NCBI GenBank assembly: GCA_951406725.2
Contig: OX597822.1
Coordinates: 24,738,001 to 24,802,000 of the forward strand
Length of the DNA: 64,000 nucleotides
From: Octopus vulgaris
Taxonomy: Eukaryota
Reading direction: 5' to 3'
Below, in pieces: positions 1-64,000 of the stretch. A model generated the notes under the pieces. That model saw only the letters and a list, made by a program, of their open reading frames with translations, had not been told where the DNA came from and made no database searches. Position 1 is the stretch's first letter, and each line of letters opens with the position of its first letter. Position numbers and translations under genes: made by a program.

Positions 1-200
1 GTGAGATACTGAATCAGAAAGAGTGAGATAAACTGAATTTTATAAAAAAGCATAAAGATGAATTGTTAATTAATGCTTTAGCCTTCAGTATCATAAATTA
101 TTGTAAATTACTAATCAGTATGCTTATAATCTATGCAAATTTGGATGAATTTTGTCAGCAACTAAATTTATTGAAATATGAAGAAGAAATTAAGTTTTAC

Positions 201-275
201 CTTGTAACAACTCTTCTGTGAATGATTTTCAAAATCATAATTCTTTCAGCAGCATCTTGTAGAAATTCACAAGTT
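201..275 (-). CDS. FHOD: FHOD FH2 exon (75 nt): TCEFLQDAAERIMILKIIHRRVVT(R)
   Basis: ttacag|A...AAG|gtaaaa; matches the FHOD AERIIILKIVHRR motif. Confidence 0.94.
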
Positions 276-884
276 CTGTAAATAAATACGGAAATTTAGG
301 ATAAGTTTTTTATATATACATTTGCCTTAATGCTTATGAACAATAATTTCAACAAGGACGTGAGAAGATAAAACAAAGTCTATATTAAAGCTATTGATTT
401 AAAGGAACTAACAAATTAAAAGCTATTATTCCTGTTAATCTATAATACATATTGTGATTGTGACCCCCTTCGGTCATGATTTGGCTACTATTTATAGCAG
501 AAATTGAGCAAGGTTCTTTTGTTTGGTCAGTATGAGCAGGAGAGGTGGTTGAAAAATGAAGGAGATGCAATGTGAATAACAGGAATGTTATTTGCTGACA
601 GTGGAAAGTAGCCATGGTTGATGCATTCATAAGAAGTGATGGAAGTTAGATCTTTAGATGTTGCACTTCACAAGATATGGAGAACTAAAAATAGTAGTGA
701 TGTGCAATACAGAAGATATGTCCAACCCATGCCAAAAAGGAAAAACAGACATTAAAATGATGACGACAATGACAACAGCAATGATGATGACAATGATGAT
801 AAGAACACAAATAATGATGATAATGATGAATTATCTACACTGAGAAATTGTAAGTTAAGGTTTATTTTTTTTATATATATGCTT

Positions 885-1230
885 GGTTTGAAGGAAGAAG
901 TTGACTTTCTTGTTGAAAAAACAGGGAGGGAATTACAGAGGGATATAACAATCTGGAGAAGAATGATTAGCCACAATGGATAATATCTCTGTGAGTATAT
1001 ATATGTGTGGAGAAGAACATGATGTGGATGACTAGGGACAGAGTAAAGTTTTGAGTTGTGTAAGCTTAAGTGGGACTAACACAAAACCAGTGAGCTTTGA
1101 AGAATAGAAACTAATGAAGTAGTGTTTGAAAAGGCAGAGTGAAGAGACATTTGCAGGGCCCAGAGAGTGGAGTGGAGTGAGTGATTCCAAGCTTAATTCA
1201 TCAATAAATTGTTGGTCTAGTACTACCAAG
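885..1230 (-). mobile_element. Old degraded CR1/L2-like LINE 3' fragment
   Basis: Broken frames give NVSSLCLFKHYF and SLCNSLP, resembling the ORF2 C-terminal motifs RR..SL.LFY.Y and WNSLP. Confidence 0.4.
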
Positions 1231-1423
1231 TTGTCCTTCTGTCATACACTGTTGCTATATTGTGGACATATTTGCAATTTTTTAAAGAATTTATTTCAAT
1301 AGAAGTAATCAAAATATTTCAAGTACATGTGTCAATGATACCGTCCATACTGTGTCTATGCTATTTATTTATATGCTTATTATTAAATTACTTGTTTTGT
1401 AATTAAGGTTATAATTAACTTAC

Positions 1424-1539
1424 TTGCTCTTCAAGGCTGAGCATCGGTCGTGTTTCACAACTGCTTTTAAGTGTTCCCAGGAATTTTTACAATCTAATTC
1501 CATTTTCTCCAGCTTCTCAGCAAGTTCATCCCAATCAAT
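1424..1539 (-). CDS. FHOD: FHOD FH2 exon (116 nt): IDWDELAEKLEKMELDCKNSWEHLKAVVKHDRCSALKS(K)
   Basis: tttttag|ATT...CAA|gtaagt. Confidence 0.95.
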
Positions 1540-2279
1540 CTAAAAAAATTCAAAGACAAAATTCCAATAAAATCAATAAAAATTACTTTTTGGAACATGT
1601 CCAGTTAAATTCAGTGAGACAAGCAGACTTAAGTTCCTTAGCCAAAGGTACAGTATATGCATTGGCTGTAATAAGATTAGAATTTGTGATGAGCTCCTTA
1701 AGCTCATAGCTATAGTAAACTAATTTTAAATCAAAAATTTTATAAGATTTAATGATTAAGTTAAGGTACTTAAAAAATAATTATGAAAATAAAATATGAA
1801 CATGAATAAATATAGTATATTTTTAAACAGAATTTTTATATAGAACAGAAGAAAAGTTTTAACTCTTCAGATACCATCTTGCCAGAAGCTGCCCCTGGTT
1901 TTATTATACAAATTCCACGTTTTAAAAAAGTAATTTTCTATTAAAACTTCATGTTTATTTATGTTTCAAATACCAATTTAATAATGACAAAATTATTCTA
2001 CTAAATTTTTCATTATCTTCAAAATTAATTGAAACTAAGGTAAGGTATCTTAACGGAAATTTTGTAATAAAAGGTTTAAAGTGATTTAAATTAAGACCTT
2101 CCATCAAAATTTCATCAAAATTTTTGATGGAAGGTTTTAATGGTAAAATTATTGTACTAAATTCTTTGTTATTTTCAAAATTAATTAAATTAAAGACAAG
2201 TACGTTTAAACATAAATATGGTGATAGTGAACATTTTGAATGGAAATACAAATAGGAAGATATATTAATATCAACTTAC

Positions 2280-2441
2280 TTTTGCACACCGGTTAATGGC
2301 CCCAATCTCTGAATAAAGATCTGTACCATCTGGGAACTGCTCAATGATGATGGTGCATAAATGATGAAGTAAAGAATGTTTATGGACTGTGTCCTTCACT
2401 TCTGGTACTTTAGCCAAGTAATCTATTGTAAAGCCTTGTAC
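2280..2441 (-). CDS. FHOD: FHOD FH2 exon (162 nt): VQGFTIDYLAKVPEVKDTVHKHSLLHHLCTIIIEQFPDGTDLYSEIGAINRCAK
   Basis: tttcag|GTA...AAA|gtaagt. Confidence 0.96.
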
Positions 2442-3042
2442 CTGAAACAGACATTAATAGGGGAGATATCATTTCATGAAGAGTGGTTGAGTAAAAGATA
2501 TCTGCGTTTGCTTGTGGTGAGGCTTCTGCTGATTTTCAAATCATCTTGTTCAGATAATCCAGTTTAGAATCACAGCTTAACTATATTGTCATAAAAAGAA
2601 AAGGCCAGCTATGACAAATTAAGTGTGTCATCATAAAATGTATTAATGCCTACATGAGCATGGTTCAACCAATCAGATTGACTAGTGTGTAACCAAAGAA
2701 GCAGTAGACTTGAAACCAGTTTTGTGGATTTTCTCTTCTAATAGTCTTGTCGAAGGTTCTGGAAGCTTAACTGAATGTTATAAAAAGCTAAGGTACTGAA
2801 CACCCAAACAGAACATCCTCAGGTGCTACACAGAACTGAGAGATTGACAGAGAGAAAGATAAAGTAAGAGGGAGAAAAAGAGGGGAGGGAGGGAAGGACT
2901 GTAAGTTCAGTTATCTTTCAAAAGAATAATTTTTTTTAATCATATGAAATTATAATGATTCAAATAAAATGAAGGGAATTAAGGAGACTAATGGAATAAT
3001 CATAAAAACAAAAATATCAAAAAATAAAGCTGTATATCTTAC

Positions 3043-3162
3043 CTGTGTACCATTCAAGAAACTACCAATAGCTAACATTGCAGATAATATGTACTTGAAT
3101 GTTTTATTAACAAGTAATTCTTCAATTCCTTTCTTCAAGTCCATTAATGGTTCTGCAATTTC
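3043..3162 (-). CDS. FHOD: FHOD FH2 exon (120 nt): [40 protein letters not shown]
   Basis: ttccag|GAA...CAG|gtaaga; GNxMN-type FH2 motif present as GSFLN. Confidence 0.96.
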
Positions 3163-3339
3163 CTGGAAGAGAAACAAGGAGGGACCAGTTATTTAAAACA
3201 CATCCATACTTGGCTGAAAGTTAACATTTATTATAGGCAAAGCAAATAAAGCGAATTGGGTGGGTTGATAAGATATTTAACTAACAGTACATGAGATTGT
3301 GTTCTTTTTAAAAAAATAAAAAAAATCAATCTTTCTTAC

Positions 3340-3525
3340 CTGTTCTAGCGTTTCATAATCTAATTTGAACAACCATAGGCGAAGCCGTGCCTGCAGCTCA
3401 CTTATAGATGATAATATAAGAAGGAACTGCTCAGCAGTTCCCAGGGGTGTGTCAGGATACAACATCTGCGCATCTAAAATCTGAGTTTTCTCTTCATCAG
3501 CTGGGATCATTGTAAACAATATTTT
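3340..3525 (-). CDS. FHOD: FHOD FH2 exon (186 nt): KILFTMIPADEEKTQILDAQMLYPDTPLGTAEQFLLILSSISELQARLRLWLFKLDYETLEQ
   Basis: ttccag|AAA...CAG|gtaaga. Confidence 0.96.
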
Positions 3526-4356
3526 CTGGAAGCAGAAGAGAAAATATTTCAGAATAATCAAAGAATACAAGAAATAAAATAAACACATGCAAAGCTTGAT
3601 GAACTCTATCTCTCTCTCTCTCTATACAAACACACACACTTACTAGCTGAGTATCTTGTTGTTGCTAGGTAATTTTCACAACAGATTGCCTTGGCAAACT
3701 TTCGAAATAGCAGACCTACATAAGTTTGATTTTCTCTGTTTTGATGGAGATTTTTCCAATTTTTCCCCTCACTACATCCTTGTAAATGATGGGAAGCTTT
3801 TTATGAAAAAAATTTTTTGAAAATTTATGAATCCCATCTCCTCTCCTTGAGGACTAATTTTATCTAATTTTTTGCACTATGCACTTAAAAATAACGGAAG
3901 AACTAAAACAAAAAGAAATTTATGAAATTAGCAATCATCATTACAATCCCTACTTCCTTTATTTTCAAGCAGTAAATGAAATGTAATTTGAAAACAATAG
4001 TGAAGTTTAAAAAAATTTTTTATCCACCCTGCAACCTTGTAAGTCCTAAAAGTTTGGCATTTTTCAAAGTACTTTTTAATCATAGTCTTAAAATATAGAC
4101 TGAATCTGCAATTTGTTTCTGTTTATAATTTCAAAATAATTTTTAGATGAAAAGGTGTGTGATTTAAGGAAGATATTTTTGTTTCTAGCACATCTCATGA
4201 CCACCTGGTACCTTCCTTGTTTCTTTGTTACATATATTGATATTTTAAAATATTTTTTCCCTCAAACACATTTTATGGAATGATGATGTGGTGGTCTATT
4301 ACTGGGATTTACATTTTTAATCTTAAACTTTTAATCCATACCCAGCACCAATTGAG

Positions 4357-4397
<41 letters not shown>

Positions 4398-4863
4398 ATG
4401 TGTAAGAAAAAATGTATTTACTAACAGAAAAATATGCTTTTAAAATAAATGTTCTTTTACATCCCTTTTTAAAATCACTGTCACCCTAATGAAATTCCTT
4501 ACACACATGCATGCACACTGAAACACACACACACACATATGGTGTGAGCAATATACTTTTATTGGAAGTAAGCAAGTTTTACCATGAGAAAATGAAAGAG
4601 ATAAACAAATAGAGATATTTCTGTTGGTGTCACAGATTTTGAAATTTTAAAATTAAGTAATGATTTCAAGATTTGGTATATTAATGTACTAGATTTGATG
4701 TGTATATAAGCAGATTGGCTGCTCCCTCTGGGATTTGGTCAAATAATGTAGATAGCCCTTATAAAACATGAACAAGGGTTGAAAATTGATTAAGGATCTT
4801 CATAAATTTTCCAAGGTAAAACATGCCATATTTAGTGTCTGTAACTATGAAATAAGAACTTAC

Positions 4864-5022
4864 TTCAATTCCTTCTTTGTTTATTACGGAACTATCCATT
4901 TTTAATATAGCAGCTTTGATTGTACGAGGTGGAGGCAACACCTTGAGACCAATGTTGATTGCATTTGAGCGCTTTGGATCCAGGACTGTGATTTCTTTCT
5001 TGGTTGATGTATCAGCCTTCTG
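4864..5022 (-). CDS. FHOD: FHOD FH2 exon: (Q)KADTSTKKEITVLDPKRSNAINIGLKVLPPPRTIKAAILKMDSSVINKEGIE; tandem acceptor (exon may start at 5022, 5019 or 5016)
   Basis: tcttcTAG-CAG-AAG acceptor; donor GAA|gtaagt. Confidence 0.95.
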
Positions 5023-5991
5023 CTAGAAGAGGAAGGTAATTATACGGATTAAATTTGAACTAGAAAATGTGTTTTGAATTTTTTACTCATCTTTTTCTTT
5101 TTCTTTACCTAGTTTACATTGTTACTTTAGTAATAAAAACTAAGTTCAAAACAAAAACTAGATACTAGAAAATTAAGAAATCACTATTTTTAACTGTCAA
5201 AATTGAGTCATTTTCTTAGTTTTATGGATCAAAACTCATAGAAGACAAAGGACAAAATATTTAATTAATCCTTATACTAATATCTAAAACTTTATATATT
5301 CATTAAATTCTGATTAAGCCTATCATCTATCATTGTAGAATATAAATTCTTTTACAACTCTAAATTATATATATATATATATATATATATACATTGCTAT
5401 TTGTCTTTCTTGATTTATAACTGCTTTTTGTCCCCCTTTTTATTATTTTCTAAGGAGCTGCTTACAATAAGCTTATTATTGTTATTATTATTAATATTTT
5501 TACTTTTGATTACTTCATCAATAACCATTTAAAAATAATAAAATTTTCAACAAAACATGTGATTTTTTTCTTTCAGATGATGATGAGAGGCTGAAGAAAA
5601 AAAAAAGGAGGAGGAAGAAAATAAGGAAGAAAGGGATAATAATGATAAAAAAAGGAAAAGTGGTTTTTAGTGGACTGGTGGTAGGTTGTGGGAGGGTGGG
5701 AGGATGGAGCAAAAACAAGATGGATATGAATGTGATGAAATGATATAAAATTAAAATCAAGGAAAAAGAAATTAAAATTGATAAAAAGAAAAAGAAAAAA
5801 AAGAAAGAAAAGGAAACCAAAATTAAAGAGTTTACAAAACAAAAGAGAAAAAAAACTGGAGTAAAAATAAAGATAGAAAATTATAAATAAATTTAAAAGA
5901 TATGTCAGTTCTACATACTATTGAAACGAAAATTTCTAACATGCAATATAGTAGAACAAAGGTGAAAAGAAAAAAAGTGTAAAGAAGTAAA

Positions 5992-6035
<44 letters not shown>
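5992..6035. repeat. (TAC)n microsatellite
   Basis: Directly visible. Confidence 0.95.
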
Positions 6036-6898
6036 TTTCAAACCAGATTCTTGCTATGTGGTCGAATGTTCGGAAAGTGATAACCATGCAAAAGGTGGAG
6101 GTGGTTGTGTTGGTGGTGGGTACAGAAGCAGTAAGCTGACAGTGAATGTGTCTGCAGGTTGCTCTTGCAGAACACATACATATACATACATACAGTAAAC
6201 ACACTCAGAGTTGTAATAAATCTCTTCTGATGAGCCTCAGGATGAAACTGGTGGTGTTTTTACATTCGTGCATCTGTGCACTTCAGTGTGAAAATGTCTG
6301 TAGTTCTCTGCTGTTTGCATTGCTACATTGTTGATCTTCAAAATTCTTGCATTTTTTTTTTTCAATATTTTACTTTATTATTATTATTATTGTTTTCTTG
6401 GCTACTAGCTGTAAGCTGCTTTACATTGCCATTTTGACTAACAGACTGACAGCAAGAGCATTGAGGTGGGGGCATGCTTTTGAGGCATTTTTTGTAGCAG
6501 ACTCTCCAATGACCATGTCCGCATCAGGCAGGCAAAAGCCAGCTTTGCATAATGCTTTACACATGGTCTGCTTGGCAGACAAACGATTTGTATTTCACAT
6601 AATGCACCACACACACACACACACAATTTTGAATTTTTCTGCACAAAGCTGCTTTAATTGAAATAAGATAGTGTTTTTTTTTTTTCAAAATGAGTTTTTG
6701 GATAGCTTCTAGCTTCTTTGCTAAGCTCTTTATATGCAAATTTTTCAAAGTATCACAGATGTGATATAGAAAGATAAAAATCAAGGTAGCCCAAGAACGC
6801 AGATAAATGCAAAGCAAAGCCCTTGTTTTACACACATTTTTATCTCTGCAAGTGTATTTGCTATTAAAGATTTATCTGAAGCCATTTAAAACCCGATC

Positions 6899-6970
<72 letters not shown>

Positions 6971-7399
6971 ACACCAAAGATATTTTCTGTTTCAAGGAAA
7001 ATTCTGACATTTTGCTAAAAATTTGTTGGATATTTTCCAATTAGTCAGAAGAGTAACATGTATTCAATGAAAAGTTAAACACTGGAGTTTTTCTCATTAA
7101 TAAATAATAAATAGGTATTATATTTATCTTAAAAATAAATTGTGTGTGTTTATTCATCTTAGAAGTAAACTGTACGTGTATATTAAAATAAATTATTAAC
7201 CAATCATTTCTTTTTGAGCTACAATGGATGATTGTAGCAATACAACATATAGAGACTTTGTTGTATTAAGAGCAGAATATCTGGATCTCACTCAGGTAAA
7301 AATGGTAGTCCATCATAGGTAAAAAAAAATCTCGTACCAGAGATGACCAGAGGCACATAAAATTAAATATCCAAGTGTGATCATTGCCAGAATGGTTAA

Positions 7400-7718
7400 T
7401 TGGCTTCCATGCCAGTGGCACGTAAAAGGCACCATTCGAGCGTGATCGTTACCAGCATCGCCTTACTGGCACCTGTGCTGGTGGCATATGTAAAAAGATT
7501 CAAGCGAGGTCGTTGCCAGTACTGACTGCCCCCTGTGTCGGTGGCATGTAAAAGCACCCACTACATTCTTGGAGTGGTTGGTGTTAGGAAGGGCATCCAG
7601 CTGTAGAAACTCTGCTAGATCAAGATTGGTGCCTGGTGCTGCCATCTGGTTCGCCAATCCTCAGTCAAATTGTCCAACCCATGCTAGCATGGAAAGCGGA
7701 CGTTAAACGATGATGATG
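7400..7718 (+). mobile_element. Non-autonomous retroposon with tandem tggcacgtaaaa subunits and (GAT)n tail (RTE-partner type)
   Basis: Related copies at 40565-40883(+), 38885-39063(+), 38378-38570(-) and 12235-12420(-); shared aggaagggcatccagctgtagaaa and cgttaaacgatgatgat end. Confidence 0.8.
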
Positions 7719-7797
7719 GTGATTATCCTCAAATGTGAGCTGATCTCAAAACCTGCAAGTTCAATGTGCTATCCATCCAGTTGTGTGTGTTTGTGTT

Positions 7798-7862
<65 letters not shown>

Positions 7863-8871
7863 CTGCACACACATTTAGAGCCTATATTACAAAGATTTTA
7901 AAGAGTATTAAAAGGAGGGTTAAAACTGAGACTTGTTAGGGAGAGTTATCACTGATAGTATTCGGGTAGGGAAAATATGTCACTTTAAAATAGTAAAATA
8001 AAATAGAGTTCAAGTATAATGGGCAACATAGTTTTAAATTTATTAGCAGAATTACCATCATTTGTAGGTTTACACTATTTGTGAGCAGATATTTTAGTAA
8101 GTGGTCATTGCCGGCATATTAGAAGGATGTCTAAAACTGTATTGTTTTTTCCTATCACTATTCATCAAAGTGTTGGTGACTTTGGAGATAGTCACAGAAT
8201 GAGAATTCTAGATAAAATAGTCTAGCCTGAATCTTGCTTAACAGCTGAAAAGGGGTCTAAAGAAATTAAAACTGGAGTCAATAGGAAACTGAGCCCTTCT
8301 GAGAGTGCTATTAAAAGATACTAAGAGCAACATAGAACATTAGCAGCTGATTTGGCTGACATGTTAAAGACCAGGAGCAATGCCTTTGTCAGAGGCTGGA
8401 AAAATGCACAAGATCCAATCCAGCTCTATGCATTCTGGTAGTAATGAAGAGAATTAAATAATTAAAATAATATGTTCATATAACAGCAAATTGCTGAGTT
8501 TAAAATTTTTAAAATCAAAAATGAAATTGGATAGGATCAAGATCAGTAAGTATTTAAGAAATTTCTAGTAGCAGATAATTTGTTGCAAGTATTGTGTTAT
8601 AATTCTCAGGCAACACATATCCCTTTGCTAGCTTCAATGTCCTTCGTAATAAGAAGGGACATAAATCCAGCTGTCCAAAAGATCCAGCTGAACAATTTGT
8701 AAATGTGTACATTTGTTTTATGTACATTTTTTCTCAACGCTGGCATGAGTTAGATCAATATATATATATATATATATATATGATGAATTCACTTAGGTAT
8801 AAAGTTGTTAGAACTCAGTATGGTTATGCTTTAGAGTAGGTGATTAATTACAAACTCCTGTTCTATTATTC

Positions 8872-8907
<36 letters not shown>

Positions 8908-9846
8908 TGAATATAGAGATATTCTATTGACAATCCAATAATTTATTTATATTAGAATTAAATACATTAAATACTATGAATATAACATGACATAATATTA
9001 TATAAATAATTATAAAACTGTAAAAGGCCAACAAATTTCATCAGTTGGTTACTTTATATATATGTATACACACTCACACACACAACATAAGTGTTTGTGG
9101 ATTTGTTTTACATTTATTCTTTCCTATGTAAGCAAGAGCTAGTTCAGATCATGTCTATCTATCTCCCTCACATTCTATTCATACACACACACACAAAACC
9201 ATCACACAGGGCAAAATGAATGTAAAACAGTAAGAAATAAAAATCCTGTATTTCTGTCTGTTAAACTCTTCAAGGAGAATTTATAATATTTGAGCATGTA
9301 TTTTCTTAGGTAAATTTTCTAAGTGGATCTGGATATGAGGGGGGGGGGGGGGAGTTGTAGTCAAATTGATGATCCATCTTGAACTACAATTTCACAGAAA
9401 TAGATCTATTTTTTCTCTTTGTAAGCAGTTCTGATAATGGTATTTCTGAAGTCTTTATTTGAAGAAAATAAAATGAAATATAAAAAAAAAATGAAAACAA
9501 AAGAAAAATGAAGAAAATTCAGACAGAACCCATGCATTAAAAAAGGGAAGAAAAAGAAAATGACTGTATGTGTAAAGATGAAAAATAAAAATGAATCATG
9601 AATATTTCTGGATGAGGGTAGGGAGGAAGAGTCGAAGTTGATGATTTCTTGGGAAACGGTAAATGGCTGATGGAGAAAGAAAATGAAAACAACACTTTAC
9701 ATAAATATCAGAGAGGCTTGCATTTTAAACACATTTCTGTGCAACAAAGCACAATCTTAGACTATGGATATAAGAAATAGCAAACAAAATTATTTAATTT
9801 ATAATTTTTTTTAAATATCCCAAAGAGAATTCAATAAACTTAAAAG

Positions 9847-9877
<31 letters not shown>

Positions 9878-11553
9878 AAAAAAAAGCATAGAGTTACAAA
9901 AGTTACTAAAAGGTAGGGGGAAAGCAATTAAAACTAAAAACCCAAAACCACACACACAAAAAAAGATCTTTTAGTAGATAGAACTTAAGCTGTTTCAGAC
10001 ATTAAGAATAAAAATCCTTAAAATTTAGATTTTCATTCGTGTTTAAAGCTGTTTACAGTTTAGATGGAGTCACCCTTGAAGCCTTTTCAGCTTAATAACC
10101 TACTATGGTGACAAAAGTAGTCTGATATGTTAACTGGAATTAAATTTAAAATCGTTTTTGTTAGAATAACAATATCTTAAAGATCTCATATTTTCATTCG
10201 ATACATTTCTTTACTCCAGTTTCTTTTAGTATTAAATTAATCACTCTTTATATCATCTAAACAAAAGATCAGAGTGAAACCAGGTTGGATGCAGTACATG
10301 GGTTTGTGCTATGTTTAGCACATTCATAAGTTTCTATCAATTTATCGGCAGTGCATTTAGTGTTGAATTATAATTAATTTATTGGCTTCATTCTACTTGG
10401 CAATAAACTTTTAATACATATAGAAACGAATTGCTTCCCCTTAGTACATATTTGGATTTATTTATAATTATAATATGATTGAATTTGTAGAGAAAATGAT
10501 GAACCCTCCGGGTGATTTCAACATAAAAGCATCCAGTGGTTCAAACAATTAGACGACCTACTCATTGATTAACTTATGAAATGGCTGAGTATTCCACAGA
10601 TGTATTAAGTATCCCTTGTGTAATTCTCAAGTAGAATCAGCAGAACACATTGAATTGAAACTGAGCCTTTGAATTACAGAGTCCATCTGATGGTCTTCTA
10701 CAGTTTCCGTTTACCCAGTTACACTCAAAAGACTTCAGTCGATCCAAAGTTAAAGACACTTTCCCAACAAACCATTCAGTGGTATTGAACTTGAGACCTC
10801 CTGGTTGCAAAGTGAACTGCTTAACCATTAAGCCATTCCGACATCCATTGAGAAGAAAAGTAAACTGAGACAAAATAATATCTTTTTCAGTGAATACTGC
10901 AGAAAAGTGTTGATTTAATATAAATTTTATGATATTGTCTCTCATATCTAACAAAGAGCAATCATAAAAATAGGTTTTGCTATTGTTTCCTAAACTATAT
11001 ACAATTCAACAGAAATCTTAATAAACCATTGCAGTTTGTCACACAACACAGCACACAGTATAATATGCTTGTAAATAAAATTAACTTCACAAAATACAGC
11101 CTTAAAAAGATAACATATTTCAGCTTTGCAAAAGAAAAAAAAAGATCGGCCAGAAAAATCTTCACACATTTTCTGTAAAACGTTAAAAAAAAAAAAGGGA
11201 GAAGCACAAGAAAACTTAAGTAAAAAAAAATGGAAAATTTGCTTATATTAATAATCCAAGAGTTTACTTTTAGTTTAGTATGAAACTTTCAATTAAGAAT
11301 CAATACTAATTTGTTTTCATCCATTTTTATTTCTCTCTGGCAATGGTTAGTATCCATTGCGAAGAAACACCAGAGAGAATACGAAAGAGCACATGAGAGG
11401 TATTACTTTTCTGTTGCATGAAGTAGCTTCACCTGTAGCAGATGTTATTGCAGCTACAAATCAAGAGCAGGCCTTGTAGCTCACATGTGAGCCTAGCAGA
11501 GATGATTACTGGACAAGAACAAGAGCTGACAACAATATATATATAGATATATA

Positions 11554-11971
11554 TCTATTATAAAAAATCCATTCTGTTCTGTCTGTGTGTGTGTCTTCTA
11601 GGATCTCGGGCATCCTCCATCCGATTGCGCTCAAATTTGATATGTAGATACTGACGGTATCAGGGGTGTATAATTTTTGAAAAAATTACAAAAATTGATT
11701 CCAGGTGAGAATGCGATCGATAAAGCCGTGGGAACGTATATTTGTATGCACAAGTACATCAGCTGTTGCGATTGATACTACGCGTACGCAAGAAAAATGC
11801 ACGTGCAGTTTGCGCAAAGAAAGAGGGCCTGTTTGGTGTCTCAAATTTAGGTTAAATCAGTGTTTCTCAAAGGGGAGGCCTATGGGATCACCGGACAAGT
11901 TGTTTTGAGAAAATTTGGTTTAAATGTTTGACAACTCAGCACCGTCCATTGGGCGTCGGGTGTTTTGCTAG
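11554..11971 (+). mobile_element. Non-autonomous Helitron-like element
   Basis: Starts TC, internal tctg/tg microsatellite, subterminal hairpin gcacc...ggtgt, ends CTAG, inserted between A and T. Confidence 0.6.
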
Positions 11972-12474
11972 TATATATATATATTAGGGGTTACAATAGT
12001 CAAGGAACATACCAAATGAAAACTGAAGAAAAGGTTTTCATTTCAGGACCCTTTATAGTGATGCGTTTTTATGTTTCAGTCTTGACTACATAACTAAGCA
12101 TGCAATTAAAATTTCAGTAACTGCATAATTATATTTACAAATATTATTTTACTGACAACTTTTTTTCTAAAATTCACAATGATATCTTTTTTTAAAGAAT
12201 TATATTGGAATCTTTCCTCAAACTATATACATATCATCATCATTGTTTAGCATTCATTTTCCATGCTGACATGGGTTGGACAGTTCAATAACAACCGATA
12301 GCCAGAGGACTGCACCAAGTTTCAAAGTCTGCTTTCTATGGCTGGATGCCCTTCTTAATGCCATCCACTTTACAGAATGTACGTGGTACATTTTGGTTGT
12401 ACTGGTGCTAGGGAGGTCACCAAGTAACTCACAAGACAAGAGCCCTTAAATGAGTTGGGGTGTAATAAATATAT

Positions 12475-12518
<44 letters not shown>

Positions 12519-12542
12519 AGTGAGAACCTGTCACTTCTGTGA

Positions 12543-12578
<36 letters not shown>

Positions 12579-14229
12579 TGGAATCAATTAGCAATTGGCA
12601 TGCTTTTCCGAATTTCCTAAAGTCTAAGATAGAATTGCCAAATGTTAGATGACACCTAATTTAAATTCATAAATTATTCAGTTGGTTTTCATAGCAAGTA
12701 TAACTCTGAAATAATAATTACAGATATTTCAATATCCAACTAATGTACATAGATGTTGGGTAAAATCTGCTTTAATAATTTTTGTGGTTTGCAAGTTATA
12801 TTTAGAAGTAGATGTAGGGAAATTTAACTAAGTTATTCAACAGTAAACAATCATAAACAGAAAGGAACCCATTTTTTTAAAACTATAGATATATATTATA
12901 TCTCCACATGAAGATAGTTACATTATTCAGAAATATGCCTGTAATATAATCTGTATAATTTCCTTGTATTTTTAAATGCAAGCTCTGCAGGATATATATA
13001 TAGAGAGCGATGGATGTATATATGAGTTAAGATGTGGTTAATATCATAAGACAAAAGTATAATAGAAATTTTGGATGAAATTCAACAGCCAGAAGTGTCA
13101 CAAATTACACTACAAACATTTAACTTTTAGTTTAAAGTGAAACCTCTGACAAACCGTAAGTGAAGCTGTGTCTGTTGAGCCACGTTGAAAACCAACCAGG
13201 TAATTGAAAAATTACAATATTCAAACTTTACGATGAGACACACTTGGTAGACACACCAAAAAGAAAACTTATCACACATAGCTTGGTTATAGAAGCAACA
13301 AACCCAGCATTAAGAGCAGAGCCATATGGTATATAGGCTTAATGATCAGAGAAAACAGAAAATAGCAAGTGGAAAATAGTCTCCCTTACTGGAAGTTGAA
13401 ATGTTCAAAACTATTTATTCATAGTTATGAAGTGTGATTCAAATTCATGTGCATATATATATGCATATATATATATACACACATATACACATACATATAT
13501 ATAATACACATGATGGTAAGACATCTGGAATTTGTTTACATTCCTGCAATGGATCTGTATTAAAATGAAAGGATAGATGGATTGAAGTTCAATTCAATAA
13601 GAAGTGTTGGTAAAGAATTTTGGCAAAGAATAACTGTAAAGTTAAGTTTCTGAAACTTTTGAGATGGACCCTGTCATTTGCCACTATTCTTTGAATGAAG
13701 TACAAAGGAACAAGAGATATACTTTTCATTGAAAGAAAGAATTATTCAATCAAATTCTGATAATATACAGGTTTCTTTTCATTTTTCTCTGCTGGTAGAT
13801 GTGGTAGTTTTTATTCCTACCTTCAATGAAGTGTGTCAGTCAGATTCTCAGACTCAACAAATTATTGTTTTTTTTATTGATAAAAACACATCATATGCAA
13901 TGATGTGTTGAAAAAATTATTAATGCAAGGTGTGTGAACCAATGATATATTTTGACTGAAGAAACTAAGGATAACTATACAAAAAAATATATATGTGGCA
14001 TCCAAACTTTCTAATGAAGATGATAGGAAAGAGAGAAGGAAAGAAGATGATGAAGAAACGAGCGAAGATAGTGTAAAGAGGAATGACAGATTAGAAGGAT
14101 GGAATACTTTTTGGAAATAGTTGAAACTGATGAAAAATAAGACGAATGAATATATGTATAAAGATATACATATATATATATGAAGATACATGTGTGTATG
14201 ACCACCATCTAGGGTGGTCAGTGCCTTAC

Positions 14230-14238
14230 CACGACTTC
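14230..14238 (-). CDS. Candidate 9-nt microexon (EVV) in the FH2 linker
   Basis: aactaacag|GAAGTCGTG|gtaagg; phase 0-0 matches the host intron; long AG-free zone, UGC and GCAUG motifs upstream. Confidence 0.65.
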
Positions 14239-15379
14239 CTGTTAGTTGGCAGCGAACATGCAATCATGCGTGACATCCAGCAACAATGTGCATGAAAAGA
14301 GAAAATAAGCGAGTGTGATTAATAACAATGTTCGACCAGACAAGTGCTATAAGCCTTTCCTGAAAGAGAAGTGTGAAAAATCAAGTCAATGGACGACAGC
14401 GCTGCGCTGTGGCTTTTGCATTGCAGTTGCAGGGTAGCTTGCTTGTTTGGGTAAGTGCAGTATAGGGGAGGAGAAATATAAAATCAAACATCTATGATAA
14501 TTTTTACAAGTACGTAACATTCTTAATTGTGGGTAAAAACATAGTAAAACATAGTTATTCTGGTAACAAGATATTATTGATAATTTACTTGAAAGAAAAA
14601 GACATTTAATACTTTATATCAGTATTGGGGTAAAAATAACAGGGAATTCATAAATGTTATTCAAACAATGAATCAGTGACTGGGTTGGTGGAAACATGTA
14701 ACCAATAATGCTATTGTTTACAAATTGCAATATAAAATTAATTGATTAATAAATTAGATATACTGTAAAACAAATTATAACTCAAATTTGATGTTCAGTT
14801 TTCAAATCCAACATTTCAAACATATAATATTAATTTTCTAACTTAAAATTAAAATTTTGCCATACCCTCTAGATCTTATAAACTTATACCACATTTGGTT
14901 TTATAAAGAGATTGTCTATGAAAAATGGTCATTTTTTTTTTACATTAGACTTAACACCAGTATTTCACAAAAATCCTAGCTTATAAATACCACTTCAATA
15001 AGGTGGCTGGATTTGATCTCAGAATACAAAGAGCCAGATCTGCTATCACAAGCATCCCGTCTGATGTCTTAACAATTCTGTCAACTTACTGCCTTGGACT
15101 ACATCATTATCTACTAAACCCATTGCAGGATAAAAGGCAAATTTGGCACCAGAGGGAATTGAACTCAATGTACTGAGAGCTGGATACAAGTATTACAAGA
15201 CATTTTATCTGCTGCCTTAACAACTCCACCAACTTGTTGCCATAAACACAGGTGGACATATTGATGTCCTGACATAAGCATAAATGAGTACACACAATTT
15301 TCAAGGGCTGCGAATAATTGATTAAACATATCTCCATGCTAAGAATATCATTATGTGGCCATATTCAAAGTGGGATAAT

Positions 15380-15630
15380 TTGAGAAGAGAGCAAAGTGAG
15401 TGATGTGATCACAGAATACTGAAAGCACAAATTCTGCTGCAGCGAACATGTCACGAGGTTCACAGACAACCAGCAGAGCCATGCAGTTGCCAAGGGGTAT
15501 TTAAGAGACTGGAAAGGCCATTTGGAAGACCTCCACGATGATGGGAGGATGATGTAGTTAAGTGATTTGAGACAAGATAGAAAAGAAGGCACAATCAAGA
15601 AAGGACTGAAAGTACATTGTGACAAGTGAT
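15380..15630 (+). mobile_element. Degraded RTE-clade LINE ORF C-terminal fragment
   Basis: HVTRFTDN...DWKGHLEDL resembles RTE GHVAR..D.R...R..GRP. Confidence 0.45.
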
Positions 15631-15678
15631 GCATAACATCTGAGTTTGGTTCATACATTGATGTGTATATATATATAC

Positions 15679-15713
<35 letters not shown>

Positions 15714-17182
15714 TATGTACAAAAAGGAAGTGGGGTTTATAATGTTAACCCCAGTATTTGACTGGTACTTAATCTTGACCGTAGTAAGATTTGAACTTAG
15801 AACCTAAAGAGCTATAAGTAAGGAGTGGTGGGAACTTTTTCTGATGTCCTAATGATTTTGCCAGATAAGGTTCTACATTTTAAGTCATAATAACACATCT
15901 GGTATAATAAAACATTTAGTCACATATAAGAGAAAAAAAAATTTAACATTATAATCGATATCTCCCACATTGTTTACTCTTGGGATAAATGGAAAGCTCT
16001 TGACTGTAATAAAATAAAATAAATATATCTAGTTGTTAGACTCTAAGATAGCAGAAAGGAAGATATATATTCTATGTAAGAGAATAAAAGTGACACCAGT
16101 TAACAAGGATAACACTGCTGAAAAAAAATCAGAATAAAGTATAGAGAAATGTTTTAAATGCGGAACACTTTAAATAAAATGTATTGTTAAAAACAAAAAT
16201 ATTTTTATAGTAAAGTGAATCAATTTGATTCATTATAATTCTGAAATTAAAAAGTATTTCAGGAAAGCATAAAATCAATAAATAGAATGTGGGTACCTGA
16301 AAAAGAAAAGGAGTATTTCTATCATTTTTATATGGTTCTGTAAAGTCAACCAACAACAGATAGTAATAGTTTGTGATATAAAAATGCAACAGACACATTT
16401 TCCTCAGTAGGAAGTATATGGGTGCTAAGAATTAATGCGTGTAGGAAATGCTAGTTCATCATTTAACCTGTGCAGTTTTTTTTTCTTCCTAATTGAGCCT
16501 AGTGTAGAATACAGCTAAATAGAATATCCATACAAATCATCAGACTACACATCAAGTGTGTGATATGTTATTTTTAGTCCTGTTGGAGAAAATTCTGTCT
16601 CAGAGCTTTGTGATCTACCTAATTAGAAAACAAATTGCTTTTCTTAGGCTGTTATATTATTCTCAAAATAAAATCACTTCTCAGATTGTGTGTGTGTGTG
16701 TGTGTGTGTAAGAAAGAAAAGTTCTGGTATAGAATTTATGTCAAGAAGTATAAAATTTCAGACTAAGATGTATTTTTTCTACCTGGAAAAATTTACAATT
16801 TAGTAGCACTTGCAGCATTAAGTTTTGCACCTGAGGAATTATAATGATTAAGTGGATAAGTTATCGTTTCATTTATCAAGTAAAATAATAGGTTAAAAAA
16901 AAAAAAAAAGAATGAGGAAATTTAGTTTGTGAGAGAACATAGAACTAAGTAGAAAGTAACATGTAATTTGCTAGTATATAGTGCAAAGATGAAGATTATT
17001 TCTCTTATTTCCATAGGACTTCATTTCTGATTTTTAAGGTGTGAAATGGGAATTTTAAGGAAATGGCAGTTAACACAAACTTCAAAAGGAAGTAACAATA
17101 GAAATGAAGGACTTCCAATTTGGAATCAAAATGAAACCATAGACTCAGCTATCTAAGAATTTCTAATTCTAACAAGGATAAC

Positions 17183-18110
17183 AATCCTTTCTACTATAGG
17201 CACAAGGGCTGAAATTTTGGGGAAGAGGACTAGTCTATTATATCAACCCCAGAGTTTTACTGGTACCTAATTTACTGAGCCTGAAAAGACAAAAGGCAAA
17301 GATGACCTTGGCGGAATTTGAACTCTATACAGCGACTGGCAAAATACCAGTAAGCATTTCTTTCAGAGCGCTAATGATTCTGCCAGCTCGCCGCTTTCTA
17401 CCAAGGATAATAATAATGATGGTTTCTAATTGTCAAACAAGGACAGCAGTTTTGATGAGAAAGAGTAAGTCAATTATACTGATCCCCAGTACTTGACTGG
17501 TACTTTGTTTTGTCAGCCTTGAAAGGATGAAAGGTAAAGCTGACCTCAGCATGATTTGAACTCAGAATATAAAGAGCTAGAAGAAATGGTGCTAAGTATT
17601 TTGTCCATTGTGCTAATTATTCTAAGAGCTTGCCACCCTAATGGCTTCAGATTTTAGCACAAGGCCATCAGTTTTGAGGGAAGGAAGCAAGTCAATTATG
17701 TTGACCCCATTAATTGACTGGTACTTTATTTTTTTAATACTGAAAGGATGAAAGGCAATGTTGACTTCAGTAGGTTTTGAACCTAGAATGTAGTAGAACT
17801 AGAAGAAATGTGCTGCTAAACATTTTGTCTGATGTGCTAATGATTCTGCCAGCTTACTGCATTTGCCTTAATAATAATAATAATAATAATAATGATTTCA
17901 AATTTTGGCACAAGGCCAGCAATTTCAGGGAAGGGTGTAAGACAATTACATCAACCTTAGTACTCAACTGGTACTTATTTTATTGACCCTGAAAGGATCA
18001 AAGGCAAAGTCAGTCTCGGTGGAATTTGAACTTAGAATATAAAGATGGACGAAATGCCACTAAGCATTCTGATCAGCACCCTAATGGTTCTGCCAGCTTG
18101 CTGCCTTAAA
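17183..18110 (-). mobile_element. Tandem array of about 4 tRNA-derived SINEs (Meta-domain-like)
   Basis: Repeated ~220-bp unit with B-box gagttcaaattcc, central gcctttcatcc...gataaattaagtaccag and (ATT)n tails. Confidence 0.85.
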
Positions 18111-19452
18111 TAATGATGATGATGATAATAAAAATATCTATATGTTATGCAAGTAAAATTTCTTAATTTCACAAAGAAATATTCAACATATATTTCCTCT
18201 TCTAAACACAATTAACTATTTTGTAGGTTTGATCAAATACCATTCTCTCTTGTTCATGTGTAAAATGCAATGATATTCAGTAAAAGCAAAACACACATAA
18301 CTAAAAGTCCTGGCAACTATATAAAACACTATGAAAATATCAAACTCTGTTCTGAAATTTTAAGGACAGCAGTAGTGGTATGCATAATAAAAACATAGCA
18401 AAGATTTTATGAAAGGTTAAATCAAAATTATTTCGTACTCATCTGAAATTAAGCAATGAAAAAGAATTGTTAATTACTACATATATTAATATATTTTAAG
18501 CTTATTCTGGCATTGTTTTTCAACTGAGAAATACTCTCTTATGACACAATTTGAAATGAAGTTGACATTTGTCATTTTTATTCTAAATTCTAGCCAGTGC
18601 ACAGACATGCATTTTAGGGTAGAGTAACAAACCTCTTCTGTCTAAAGCAGTAGACAGAAAATCTTGTTAAGTCCTGAATGAGAACAGCTAGTTGTACAAG
18701 GGATAGAAAAATAACAAAACTCAAGAGGAGACTATAAAATGGACAAGAGATAATAAAGATCATTGAACAGAATAGAAGAATGTACATCAATGACACTTGA
18801 TCTATTTTTGTAATGTTTATGGGTCAAAGCAATCAACAGAATGGTTAAAATCTCTAGCAGAGAACTTATGAGCAGCTTGCAGAATACAACAGCTTGTTGT
18901 TGTTGTTATGGTGTCTCGTCAGCTGTGCTTAAATAGATATATAACACAGAGATAGGTAGCTGAATGCTTTGAAAGAATTCACAAATCCCAGCCTCCATGA
19001 CATAAATATTAACATGAACTTCCTTCTTCTGATCAATGTTTTAGATGCAACCATTCCACCTTTATCATTATGACTCCTTAAATAAATCATGGTCCCTATT
19101 TTAAAGGGAATTTAGTCTTTGTTGAGGGAGCTATGGCTGTATACTGTATGCACTACTAATGATAGAATCTTTATGTAGTCGTTCAAACTACTAGAAATAG
19201 CAAAAAAATTACATCTATCTTAAAAAAAAGATCAAAAGAATCACCACTAACTGAAAATGAAAATAAAGAGAATGGTCATGGCTGGAATGCTGACTTACGA
19301 TTAAACAACAATAATACTGAAACTCTTTTAGCAGATTGCAAAGTTTTGGAAGAATTAAGAGACAATAGAGTTGGGGATGGTTATAATAATGAAGCTCTTT
19401 TACAAGAAAAGGTAAACCATTTCATTAATTAAAATAAATTTTCAATATTATA

Positions 19453-19843
19453 GGCACAGGCATGGCTGTGTGATTAAGAAGCTTGCTTTGCAACTACATG
19501 GTTCCAGGTTCAGTGCCACAAAGTGGCACCTTGGGCAAGTGTCCTCTACTACAGTCCCAAGCTGACCAATCTCTAGTGACTGAATCTGATAAATGGAAAC
19601 TATGTAGAAACCCATCATATACATATGTATGTGTGTGTTTCTATCTGCTTTTCATTACTGCTTGACAACAGGTGTTCATTTATTATTTATGTTCTTGTAA
19701 CATAGTGGTTTAGCAAAAGAGATTGATAGAATAAGTAGCAGATTTTAGAAAATAAGTACTAGGGTTGATTTGTTCAACTAAACACTTCAAGGCATTGCCC
19801 CAGCATGGCCACAGTCCAAATGACTGAATCATATAAAAGATAA
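19453..19843 (+). mobile_element. tRNA-derived CORE-type SINE
   Basis: A-box tggctgtgtg, B-box ggttcagtgcc, accttgggcaagtgtc core; homologous to 30870-31215, 43885-44226 and 60535-60925. Confidence 0.8.
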
Positions 19844-20196
19844 GATACTGAAATCTACCTTAAAAAGTAATTCCTATTTATTTTGAATGAAATTAAAATT
19901 TTGACTTCTTTAAATTTTCTATGACTGGCTTAAGTCATTGGACAACAGCCATGCTGGGTACCACTGTTAAGAGTTTCAGGGGATTACACTGACCCCAATA
20001 GTTAAGACATGAAATACAAAGAAGACATTGGCATAAAAGGAGCTAATCTGGTCAGACAAAAATACTAGTGTATTTTTGTTAGAACATAATGGGTTTTGTA
20101 ACTTCTGTATTGATAACAATGTCTCTCTCTTTCTCTCCCCCTCTTATACATAATTCGCACACATACATATGCAGGTACACATGTACATATATGTGT

Positions 20197-20507
20197 ACAT
20201 ATTGTTTGTTCCTTCTCGAGCCATGCCTGGGTCATAAGGGCCGGTTTCCCGGTTTCCTTGGCGTATAGGTTCCTCACCTGGATGGGACACTGGTCCATTG
20301 CAGGTGAGCTGTAAGATGCAGGAGGAAAGAGTGAGAGAAAGTTGTGTCGAAAGAGTCAGCAGAAGTTCACCATTACCTTCTGCCAGAGCTGTATGGGGCT
20401 TAGGGGTTTCGCTCATAAACACACACATCACCTGGTCTTAGATTCGGACCAGCTATCCCTTGACCGCGAGTCTGCTGCTCTAACCACTAGGCCATGTGCC
20501 TTCACAT
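20197..20507 (-). mobile_element. tRNA-derived SINE
   Basis: tRNA-like head (tggcctagtggttagagcagc on the minus strand); related to 23368-23666. Confidence 0.7.
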
Positions 20508-20604
20508 GTATACATATACATACATATAAATAGATATATATTCATATATACATGTACACATTCACACAAATTATGTATAAATGAACTTCAGCCACATTTC
20601 TCAC

Positions 20605-21026
20605 ACAGGCATTTGTCTTATGAAGAAAGGCTGAAGACGCTCGACCTTTATTCTCTAGAAAAACGATGCCGCCGTGGTGATCTCATTCTTGCTCACAACA
20701 TCATAAGCGGAAAGTGTAACCTCTCGAAAGAGCTGTTCTTCACTCCTGTTCCAGAGCGTTGGCTGCGGGGTCACTCCGAAAAGCTCTATCTGCGACAATT
20801 TCATCTCAATCGAAGGAGAGGGGCTTTCTCCGTCTGGGTTGCGGATCCGTGGAATAAGCTGCCGGACGAGATAGTGAAGATGCCAACAACCGCTCGGTTC
20901 AAAGTCTCCCTTGACCACAAGTGGCCTGAACTCTTTACATGAACACCACCCTGTACATAACTCCATGTCCCCCTACATGGCCTTGCTTTATGCTTTTTGA
21001 GCCAAAAAATTAACTAACTAACTAAC
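20605..21026 (+). mobile_element. 5'-truncated CR1-clade LINE (ORF2 C-terminus, 3' UTR, (TAAC)n tail)
   Basis: ORF 20496..20942 contains LSYEERLKTLDLYSLEKRCRRGDLI...LRGHSEKL...WNKLP...FKVSLD; tail at 21011-21026. Confidence 0.88.
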
Positions 21027-21377
21027 AATGGATGGGCCACTTTGAGGTTATGGTAGAAGACTCTTGCCTCAAAGTACTGCATTGTGGGATTGAACCAGGA
21101 ACCAAGCAGTTACAAATACTAAAGACAGCCATGCCTGCATACATAAATAAATCTTACAGAGACTACTTCACAGCAAACAAGCCTTTCCCTCTTCCTGCCT
21201 GTAGCCTGTACTGAATATTATAAAATAAATCATATATGAAAAGGGTATCTTCTGCCAGCTGGAAGAAAAATCAGAGCAAAATTAAGATTAATCAAAAGGT
21301 CAAATTATATAATTTCTCAACAGAAATTCGGACACTAGAAAAAATAGAAGGAAAATATTGTAAAATCCAATTTTCAC

Positions 21378-22342
21378 CTTTTGTTTCAGATCATTCGTTC
21401 TAGATTCAAATAAATGTTCTAACTTCTGGGTATCTATTTTGACTGGCGCTAATTTGTTCCAAATTGTCTCTCCTTTGGTAACAGGGTGTGGAGGTACATT
21501 GCCTTGCAATGGTCTCCAGTGAAGCTTCAAGGTCTTTTTGTTTTTCTTAATGGCCATAGAAGGTGGGGAAGGAGCTGGAGGTGCTGAGGGTGGCATTGGG
21601 ACGCCAGGTCTTCCAAAGGGTGGTGGTGGAGGTGGAGGTGGGGCTCCAGGTATAGGAGGTGGGGGTGGTGGCCCATGACCACCTGGAGGTGGGGGTGGCG
21701 GTGGGGGCCCGCCAGGTGGCGGTGGAGGTGGTGGGGGTAACCCTCCAGGTGGTGGTGGAGGCGGAGGCACAGCACTGCCACCAAAACCAGGTATGGGAGT
21801 GGAGAATATGTCAGTGTCATCGTCAGGATGTAGGTCAGTGAAGTCCATGTTTTTAATCTTCAAAGGACGACTGAGTCTCTTACTAATCTTCTCCCATTCT
21901 AGATCACCTTCAGATTTCTTAACTTCAGGTTTTGGAACCTCTTTCGGTGGTTCTGGTAGTTTCGCTATTGACTTTTGGCTCAAATCCTCCTTCATTTTAC
22001 TAATAAACCCGCTCACATCACCCTGGGGTGCTGTAACCTCAATAGATGGCTTCGCTTCACCTGTCTTCACTTGGAATCGATCCCGAATACTATTTATGGC
22101 TTTCTCCTGCTCTGGTTCAGGTTCTGCAGGCTTCTTGTGAACTGTAGCCCATTGTTTGTTTGGCATTTCAGGAACATCTTGTTTCTCTGGGCGCTCTTCA
22201 GCTTGGATATTGATAGAGTTTCTCCAAGTTTCTGGATCGACATCTTCCTCTGCATTTGGAGTAAAACCACCCATTTTCGACTCCCGCCATTTTTGTAAAG
22301 GTGACAAATTTTCTTTCTTGTCTTGCTCAATAAAAGCATTCA
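21378..22342 (-). CDS. FHOD: FHOD large exon (965 nt): linker, polyproline FH1 and FH2 lasso (KTLKLHW...IW...LEHLFESR)
   Basis: ORF 21300..22376; ttcag|TG...AAG|gtgaaa. Confidence 0.97.
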
Positions 22343-22495
22343 CTGAAAAATAAAAATGAAAAAATATAAATAACATAAAGCATATGGAAATTAGATAACA
22401 TTCACAAAATAATCAAACTTCAAATATCTTTTGCAAAACTATAAAATTCTTTTGTGAAAATTAAATTTATTCCCTCATATTCCCAGAAAATCTTC

Positions 22496-24250
22496 CAAAT
22501 TATAAATTCCATTGTGGTTTTTTACTGATTGAAACTTCACATTCTTACTAACTTCACAGATTTAGCAGTAAAATAGTTTATTGTATCTTAATTTTTAAGC
22601 ATACAACTTTCCCCTTAAGGAGAAGAAAAAATTTAGATAAAATATTTTATAGCCTCTAAGTGATGGTTTGTCATTGGTATAATTTTATGATAAATTGGTA
22701 CAATAATATAATCACATTTCCTTTATCACCAAAAATCAAAACTGTAGTTATTTAAATTGTAGGGAAACATCGGATAAACTTATTAAATAGTTTACATTGT
22801 GTAAATGTTTTAAAATTTAAATGCTAATTCCTATAGTTTTTATCTGATTTACAAAGTTATGTCCTTGGCTTATTTCCAGGCAAATTTTTAGTATCTCCCT
22901 TCAGCATTCCTTTTTGCTTGCTCAATATTCATTTTCAAACTTGAGTATTTTCTACAAGACTACTTTATAAGATATATGTAAAACTGGAGAGATGACTGTG
23001 TTTCATAAAAAAGGATAGAACGTATAAAGCTTCAGGAAGTTTCCTCCAAAGGGTAGAATATAAAAATTTGGTGTCAGTTTATTGAAATACATTGATCAAA
23101 AATTGCTGCTTGAAAAAACTAATGGAAGTAAAAGTTGATTCAATATATGGAAAAATAGGTTACAGGAAAAGGTTAAAGTATGTTTATTATAATAAAATTT
23201 TGTTTTATTAAAATATATAAGCAACATACCATCTCACACCTTGGATGCCTGCATGAAAATATGTGTGTCTGTCAGGTTTATATGTATAGTGTAAAAACAT
23301 CAGTTTTTCTACTGTAAACATAAACACGACAGACACATGCACATATATATAAACTAATATTTTAAAACGTGTGGAGGTGCAATGGCCCAGTGGTTAGGGC
23401 AGCGGTCGTAAGATCGCGGTTTCGATTCCCAGACCGGGCGTTGTGAGCGTTTATTGAGTGAAAACACCTAAAGCTCCACAAGGCTCCAGCAGGGAGTGGT
23501 GGTGATCCCTGCTGTACTCTTTCGCCGCAACTTTCTCTCACTCTTTCTTCTGTTGGCCTGCTTGCTTAGCCAGCAGGGTGGCGTCATTTGAAGGCTAAAA
23601 CAATGTGAAGCACGATGTGACCAGCGATGTGTAGCAACATCTGATAGCCTGGTCGGTCACGGTGATTTTAAAACACTTTAATAAAACATATCAATATAAC
23701 CATACAACCTGATTTTAATATTTGCTACAATTTGATAAATTGTTGGTTCAAGCAACTATTACTTCTATCAATTGCTTTTGTCAGTTACCTGTTTGAGTGA
23801 GCATGTCACATCAACCATTCACATTCCAATAATAAATACCTATACTTCCAATTTAAGCAACATAATGCTTGTCTGTCACACAAATTATAAATTATAAATG
23901 CCATTGTGGTTTTTTACTGATTGAAACTTCACATTCTTACTAACTTCACAGATTTAGCAGTCAAATAGTTTATTTTATCTTAATTTTTAAGCATACATCT
24001 TTCCCCTTAAGGAGAAGAAAAAATTTAGATAGAATATTTTATAGCATCTAAGTGATGGTTTGTCATTGGTATAATTATATGATAAATTGGTACAATAATA
24101 TAATCAAAATAATACTCATTTCCTTTATCACCAAAAATCAAAACTGTAGATATTTAAATTGTAGGGAAAAATTGAATAAACTTATTAAATAGTTTACATT
24201 GTGTAAATGTTTTAAAATTTATATGCTAATTCCTATAGTTTTTATCTGAT
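22496..24250. repeat. ~350-bp direct duplication (22496-22848 and 23885-24250)
   Basis: Near-identical sequence from attgtggttttttactgattgaaac to cctatagtttttatctgat in both copies. Confidence 0.92.
23368..23666 (+). mobile_element. Young tRNA-derived SINE
   Basis: A-box tggcccagtggttagg, B-box ggtttcgattccc; CpG-rich. Confidence 0.8.
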
Positions 24251-26737
24251 ATATTGTGTCTGTCACACAATATAAGAGTGCATGTCTTGATTTCAGTCTG
24301 ATGAAGTGCTACTCCAACATAATCAACCACAGATGCTATATAATTTTTCACATCATGAAATCATTTACATGCAATGATGTTAGAAACGGAGTGGTACAGA
24401 AACAATTGTCCCTAACAATAAAGATGTGCTACATTCACTTTCCATCTTCTTAATTGTATCATCTATCTATATATATATATATATTACACTAATTCATGCA
24501 AAGAGATAAACCACCATCAGTCTTCTTGAATTTCAGTGATTACCCAGTGATTTAGGATGATTAGAGGATTGTAACAAAAGAAAACTTAAGCCTGTGATTA
24601 TGAAATTTACTTTCATAAGTTTCATATTTTATATAATGAATTCAATCTATTAAACTACAAAATGTTAATAAATTCACACAGATTTGGTTTTGATGTTAAT
24701 ACACAATGTTCCAAGCATTCTATTTGCTTTCATGCAGAGAAAGAATAAAGGAAATTCACAGAAATAATATTTACCAACAGAATACAAAATACCAAAACAT
24801 AGTTGATAAGTATGCATTAAAATGAACAATTCCTTTGATGTATTTCCTATCAAATTCATATTCCCACAATATGATTTAAAATGCTGTGAATGCAATAACT
24901 TGATACGTATGTTATATTCTTTCATTTGTTCTAAGCTTCATATGATCAAAATAGCTTTTAATAGTTAAATGATAAACTAGCAAAAACTGAAGATAACTAC
25001 TTTTTATCTTCCAATTTGATGGAAAAAATATGAAATTTAAGCCAATAATCATACGTTTTATCAATCATTAATAATAAATAATTCTCTAGCAATGTTGAGC
25101 AATGTAAAATAAAAGACATAATAGCTTTTATATTTCTATAATAATAAACGCAAAATTCTGTCTGTTCGTCTGAGACCTCTGTATCTCAGTCTACAAGTGC
25201 AAGATAATGACATTTACTTCATTAATTTTATGTCAAGATAAGAACTTTGGGATAAACTGGCCAACAGTTGGAATTCAACTTGGGACTGGACCAATAAAAT
25301 GATTGCATAACAGAATTAATTCTCATCCATCCTTAACCTCTGATCAAACACCACCGGGGCATATAATCATTATAGACATAAGTAAGGTGGCTGAAAACCT
25401 TCCCCTCTCATTCAGACCCCCTACTACAAAATATAAGGATTAGGTATGGACATGATTCTAACAGGGCCAATGTTTCATATGTAAAGAACGCGATGCGAAA
25501 CATCCACTTATAAGTTGGCAATTAGTAAAAATTTACAATAGTTTAAAGCGGCTGAAGACTTTTGCTTAATACTGTACCAGTCAAGTACTTGGGTTGGTGT
25601 AATCAGCTTGCCCCTTCCCCACAAGACTGCTAGCCTTGTGCCAAAACCTGAAACAATTATTAGCAACAATATGGACTTGGGAAACTGCAGTACAGTCAAT
25701 CCATTCAAGAAAGCAGTAACTCTGAATAATATCTGATAAGAGAATAAGGGGACAGTTTAGTCCTGCTACAAACAACCATTCTAGTGGTGATGGTGGTCGT
25801 GGGAGGGGTGACATAAGGATAAAATACACTTGGTTTGTGATCAGATGCACTAAGACCTGTTCAACCCACATCAATACCAAAACACAGACGTATAATGACA
25901 ATGATGATAGTCGTCATTCACAATGAATAAATAGTATATTGTGGAGGAGCTACTCTGTCTTGACACAACTCCCACCTCTCCTCTGCAGTGATTTGCTTCA
26001 CTTTTGTCTTCTATATTAGTCCATTTCCTTTAGTCTTATTACAATATAAATAGTTTTTTCTAAGTAGCAATTTCCATGTGTTTCAAGTATACACAACTCT
26101 GTTTGGCTGGTTGGTTGGTTGGTATCTGACATAATGATTAAATTCTTGTTTTAAGAAATAGGCTATATTATTATTAGTACTAATAGGAAACATAAAATAT
26201 TCAAAATGAGATAGGTAAGTAAGTAGTAAAGTGCTATAACAAAAAAATTTTTTTATTAATCACTGAAAAGTGCTCTTTAATTTGAAATCGAAGAGGCTCT
26301 TAATGAATACAGATTAAACTTATTCGGGTACATCTTTTTAATTGTTAACTAGGGACCACTAGAAACTAAAATAATATCTGTACAACTAATGCATTTATTA
26401 TAATTGCATAATATCAACTACACTCACTGCTCTCAACATAATAGTAATAATAGTGCAATCAAGTAAAAAAGCTAACATTCTGGTGCAAAAAGTTAATATA
26501 ATTTTACAGAAGATGACATTTAATCAAATAAATGATAATTTATATATAAACGTGTGTGGTTGTATAAAACAGACTGGGTTAAACTATGCAGACTACTATG
26601 GACATATGACAATTAAAAAAATGCATATTTATCGGTAAATATATATATATACATAAATAAATAACAATAACACTGTTAATCTTTAATTAGTTGCAGGCAA
26701 AGGCAGTTGGTATGGTATAAGCTTACTGATATCTTAC

Positions 26738-26950
26738 CATCCACACACTGGGGATTACTAAGGTTATTTTGAGACAATGATCGATCACTGCTCGTCTCCT
26801 CACATTGTGGTGAGGGAGCAGAAGTGGAAAATCTACGAATTAAGGAATTTAGCCATGTTTTGGCAGGAGTGTCTTTCTTTATTTCTTGTTCTTTTATAAG
26901 AGAGCGCTGATGCTGTCTTCGCTCCTGCCGTTTTTGCTGCGCATTGAGAT
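26738..26950 (-). CDS. FHOD: FHOD linker exon (213 nt, phase 1->1, probable cassette): LNAQQKRQERRQHQRSLIKEQEIKKDTPAKTWLNSLIRRFSTSAPSPQCEETSSDRSLSQNNLSNPQCVD
   Basis: atgcag|AT...GATG|gtaaga; 71 open codons with coding-like composition in AT-rich surroundings. Confidence 0.8.
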
Positions 26951-27257
26951 CTGCATATCAAACAGTAGGCAAGTAGAGTTAGCAGTAAAAGCACACACAA
27001 ACACAAACAGTAAACAATTCAGATAGTTAGCTGAGAGTTGTGTTATTCAAATTTATACACATACATACACACACATTAAAAAAAAAGGCATGAAAAAAAA
27101 AAAGCAAATGAAAATAACCTCCCAACCAAACTCCATTTCCAAGAAGTCAATTCTAAAATAATATGAAGAAAATATCGTTGACATTTACTGACCTTTTTGC
27201 AAAATAAATGTAATCTGTGACCACAAAGCTTTTAATTTAGATTAACCCCTTTAATAC

Positions 27258-27492
27258 CTATTTCTTTATTACCCACAAGGGGCTAAACATAGAGGGGACA
27301 AACAAGGACAGGCATAGGTATTAAGTCGATTACTTCGACCCCAGTGCGTAACTGGTACTTAATTTATCGACCCCGAAAGGATGAAAGGTAAAGTCGACCT
27401 CAGCGGAATTTGAACTCACAACATAATGGCAGACAAAATACCACTAAGCATTTCGCCCGACATGCTAACGTTTCTGCCAGCTCGCCGCCTTA
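27258..27492 (-). mobile_element. Meta-domain-like SINE, solitary copy with a variant 3' end
   Basis: Same head and central domain as the tandem-array unit. Confidence 0.8.
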
Positions 27493-30431
27493 ATACCCCT
27501 TTAATACCAGTCCACCCATGACTACCTCTGATTCTATGACACAACCTCCCTGTTTAAAGTGATCTAAATTATAAAACATTCCATCAAAATTTGGTGATAA
27601 TTTATGCTCCAAACATCAGCTCAATAATGACAGTTGTTTATTGAGTTCTTTATTATTTTCAATATTAATTTGAATAAAGGCAGAATATTTTGACAAGAAT
27701 ATGGTAACTAAACAGTTAAGTTATTGGTACAAGGTTTAAAATCAAGAGTTTATAAATTACTTATTTTGCCCTTGATCCTCAGTTGGACCAATAATATTTT
27801 CCCTTTAGGAACTAAAGATCACATTACTTCTGAGATAGCATTATTCACTGACATAAGAAGAAAAGCAAATCCAAGCCTTTGCATACTCCCCACTATATAT
27901 ATATATATATATATATAACCCATAGCCTTGTTAATAATTGTTTATTAGAATCAGCTTCATAATGTTTTTAATTTATAAAGCTCATAATTATAATACATAA
28001 GATAGATCAGACATTTAAAAGATCACAGCATAACTATTTTTTTAATAAATATGAAATACTATTCCTAATATTAGTAGAGCTACTAACATAACAATGAGCC
28101 ACTATAGAAGAATATGCTCATAACTGCCAGTTTACAGAAATGTTATGTGTTCTAAACAGAGGAAATTGAAAGGAAATTAGATGATAGATGACGATTGTGA
28201 TGCTTAGCTCCTAGGTCAGACCTAATAAAGCATATCTTTAGACAGAGTCCATCCTTTTCTTGCTGCGATTTGAAAGTGATTTGGTTGCTATTTTTAGCAA
28301 GTCATGTAATGACAGAGAGGTTTAAGTACTTACAAGTGTGCAATTATTATTGCATATAAATACATGCAAAGATATGCAATATTAATTGCATATCTTTGAA
28401 CCCTGAAACTAATATACCTTGTACTTATGGCCAAAAATACTCATGTAGAATTAAGATGACATAACAAAGTCATTCAATAGGTTTACTTTCCAAAAGTGTA
28501 TATATAGAAATTCTCACCTATGTAACATACTACTGAAATATATACTATTCTGACTTCTCAGTTTCTCAGATTATATTTCTAATCAGTTTTAATTATTCAC
28601 ACATTTTTTTTTTTAGTCACAAGTAGTAATAGCACAAAAAAAGCAAAAATCAATCAAGACCAGTCATAGTCAACAACATAAATTAAAATGTTAATTTCAC
28701 ACTTAAAATTCAAAGACATATTTGACAGCAATCAAACATGTCTTTAAAATAGAGACACCAACAGGAACTGAAATTAAACCCTAAGACAAAGACACACTTT
28801 TGATGCTAACACAATAAACATATCAGTAAAAGCAATAACAAATATGTAAAGCTCAATGAAAAGAATCTGCTTCCGACACATGCGCTCCAATAGGTCATAT
28901 ATATCATTAAGAAAGATTTGATTAAAATTATTTCTGCTTAAAGTAAATTGGCTTAGTTTTGTTTATGGCAGCAGATTGCTAAACCCTCACTTTTTTAGGT
29001 CTGATTAGAGTTAAATGTTGGATAACAGTGAATTTTCTATTACACAATAATTTATATGAATATCAATGTATTTAGTTAAGTAACTGTATGTCATTTTTTA
29101 CAGTTAACCACAAAGGATTTGATATAAAAATTGAGTCATTAATATGGACGTATTTTCAAGTCAAATGCAGTCAATAATATGGACATGTTATCAAATCAAA
29201 TTGGGATAACTCAGACTGTTAATCAGAACAGCAGACAGATTTCACTAAAATACCTGCTGTTCAGGTTGAGTAGTACCAGTCAGGTCTATTTGGATAGACT
29301 TATCAGCACAGAAGTTACTAGGTTCAAGTTCACATACAAGATGTGTTTCAAACTGGTCTGACATCACTGGCTAATGAATAATTGTGGGGCAAGCATGTCA
29401 AGTGGCATTCTGTTTTATATTGTGGATGCTATCCTAAAAATTTATGACTGTAGTTTTAGTCTCATCTTTGAAGATGTAAAGAAAATTATTCAGCTGAACA
29501 AACTTTATAGATGTTCTTGTTGGTAAAACATCATAGAATTTGCAAATGGAACCAAATAACAAGAATTTGTGCAAAATTGCCTCACTGCAGATAGGAAAGA
29601 AGAATGTATCATTAACTCTTGTAATACCAATCTGCCAGAGACAACCCATTTCTATGACACAAACTTCTTGTTTTAAAGAGATTTATATTAAGATCTGTTA
29701 AAATTTCATATTTATAAAGACAAAGTTATTTTACTAAATTCTTCATAATTTTAAAAATTAATTGAAAGAAACGCAGTGTATTTCAGATGAAACATGGTAT
29801 CGAATTCAGAAAAAGAGAGCCAATAATTCTATATTGTTCATCCACTTTATACATCAAATAGTTGCTATGCTAACAAGAACAAATGAAGCCAGGAAATATC
29901 AATAGAAAAAGATATTTCTGTAGTAACAGGCCATATATTGTTTACCAATGAAAAATATTACAATTGAGGAAATTCCCACTCTCCTTTTGCATGTTACAGA
30001 ATACTAGCAGATTAACTGATTAAGAGACATTCTTAAACAAAATTCTATCCTAATACTTATGAAGTTCCATAAAGTTGCATTCTTTTTGCAAGAAGCAAGA
30101 TTCATAATACATTGTGTTAAAAGCAAATAAAAGAAAATGCAATATTACAAAGAGAGTATATATTAGTTCTTATTATTATTATAAGCTGAACACACGCATT
30201 TTTACTTATATAAATATACACTAACATATAAATATTAAAGAATTTGCATTCCATATTTGTTGTTTGTAAGTGAAGTAGTTAAGTATTGTAGATTAAAATT
30301 ATAAACCAGCTCCTTGTTTTTTCCTTCTTTTTTTTTTTCTTTTCCCTTTTTGGTGAGGATTAAAATAATTCAGAAAAAATAATCAGCCAATTAGAAAAAG
30401 AATTGCCATTCTTTGACACAACAACACTTAC

Positions 30432-30568
30432 ATATTGATGCTTTCTGTTCAACTGACTGCCGTTTCTTCTGTTGGTTATTTATCATTTCTTTCTCCTTCT
30501 GTTTCTTGTTTCGGTACATAGAAACCAAGTCCTCATCAGGAGCGTCTTCAGGTACAATACGGATGTTT
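30432..30568 (-). CDS. FHOD: FHOD linker exon (137 nt, phase 2->1): NIRIVPEDAPDEDLVSMYRNKKQKEKEMINNQQKKRQSVEQKASI
   Basis: cacag|A...T|gtaagt; needed for phase continuity. Confidence 0.88.
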
Positions 30569-30869
30569 CTGTGTTGGAAGACAAAAGTGATAAATTAGTA
30601 AGAGGGAAAAAAAAAAAATCAACATAATCTAAGGCAGTGCTCCAGCATGGTCACAGTCAAATGACTGAAACAAGCCAAAGAAAGTAAAAGAATAACTTTA
30701 ATTCTTTTAAATCAATAAAGTTGATCAATCAATTCATAGTGTATACAGTTTTTATCTTATCTTAAAATTTAAGAACAGATTAATTGAAATTATAGGTAAA
30801 AATGATGGAAAAATCTGATGAGAAATATCTACATTTTTCATGTCGCCTTGCATGTTGCATGGTAACCTG

Positions 30870-30960
30870 ACTACTATAGCCTCGGGCTGACCAAAGCCTT
30901 GTGAGTGGATTTGGTAGACGGAAACTGAAAGAAGCCCATCGTATATATATATATATATAT

Positions 30961-30993
<33 letters not shown>

Positions 30994-31215
30994 ATATGTT
31001 TGTGTGTCTGTGTTTGTCTCCCCCAACATCGCTTGACAACCGATGCTGGTGTGTTTACCATAACTTAGCGGTTCGGCAAAAAGTGACCGATACAATAAGT
31101 ACTAGGCTTACGAAGAATAAGTCCTGGGGTCGATTTGCTCAACTAAAGGCGGTGCTCCAGCATGGCCGCAGTCTAATGACTGAAACAAGTAAAAGAGTAA
31201 AAAGAGTAAAGAGAG
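30870..31215 (+). mobile_element. CORE-type SINE, 5'-truncated, with (AAAAGAGT)n tail
   Basis: Homology to 19453-19843; CpG-rich. Confidence 0.8.
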
Positions 31216-31904
31216 TGCTGGTATCATGATAAAAAGCATCCAGTGCACTCTGTAAAATGGTTAGCATTGTGTAGGACATCTAATCACAGAAACCATGCCA
31301 AAGCAGACGATGGAGGTTGACACAGAGCTTTAACTTATTGGATCCTGTTGAACCATTTAACCCAAGCCAGCACAGAAGACAGAAGTTAAATCATGATGAC
31401 CACAACAATAGATATATCATTGCTTTGAAATGGACACCCGATTCATAGATGATTGGTTCAAATCTGATCTTTTCTTGCAAGAATCAAATTTGCTTGATAA
31501 TAAAATGGTTCTATTATAGCTAAACCCCAGAGAATTTATTGGTCATGGTAAGGAATCTTAGCAAGATAATCTCATTGTATGAAGCCGGGTATTCTTGAGA
31601 AATTCTTCATCAGGCATTTACTACTGCTATATATAATCAGTAATGGAAAGGGGCCTAGTGGATAGGGTGTTGCATTCATGATTGTGAGGCCTGGCAATGT
31701 GTTGTGTTCTTCATCTCGAGTTGCTCTGCAATCACTTTCCCATCTGACATGTGGCACACCATGCATGCGTAAAGGTGACACTGATTGGATGAAGGGAGTG
31801 ACCTAATGTGCAGCACAAACATTTAATAACTACAAACAAATCATCTCTGCACTTTGTTCAGCAAGAAATTGCAGAACCATCTTTCCCTCAGACTTGAGAG
31901 ACTG

Positions 31905-32228
31905 ACACTCCATCGGTTATGACAACGAGAGTTCCAGCTGATCTAATCAATGGAACAGCTTGCTCATGAAATTAACATGCAAATGGTTGAGCACTCCACT
32001 GACAAGTGTACCCTTAGCGTAGTTCCCAGGAAGATTCAGCGTGACACAGGGTGTGATAAGGCTGGCCCTTTGAAGAACAGGTACTACTCATTTTTGCCAG
32101 CTGAGTGGACTGGAGCAATGTGAAATAAAGTGTCTTGCTCAAGGACACAACACATCACCAGGCATTGAACCCATAACCTTATGATTGTTAGCTGAATACC
32201 CCAATCAGTAAGTCGTACACCTTCACTA
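31905..32228 (-). mobile_element. CORE-type SINE of a second family (also 48575-48885 on +)
   Basis: tgtccttgagcaagacactttatttcac core shared between copies. Confidence 0.75.
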
Positions 32229-32476
32229 CCCGAGAGAGTACCATTATACAATCAGCAGTAAATTTCTTTTATGCTTCAATAAAAGCCATAAACAAATTGG
32301 TTGTATCTAATATTGAGTAATAAACATTATTGTTTTAGTTCTGTGCCAGATTCAATTTAATCATACTTTAAAAAATTGAAGAAAACATTACATCTACAGA
32401 GCAGTCTTCAGAACAGAGTATATTTCATTTGTACTCCTTATATATGTGTAGTTGAAACAAAATTTGAAATACTTAC

Positions 32477-32623
32477 TGCATCTCTTTCATTTTCTTTTCC
32501 TTATACTCTTCAGCACCTTTCATTTTACTCAAAGCAGACTCAGGTGGGGCAAACCTTGGGCTCTTATATTTTGCATATCTGCGGCTCTTTCGTTCTTCTT
32601 CACATGGAACTCTTGGCACAAGT
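32477..32623 (-). CDS. FHOD: FHOD linker exon (147 nt, phase 2->2): LVPRVPCEEERKSRRYAKYKSPRFAPPESALSKMKGAEEYKEKKMKEM(Q)
   Basis: tttag|A...CA|gtaagt; open frame that bridges the neighbouring phases. Confidence 0.85.
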
Positions 32624-33582
32624 CTAAACATTCATATTGAAAAAAAAAAAACAATATAAAATTAATTCAGCAAAGATAACTTAATTTATAAGAAAAAGAA
32701 ATTAAATAATTTTAAGGATGTGTGACAGCATGGTTGTAACCTGATGGCTAGAACCAGTAAAAGAATGAATATAAATTCTCGTTCGAAAGAAATGAAGTTA
32801 TTCTAGTTACTTCACAAAGTTAACATTAAATGTTTAATCAATAACAAAAATCTTTTATTCTGAACCTCCAAAACTGATTAATCCTAAGAATTTATTTTTC
32901 AATTCAGAAAGGTACGTTATTAATTATTCATTACTGATGGTTTAAAACTGAAGAATAAATGAAACCAACACAAAGTAAATGAATATATAGAAATTCCTGC
33001 TGGTATGGCTGTGTGGTGAAGAAGTTCGTTTCTCAACCACATGGTTTTAGGTTCAGTTTCACTGCATGGCATCTTGGGCTAATGTCTCCACCTATAACTC
33101 TGGGCTAGCCAAAGCATTGTCAGTGGATTTGGTAGACAGAAACTAAAAGAAGCCTGTTGTACATATGTATATATATATGTATATATATATATATGTATAT
33201 ATATGTACATATGTATATATATATGTATATATATATATGTGTATATGAATATGTGTATTTGAGTCTATTTGTCTTGACATCACATAATAGTTGTAAACAA
33301 GAGTCCATTGTGTTTAGTATTTTATGGAAGCATGTCCCACAAAGGGGAAATATTGTCTTGCTTGGAAACAGGAAAGGTATTCTTCCATATAAAATCTGCC
33401 TCAACAAATCCAGTCTGGTCCAAGCAAGCACGGGAAATTGGATGTCAAAACGATAATGATAGTAATGATGATGATGCATGCATTTGTTAAAATATTTAAA
33501 ATTACTCTTAATTTAGTCATGATTTTATAAAAGCTTATGAAGTGTTTAAAAAAAAAAAAAATGCACTAGTCACTTCACTTAC

Positions 33583-33644
33583 CGAAGGCTTCCCATTTGA
33601 CTGATTTCAAAACCATCATTGCCATCTTCATGTCGTAAAGCAAT
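33583..33644 (-). CDS. FHOD: FHOD exon (62 nt): IALRHEDGNDGFEISQMGSL(R)
   Basis: cacag|ATT...TCG|gtaagt; LRHEDG motif at the end of FH3. Confidence 0.92.
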
Positions 33645-34123
33645 CTGTGAAAGTTAAGTTCAATGAAATAAAGCATAAATAAAAACTATCACTATAAATA
33701 CAATATATATATATATATATATATAAACACGTATGTGTGTTTGGTTTTAATTTCCAGTTATATGTAACATGAAACAATTATTTAGTTATAAAACAATTTA
33801 TGAGATTGTTGTTCAAAGCTTTCTCCAATTCATCAAATAACATAGCCCAGGTAGTAAGCAGTCAGTGAATGAAGTCTACATTCCTGGGTTCAATACTAAG
33901 ACAATGTAGCTAAATTTTATTTATTTCATCATCAAAGGCAAACATAGTCACTTAATCTGCTAAAAATAGCAGCAAATTCTGCCTCACATTATACACTATC
34001 TTCCTTAGAAAACAAGAAAGGACACATCTGATAATGTCATAAACACAATATTTTTGAAAAATCAACTCTGATTAGAATGTTTTATCAATTTTCAAGGTGA
34101 AAGCTTTCAATCCTACAACTTAC

Positions 34124-34267
34124 ATCATAATTTTGAAATTGCTTCATCAGTTCTTCATCAGTTCCCTTCTTTCTCATGTGCTTCTTCGTGATACGTTCCA
34201 TACCAAGTTCTTCCAGAGCATCACTGACATCATAGAATGTATCTTGATCAGGAATGGCATATAACAC
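34124..34267 (-). CDS. FHOD: FHOD exon (144 nt): VLYAIPDQDTFYDVSDALEELGMERITKKHMRKKGTDEELMKQFQNYD
   Basis: tttgtag|GTG...GAT|gtaagt; PDQDTFYDV motif. Confidence 0.95.
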
Positions 34268-35529
34268 CTACAAAGAAGCAAACAAAACAGTTTTGTAGAT
34301 AAGTGTGTAGATGTGTGTATGTAATGTTTGGCATCAAGAAGGGCATCCAGGCACAGAATATTGCCCAACTCATGCCAGTGTGAAACAAGAGGAAATGAAA
34401 TGGATGAAAATGATTAACCTTCATTCGTGGAGAGGAAAATGTTTTAAATAACACTGTGTAACATAATTTTTGTCCTTGGGTAGCAATTGTTATTTCCTAT
34501 TTGCTTACCCTTAGAAAGTATGCTTTTGTTACAGTTATTCAAATACCAAAGAATCCCTCTCAACACATGACTTTGATGCTCCCCCACTACTTCTGCTCAT
34601 GATCAGAGATGCATATATCATCAGCCACTAAGGGACATGCTCAACTGGTTATGGTCAAATAACTGACAAGCAAATCTGTGGTATTGAGCAGAATATTTGC
34701 TATAATGATATTTCTGCTTCAGCAACACAGCACTGAGTCTGTCTGAGATGTAATGGAAAATAAGTCAGCTTCATTGATGCCCAAGTCACAAAAGTAAAGT
34801 TTGAAGGGAATAGTAGTCATTTCCTTTGATTTCTAGACAGAAGCAAATAGGAAATAATTCTTACTGACCAAAGACAAAATAAATTAAATAAATAGATAGA
34901 TAAAAATTACGTTACATAGTGTAATATTTACATCTACATTACATTTTGATCAGTTTGACCTCTGATCCTCATCAGGTATGTTATTTCTGGAGGTGTACAA
35001 AGTACTAAGAAATATGTCAATGGTCTTATAAAAATATCATTACTTAGTTTATAGGCATAAAGATTCTTAGTTCTTCAAGTTCAACCCAGTACCATGTACA
35101 TATCTGAGAATAAAACACCTAATGATGATCATAGATACATTAAAGACAGAGCAGACATATATAAAAAAGTAGATGTTAGCTCCTAAAATTATGATTACAA
35201 TTATATTGTTCCACCCATGCCTGCATGGAAGGCAGATGTTAAATGATGATGATGATGATGATGATTACAGTTGTTACATTTTAAATTAACATTTTACTGA
35301 TGATAACAGAAATTGAAAAAGAAGTTGTCATTTATATAATAGTTTACATATATAAATACTAAATATAGAAATTATGTAGGAATCAATTAATTACAGATTT
35401 TTGGTTTTGTAAGTTTTTTTCTTTTGTTTCCATTTATAACAAAGTTTTCTCTTGAGCAAACTATGAAATGTGATAGCTATTAGTAACTCTCAAACTGAGC
35501 AACATAAATCAAAAGTCTGGTTCACATAC

Positions 35530-35624
35530 CTTATTTATAAGGGTCATAGCATAATTTAAAAGCTCAGAATCTGACCCGCCTTTTTCATCCAGAATATTCA
35601 TGACGTTTGTCCATGGTTTCGCCC
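35530..35624 (-). CDS. FHOD: FHOD exon (95 nt): AKPWTNVMNILDEKGGSDSELLNYAMTLINK
   Basis: tttag|GG...AAG|gtatgt. Confidence 0.94.
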
Positions 35625-35939
35625 CTAAACAGAGAAAAGTAAGACATAAATAAAATATAAACATCTATGATAGTGATAATTATTTCCAAGGTAGCTATTA
35701 CAGAATAGAAGTTTTTAGACATTTATAAATGAACTTTAATGAACAATATTATTAAAATAAATATCAATGCTTAATATTCAAAGAGGCTTTTGTTTTTTAG
35801 TATATCAAATAATATAAAAAATTTATTTAGAAACTAACATAAAATATATCTAATATCTTTTCTATTTTGATAAATCATTCACAGCTTGAAAATTTTCAAC
35901 CTTTTTGTGTGGACATCAGTCTTATAAAGAAAAGAAGAT

Positions 35940-36864
35940 ATACAGGAACAAGACCTCAAATTTGGATGGAAGGGGAAAAGTCAATTACATTGACCCCAGT
36001 GTTCAAGTGGTACTCATTTCATCGACCCCAAAAGGATAAAAGGCAAAGTCGACCTCAGCAGAATTTGAACTCAGAACGTGACGAGAGACAAAATGTTGCT
36101 AAGCAATTTTCCCAGTGTGTTAATGTCTTAGCCAGCTCACTACCTTAATAACCCTTTCTGTTATAGGCACAAGGCCTGAAAAATTTGTGGGAGGTGTACA
36201 TTCAATTACATAGACCCCAGTGCTCAACTTGTACTTATTTCATTAATCCTGAAAGGATGAAAAGCAAAGTTGACTTCAGCAAAATTTGAACTCAGAACAT
36301 TGATGAAATGCTGCTAAGTAATTTGCCAGGTGTGCTAATGATTCTGCCAGATCATCACCTTAATAATAATGATAATAATAATAATAATAATAAATAAATA
36401 AATAATAATCCTTCCTACTACAGGCACAAGACCTGAAATTTTGGGGGAGGGGACCAGTTGATTACATTGAACCCAGCACTCGACTGGTACTTAATTTATC
36501 GACCCCCAAAAGGATGAAAGACAAAGTTGACTCAGCGGAATTTGAACTCAGAATGTAAAGACAGATGAAATAGCACTAAACATTTCATCCAGCATGCTAA
36601 CGATTCCAGCTTATTGCCTTAACAACAACAACAATAATAATAATAATAACCCTTTCTACTATAAGCACAAGGCCTGAAATTTTGGGGGAGGGTACCAGTC
36701 AATTATATCAACCCCAGTGTGTAACTGGAACTTAATTTACTGACCCCCGAAAGGATGAAAGGGAAAGCCCAACCCTGGTGGCATTTGAATTCAGAACGTG
36801 AAAACAGATGAAGTACCGCTAAGCATTTCGCCTGGCATGCTAATGTTTCTGCCAGCTTGCCACC

Positions 36865-36920
<56 letters not shown>
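35940..36920 (-). mobile_element. Tandem array of 4 Meta-like SINEs, mostly separated by (AAT)n
   Basis: Head-to-tail ~230-bp units. Confidence 0.88.
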
Positions 36921-37389
36921 GGGATAGGGACTTAAACAAATATTATATGTGTTAAACCTATATAAAATTTCTATTTGATTCACCATTTTACCACAGTCTG
37001 TGAATGTTTATAAAGCAATTTGCAACACAAACTGCTAATTACAATGTGAGTCAATTTGAATAATTATTTTTAAGTATAGCTTCTTTATTATGTAAGGAAC
37101 ATTGTAGAAACTTAGAATGTCTTGATAAACATAAACTAAAAATAAGAATAAATAAATAAAAAGAAATTAAATTTTAGTCTGTGACAGCAAATGGACAGCA
37201 GAAATAAAACTAAAAAACTTAAGGAAAAAATAAAGAAAACAAGTGGAGAAAAATGGTTTCACATTGTAAGATTCACAGATTTATGGAAAAATTGACTGAT
37301 GTACATTTTTCCCACGCTGTATAATAAAAAGCCTCAAGTCAACAACCAAAGGCTAAAGGCCTTGACCTAATAGCCTTTATATTCAATAA

Positions 37390-37446
<57 letters not shown>

Positions 37447-38834
37447 TATATATGTACACACATTCACACACACACAACATATCAAATTATCGAGTTCTTG
37501 GCATTAGTAAAAATTAAAAGAATGGCTTTACAGTGACTATCACATCAAACATATTTTCAACTGTCCTGTCACCATATTTCTGTCAAAATACTACACTGCC
37601 TTTGAATCAATTGATTTTGAAGATTAGAAAGAATTTGTCACTATTAAGCTGGTGTTTGGAACATAAATTAACATGAAATTTTGACAGAAAGTTTTGATTT
37701 AGAGCACTTCAAACCAGTAAATTTATAACACAGAATCAAGAGTGGTCTCAGGCAGATTGGTATCAAGAGGGTTGAATGTTTTACCCGTCTTAGTTACTGA
37801 AGAAGCAGTTCTACAATTCCTCTAATGAAAGAGCTAAAACGAGTTATTAAAACAGATGGCCAAGATTAATATCTCTATTAACAAATTACAATTCTTGTAC
37901 ATTTTTGTAATTTCGTTTTGAATGTCAATTCTCACATTTATTATAAAGTTATTATATTACATTGTACGACTTACATTAATTACTTTTGATTTAGTCTTAA
38001 TAGCTAACTATATAAATAAGTAATATTTATTTGTCATTAAAATCCACCTGCACAAATATATATGACAGTGTGTTAGTAAAGTCACAGTCTTCATACATAA
38101 AAAATTCCAGGCCTATTGATGTTTACAGCTGATGTTAGTCACCTGCATGAAACCTTTAAGTGTGAGAAAATATTACACTTCTGGTACAAATGTACAGTGA
38201 GTACTTAGTGTTCTTGCACTAAAGTACAAACAGGCACTATTTATACATGTGTGGGTGTTGGTGCGTTGTCATGATGTGCATACGTACACAAGATTATAAT
38301 AAAGTCTTTATGCAATTTAAAATATAAGAAAAAACATTTTTATTCTCATAACTTTTGTTCCATATATAATAAGAATTCATCATCATCGTTTAACGTCCGC
38401 TTTCCATGCTAGCATGGGTTGGATGATTTGACTGAGGACTGGCGAACCAGATGGCTGCACCAGGCTCCAATCTGATCTGGCAGAGTTCCTACAGCTGGAT
38501 GCCCTTCCTTATGCCAACCACTCCGGAAGTGTAGTGGGTGCTTTTACATGCCACCGGCACGAGGGCCAGTTAAGAATTAATTTATGAATATCATTTAGAA
38601 TCATCTATTTTATAATTTATGCATCTTTTTTATTGTTGTCAATAAAAAAAAACAGCTTATATTCATTGCTTGACAGCCCTACTGGGGCACCGCCTTGAAA
38701 AATTACATTTTTTGTAAAGTCTGATACTTATTCTATTAATTCCTTTTGCCAAACTGCTAAGTTATGGGGATACACCAACACCAATTGTCAAATGGTGGTA
38801 GGGGACAAACACAAAAGCACACACACATATGTGC

Positions 38835-38881
<47 letters not shown>

Positions 38882-39513
38882 CTTGTGCCACATAAAAAAA
38901 CACTTAGTCCACTCTGCTGGGTGGTTGATGTTAGGAAGTGCATCCAGCTGAAAAAAGCCATGCCAAAACAGACACAGAAGTGTGGTGCAGGCTTGTGACT
39001 GGCTGGCTCTTATCAAACTGTCTGATCCATGTCAGCATGGAAGGCAAACATTAAACGATGATGATATGTGTGCAATGTAGTTGAAAAAAATTATGATAGG
39101 AAAGAACATTACAAACAAACAATAGATAAATAAATACTGTAATCATCCCATGCAATTTGACTAATGATAATAATTATAAATTAATAATTAGCATTTGTTA
39201 TCAGGTGAAAGTGATTTGACATCATATCAGCTAACAAATAGTAAACTCTAGTACTCTATCCTTTTTCTCTTTAAACTTTTTATCTTGACCAAATATTGGA
39301 CAACTTGAAAAACAGCAACACAAATCCATTGTGAAGTGCTTTGCAAGCTAATAAACAATTCAAGGTAATCAGGTGTGTGTGCGTGTGTGTGTGTTCCACT
39401 GACGATGGTAAATAAAGAAAACTTCAGATATGTTCTCACCCGCCAATAAATAAAATAAATAAAAGTAATAAAACAAATGCTAAATTTCAATAAAAAATTT
39501 AAAAAAAACTTAC

Positions 39514-39625
39514 CACGTTGTCTGTCCACATTATTGATTGCTCGAAGGAGTAGCTGGGTGTTCAGCTCAGAGTATTCCACAAACACTAATAGTAGCTTCA
39601 GGGCAGTTTTCACTACAAGTCTATG
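39514..39625 (-). CDS. FHOD: FHOD exon (112 nt): HRLVVKTALKLLLVFVEYSELNTQLLLRAINNVDRQR(G)
   Basis: ttgcag|CAT...CGTG|gtaagt. Confidence 0.95.
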
Positions 39626-39777
39626 CTGCAAAAACAGAGAACAAGTACACATGTTGTAAGCTGGAGCTTGACAAAGAAAACTGTCAGGGTCTTCTAGCAC
39701 ATTGGCTACCATAATTGCTGAATAGAAACTAAGACTGCTTCCCAAAAATAATCTCCACAACTAATGTTTATATTATA

Positions 39778-39888
<111 letters not shown>

Positions 39889-40564
39889 GTATGTATGTAT
39901 GTGTATGTGTGTGTGTGTGTATGCACACACATGTACATATATATGAGTGCATGTGTATATATACTTCGAGTTAACTAATGCTGGAATGTCTGTAAAAAGG
40001 GGAAGCCGGTAAATAGCCGGAAAGCACTTGACAAAAATCTCCTACTCAAATCGCCCCATTCCAGCACCATAAGAAGATACATGGGAATTGAGAAGTGCTT
40101 TTGATCACTTACTATAAAAAGGATTTACGACTGTTACCAGGAAGAATGTGGTGACCGCAAACTACCGGAGAATTGAGGAAATATTAAGAAAGTCCCATTC
40201 CAATTTTAGTTATTTCTTTTTTTTCTATAATAGTATATACATTATAAGATATATAAATAAATAAATATGTAGGCATCTTTCTGTAAAAGTCAATGACCAA
40301 AGAACTCTGTGAAATATGTTTGTTCATGTCAGTGATGCTGGTAAAGTGACGGAGTTAGTAAAGTGTCAAGAAACTTTATTTTGTTAGGTTCCTTGAGGAT
40401 TTGAGTTTAAAACTTTCTGGAGTCAATCTTGTTTTCCATCTTTCTGAGATCAGTAAAATATATCTCAGCCAATTACTGGGTCAACATAACTGACTAAACT
40501 ACTTCACCCCTGTGCCTGTTATGAAATGATTAGCATCATCATAATTATTATTATTATTATTATC

Positions 40565-41470
40565 AAGGTGGCACGTAAAAAGCACCATCCGAATCGTGGC
40601 CGATGCCAGTGCTGCCTCGACTGGCTTCCGTGCCGGTGGCAGGTAAAATGCACCAATCCGATCGTGGCCGTTGCCAGCCTCACCTGGCACCTGTGCAGGT
40701 GGTACGTAAAAAGCACCCACTACACTCATGGAGTGGTTGGTGTTAGGAAGGGCATCCAGCTGTAGAAACACTGCCAGATTAGACTGGAGCCTGGTGCAGC
40801 CTTCTGGCTTCCCAGATCCCCGGTCGAACTGTCCAACCCATGCTAGCATGGAGAACGGACGTTAAACGATGATGATGATGATGAAGGTGGTGAGCTGGCA
40901 GTGTCATTAGTATGCTAGGTGGAAGCTTAGTGATATTTTGTCTGCCTGTAGGTCCCGAGTTCAAATTCTGTAGAGGTTTACTTTGCCTTTCATCCTTTTG
41001 GGATCGATAAATTAAGTATCTGTGAAACACTGGGATCACTGCAATTGACCAGGCCCCTGCCTCCAAATTTCAGGCCTTGTGCCTATAATAGAAAGGATTT
41101 CAATTTGGCAGAATCCTTAACATGGTGGACAAAATGCTTAGCAATATTCTTTCCAGCTTTATGTTCCGAGTTCAAATGCCACTGAGGTGGACTTTGCCTT
41201 TCATCCTTTCAGAGTCAAATTGACTAGACCCCTCCAAAATTTGAGGCCTTGCGCCTATAATAGCATGCTGGGTGAAATGCTTAGCGGTATTTCACCTGTT
41301 GCTATGCCTTGAGTTTAAATTCCACAGAGGCCGAATTTACCATTCATCCTTTTGGGGTTGATAAATTAAGTACCAGTTGAGTCCTGGGGTTGATGTAATT
41401 AACTTACCCCTCCTCCAAAATTTCAGGCCTTGTGCCTATAGTAGAAAGGATTATTATTATTATTATTATT
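40565..41470 (+). mobile_element. RTE-partner retroposon (40565-40883) followed by about 3 tandem Meta-like SINEs (40883-41470)
   Basis: Homology to other copies in the window; (GAT)n and (ATT)n tails. Confidence 0.82.
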
Positions 41471-43092
41471 ATCTTTACGGCATAGACTTAATGTATCTCC
41501 TAGCTTAATGCCACCATCTAGTCCTTGAGTGACTTTTAGTGGAAACCACTGTCTTAAACATTCAGACCAGGTCATCAGTCTGATGACAACTTCCTTCATT
41601 CTTCCTTCAGTTTTGAAGGACTTAAAAAAGGTCATAGACTTTGTCATTTCTCCTCTCAGTAAGCAATTGGATAAAGAAAATTGAATAGTAGCCAGAGTAA
41701 GGATACAGTAGAAAAATGTTTAGGGAACTGTTATTACTGTTAATGGCAGTGCTCCAGCATGGCTAGATTTTTTTTAGACTGGAACAGATAAAAGAATACT
41801 TTTACTGATAATAAAAGGGTTCTTTCTCTGAATAAAGGGCAGATTGTAGGATGCTTTCTAATATAGCATGGTAGCAAAGCATGGGCATTGAATGCACAGG
41901 ATAAGTGTAGGTGGGAATGATATTAAATAAGTGAGCATGCTCTGAGTGATGCACGAATGAAGGAGCATGGAAGACAGCTAGACTGAGAGAAAATGAAGAT
42001 AAGAGGAATCAACTGTTAGAATGCTGGAGGGAAGACTATAATGGTACAGAAAGGTATGTGATGCATAAATAGAATGACAGGTGGGTGAAGTGGCGAGAAT
42101 TCCAAGTGGGAAGAGTGTGGAGAAGAGGAAAATATGGGAAGAAGTAGTGAAGGCTTATCTCAGGATACTGAACTTCAATGACGGAAATTACATAGGACCA
42201 CAACAAGTGGCAAGACCTTGTAATGGAGAAAGCCTGCCTAACCCATGAAGAATGGAAAAACTAGTCACAAAATGCTGCTGATGATGACGAAAGCAAGAGC
42301 AGTGAGGCAGTGAGTAGGCAGAATTGTTAAAACAATGGACAAAATGCCTTTTAATATTTAGTTATAGCTCTTGATGTTCAGAAAGTAAATCCTATCAAGG
42401 AGCGACTTGGCATTTTTTCATCTTTCCAAAGCTGATAAAATAAAGTACCAGTGAAGTACAAGTTAATTGAATGACCTCTGTTCCCCCTAAAAAAATATCT
42501 TCATTAGAAAATATTATTATAAGAAGGTAAAGGCAGAGTGCTGAATTAAATGATATATAGTAATTAGTTTTGTTCCTCTGACTTCGTTTAATGTAATTTT
42601 TTAAATCTTTTCCTCACAAATATCCCTCAATTTGCAAATATGAAAAATCCACATTATCATCACCATTATCCTCCTCATTGCTGCCATCCATTTCTTCAGA
42701 TGTATATTTTTAGATACTTGCTTACATTGGTTACTCTGCTGATTATGTCATTGTAAAGATGTAACAGTAGTATTAATATTCTGCATACCAGCGTATGTAG
42801 CTGCGAATTTCATAACCACATGTGGAAAATGGAAAGAGGGGTAAAGAAGGAAGAGATGGAAACTGAGAGACAGACAGAATGAGAGAGAAGACAAACATGT
42901 AGACAGATTAACCAGGCAGTTAAATGAGTATGAAGAAAGGTGTTGAGAAAGAAAAAAAAAAACAGGAAATTTACGTTAATCTAATAATTTTGTGTATTAA
43001 TATAGTTAATATAATATCTGTGGTTGGTTGAGGCAGTTGACAACTCTCACTTGCAAATCTGTGCTGTCACATGCTTCACCACGCACAAAACA

Positions 43093-43775
43093 TAATAATA
43101 ATAATAATAATAATAATCTTTTCTACTAGAAGCACAAGGCCTCAAATTTGGGAGAAGGGATTAAGTCGATTACATTGACGCCAGTGCGTAACTGCTTGTA
43201 CTTATTTTATTGACCCTGAAAGGATGAAAGGCAAAGGATGAAAGTTGACCTCAATGGAATTTGAACTCAGAATGTAAAGTGCCGCTAAGCATTTTGCCCA
43301 GCATGCAAATGATATGTCAACTTATTGCCTTAATAATAATATCAATAAACCTTTCTACTATAGGCACAAGACCTGGAATTTGTGGGGAGGGGATAAGTCA
43401 ATGATATCAACCCTAGTACTCAACTTGTCCTTATTTTAGTGACCCCCCCCCCCCCCAAAGGGTGAAAGGCAAAGTTAAAACACTGCTAAGCATTTTGTCC
43501 AGTATGCTAATGATTCTCCCAGCTCACTGCCTTAATAATAATGATGACGGTCACTCCCATTGATTTTGACATATGACTGTTTGAAGGAGGGGATTTAAAG
43601 AAAAGAAAAAATAAATAAACAACAACAATGGTTTCAAATTTTGGCAGATGGTCAGCTATTCCAGGGTAGTTGATTATATTGACCCAGTGTTCAAAAATGG
43701 TACTTTATTTTACTGAACCTGCAAGGATGGAAGGCAAAGTTGGCAGGATTTGAACTCAGAATGTAATGAGTCAGA
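43093..43775 (-). mobile_element. Tandem array of about 3 Meta-like SINEs
   Basis: Same unit as the other arrays. Confidence 0.8.
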
Positions 43776-43884
43776 AGAAATATCCTTTATCCACAGCTAA
43801 TGTAACATGATTAACCCTACAACCCTTACTTTCAATAAAATTTCACCTCCATAGATTCTGAGTTAATATTTCTAAACAAACTAT

Positions 43885-44226
43885 TCTTTTATTTGTTTCA
43901 GTCATTTGACTGTGGCCATGTTGGAGCACTGCCTTTAGTCGAGCAGATCAACCCCAGGACTTATTCTTCGTAAGCCTAGTACTTATTTTATCAGTCTCTT
44001 TTACTGAACTGCTAAGTTACAGGGATGTAAACACACTAGCATCAGTTGTCAAGTGATGGTGGGGTGATAAACAGACACACACACACACACATTTGTGTGT
44101 GTATATGATGAGATTTTTTCAGTTTCTGTTTACCAAATCCAGTCACAAGGTGCCACGCAGTGGGATTGAACCTGGAACCATGTGGTTGGGAAGCAAGCTT
44201 CTTACCATATAGCCACTCCTGTGTCT
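43885..44226 (-). mobile_element. CORE-type SINE
   Basis: Reverse-complement homology to 19453-19843. Confidence 0.8.
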
Positions 44227-44898
44227 GCATCTATTTAATTTCCCTAACATTTCATTTTAATAATTGTAGCATTAGGAAATATTATATTATAGTAGTATTC
44301 CCTTGTAATAAATTTTAGAATCGCTTAAATAGTGGTATTGGTTTAATGTTTAGTTCTGCAAATTGTTTAATTAAAATGTTTAATTAGCAAATAAAATCAA
44401 ATATCATTTCTTTCTTTTCTTTGTTTTACAAAGACACAATGCTCTGTCTGTTCTAGGAATTGAACCCCTAACCTTATGATGAAAGCCCAACAAACAATCT
44501 AACCATTAGGCAAGACATTTTCAAAGACATAGCTAGTGGGCAGTTATATAAGTATCTTGTTCCTGGACACAGGTGAGTGTCAATAATGAAATTAGAATTG
44601 CTGGTTCTGTGAATGGTAAGCTGATACCCTTCCTATTGAATTTGTCATCTGTGAATCCTAAAAATATATAATAATATCATTTCCACATCAGCCAAACACC
44701 AGCTGGAACCATTTTACTTTTGTTCGGAAAGGTATCGACATTACAGCTACCCTGTTTTTTTCTCCTTTTCTCCTAAAAATATCTAGCTGCATGACTAACT
44801 AATAGTTATAGAAAGTCATAACAAAGAACATAGTCACAACAAAGAGAAGTATATTCATAAGCTAGAAACAGCTTTAAATAACATCTAAACTAGCACTG

Positions 44899-44899
<1 letters not shown>

Positions 44900-44954
<55 letters not shown>

Positions 44955-44967
44955 GTAATAATAATAA

Positions 44968-45008
<41 letters not shown>

Positions 45009-45045
45009 ATAATTATAAAAATAATAATAATAATAATAATAATAA

Positions 45046-45076
<31 letters not shown>

Positions 45077-45133
45077 AAGAAGAAGAAGAAGAAGAAGAAG
45101 AAGAAGAAGAAGAAGAAGAAGAAGAAGAAGAAT
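44900..45133. repeat. Compound trinucleotide microsatellite (TAA)n(TAC)n(TAA)n(GAA)n
   Basis: Directly visible. Confidence 0.95.
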
Positions 45134-45629
45134 GATAAACTTCCACAAACTTGTATGTTTGCAAATGTATTTTAGATATTTTTTTCTTTAATTTAATTTA
45201 AATGTAAGAAAGGAACTTTCATAGATCTCATACATAATCCTGTTCATATGGGAAAACAATTGTAGATAGGTTGCTGTTATTTGTAATATACATACACATA
45301 CGTAAATATATATGTAAACATACATGTATACATAAATACATATATATACATACATATATACATACATGCATATCTATATATATATATATATATATATACA
45401 TACATGTCTTCTTTATCATATATTTATATATTTATCTAGAAATATACAAAGTATCTTTAAAAGTCAATAATAATTCAGTTTTTTTTGGGGATTTATAGAT
45501 AAGCAGGTATTCTATTTCAGATAATACAAAGAAAATAACCTAAAGAGTATATCTGAAAGTAAACTCATGTTATCCATTTTCACATCACAAAATAATACTT
45601 TAAAAGATATAACCAGTATATCAGCAGGG

Positions 45630-45760
45630 TATATAATATACTTCAATAATTATTTCCTACTTAAGTTAACACTTAAATCTATCAATTATGACGGAACTAC
45701 ACATGTTTCAGTATTGGAAGATTACAATATATATACATACACACAAATGTATATATACAT

Positions 45761-45796
<36 letters not shown>

Positions 45797-46140
45797 GCAA
45801 TCATTAGATTTACGATTATTCCAACATATCTTCAGGTTCGTTTTCAAAGTATTGTTTATCTAATTTTACATCCCTTTAAAAATAAGCGTTAAATTAAGCA
45901 ATAAATTAAACATTAAAAATTAAAGATAAAAATTATACTTTGTAATATTAAGAATATTTGAAAAAGAACCTGAAGACGTGTTGGAATAATTATAAATCTG
46001 ATGATTGCATATATATATATTCATATATGTATACATTTGTGTGTACGTATATATATTGTAATCTTCCAATACTGAAATGTGTAGTTCCATCATAATTAAT
46101 AAATTTAAGTGTTAACTTAAGTAGGAGAAAATTATTGAAG

Positions 46141-46150
<10 letters not shown>
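45630..46150. repeat. Long inverted repeat (arms ~45630-45858 and ~45950-46150, ~90-bp spacer); foldback/MITE-like
   Basis: cctacttaagttaacacttaaa...atcttcaggttc versus gaacctgaagac...tttaagtgttaacttaagtagg. Confidence 0.9.
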
Positions 46151-46177
<27 letters not shown>

Positions 46178-46546
46178 TGTAAGTATGTATGCATGTATGT
46201 AATGCATGCATGCATGTATGTATATGCATATATATATATACATATACATATATACTTGCATATATCCATACATATATACATATATGCATATATACATGCA
46301 TATATACATAAATATACATATATACATACATGCATATATACATAAATATACATATATACATACATGCATATATACATAAATATACATACATATATACATA
46401 CATAAATATATATATAAATATACATATATACACACACACACACACACACATATACATATATACATACATGCATATATATACACATACATATAAACATAGT
46501 AATAGCATATATACATAAATAAATATATATATAAATATATATATAT

Positions 46547-46584
<38 letters not shown>

Positions 46585-46968
46585 TCAATCCATACATATG
46601 AGTAATAGGAGCAGTGTCAATCTAATGACTCATTTAATTGATTAATGACAACATTGACACCCGTACCGCTACCGTTACTCATTTATATTTTATTCACCTG
46701 TCTCAGAATCTGTCCTCTGTAAATATTATGGACTGTATATTTAATATAATGTACTTGATTCAATAACACAAGAGCAGGTTTCTTCACTCAGCTGGGTCTA
46801 ATTGTCTACATACACAGCAAGAATAGCATTCGGCCAGTACTTATGTACCAAGTTTGATATTTACATAATATTGTTGTGTATGTATATTATTCCAACCCAA
46901 TGAGCTCTATTTAAGTACCTAATTCAACTGAATCCTACTTATATACATACACACACACACACATATAT

Positions 46969-46999
<31 letters not shown>

Positions 47000-47013
47000 C
47001 ATATATTTACCTA

Positions 47014-47108
<95 letters not shown>

Positions 47109-47741
47109 TCATATATATATATCATATGCACACATATACATACATGGACATTTCAAGACCATATGTTTATTACAAAGAAAGGGTTCATTTAGAGATGTGT
47201 TTACACAGAGGGTTTGTACAATGGCCCACATCCTACAATCACAGTTGTCTCAGAAGATATTAAAGTAAAGTATCATTTAAGTGCTAGGCTGAATTATCTT
47301 CCTCTCTGTTCCTCACTCTCTTCTTCATATACTTTCTCTCTGTAAGAAAAAGGCTTGGACAAAGAAGGGCTCTGCCATGTCTAAGCCTTTAGCATTCAGA
47401 TTTCTCTGTCAAATGTAATTCTCATTTATTCCCACTTTTTGAATTAGTCATGCACCATCTTATAGTTTTGAGATTTCAATGATGTAATAGTTTATTTTTA
47501 GAATGACATCGTAGGGTAGATATGAGACCTTGCTGGTTTGAATATAAAACAGGTAGAAACTTTTGGGCCAGATGTGGCTGGTTTTTCTTGCTAAAGAGTT
47601 AAAATGGTCAAGACATGCCATATAATGTAACAGTGCTCCTACAACTTCATCAGAGGTTAAGGGCCCCACTACCAATTTATTATTAAGTGCTTGCTTGCTC
47701 CTGAGACAATAATATTTGATAAATAAATCAAGGAAGCTTAC

Positions 47742-47836
47742 TTTGGAAGAAAGTAAAGAGTAAAGCCAGTGCACAGTTGCATTATGCCGGATCACACCAT
47801 TCATACCATCAACGTAGAGCATCACTACACCAAGAG
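47742..47836 (-). CDS. FHOD: FHOD exon (95 nt): LGVVMLYVDGMNGVIRHNATVHWLYSLLSSK
   Basis: ttcag|CT...AAA|gtaagc; lies within ORF 47460..48131. Confidence 0.95.
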
Positions 47837-49405
47837 CTGAAAAATAATAAAAAGAAATTAACTTTGAAACTGGCATTAAATTTATGGATGAACACACGAA
47901 ATTTACAAAAAAAACAAAACAATAAAAACAAAAAACCCATAAACCATATCTATTACTTCCAAGAGTGTATGACTTGGCAGCATGTACCATGATTTTGCTA
48001 AATGTTAAAGATGCCTTTGTAGCTGTCCCCCTCTCAGATCTCCTGTCCTTCCTGATCCAGCAGAACAGTGAAAATATAACAGCAGAAGGAAGAGAGGGCA
48101 GCACCAACACTTGGCTGCAACTTATTTTCAAATGAGTTTGTAATAGAGCAATGTAAAATAAAGTGCCTTCCTCAAGGACACAACACGCTGTTCTTTCCAG
48201 GAACTGAACCTACAATTATAAGATTGGGGGGGGGGTCCAACACTAGGCTAAGTGCCTTCACTAAAAATTAACAACAGCAAATTAAAATACTTTATAAAAC
48301 CTAAGTGTATTTTCTTTCAGATTGATTTCAAAAGTATCAAACTAGCAGTAGGAACAGAAGCAAAGTGGTATAGTGACTACCATAGTGAAGTATAAGCTCA
48401 CAGCTTGTAGGTTCAAATCCACTGTAGGTATTTTATTGTGTCTTTGTGGAGAATACTTCATTTTATATGCCACAGTATACCTAGACACAAGAACTTCTTG
48501 AAAGTTATCTAAGACTTGTCTGAAACACAATTTCTCAACATGCAGTTTCTGATTGCACTTTCATATGTGTAGTGCAGGTGTGTGGCACAGAGGTTGGGCA
48601 TTTGGCTCGTGGTTGTAAGATCATGAGTTTGATCCCAGGTGGCGTGCTGTGTCCTTGAGCAAGACACTTTATTTCACATTGCCCCAGTCCACGCAGCTGG
48701 CAAAAATGATTTGTACCTGTAATTTGAAGGGACAGCCTTGTCACATTCTGTGTCGGATTGAATCTCCCTGAGAACTACATGAAGGGTTCATGTGCCTGTG
48801 GAGCACTTGGCCATATGCACATTAACTTCAAGAGTGGGCTGTTCTGTTGATTGAAATCCTCATTGTAACCAGTGAAGTGACCGGTTGTTTCTCAGAAGAT
48901 ATGCATGATAAAGGTTTTCAAGCAGAGTGGATTAAGGAAATAAAACTGTTGTTTCTAGCAAGTTAAGTGACTGCATAGAGGCTTCCCTTTTGCTCAGTAA
49001 TCTGAGTCAATCAAATGGGTTCAATTCCAAGTTTATTAATTTTAATTCATTTTTTCTTTGTAACTTCAATTTTCAGCCATGGTGAATAGCTTTGGAAGTA
49101 AGTCTTTGGTTAGTCAACTCATCGTTAGCACACTAAATTAAGACAAAGCTTTTAATGGTGACCCTGTAACCCAATAGGAGGTTAATGGACATTTTCGTTT
49201 GAATCAATTAGGTTTGATGCTCTCTTAATTTCTAGCATTGTGATAAGACACACTGCTTAAAGTAGTAATTGTTACAATTAACTAAGTTTCTAGTTGAGAT
49301 TTATGAATGACTTACTAACTTTCAGGTTGAGATTAAAGAATGAAAATTAATGAATGCAACAAAAACTTTGATGTAATGAAGAAAAGTGCAAAAATTGTAT
49401 CTAAC

Positions 49406-49511
49406 CTCTAAGGATAAAATTTTGGTAATTCTGGTCTGATTCAGCACCGACTTTAATGAGACAGTCAAGGCCATCATTTTCCACAAACTCATGGACTAAA
49501 TCTTTGTCATC
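49406..49511 (-). CDS. FHOD: FHOD exon (106 nt): [35 protein letters not shown](A)
   Basis: tacag|GAT...AGAG|gttaga; conserved motif. Confidence 0.95.
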
Positions 49512-50370
49512 CTGTAGTTAAATAAGATAAAAATACTTTTGTGAGTAGTAGCAGACAGTACAGGAAATGTTTAGAAATGGCTAAGTAGAACAATTAGCAA
49601 AATAGGATAAAAAAATTGATCTTATAAAAATATAATTTTACATTGGTCTATGATGATAATTATACAGAACTTTTTCTGTAATTAAATTTCTGCCATGAAA
49701 CCTCATCATCAGATCATCATTATATCATAGACTACCATCATATCATATCAGATCATCATCATCATTATCATCATAATATTTACCTTGTCATATCACCATC
49801 GTTATTTTAATGTGCACTTTTCCATGTTTGTATGGATCAGAATTCATTGACACATTTTCTACAGCTGGATGTTCTTCCAGTCACCAACATACACCCATTT
49901 CCAAGCATGGTAATACTGGTAATATTTCCTCATTACTGGGCATGTTTTCACAGAAGATTGGAAATAAATAACACTTCTTATATGATAGTGACACTCATTT
50001 ACAATCACTGCGCAAGGTCAAAACAAGGAGATAGTAACACACACACAAACGAAATCCACTCACAAGACTTTTGTCAGTTCAAGGCTATTGTGGAAGACAC
50101 CCAAGGTGCCATGCAGTAAGGCTGAACCCCAAATCACATGGTTGGGAAGCAAACCTCTTAACCACACAGTCTTGCCTAAAATATTCTGAGAATTAATCAA
50201 GTCTCCTTCTCATGAAACTAATCATATATTAAATCTAATACACAATAAGTCATGTATACAACAGTATGATATCACCAATGGAAACGAGTTTGTACAGAAG
50301 AACATTATTGTTAATGAACATTATAATGAGTAAAAATCACCAATATTAATGAGATATTCAAGAGATTTAC

Positions 50371-50438
50371 CTGGAAGATTTGTTTCAATGAGAATAAAGC
50401 TCGACGTAGTTCCCGTCCACTTGAATTTAGCAGTTTCT
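50371..50438 (-). CDS. FHOD: FHOD exon (68 nt): (E)KLLNSSGRELRRALFSLKQIFQ, start of FH3/DID
   Basis: ttatag|AGAAA...CCAG|gtaaat; conserved FHOD motif. Confidence 0.95.
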
Positions 50439-53221
50439 CTATAAAATAACAAATGAAGAAAGAACATCTTGATTAAGTCGCAGTTCAAATATATAATTAA
50501 TTACAATACTAATTTAATAACACAGAGAAGTAACAAATTTCAAAAATATATGTCACAAGAGATAGTTTCCAAAGAAGTTAAAAGTAGAATGAGTATAAGG
50601 CTTGTAAAATTTCTTATCAGCATTTGTAATAGCAATCAGTCAACATGAGGATTATAGAGGATTTATAAAATTAGTTTCCATATAATAAGCTGTAACCGTG
50701 TAATCAGGACAAGAGTTGTATTTTTCTCTAATCATTGTATACAGTATGAAATGACACATGTCAAGTCAGAGATAAATTCTGTTGATAAATAACTATCAAA
50801 TAAACTTAGAGGAAAACAAATTTTTCTGATACTATCGCGTAAATGGAATTGGTCCCTCAAATAGGATTATCTCTTTCCTACAGCACATACTACAGATTAA
50901 AGAATAACAGATTTCAATGCTAAGCTGTCACCACCACCAACACTACTGTGGGACAAAATAGATTACTAGTGTTTAGCTAATATCCTAACAATAGCATGTC
51001 ACTAAGACTGACCAGAATTAATAAAATGCTATCCTTATTTGTCAAATCTTTTAAATTAAAAAAAAATTAAAATGCACAAACATACCTCAAAACAAAACAA
51101 CACATGCTAAAAGTTCTAATTGTCATTCAGTGAATGGCTTTTTTTATAGATCTGAATATGTCTCAAGCATATTTCAACAGGTAACAAGTTTGTATTTATG
51201 TACATCACTGCTTAGTGCTTGCATTCCGTATAACATCATCCTCATCATTTAACATCCGCATTTCATGCTGGCATGGATTGGACGGCTTAACAGGAGCTGG
51301 CCAAGAAGAAAACTGCAGCAGGCTTCAGTGTCTGTTTTGGCATAGTTTTTACACTACACACACCTATCAGTCTATCTAACAATATTAACATCATCGGACA
51401 TGGACGTTAAATGATGCTGATGCCTTATAAATATAATGTTTGTGAGTATGTGTGTGTGCATCTGTATATGTTGTACTAAGATCAAAATATACAAATGTTA
51501 GTAATTCTTTAGATTCATAAGCTATTACATGTTGGAACAAGTTTCAAAAATGAAGTGCGTAGATACAGTCTTTGACACAGGAATTACAGAAACATGTAGC
51601 TATACATAACTCATATGTATACCTAAGTATTTGGAATATCTGCATATTCAGTGAAAAGTCTTTCAGCCTGATACTAATAAATCTCTGATAATTTTGTTTA
51701 CTTTTAACATATGTACCAGCATTTCTTAGACAAAGTTGCTTTTTCTTGTATCATCATTCCCTACTACTCAATCCCTGCTCTGACATTAACCACAATGGCC
51801 AGTCCTTTCTTCTCTGAACATCACTCTGGAATCTCCTCCTAGCACATGCCTTTCCTACAGATGCTGACCCGAAATATCTGCAATATTAACTACATTGACC
51901 TCATTGGTCATGGAGAGCCTGCCGCAGAGGTCATGGGTATTGCTCTGCTTACCACTTTTTAATTGTGTGTCTCACTCAGCAAGTGAGACATATTAAAAAA
52001 AGTAGAAAGAAGTGTTTGTGTGCATGTGTATGTATATGGTTTGTTGGTTTATTATTGTTACATGGACATAGAAAAATAAAGCTGATGATTACACACAAAG
52101 AAAAATTAAGCTAAAGTAGCTATGGCTTGAATAATTTGCTATGTTCCAATGAAGTTGGTAAGGAGATTTGATCCAATAGATAACTATGTATGTGCACCAA
52201 GAATGTACATAAATTAAGTTCAAGACCTCTCCAGCTCTCTTGCACTTCTAATGAGCCATGAACTATAATGATTATATTTCGTACCTCCCCATCACCTCTT
52301 GTCAGTCTGTAAGGTTCATAATAATTTAAACTGAGAGTTCCTTGTCTTGTATGCTCTTGGTGCCACATAAAAAGCATTTGCACTAGTGTCAGGACTGCAG
52401 ATGAGACTGCAAGCTGAGGACTGAAATTCAGGCATTTCAGACATTGCCCCAATCATTCCCTTGCCCTCTTCATCCTCCACTTCTCCTCAGTCTGCAAGTA
52501 TGAGGGATGCCCTACCACCATCACCATCATCCTCTCTTATATCACTTGCTAGCACTTCTTTACTTAGCATCAGTTCACCTGTCAAGAGCAAGCAGTAAAT
52601 ATTCTGCGAATGGTGCAATATAGACCAGCATCAATATCTGGAGAGAGAGAGAGAGAGAGAGACCTTAAGTCTTCATCTATCATAAGTCAAGATAACTAGA
52701 TATAAGATTCAACCTGTAGAAACCCATAGATGACTAGGGGACATTTACTTTAAGTTAACTAAAGAGAAGCTGTTAAAATGTAACAGTTTTTGTAACTTAT
52801 GGAGATAACAAGAGCCATCTGTTTCTTTGAAATATATGTGAAGTTGAAATGCACATAACTACCATTCTTTAGATAAGAGTTAGACCTCTCACATCAAAGA
52901 CTACTTTCAAAGTATGAATATAAATGTGTGCATGTGTGTGTGTATGCGTGTGTCCATACATACATACATACATACATATATACATGCATACATATATACA
53001 TACATAAATGCATACATATTTACATACATATATGTATGTATACATATACACATACAATTATATATATATATATATATATATATAAAGTTTCAGATCTAAT
53101 AGAGGTAGCATCAACTAAAAAAAGTACTCCATCCAGTGATTTAAATTAATTATATATATGCCTTGCGAGTGGATTTGGTAGACAGAAACTGAAAGATGCC
53201 CATCGTGTATGCTTGTATGTA

Positions 53222-53555
53222 AGTAAAGCTGGACTCAAGAGTCATCTTCTTAGTCATAAAGCGAGACAGATGAGTGACAACCTGGCCACTGGTGGTGGTG
53301 TAACACACCATACTAATCATATCTGTTGGGCATGAGGAAGAGAGTGTAATTCAGCAGGAGGACTTAAATGACATGCAAAGGCACATGAAGCCCAGTTACA
53401 ACTACAGCCGGCTATTACTGGTAAAGGTTTTAGTTGCCAATTCTGTACAAGACATTGTAGATCTTTAGCTGGGCTAAAAAGTCACATTCGATCTCAGCAC
53501 CAGTAACAGTTAAGCTTCATGCAATGGCCATACTCGATAACGAGGGGGCAGCCAT
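53222..53555 (+). mobile_element. RTE-clade LINE 3' end
   Basis: SKAGLKSHLLSHK (C-terminal zinc-finger remnant) and RTE-like terminus ggccatactcgataacgagggggcagccat. Confidence 0.55.
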
Positions 53556-53686
53556 AATATATATATCTATATATAAACTAAAAACTGTAAAACTCTTTTG
53601 TACTAAATGACTTTTATTTTATAAAGTGTGTGAGTGTATTTGTTTTCATGTGTATGTGTGGGTTTTCATATGCATGTATATCTTAC

Positions 53687-53738
53687 GTTTAGCACTGCGG
53701 GGCACTCCTTTCATCACTTCAATGATGGAATTATACAT
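53687..53738 (-). CDS. Candidate alternative first coding exon B: MYNSIIEVMKGVPRSAK(Q)
   Basis: AAAAAATG start context, 17 codons + 1 nt, donor AAC|gtaaga; phase 1 fits exon 50438. Confidence 0.55.
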
Positions 53739-54056
53739 TTTTTTATAATCATAATCAAGAAAACATAAAAAAAAATATTTTTCAGAAATGTATGCATTTG
53801 CTTGTTAATGACAGTCATTGAAAGCTGGTATGAAGAGAAATGAAACAAAAATTGCTAAAAAGTAGCTTTTGAAAACCTTATTTCCTTTTTATTTTAAATA
53901 TATTTGTTTTTGAATCTAACTTGCTATGACTGTCATGACGAAGCAGGAAGCATGCCTTGGGATTATTTCCGGCTTCTTTCTCTTAGTTCAGAATGTATGA
54001 AGTGGAAGCTTTTTTTAAAAGGGAAAGGGGAGAAAAACAAAATCATTGTATTATTC

Positions 54057-54145
<89 letters not shown>

Positions 54146-55723
54146 CACACATATGTATATGTGGTTTGCCAATTGGCAAATGTCTTTTCTCAGGGTGTCA
54201 GCAGTGTAATGTTAACATATACTTTCCCAAGCAAATTTTATGCAAAAAAGTTAAAACCAGGAACTGAAGAGATGGTCATAAACTTAGTTTTCTGAGAATA
54301 AACCTTCTAGTATTTAGTCACCTAACAATATGTATATGCTCCTAAATTGAAGTACAGATATGTAGATAAAAATGATGGCAAGTGACTAGAAGTGTATATG
54401 CATACAAAAAAAGAACCAAAAAAAACAGAAGAGAGGTATAGAAGTGCTGTGACCTGTGGAGGGACAGTTTACAGGAAATATCTAATTATAGTATATCGTT
54501 AGAATACTACAGTATGGAAAAAGAAAAAAGTACTAAACAAAAAATAGAATGATAATAATAATAAATAAATAAATGAAAAATATCTCTCCAAAACTCAGAA
54601 GTTAACACTGGAAGAAGTGGAGAACAATTAGCGATGATTTGTTTGAGCGAAAGAGGAGATTTGGCACATTATAGCAGTTAACTAGTTGGAAAAAGAGAGA
54701 GAATCTCTGTCAATAATTGAGCTGCTAAAAAAAGCCAGCAGGGTAATTAAGATGATGAGAGTAGTTTTAAAAACAGAAAATTATAGCAAATAACCCAATT
54801 TATGACTAATGCTTGCTTTAAATGACAATGGATGTCCATTTTGTGACAAGATTCCTATCCCAAAGTCAGATTAAATTATGGATAGCATTTCCCCTGGTCT
54901 TATTTACTGACAGCATTTTAGAAGTTTTTATTGCAGGAAGTCTATGAGAATGTGACCTTGGCAAAGAAGATAGTTGGTTACCGTGACTCTCCAAATAGCC
55001 AAAACTGACTTTTTCTTCTTCCTTTATTGCAAATATACTTGTACATTTGCTTTATTTCCAGTTTTTTTATTTATTTGTTTATTGCTATTTAATGCTGATA
55101 TAGAAAACTTTACAATTTATGTACTGAAGAGAGCAGGGAAAAATTAAAGATAGCAAATCAGCTAAATTAAAGTAAAACTTAGAACATCTATAAGGTTTAG
55201 ACCACAAGTGAAGATTTCCATCTTCCCAAGAACATTTAATAAGTATTAGCTTATTGTTGCTTTGTGATTGCACTTTCTCAAACAAACAAAAAATGTTTCC
55301 AAGAAATCATAAGACTTATCTTACTCAATAGAATTAATGGCATTTTTTGAAATGTAATAAATTATTCTTCGTGTGGTTGACCCTGGCCCCAACTGGTCTA
55401 ATTCTAATTTATTGCTGGTATCTATTTTGTTAGTTTATTGTTGGGTAGAAACAATAAAAATCAATCCTGGAAATAGCTTTTCCTTTTATCACTCAATATT
55501 AGAAAAATTTAATAAAAAATGTTATTATTGAGCCAAATAATGATAACTTTTATATGGGATGTATTAAGTATATTATATAAACAATCTCAAGATATCATTT
55601 GTGATATCTGAGTATATTTTGCATGGATCAGACAGAATTTATTGAGGCAAATTTTCTTTGGCTGGAAGCCCTGAAGTAAACTTTTGAATCATACATCCAT
55701 GACTATGCCTAACAAAGCCTTAC

Positions 55724-55758
55724 CTGGTTTTGTAAAACTTAACCATTTAATGATATCT
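55724..55758 (-). CDS. Candidate alternative exon A2 (35 nt, phase 2->1): (R)DIIKWLSFTKP(E)
   Basis: atttatttcag|AGAT...CCAG|gtaagg; strong sites; in frame with exon 50438. Confidence 0.6.
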
Positions 55759-56121
55759 CTGAAATAAATGAAGCACCAAAACTTCTTAAATTTAACAACT
55801 ACTAAAGAAATTAAACTTTTTTTAATACTCTGTCAATGTTGCAACAAAATATTTTTGATATTTATATAAAACAATGGTTATAGGTAGCAGAATGTCTAAT
55901 TTTAGTTGTGCCAGAGTTGATATTTCCTTTTATTCTACTGAGATCATTAAAAATAAATACAGTAATACACTTGATGTTGGTCCAATCAACTGAGGAATCC
56001 AATGTTGCAATCTACTCTTAAGTTTATTGCTGAAGACTGCTTCCACAGAAAAACCCAAAGTACTAGCTTTGTTAAATTTCTTGTTTGTGTGTGTGTATGA
56101 GTGTATATGTATATTATTATT

Positions 56122-56153
<32 letters not shown>

Positions 56154-56233
56154 TTCATAACAATAAAAATGTAGTATTATAAAGATTATAAGAGAAGCTA
56201 TAACATTTTTCATAGCTCAGAGACATTGCTTAA

Positions 56234-56283
<50 letters not shown>

Positions 56284-56862
56284 TTGTGAAAAGGAAGTTG
56301 AAGAAAGGTCTTAAATAATTCTGTTTTCAATTAAGTGTGAAATAACAGAAGCGCTTCCAAAGAGTTCATAAAAGAAAAACTTCATTCATATAAGAAAATG
56401 GTGTATCAAATAATTAAATGTGGACTCTGTTCTTTCACTGTCTAGACACTGCTTTTTTGTCAGTGGTAAAATTAATGTCACTAGACACATTTATATTTTT
56501 CTTTTTCTCTGGTAACTTTTTGGCAATTAAAAAAATCTTTTGTATTATTTTATTGTACAAAGTTGTACATGATTTATCAACTTGACTGTTGATGTTGTTT
56601 AACTCTAGATCAGCTCAGATCCAGTAGAACAATGACCAAAGGCATCCCAGCTATGACCTTCCCATCTTTTTGTATATTTAGAACAATACAATACTAAGCA
56701 TTTTGTTTAATACTCAACTGATTCTGTCTATCCATCCATCTGCCCCCTTCACCATAATAATCCTTTTCTGTGATAAGTACAAAACCTGAAATTTTGGCCG
56801 AGGAGGCTAGTTGATTACATCTACCACAGTGCACATAGAGGTGCATGGTTTATTGGTAAGGG

Positions 56863-56977
56863 CAGTGTTTCTCAACCTTTTTACCCATAAAATAAATTAC
56901 ATGTCTCAAGTAACCCCTGCACAAAAAAAAAATAAAATACTATATCTTTTTCCTATTTTTTCATTGTAGTTCATGTG

Positions 56978-57018
<41 letters not shown>

Positions 57019-57182
57019 ATAACATAATAGATTCGATAGGATGATGTCTATATTACAATAATCAATAATATGTTGTGCATGTACAGTAATATTAGGATCA
57101 TGAAATTAGCATTTGCTTGTAGAACCCCTAGAAAATTTTGCAGAACCCTAGGGTTCTAGGGAACCCTGGTTGAGAACTGCTG
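56863..57182. mobile_element. hAT-family MITE nested inside a SINE
   Basis: TIRs cagtgtttctcaacc / ggttgagaactgctg; 8-bp TSD ggtaaggg / ggttaggg (7/8 match). Confidence 0.8.
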
Positions 57183-57628
57183 GGTTAGGGTATTGAACTC
57201 ATGATCATAAAATTGTGGTTTTGATTCCTGAACTAGGTGATGTGTTGTGTTCTTGAGCAAAACACTTGATTTCACACTGCTCCAGTCCACTCAACTGATA
57301 AAAATGAGTAATCCTGCAACAGGCTGGCATCCTGTCCAGAGAAGAATATACATGCCAGGGAAACCAGGAAACCAGTCCTGTGCACCTTAGAGAGTAATGT
57401 GGACTAACCACCTTAGTGTTTAACTGGTACTTATTTTATCGACCCCAAAATGTTGAAAAGCAAAGTTGGCCTTGACAGAATTTGAACTCAGAATGTAAAG
57501 CTGGAAGAAATGCCGCTAAGCATTTTGTCCGGCCTGGAAACAATTTTGCCAGTTTACCATCTTATTCTCCCCCAATAATAATAAATGCTTCTAATTTAGG
57601 GACAGGGCCAGCAATTTTTAGATTTGGC

Positions 57629-58119
57629 TAACAATTCTGCCAGCTCACTGCCTTAATAATAAGATAACCTAGACTTAGGTCAGACGTTAACCCTAGGACT
57701 CATTATCTCAGGGCTTAACCTAGTTTCTATAGTGTATCAGAGATTGAGATTACAATACAGTGCCTCGAAAAGAATGCCAGTCTTTTACAGGGCAAACTCC
57801 CCATGCCAGCTATTGCTGGAACTTATTTCCAGGTGAGTAAACTGGAGAAACATGAAATGAAGTTTGTTATGCTCAAAAACACAATGCACTTCCCAGTCTG
57901 GAAATTGAAACCATGGGCTAAAGATTGTGAGTGTAACACTCCCACCACTAGACTATGTACCTTCATTAAAAAACAAGAGAAATAAACAGCAGCTCATTAG
58001 TGTGAGGTTTACCTTTTGTTTATATTCCTATATTGTTCTAGAACTGGTTTTAACCAAGAAATTGTAGCTATCCAGGTTGGGGTGCTAATGCTGCTAATTT
58101 TATTCAGAGATTTATAGCA

Positions 58120-58158
<39 letters not shown>

Positions 58159-58937
58159 GTCTACACTAGAAACTGAATCAGTCATCATACAGAGAGAAAA
58201 AAGTATAAACCTTTTGTGAAAATCAATGAAAAGGGTTCATTTAGTCCAAACCCATATACCCACTAATTATTAACAGGTTTTATGTAGAGAGAATAGCGAC
58301 AATGATGGCATAACAAATAATGACTGCTCTCTCTCGTTCTCTTTACACGTAAACACACAGGCAGAGAGACACGTGTGTATTTGAAAACCTAAGTAATTCA
58401 GTCATTATGCTGTGTTTCCTATTTCCATTTTTCCCCTCAGAGTCAGTATAGAAAGTAAGTCCTACAACATATATCAAGTACTCTCTAACTTATACTCAGG
58501 TCTCAGGTTCAATTCCACTGTGTGGCACATTGATTAAGTACTTTTACTATAAGCTTTGGGTTGACTGAAGACGTTTTAGGTGAATGTGGATGGACAGAAA
58601 ATGTGTAGAAATCAGTCAGATGGATAATACCAGCAATTCAAATGTCCAGGCTTGTCATACTGAGTCACACTGGTTCTATTTGATAATAAAATTGAAAATG
58701 TATGTGTGTATATATGTGTGTGTGTGTGTGTATATGTATTTATATATATATATTTATATATATATGTATATATATAAATCTATATATATGTGTATATACA
58801 TATATATGTACATATATATATATATATGTGTGTGTATATATATATTAATATATATGTGTATACATATATTTATATATATGTGTATACATATATTTATATG
58901 TATGTGTATCTATATTTATGTGCATATACATACATAC

Positions 58938-58974
<37 letters not shown>

Positions 58975-59216
58975 CATGTACATATATATGTGTGTGTGTG
59001 CGTGTGTGTGTATAATCAAAATAAGCAACAAGGCTATCTACATACATATTTGTATATATGTGTACATATATATATTTATCTATATGTGTGTGTATATATA
59101 TATATATATATATTGAAACCAGGTTAAGCCCTGAGATAATGTGTCCTAGGGTTAATGGCAGACCTAAGTCTAGGTTACTTTATTATTATTAAGGCAGTGA
59201 GCTGGCAGAATTGTTA
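57629..59216. repeat. ~100-bp inverted repeat pair (57629-57731 and 59111-59216)
   Basis: taacctagacttaggtc...cattatctcagggcttaacct versus aggttaagccctgagataatg...gacctaagtctaggtta. Confidence 0.9.
58013..58188 (-). CDS. Candidate alternative first coding exon A1: MMTDSVSSVD(N13)CYKSLNKISSISTPTWIATISWLKPVLEQYRNINK(R)
   Basis: ATG start, 58 open codons + 2 nt, donor AAG|gtaaac; phase 2 fits the 55758 acceptor. Confidence 0.55.
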
Positions 59217-59236
59217 CCACAATGTATATATATATT

Positions 59237-59317
<81 letters not shown>

Positions 59318-59703
59318 ATAAATATATATATAAATATATATGTATATATATATATATAAATATTCAAAAATATATATATTGTGACAGACCGGCATTCTGT
59401 CCAGGTAAGTAATCTGTTCGCCAACGAGACCGGATCTTATGAGCCAGGCATGGCTTGAGAAGGAACAAACAACAACCCAAATATATATATTATCTGAAGT
59501 GCACTGCATTATACAGTATTATATATCCATCATGGGTGATCTTACCAATCAGTTTTGTGGTAAGGGTAAGATCAGGTGTGATGGATATATAATACTGTAC
59601 ACTTCGAATAATATACCCATGCTACTGACATTTTTCCATACTTATGGACTTTTAGACAACTTATGTATGTATGTATGTATATATATATATGTATATGTAT
59701 ATG

Positions 59704-59734
<31 letters not shown>

Positions 59735-59736
59735 AT

Positions 59737-59926
59737 GACCGCGTGTGTACTGTTGGCGATTTTTTTTCCTCTGTCTTCCCTTCTCTAGATCTTTCCTTCT
59801 CCTATGTTCCCGACGAAGAGTTCCGCTCGAAACGTTAAACCCTCCTTCTTTCCTGAGCGTCCAATAATACTACATTTGTTCCATGTCCTCACGTTGTTGT
59901 GTTTTTTTGTACTTTCATGTTTGGAT

Positions 59927-59930
<4 letters not shown>
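59737..59930 (+). mobile_element. Penelope-like terminal-repeat fragment in (TA)n with a minimal hammerhead-like motif
   Basis: ccgacga-a-gag-ttccg-ctc-gaaacgtta at 59810-59837; flanked by (TA)n on both sides. Confidence 0.55.
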
Positions 59931-59964
<34 letters not shown>

Positions 59965-60534
59965 TTTATTCATAATCTTACAAAATGGTCCCAGTTAACC
60001 ATGTAAAAATATGTACAAACCTGTTTACGAAATAGTTTTTGTTTCAACATCAGGTTTTTTTTTATTTTGTATCTGTAGGCTAACAAGATTACCAGATTGA
60101 AATCTTCCATATCTATATCCAAATAAATGTTTGTATGTCTGTGAGCATTTGTGTTTTATATTTACAATACCTGCATGGATGGGATAGTTTATTTGATGGA
60201 TCAATTGCTTTTACACCTGGATGCCCTTCCGATGATTAACAACTCAGCTATGAAGTAAAACAGCTCTCTCTTTCTCTTGTTGTTTTTGTTCAGTGAATAA
60301 AACTAATAATTCTGTCCTAGCAGTCACATGATACAATCAGGTCAGACTGTGTTTTCAAATCTAATAATATATCCTCAGAAACAAAAATTAAATTAAGAGC
60401 AAGTTGTATTACATATAGAAATAGACTGAAGTTTCTCTGAGTATACTTACGCCAGAGTAATAGGTGCAGTGTGGAAGCACACTCTGTGAGAACAACTACA
60501 GACACACACACACACATCGTTATCTTTTGTTTTT

Positions 60535-60925
60535 TTACTTGTTTCTAATTGTTTCAGCCATTAGACTGCAGCCATGCTAGGTCACTACCATGACAGGTTT
60601 AGTGAAATAAATCGACCCCAGTACTATTCTTTTAAAGTCTGGTACTTATTTCATTAGTCTCTTTTTGCCAAACTGCTAAGTTATGGGGGTCATAAACAAA
60701 CCAACATTTAGTGTTAAGCAGTGTTGGTAGACAAACACACCCATCCACACACATACACTAAATGGGCTTCTTTCAGTTTCCATCAACCAAATCCACTCAC
60801 AAGACATTGGTCCATTCAAGGCTCTAGTAGAAGACACTTGCCCAAGGTGCCATGCACTGGGCCTGAACTGAGAACCATGTGGTTGGGAAGCAACCTCCTT
60901 ACTTACCACACAGCCACATCAGCCC
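60535..60925 (-). mobile_element. CORE-type SINE
   Basis: Reverse-complement homology to 19453-19843. Confidence 0.8.
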
Positions 60926-61112
60926 CTTATGTATCATGATCATAATGAAATGTATACACATGTGAACATACATACAGATATGTTTGTGTTTGTGTGTGCG
61001 TGTGCGCGTGCAATGAGTGTTGGTAGGAGGATGTACAACTAAATATATGTATGTGATGTAATCAGTCAGAAACATCTTTTCTATACTATATTTCATCCTC
61101 AGGTTTTGCTTA

Positions 61113-61497
61113 TCTCTCTATATATAAAGTTGAAGTTGTCTGTGTATGGCAGGTTTGGTAGCCTTCAACTAACACTATCTCGTCCGAGATCCAAGTTGAC
61201 CAAAATTGAGAGTATGATAGAAGAAGGCTTGCTCTTCCTTCCATAGAAGAAAAAATTCAAATCGGACCATGTTAACACCAAAAATTATTAACATCCAAAA
61301 GGTGCTTTTTTTTCTATGAAAATCCCTATTTTTTATGATTTTTTGACTGCTGTGTTGCCATTTTTCGGTGTATTTCAACCAGAAAAATGTTCACTTAAAG
61401 AGAATAACAAGCTACATAATGCAAAATTTTTACTTTTCAAAAATTCCAGTTCTAAAGGGTCGAAACAAACCCGAGCAACGCCGGGCAATACTGCTGG
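61113..61497 (+). mobile_element. Non-autonomous Helitron-like element
   Basis: A|TC start, subterminal hairpin cccg-agcaacgc-cggg, CTGG|T (CTRR) end. Confidence 0.55.
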
Positions 61498-61613
61498 TTT
61501 ATGGTAAAAGTTCATTAGCTACAAAGTTGCTCATAAAAAAAGAAAACAAAATAGAAAAAAAAAAACATAGAAAACTTTAAGAAGATAACAAAGAAAGATA
61601 CAAGTTTGCTTAC

Positions 61614-61672
61614 CAATTACAGCATGTACACGCACATTTAGTTGCGTTCTTAGAATCATAGCATTTTGCCGA
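61614..61672 (-). CDS. FHOD: FHOD exon (59 nt, phase 2->1), end of GBD: RQNAMILRTQLNVRVHAVI(E)
   Basis: ttccag|TCGG...ATTG|gtaagc; matches the FHOD motif ILRTQLSVRVH. Confidence 0.93.
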
Positions 61673-61813
61673 CTGGAAAGAAGAGAATTTAAATTAAAAT
61701 CTTCCAAAGCAAAAGTTAATAAAATTCAACAAAACAATAAAAGCTTTTACGGTTTGAAGATTTTATGTGTTTATATCTATCTTTCTATCTACCTCTATCT
61801 GTAAATATGAATG

Positions 61814-61902
61814 TTGTTGACAGTGACTTCGAGGCTTCATCCAGTTAAACCATTATCCAGCAACAACTTAATTGGTTGAAACTTTGAAATCACTGTCAAC
61901 AA
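61814..61902. other. Hairpin with 35-bp arms and 19-nt loop
   Basis: ttgttgacagtgacttcgaggcttcatccagttaa versus ttaattggttgaaactttgaaatcactgtcaacaa; 29/35 Watson-Crick. Confidence 0.85.
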
Positions 61903-62032
61903 TAGTCTTGTATGAGAATAATAAATTTGTACTCTACAAAAGCATAGAGTAACCCATCAGATTAACGTAAAATTATTTTCATTATAACTGAACATAAAAA
62001 CAAACAAGCAATCTATCTATCTATCTATCTAC

Positions 62033-62123
<91 letters not shown>

Positions 62124-62451
62124 GCAAGATTTTTATTGGTTAAACTGGCAAAATGACCATTCCAAAATATAACAATATATATATATATATATATATAAAA
62201 AGTAGAAATAGCAGTCAAAAATGCTTATTTCTAATTTCCAAATTAGAAATAAGCATTTTTGACTACTATTTCTACTTTTTTCGGTATGCGGTCAAGCAAC
62301 CTGTTGCCTGTCCCTTTTTCTTATATACAATATATATACTGAACTTTACAGAAGTTCCTGCCGGTAATCGGCTATATTTACATACCGAATTCTACCAGTA
62401 AATAATTGTGGTCTTTTTTTTTAAAAAACCATTATAGAAATTATTTACCCT

Positions 62452-62530
<79 letters not shown>

Positions 62531-63174
62531 AATATACACACATATATTTAAGATATATATACACATATACGCATACACACACACACACATATTTACATAA
62601 TGATGTGTATATATATATATATATATATATTATATACATGCATTGTTATATATATAATATATATACATATAATACACACATCTATCTATCGTTATGTGAG
62701 CTGAATAAGGTCTATATAACTAAAACTATGCTTTTGTTTAGATGGTTGACTGCAAACACCTATGGGTTTCAAAGATTGCTTTCAAACCCAGTGTCGTTAT
62801 GCTTGACTGATCTGCTGAACAAAACTACAGTTTGAGTTTATGTAATCCATTCTTTCTTACCTCACATAAATTTGCGTACATGACTTCACAGAATAACAAT
62901 GTAAATTTGTAATCCATTGGCAAAAATGACAGACTGGCAGACAGATATAGATATAAACACACACATATCCTCATTATTTAGTTTTTGTGTTATTCACTTG
63001 TTACGAAAAAAAAATACATATATAATTATTTAACTGACTTGTTAAATCTTAATCCTGTTAAAAAATAATTTCATTATTAAATTAAAATTCAGATTATAAG
63101 TTCAACAATAAAAAAAAAAATTAATCAAAAAGTTTCTAATATTGTACAGTTAAACAAATAAGGTCAGAATTTTG

Positions 63175-63211
<37 letters not shown>

Positions 63212-64000
63212 TATGTTACACAAATTAAAAATTTTTGGTCTATAAATGTTGCTAATTATAGCATAATTCATAGGAAAGTTTATTTGTATACAAACAATTG
63301 ATTATTGACACCATACATACAACCAATCATACTTCTTCAAATATCGCATAGTCTGGATGAAGCTTTCATATTTTCGATGTCTCAGGTTGTAAGTCATCAT
63401 CATCATCAGTAGTAACAACAGCATTATCCTCATTCTTAAATTCACTTTTCCATGTTTGTAGGTTCTCTTTTTATCCATGTTAGTATGACTTGCATGAGTG
63501 TGTAATATAACATCTTTCAATATATTGTGATCTTTTCTTCTGCAATTTCTAAGACATCTAACTGAAATATTTCTTGGTCGATTTCTCTATGTGTTTCTTT
63601 CAACCAGATATTTATCATTCTAAAATGATCAGCTCTCTCTTTATAGAGGACACCAAAATGTTCTTTATATATATATCTGATCTCATTTATGGAAGATAAC
63701 TCTTTTCACTCACACTCACACATTGTCTTTCATTCCAAAGGGAAAAGATAAGCAACCATGACATTGGTTTTGTCAAAACTTCAAAGCAATAGAAAAGCAG
63801 AAAGTAAAAGACAACGTTTACTTGTACTTGATTCAGAACAAAATTTAACATGTTTGGGTGAACAATTTTTTTTTTATCCATTCATAAAATGTATTTAGTC
63901 CTTCTGGGACCATATTTTTAATACACAATCTAAAAGAATCAATTAGTTTTGAAAAATCTAAAGATAATAAAAATAATTGAAAAAATTGAGTAAAAATATA

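Follow-up and report, generated by a model that had tools for sequence, protein, structure and literature searches.

The FHOD formin gene of Octopus vulgaris contains a 9-nt cassette microexon, GAAGTCGTG, which inserts the peptide EVV into the linker of the FH2 domain and is alternatively spliced in Octopus. As judged from the sequences compared, the exon is not specific to the octopus, equivalents being present in the same intron of molluscs, arthropods, and other invertebrates. The reality of the octopus exon is practically certain, resting on independent support from annotated RefSeq isoforms, contig ends, and orthologous loci. In the explanation that best accommodates these observations, (i) the exon would represent, in the octopus, a microexon already carried by the ancestor of protostomes, (ii) it would likely be left out where RBFOX-type proteins are bound directly upstream, and (iii) EVV, through the extra length and the single negative charge that it brings to the FH2 linker, is predicted to loosen the hold on the actin filament end; the joint reading, comprising all of these elements, is proposed with moderate confidence.

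Host Gene and Exon Architecture

Positions refer to the window, the whole 64,000-nt stretch of DNA analysed, and the gene is read on the minus strand (Table 1). The exons match isoform X1 of O. sinensis FHOD3-like, which identifies the gene as an FHOD formin (GBD/FH3-FH1-FH2, orthologous to FHOD1/3 and Fhos); both exons flanking the microexon are 100% identical to that isoform, and the best PDB match of the gene is the FHOD1 N-terminus (E 6e-112). The host intron, 16,355 nt in length, lies in phase 0, its 5' border being the AAG that closes the upstream exon at 21378 and its 3' border the acceptor TAG/CAG/AAG at 5022/5019, the downstream exon starting as Q-KADTSTKK from the first position or without the Q from the second. 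The minus strand reads ...gccaactaacag GAAGTCGTG gtaaggcactgaccaccctagatggtggtca, the middle element being the exon, which has the properties of the microexon class: a length of 9 nt (range 3-30 nt), canonical AG and GT borders, and a preserved frame (phase 0-0). These junctions and each element of the 9-nt exon described in the initial annotation were found at the positions given there, and the AG-free stretch that it put at about 105 nt counts 106 nt, with the displaced pyrimidine tract, the four TGC, the two GCATG (one of them TGCATG), and the CTAAC abutting the AG all confirmed.

Table 1. Features of the FHOD linker microexon and its surroundings (window positions)
Feature	Positions	Strand	Basis
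Cassette microexon GAAGTCGTG, EVV, phase 0-0	14230..14238	-	Sequence; Octopus RefSeq isoforms; contig ends
Microexon 5' splice site GTAAGG	14224..14229	-	Sequence; X9 contig end at 14230; same in L005 and L006
3' splice site AG (14240-14239), AG-free zone of 106 nt, displaced pyrimidine tract (14309-14294)	14239..14346	-	
Constitutive exon preceding the intron (FH1 polyproline, FH2 lasso; last residues ...NDLKQK)	21378..22342	-	100% match to O. sinensis X1
Downstream exon, linker remainder and knob start, tandem acceptors 5022/5019 (with or without Q)	4864..5022	-	Annotated isoforms; contig ends
Conserved intronic block TTTTCATGC	14290..14298	-	Identical in octopus, L005, and L006
Block TGCTGGATGTC, with UGC and YGCY (MBNL-type motif)	14272..14282	-	Identical in L005, partly retained in L006
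Two GCAUG motifs, the second being TTGCATGT (14263-14256), a conserved, putative RBFOX-type site	14256..14269	-	Sequence
ACTAAC abutting the AG, not conserved	14241..14246	-	Comparison with L005 and L006
8-bp hairpin, present, probably incidental	14199..14220	-	Chance and conservation checks

Other parts of the same gene also vary in splicing. The tandem acceptor (window 5017-5025, minus strand) adds or omits a Q; the Q form is also found in protein P0006 (KQK-Q-KAET), and the acceptor pair may be conserved beyond Octopus. Isoform X6 of O. sinensis omits an exon of ~71 codons located upstream of FH1 (window about 26739-26950, minus strand). A 21-nt alternative exon (L088:1830-1850, minus strand; near 24813840, ~12 kb past the window end), annotated in both forms in O. 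sinensis and O. bimaculoides, changes GFVD-N-RQ to GFVD-KRSSREQS-RQ in the N-terminal GBD/FH3 region; in contrast to the linker exon, it displays an ordinary pyrimidine tract adjoining the AG.

Alternative Use in Octopus

By itself, the splice pattern is no rarity in an intron of this size, since a loose splice rule gives four candidates in the 16,355 nt and at least one candidate in 82% of shuffles. Under a strict donor rule the intron retains six candidates, the longest AG-free zone among them, 106 nt versus 69 nt for the next, being that of the GAAGTCGTG site. A further 9-nt splice-like site, AAG/GCAAATGCA/GTAAGC, follows a TTA repeat at window 17858-17866 (minus strand); it is absent from the annotated isoforms seen and probably arose by chance.

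The usage of GAAGTCGTG is documented by annotated isoforms. The nine FHOD RefSeq proteins of O. sinensis (XP_029642009-18) comprise six with KQK-EVVQ-KAD, one with KQK-EVV-KAD, and two with KQK-KAD, EVV being present in 7/9, and the five proteins of O. bimaculoides comprise one with EVVQ (XP_014769629.1), one with Q alone, and three with neither. The microexon and both acceptors are already part of the NCBI automatic gene models of these two species.

Contig alignment covered the region 4800-14500 in four of the 24 listed runs (X3, X9, X14, and X19), all consisting of assembled contigs, guessed to derive from RNA and carrying no tissue labels. Each junction predicts a distinct last matching base, computed after the alignment: (i) 5024 for skipping with acceptor 5022, (ii) 5021 for skipping with 5019, (iii) 5023 for inclusion with 5022, and (iv) 5020 for inclusion with 5019. 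Long contigs stop at 5023 in X3 and X19, corresponding to inclusion with 5022, and at 5021 in X14, corresponding to skipping with 5019, so that both tandem acceptors used in the annotated isoforms are also fitted by contig ends. In X9, a single 257-nt contig (record 32, depth 9) spans 14467-14230 and halts exactly at the microexon donor, followed by 19 unaligned letters, which fits a molecule with the downstream intron spliced out first. As inferred from these alignment ends, all four runs agree with use of the exon, two with inclusion, one with skipping, and one with usage of the donor. The RNA junctions put forward in the initial annotation are in this way partly substantiated, the contig ends within the aligned region fitting 14230>5022 inclusion, skipping to 5019, and donor use. 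Separately, dispersed intron repeats at window ~7400-7720 and 11560-11960 are covered by contigs to a very great depth in each of the four runs and are probably abundant short interspersed elements.

The notion that GAAGTCGTG is a chance splice-like sequence, never used, draws on the ease with which the loose pattern is met at random in most 16-kb introns, but is contradicted by the isoforms in two Octopus species, by contig ends at the predicted bases, and by orthologous exons; the annotated isoforms and contig ends rule it out as an explanation, leaving it an extremely small probability. The proposed insertion of EVV into the FHOD FH2 linker by alternative splicing is upheld by the Octopus isoforms, the contig ends, and an orthologue model.

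Probable Orthologous Exons across Invertebrates

Among the 120 homologous proteins listed out of 4370 matches, 20 carry an insertion starting with Asp or Glu at this junction, 99 carry none, and one is unreadable. Pairs of forms with and without the insertion occur in molluscs, including Pomacea (EM, 7/8), Biomphalaria (EV), Gigantopelta (EM, 2/4 examined), and the Pacific oyster (DV), and in arthropods, with E as the inserted residue, including Homarus (4/9), Centruroides (2/5), Tribolium, and Acanthoscelides. The insertion comprises one to three residues in protostomes other than the octopus, and was not seen in the models of Patella (0/11), Diabrotica (0/14), and Mytilus californianus (0/3). 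An acidic insertion was likewise not found in 50 vertebrate-type proteins or in the amphioxus, hemichordate, and brittle-star proteins, a deuterostome absence that carries little weight because gene models miss microexons. Protein P0364 displays a non-acidic TS insertion, and a few other odd insertions among the homologues may be gene-model errors.

Genomic loci were collected by a metagenome-contig scan in which 80 of 173 confirmed loci were kept, comprising (i) 34 genomic loci with both intron borders, (ii) 42 with the downstream border only, and (iii) four spliced records. The intron sits at the identical codon in 34/34 two-border loci, of which 24 were analysed after omission of 10 near-duplicates. 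Each of the 24 introns contains a candidate exon of 3, 6, or 9 nt that has a strong donor and is preceded by 34-181 nt free of AG, the candidates being GAG, GAAACA, GAATCT, GACTCG, GACCCG, GACACG, GAAACG, GAAGAG, GACACGGAG, GAAGTTGAG, and GGATTCGAT. The first codon specifies Asp or Glu (GA start) in 23/24, the exception being L079, which starts with GG; no candidate encodes Lys or Arg at any codon. With the octopus included, candidates number 25/25 against 3.1 expected from shuffles and GA-starting candidates 24/25 against 0.15, and the remainder of the same loci yields expectations of 2.1 and 0.26, respectively, values to be read with the candidate rule having been set after inspection of the loci and the loci forming only about eight groups. 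By best match these groups are bivalve-like, bryozoan-like, Daphnia-like, mite-like, and springtail-like, together with three that have no close named relative. A check independent of the rule is provided by L006, where the genomic candidate GATGTG encodes DV, identical to the insertion of the oyster proteins and to that of the spliced record L050. The 42 loci with the downstream border only, many of which end short of the exon, gave a GA-starting candidate in five, another candidate in three, and none in 34; in L018, L041, L051, L068, and L078 no candidate was found within ~2.0-2.5 kb.

An ancestral intron in which microexons were gained several times independently would suit a linker that tolerates insertions and a splice consensus that favours GA...G. 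In line with such gains, exon lengths (3, 6, and 9 nt) and sequences differ between groups, as does the upstream architecture, and the L079 candidate starts with GG; the GAG of the 3-nt candidates could follow from the splice-site consensus alone, and a preprint reports that neural exons were often gained independently at corresponding positions (10.64898/2026.09.05.749416). Against this reading, the candidates are present in all 24 introns with no gap, the first codon is almost invariably acidic, Lys and Arg are encoded by none of the candidates, and intronic blocks are common to the octopus and bivalve-like loci, so that independent gains are judged improbable. A single origin of the microexon, ancestral to protostomes, is inferred with considerable confidence. 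The idea of an octopus-only innovation is accordingly not borne out by the isoform pairs and orthologous loci across molluscs and arthropods, and the conservation of the site in related species, on which the initial annotation had made its proposal depend, is observed.

Upstream Regulatory Sequence

The blocks TTTTCATGC and TTGCATGT and the donor GTAAGG are common to the octopus and the bivalve-like loci L005 and L006. The colinear motif chain between octopus and L005 reaches a score of 28, a value attained by none of the control windows (0/836 from octopus, where the highest score is 16, and 0/106 from L005, where it is 9). The intronic blocks shared by octopus and bivalve-like loci indicate common descent at least within molluscs. 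Two other measures were set aside: a loose motif score without colinearity, reached by 56/2000 random windows, probably via overlapping T-runs, and the 10-mer CACTCGCTTA common to two Daphnia-like loci, discounted as expected occasionally among 23 comparisons.

RBFOX, QKI, and MBNL are reported usually to repress when bound upstream of an exon (PMC12064062). The octopus site displays the layout of an RBFOX-repressed exon, with a conserved (U)GCAUG upstream and near the exon and none just downstream, binding being predicted from sequence. GCATG lies within 100 nt upstream in 6/24 rows (octopus, L005, L030, L031, L074, and L077) as well as in L006; on the downstream side, 1/24 rows has it within 60 nt. 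It is missing upstream in all five arthropod-like loci and in groups of nine (0/9) and four (0/4) loci, so RBFOX control cannot be general. The UGC stands at -13 before the AG in octopus and at -11 in L005, and is absent upstream in one group of nine orthologous loci. In a set of eight loci (L007, L019, L020, L023, L024, L028, L052, and L076) the sequence GAAACA/GTAAGTACAT is kept almost unchanged, a downstream TGTGTTAAT...CAGCTTC-like block is shared, and UGC and GCAUG are absent upstream, a pattern suggesting that a distinct regulatory code governs the same exon there.

Two further elements of the initial annotation fare less well. The hairpin tgaccacc/ggtggtca is present as described, but it is neither above chance nor conserved: nine such sites occur in the intron, the folding z of -0.75 is no better than that of shuffles, and it is absent from L005 and L006; it is rejected as a regulatory element and is probably incidental. 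The ACUAAC motif, considered as a conserved QKI/STAR or branch-point site, is rejected, since it is not conserved in these two closest loci. Abutting the AG, the ACTAAC sequence is also too close for a usual branch point.

Possible Neural Control and the Probable Fly Counterpart

The octopus exon could alternatively be a neuron-specific microexon switched on by an eMIC domain of the SRRM3/4 type, giving a longer FHOD linker in neurons, as in vertebrate DAAM1. The mollusc site displays the corresponding layout, with a long AG-free zone, a displaced pyrimidine tract, UGC near the 3' splice site, and CUAAY, all features of fly eMIC targets (PMC8797185). The octopus genome contains an eMIC-domain match over the Pfam cut-off (PF15230, 32.6 bits), and microexon inclusion differs between contig runs. 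This layout and the domain match leave neural control a certain weight. On the other hand, a 3-nt exon of fly Fhos belongs to the control group ASE, outside the eMIC-dependent, eMIC-sensitive, and neural groups (PMC8797185), one group of nine orthologous loci lacks any upstream UGC, and several unrelated records (P0028, P0047, P0141, L027, and L050) were assembled along the inclusion form, circumstantial evidence as these carry no tissue labels. A neuron-specific eMIC switch is consequently regarded as rather unlikely. In the octopus genome, an exon for an eMIC-like (SRRM_C) segment, RRPGSPSHLDKRRITR, is located at G000:C25:37317492-37317626 (L085), in the probable octopus Srrm234 gene.

The fly exon in question is DmeEX0004376, a Drosophila Fhos microexon of 3 nt listed in table S2 in group ASE, which takes in exons that are alternative in at least 25% of samples and assigned to none of the eMIC-dependent, eMIC-sensitive, or neural sets (PMC8797185). 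It is the sole 3-nt event among the four Fhos rows of that table (PMC8797185); the supplement of PMC8042270 contains only an 18-nt Fhos candidate. The fly exon is probably orthologous to the octopus linker exon, judging from its being the only 3-nt Fhos event, from the tephritid Anastrepha protein with TK-E-KQQ versus TK-KQQ in D. navojoa, and from GAG in the arthropod-like loci. The two belong to the same gene family, and 3-nt GAG candidates occupy this intron of arthropod-like loci; the fly exon differs from that of octopus in length (3 versus 9 nt) and is represented by a table row that gives its ASE group and no function. Taken together, the exon is likely not restricted to nerve, and regulation that is broad and non-switch-like, with RBFOX/MBNL as repressors in place of an eMIC switch confined to neurons, has in our view a slightly better than even chance of being correct.

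Predicted Effect on the FH2 Linker

The microexon and the tandem acceptor together generate four octopus FH2 linker forms, of 17, 18, 20, and 21 residues. In the AlphaFold model of the snail-cluster protein P0141, the insertion occupies residues 59-60 of a coil (50-74, pLDDT<50) flanked by helices 41-47 and 75-86, and the family profile aligns this stretch to the mDia1 linker; no solved FHOD FH2 structure was found among the PDB matches. The insertion is predicted to fall within the flexible linker that joins lasso and knob, after the final helix of the former and before the first helix of the latter. The net charge is +3 in 40 of the 55 distinct linkers without the insertion and +2 in 13 of the 14 that carry it.

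In simulations of other formins, linker lysines form salt bridges with acidic actin residues, and linker swaps cited in the same source altered the lifetime on the filament end and not gating (PMC6056239). Inclusion of the DAAM1 linker microexon is reported to lower polymerization and actin binding (PMC12056172). By analogy with these simulations, swaps, and the DAAM1 exon, inclusion of EVV would weaken and loosen the FH2-actin contact, and an effect of the insertion on processivity or nucleation is fairly likely. A point against a functional effect is the length of EVV, three residues, far below the 9-10 of DAAM1. The exon could indeed be real and near-neutral for the protein, a tolerated length noise in a floppy loop comparable to the adjacent tandem acceptor: the linker is modelled as unstructured, its length varies between species, and the acceptor with or without Q already changes it. 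Such neutrality is hard to reconcile with a 3-9-nt exon retaining its own splice sites across molluscs and arthropods, with the conserved blocks, and with the narrow charge distribution, and it is considered quite improbable. A more specific form of the functional reading holds that the microexon, of one to three codons, predates the split of molluscs and arthropods and was selected for one negative charge rather than for length, acting as an electrostatic switch of filament-end residence that RBFOX/MBNL would operate in muscle-type tissues and that would have arisen separately from the DAAM1 exon; this is offered as a tentative possibility.

Relation to Known Exons and Significance

The parallel drawn in the initial annotation with the linker microexon of vertebrate DAAM1 holds for position, DAAM1 being a member of a different formin subfamily. 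Both exons keep the frame, lie in the FH2 lasso-knob linker, and lengthen the dimer hinge (PMC12056172), whereas the DAAM1 exon encodes 9-10 residues versus 1-3, is restricted to vertebrates, and is neural and SRRM3/4-dependent (PMC12056172). The muscle exon T(D/E)5XE of vertebrate FHOD3 resembles the octopus exon in being short, acidic, and located in the FHOD FH2 domain (PMC3002041); it is tissue-regulated, comprises 24 nt at the C-terminal end of FH2, and provides a CK2 site and p62 binding (PMC3002041). Its position, at the FH2 C-terminal end rather than in the linker, rules out the two exons being equivalent.

In the literature searched, no description was found of an FHOD/Fhos linker microexon or of its conservation, and the octopus exon may be listed in VastDB. 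That database covers octopus, and Torres-Mendez 2019 reportedly covers octopus microexons and may list the FHOD exon. A 2026 preprint that covers 20 bilaterians, octopus among them, identifies two neural microexons as ancestral, APBB and MADD; neither FHOD nor formin comes up in its main text (10.64898/2026.09.05.749416). The exon is known from annotation; no publication describing its deep conservation was found.

The number of microexons known to be as old as the base of large animal groups is small, and the FHOD linker exon appears to span molluscs, arthropods, and further invertebrates. The probable fly counterpart amounts to a single codon, which makes the contributions of linker charge and length to formin processivity directly testable in Drosophila and in vitro. 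Together, FHOD and DAAM1 suggest that the FH2 linker twice became a site of splicing-tuned actin assembly.
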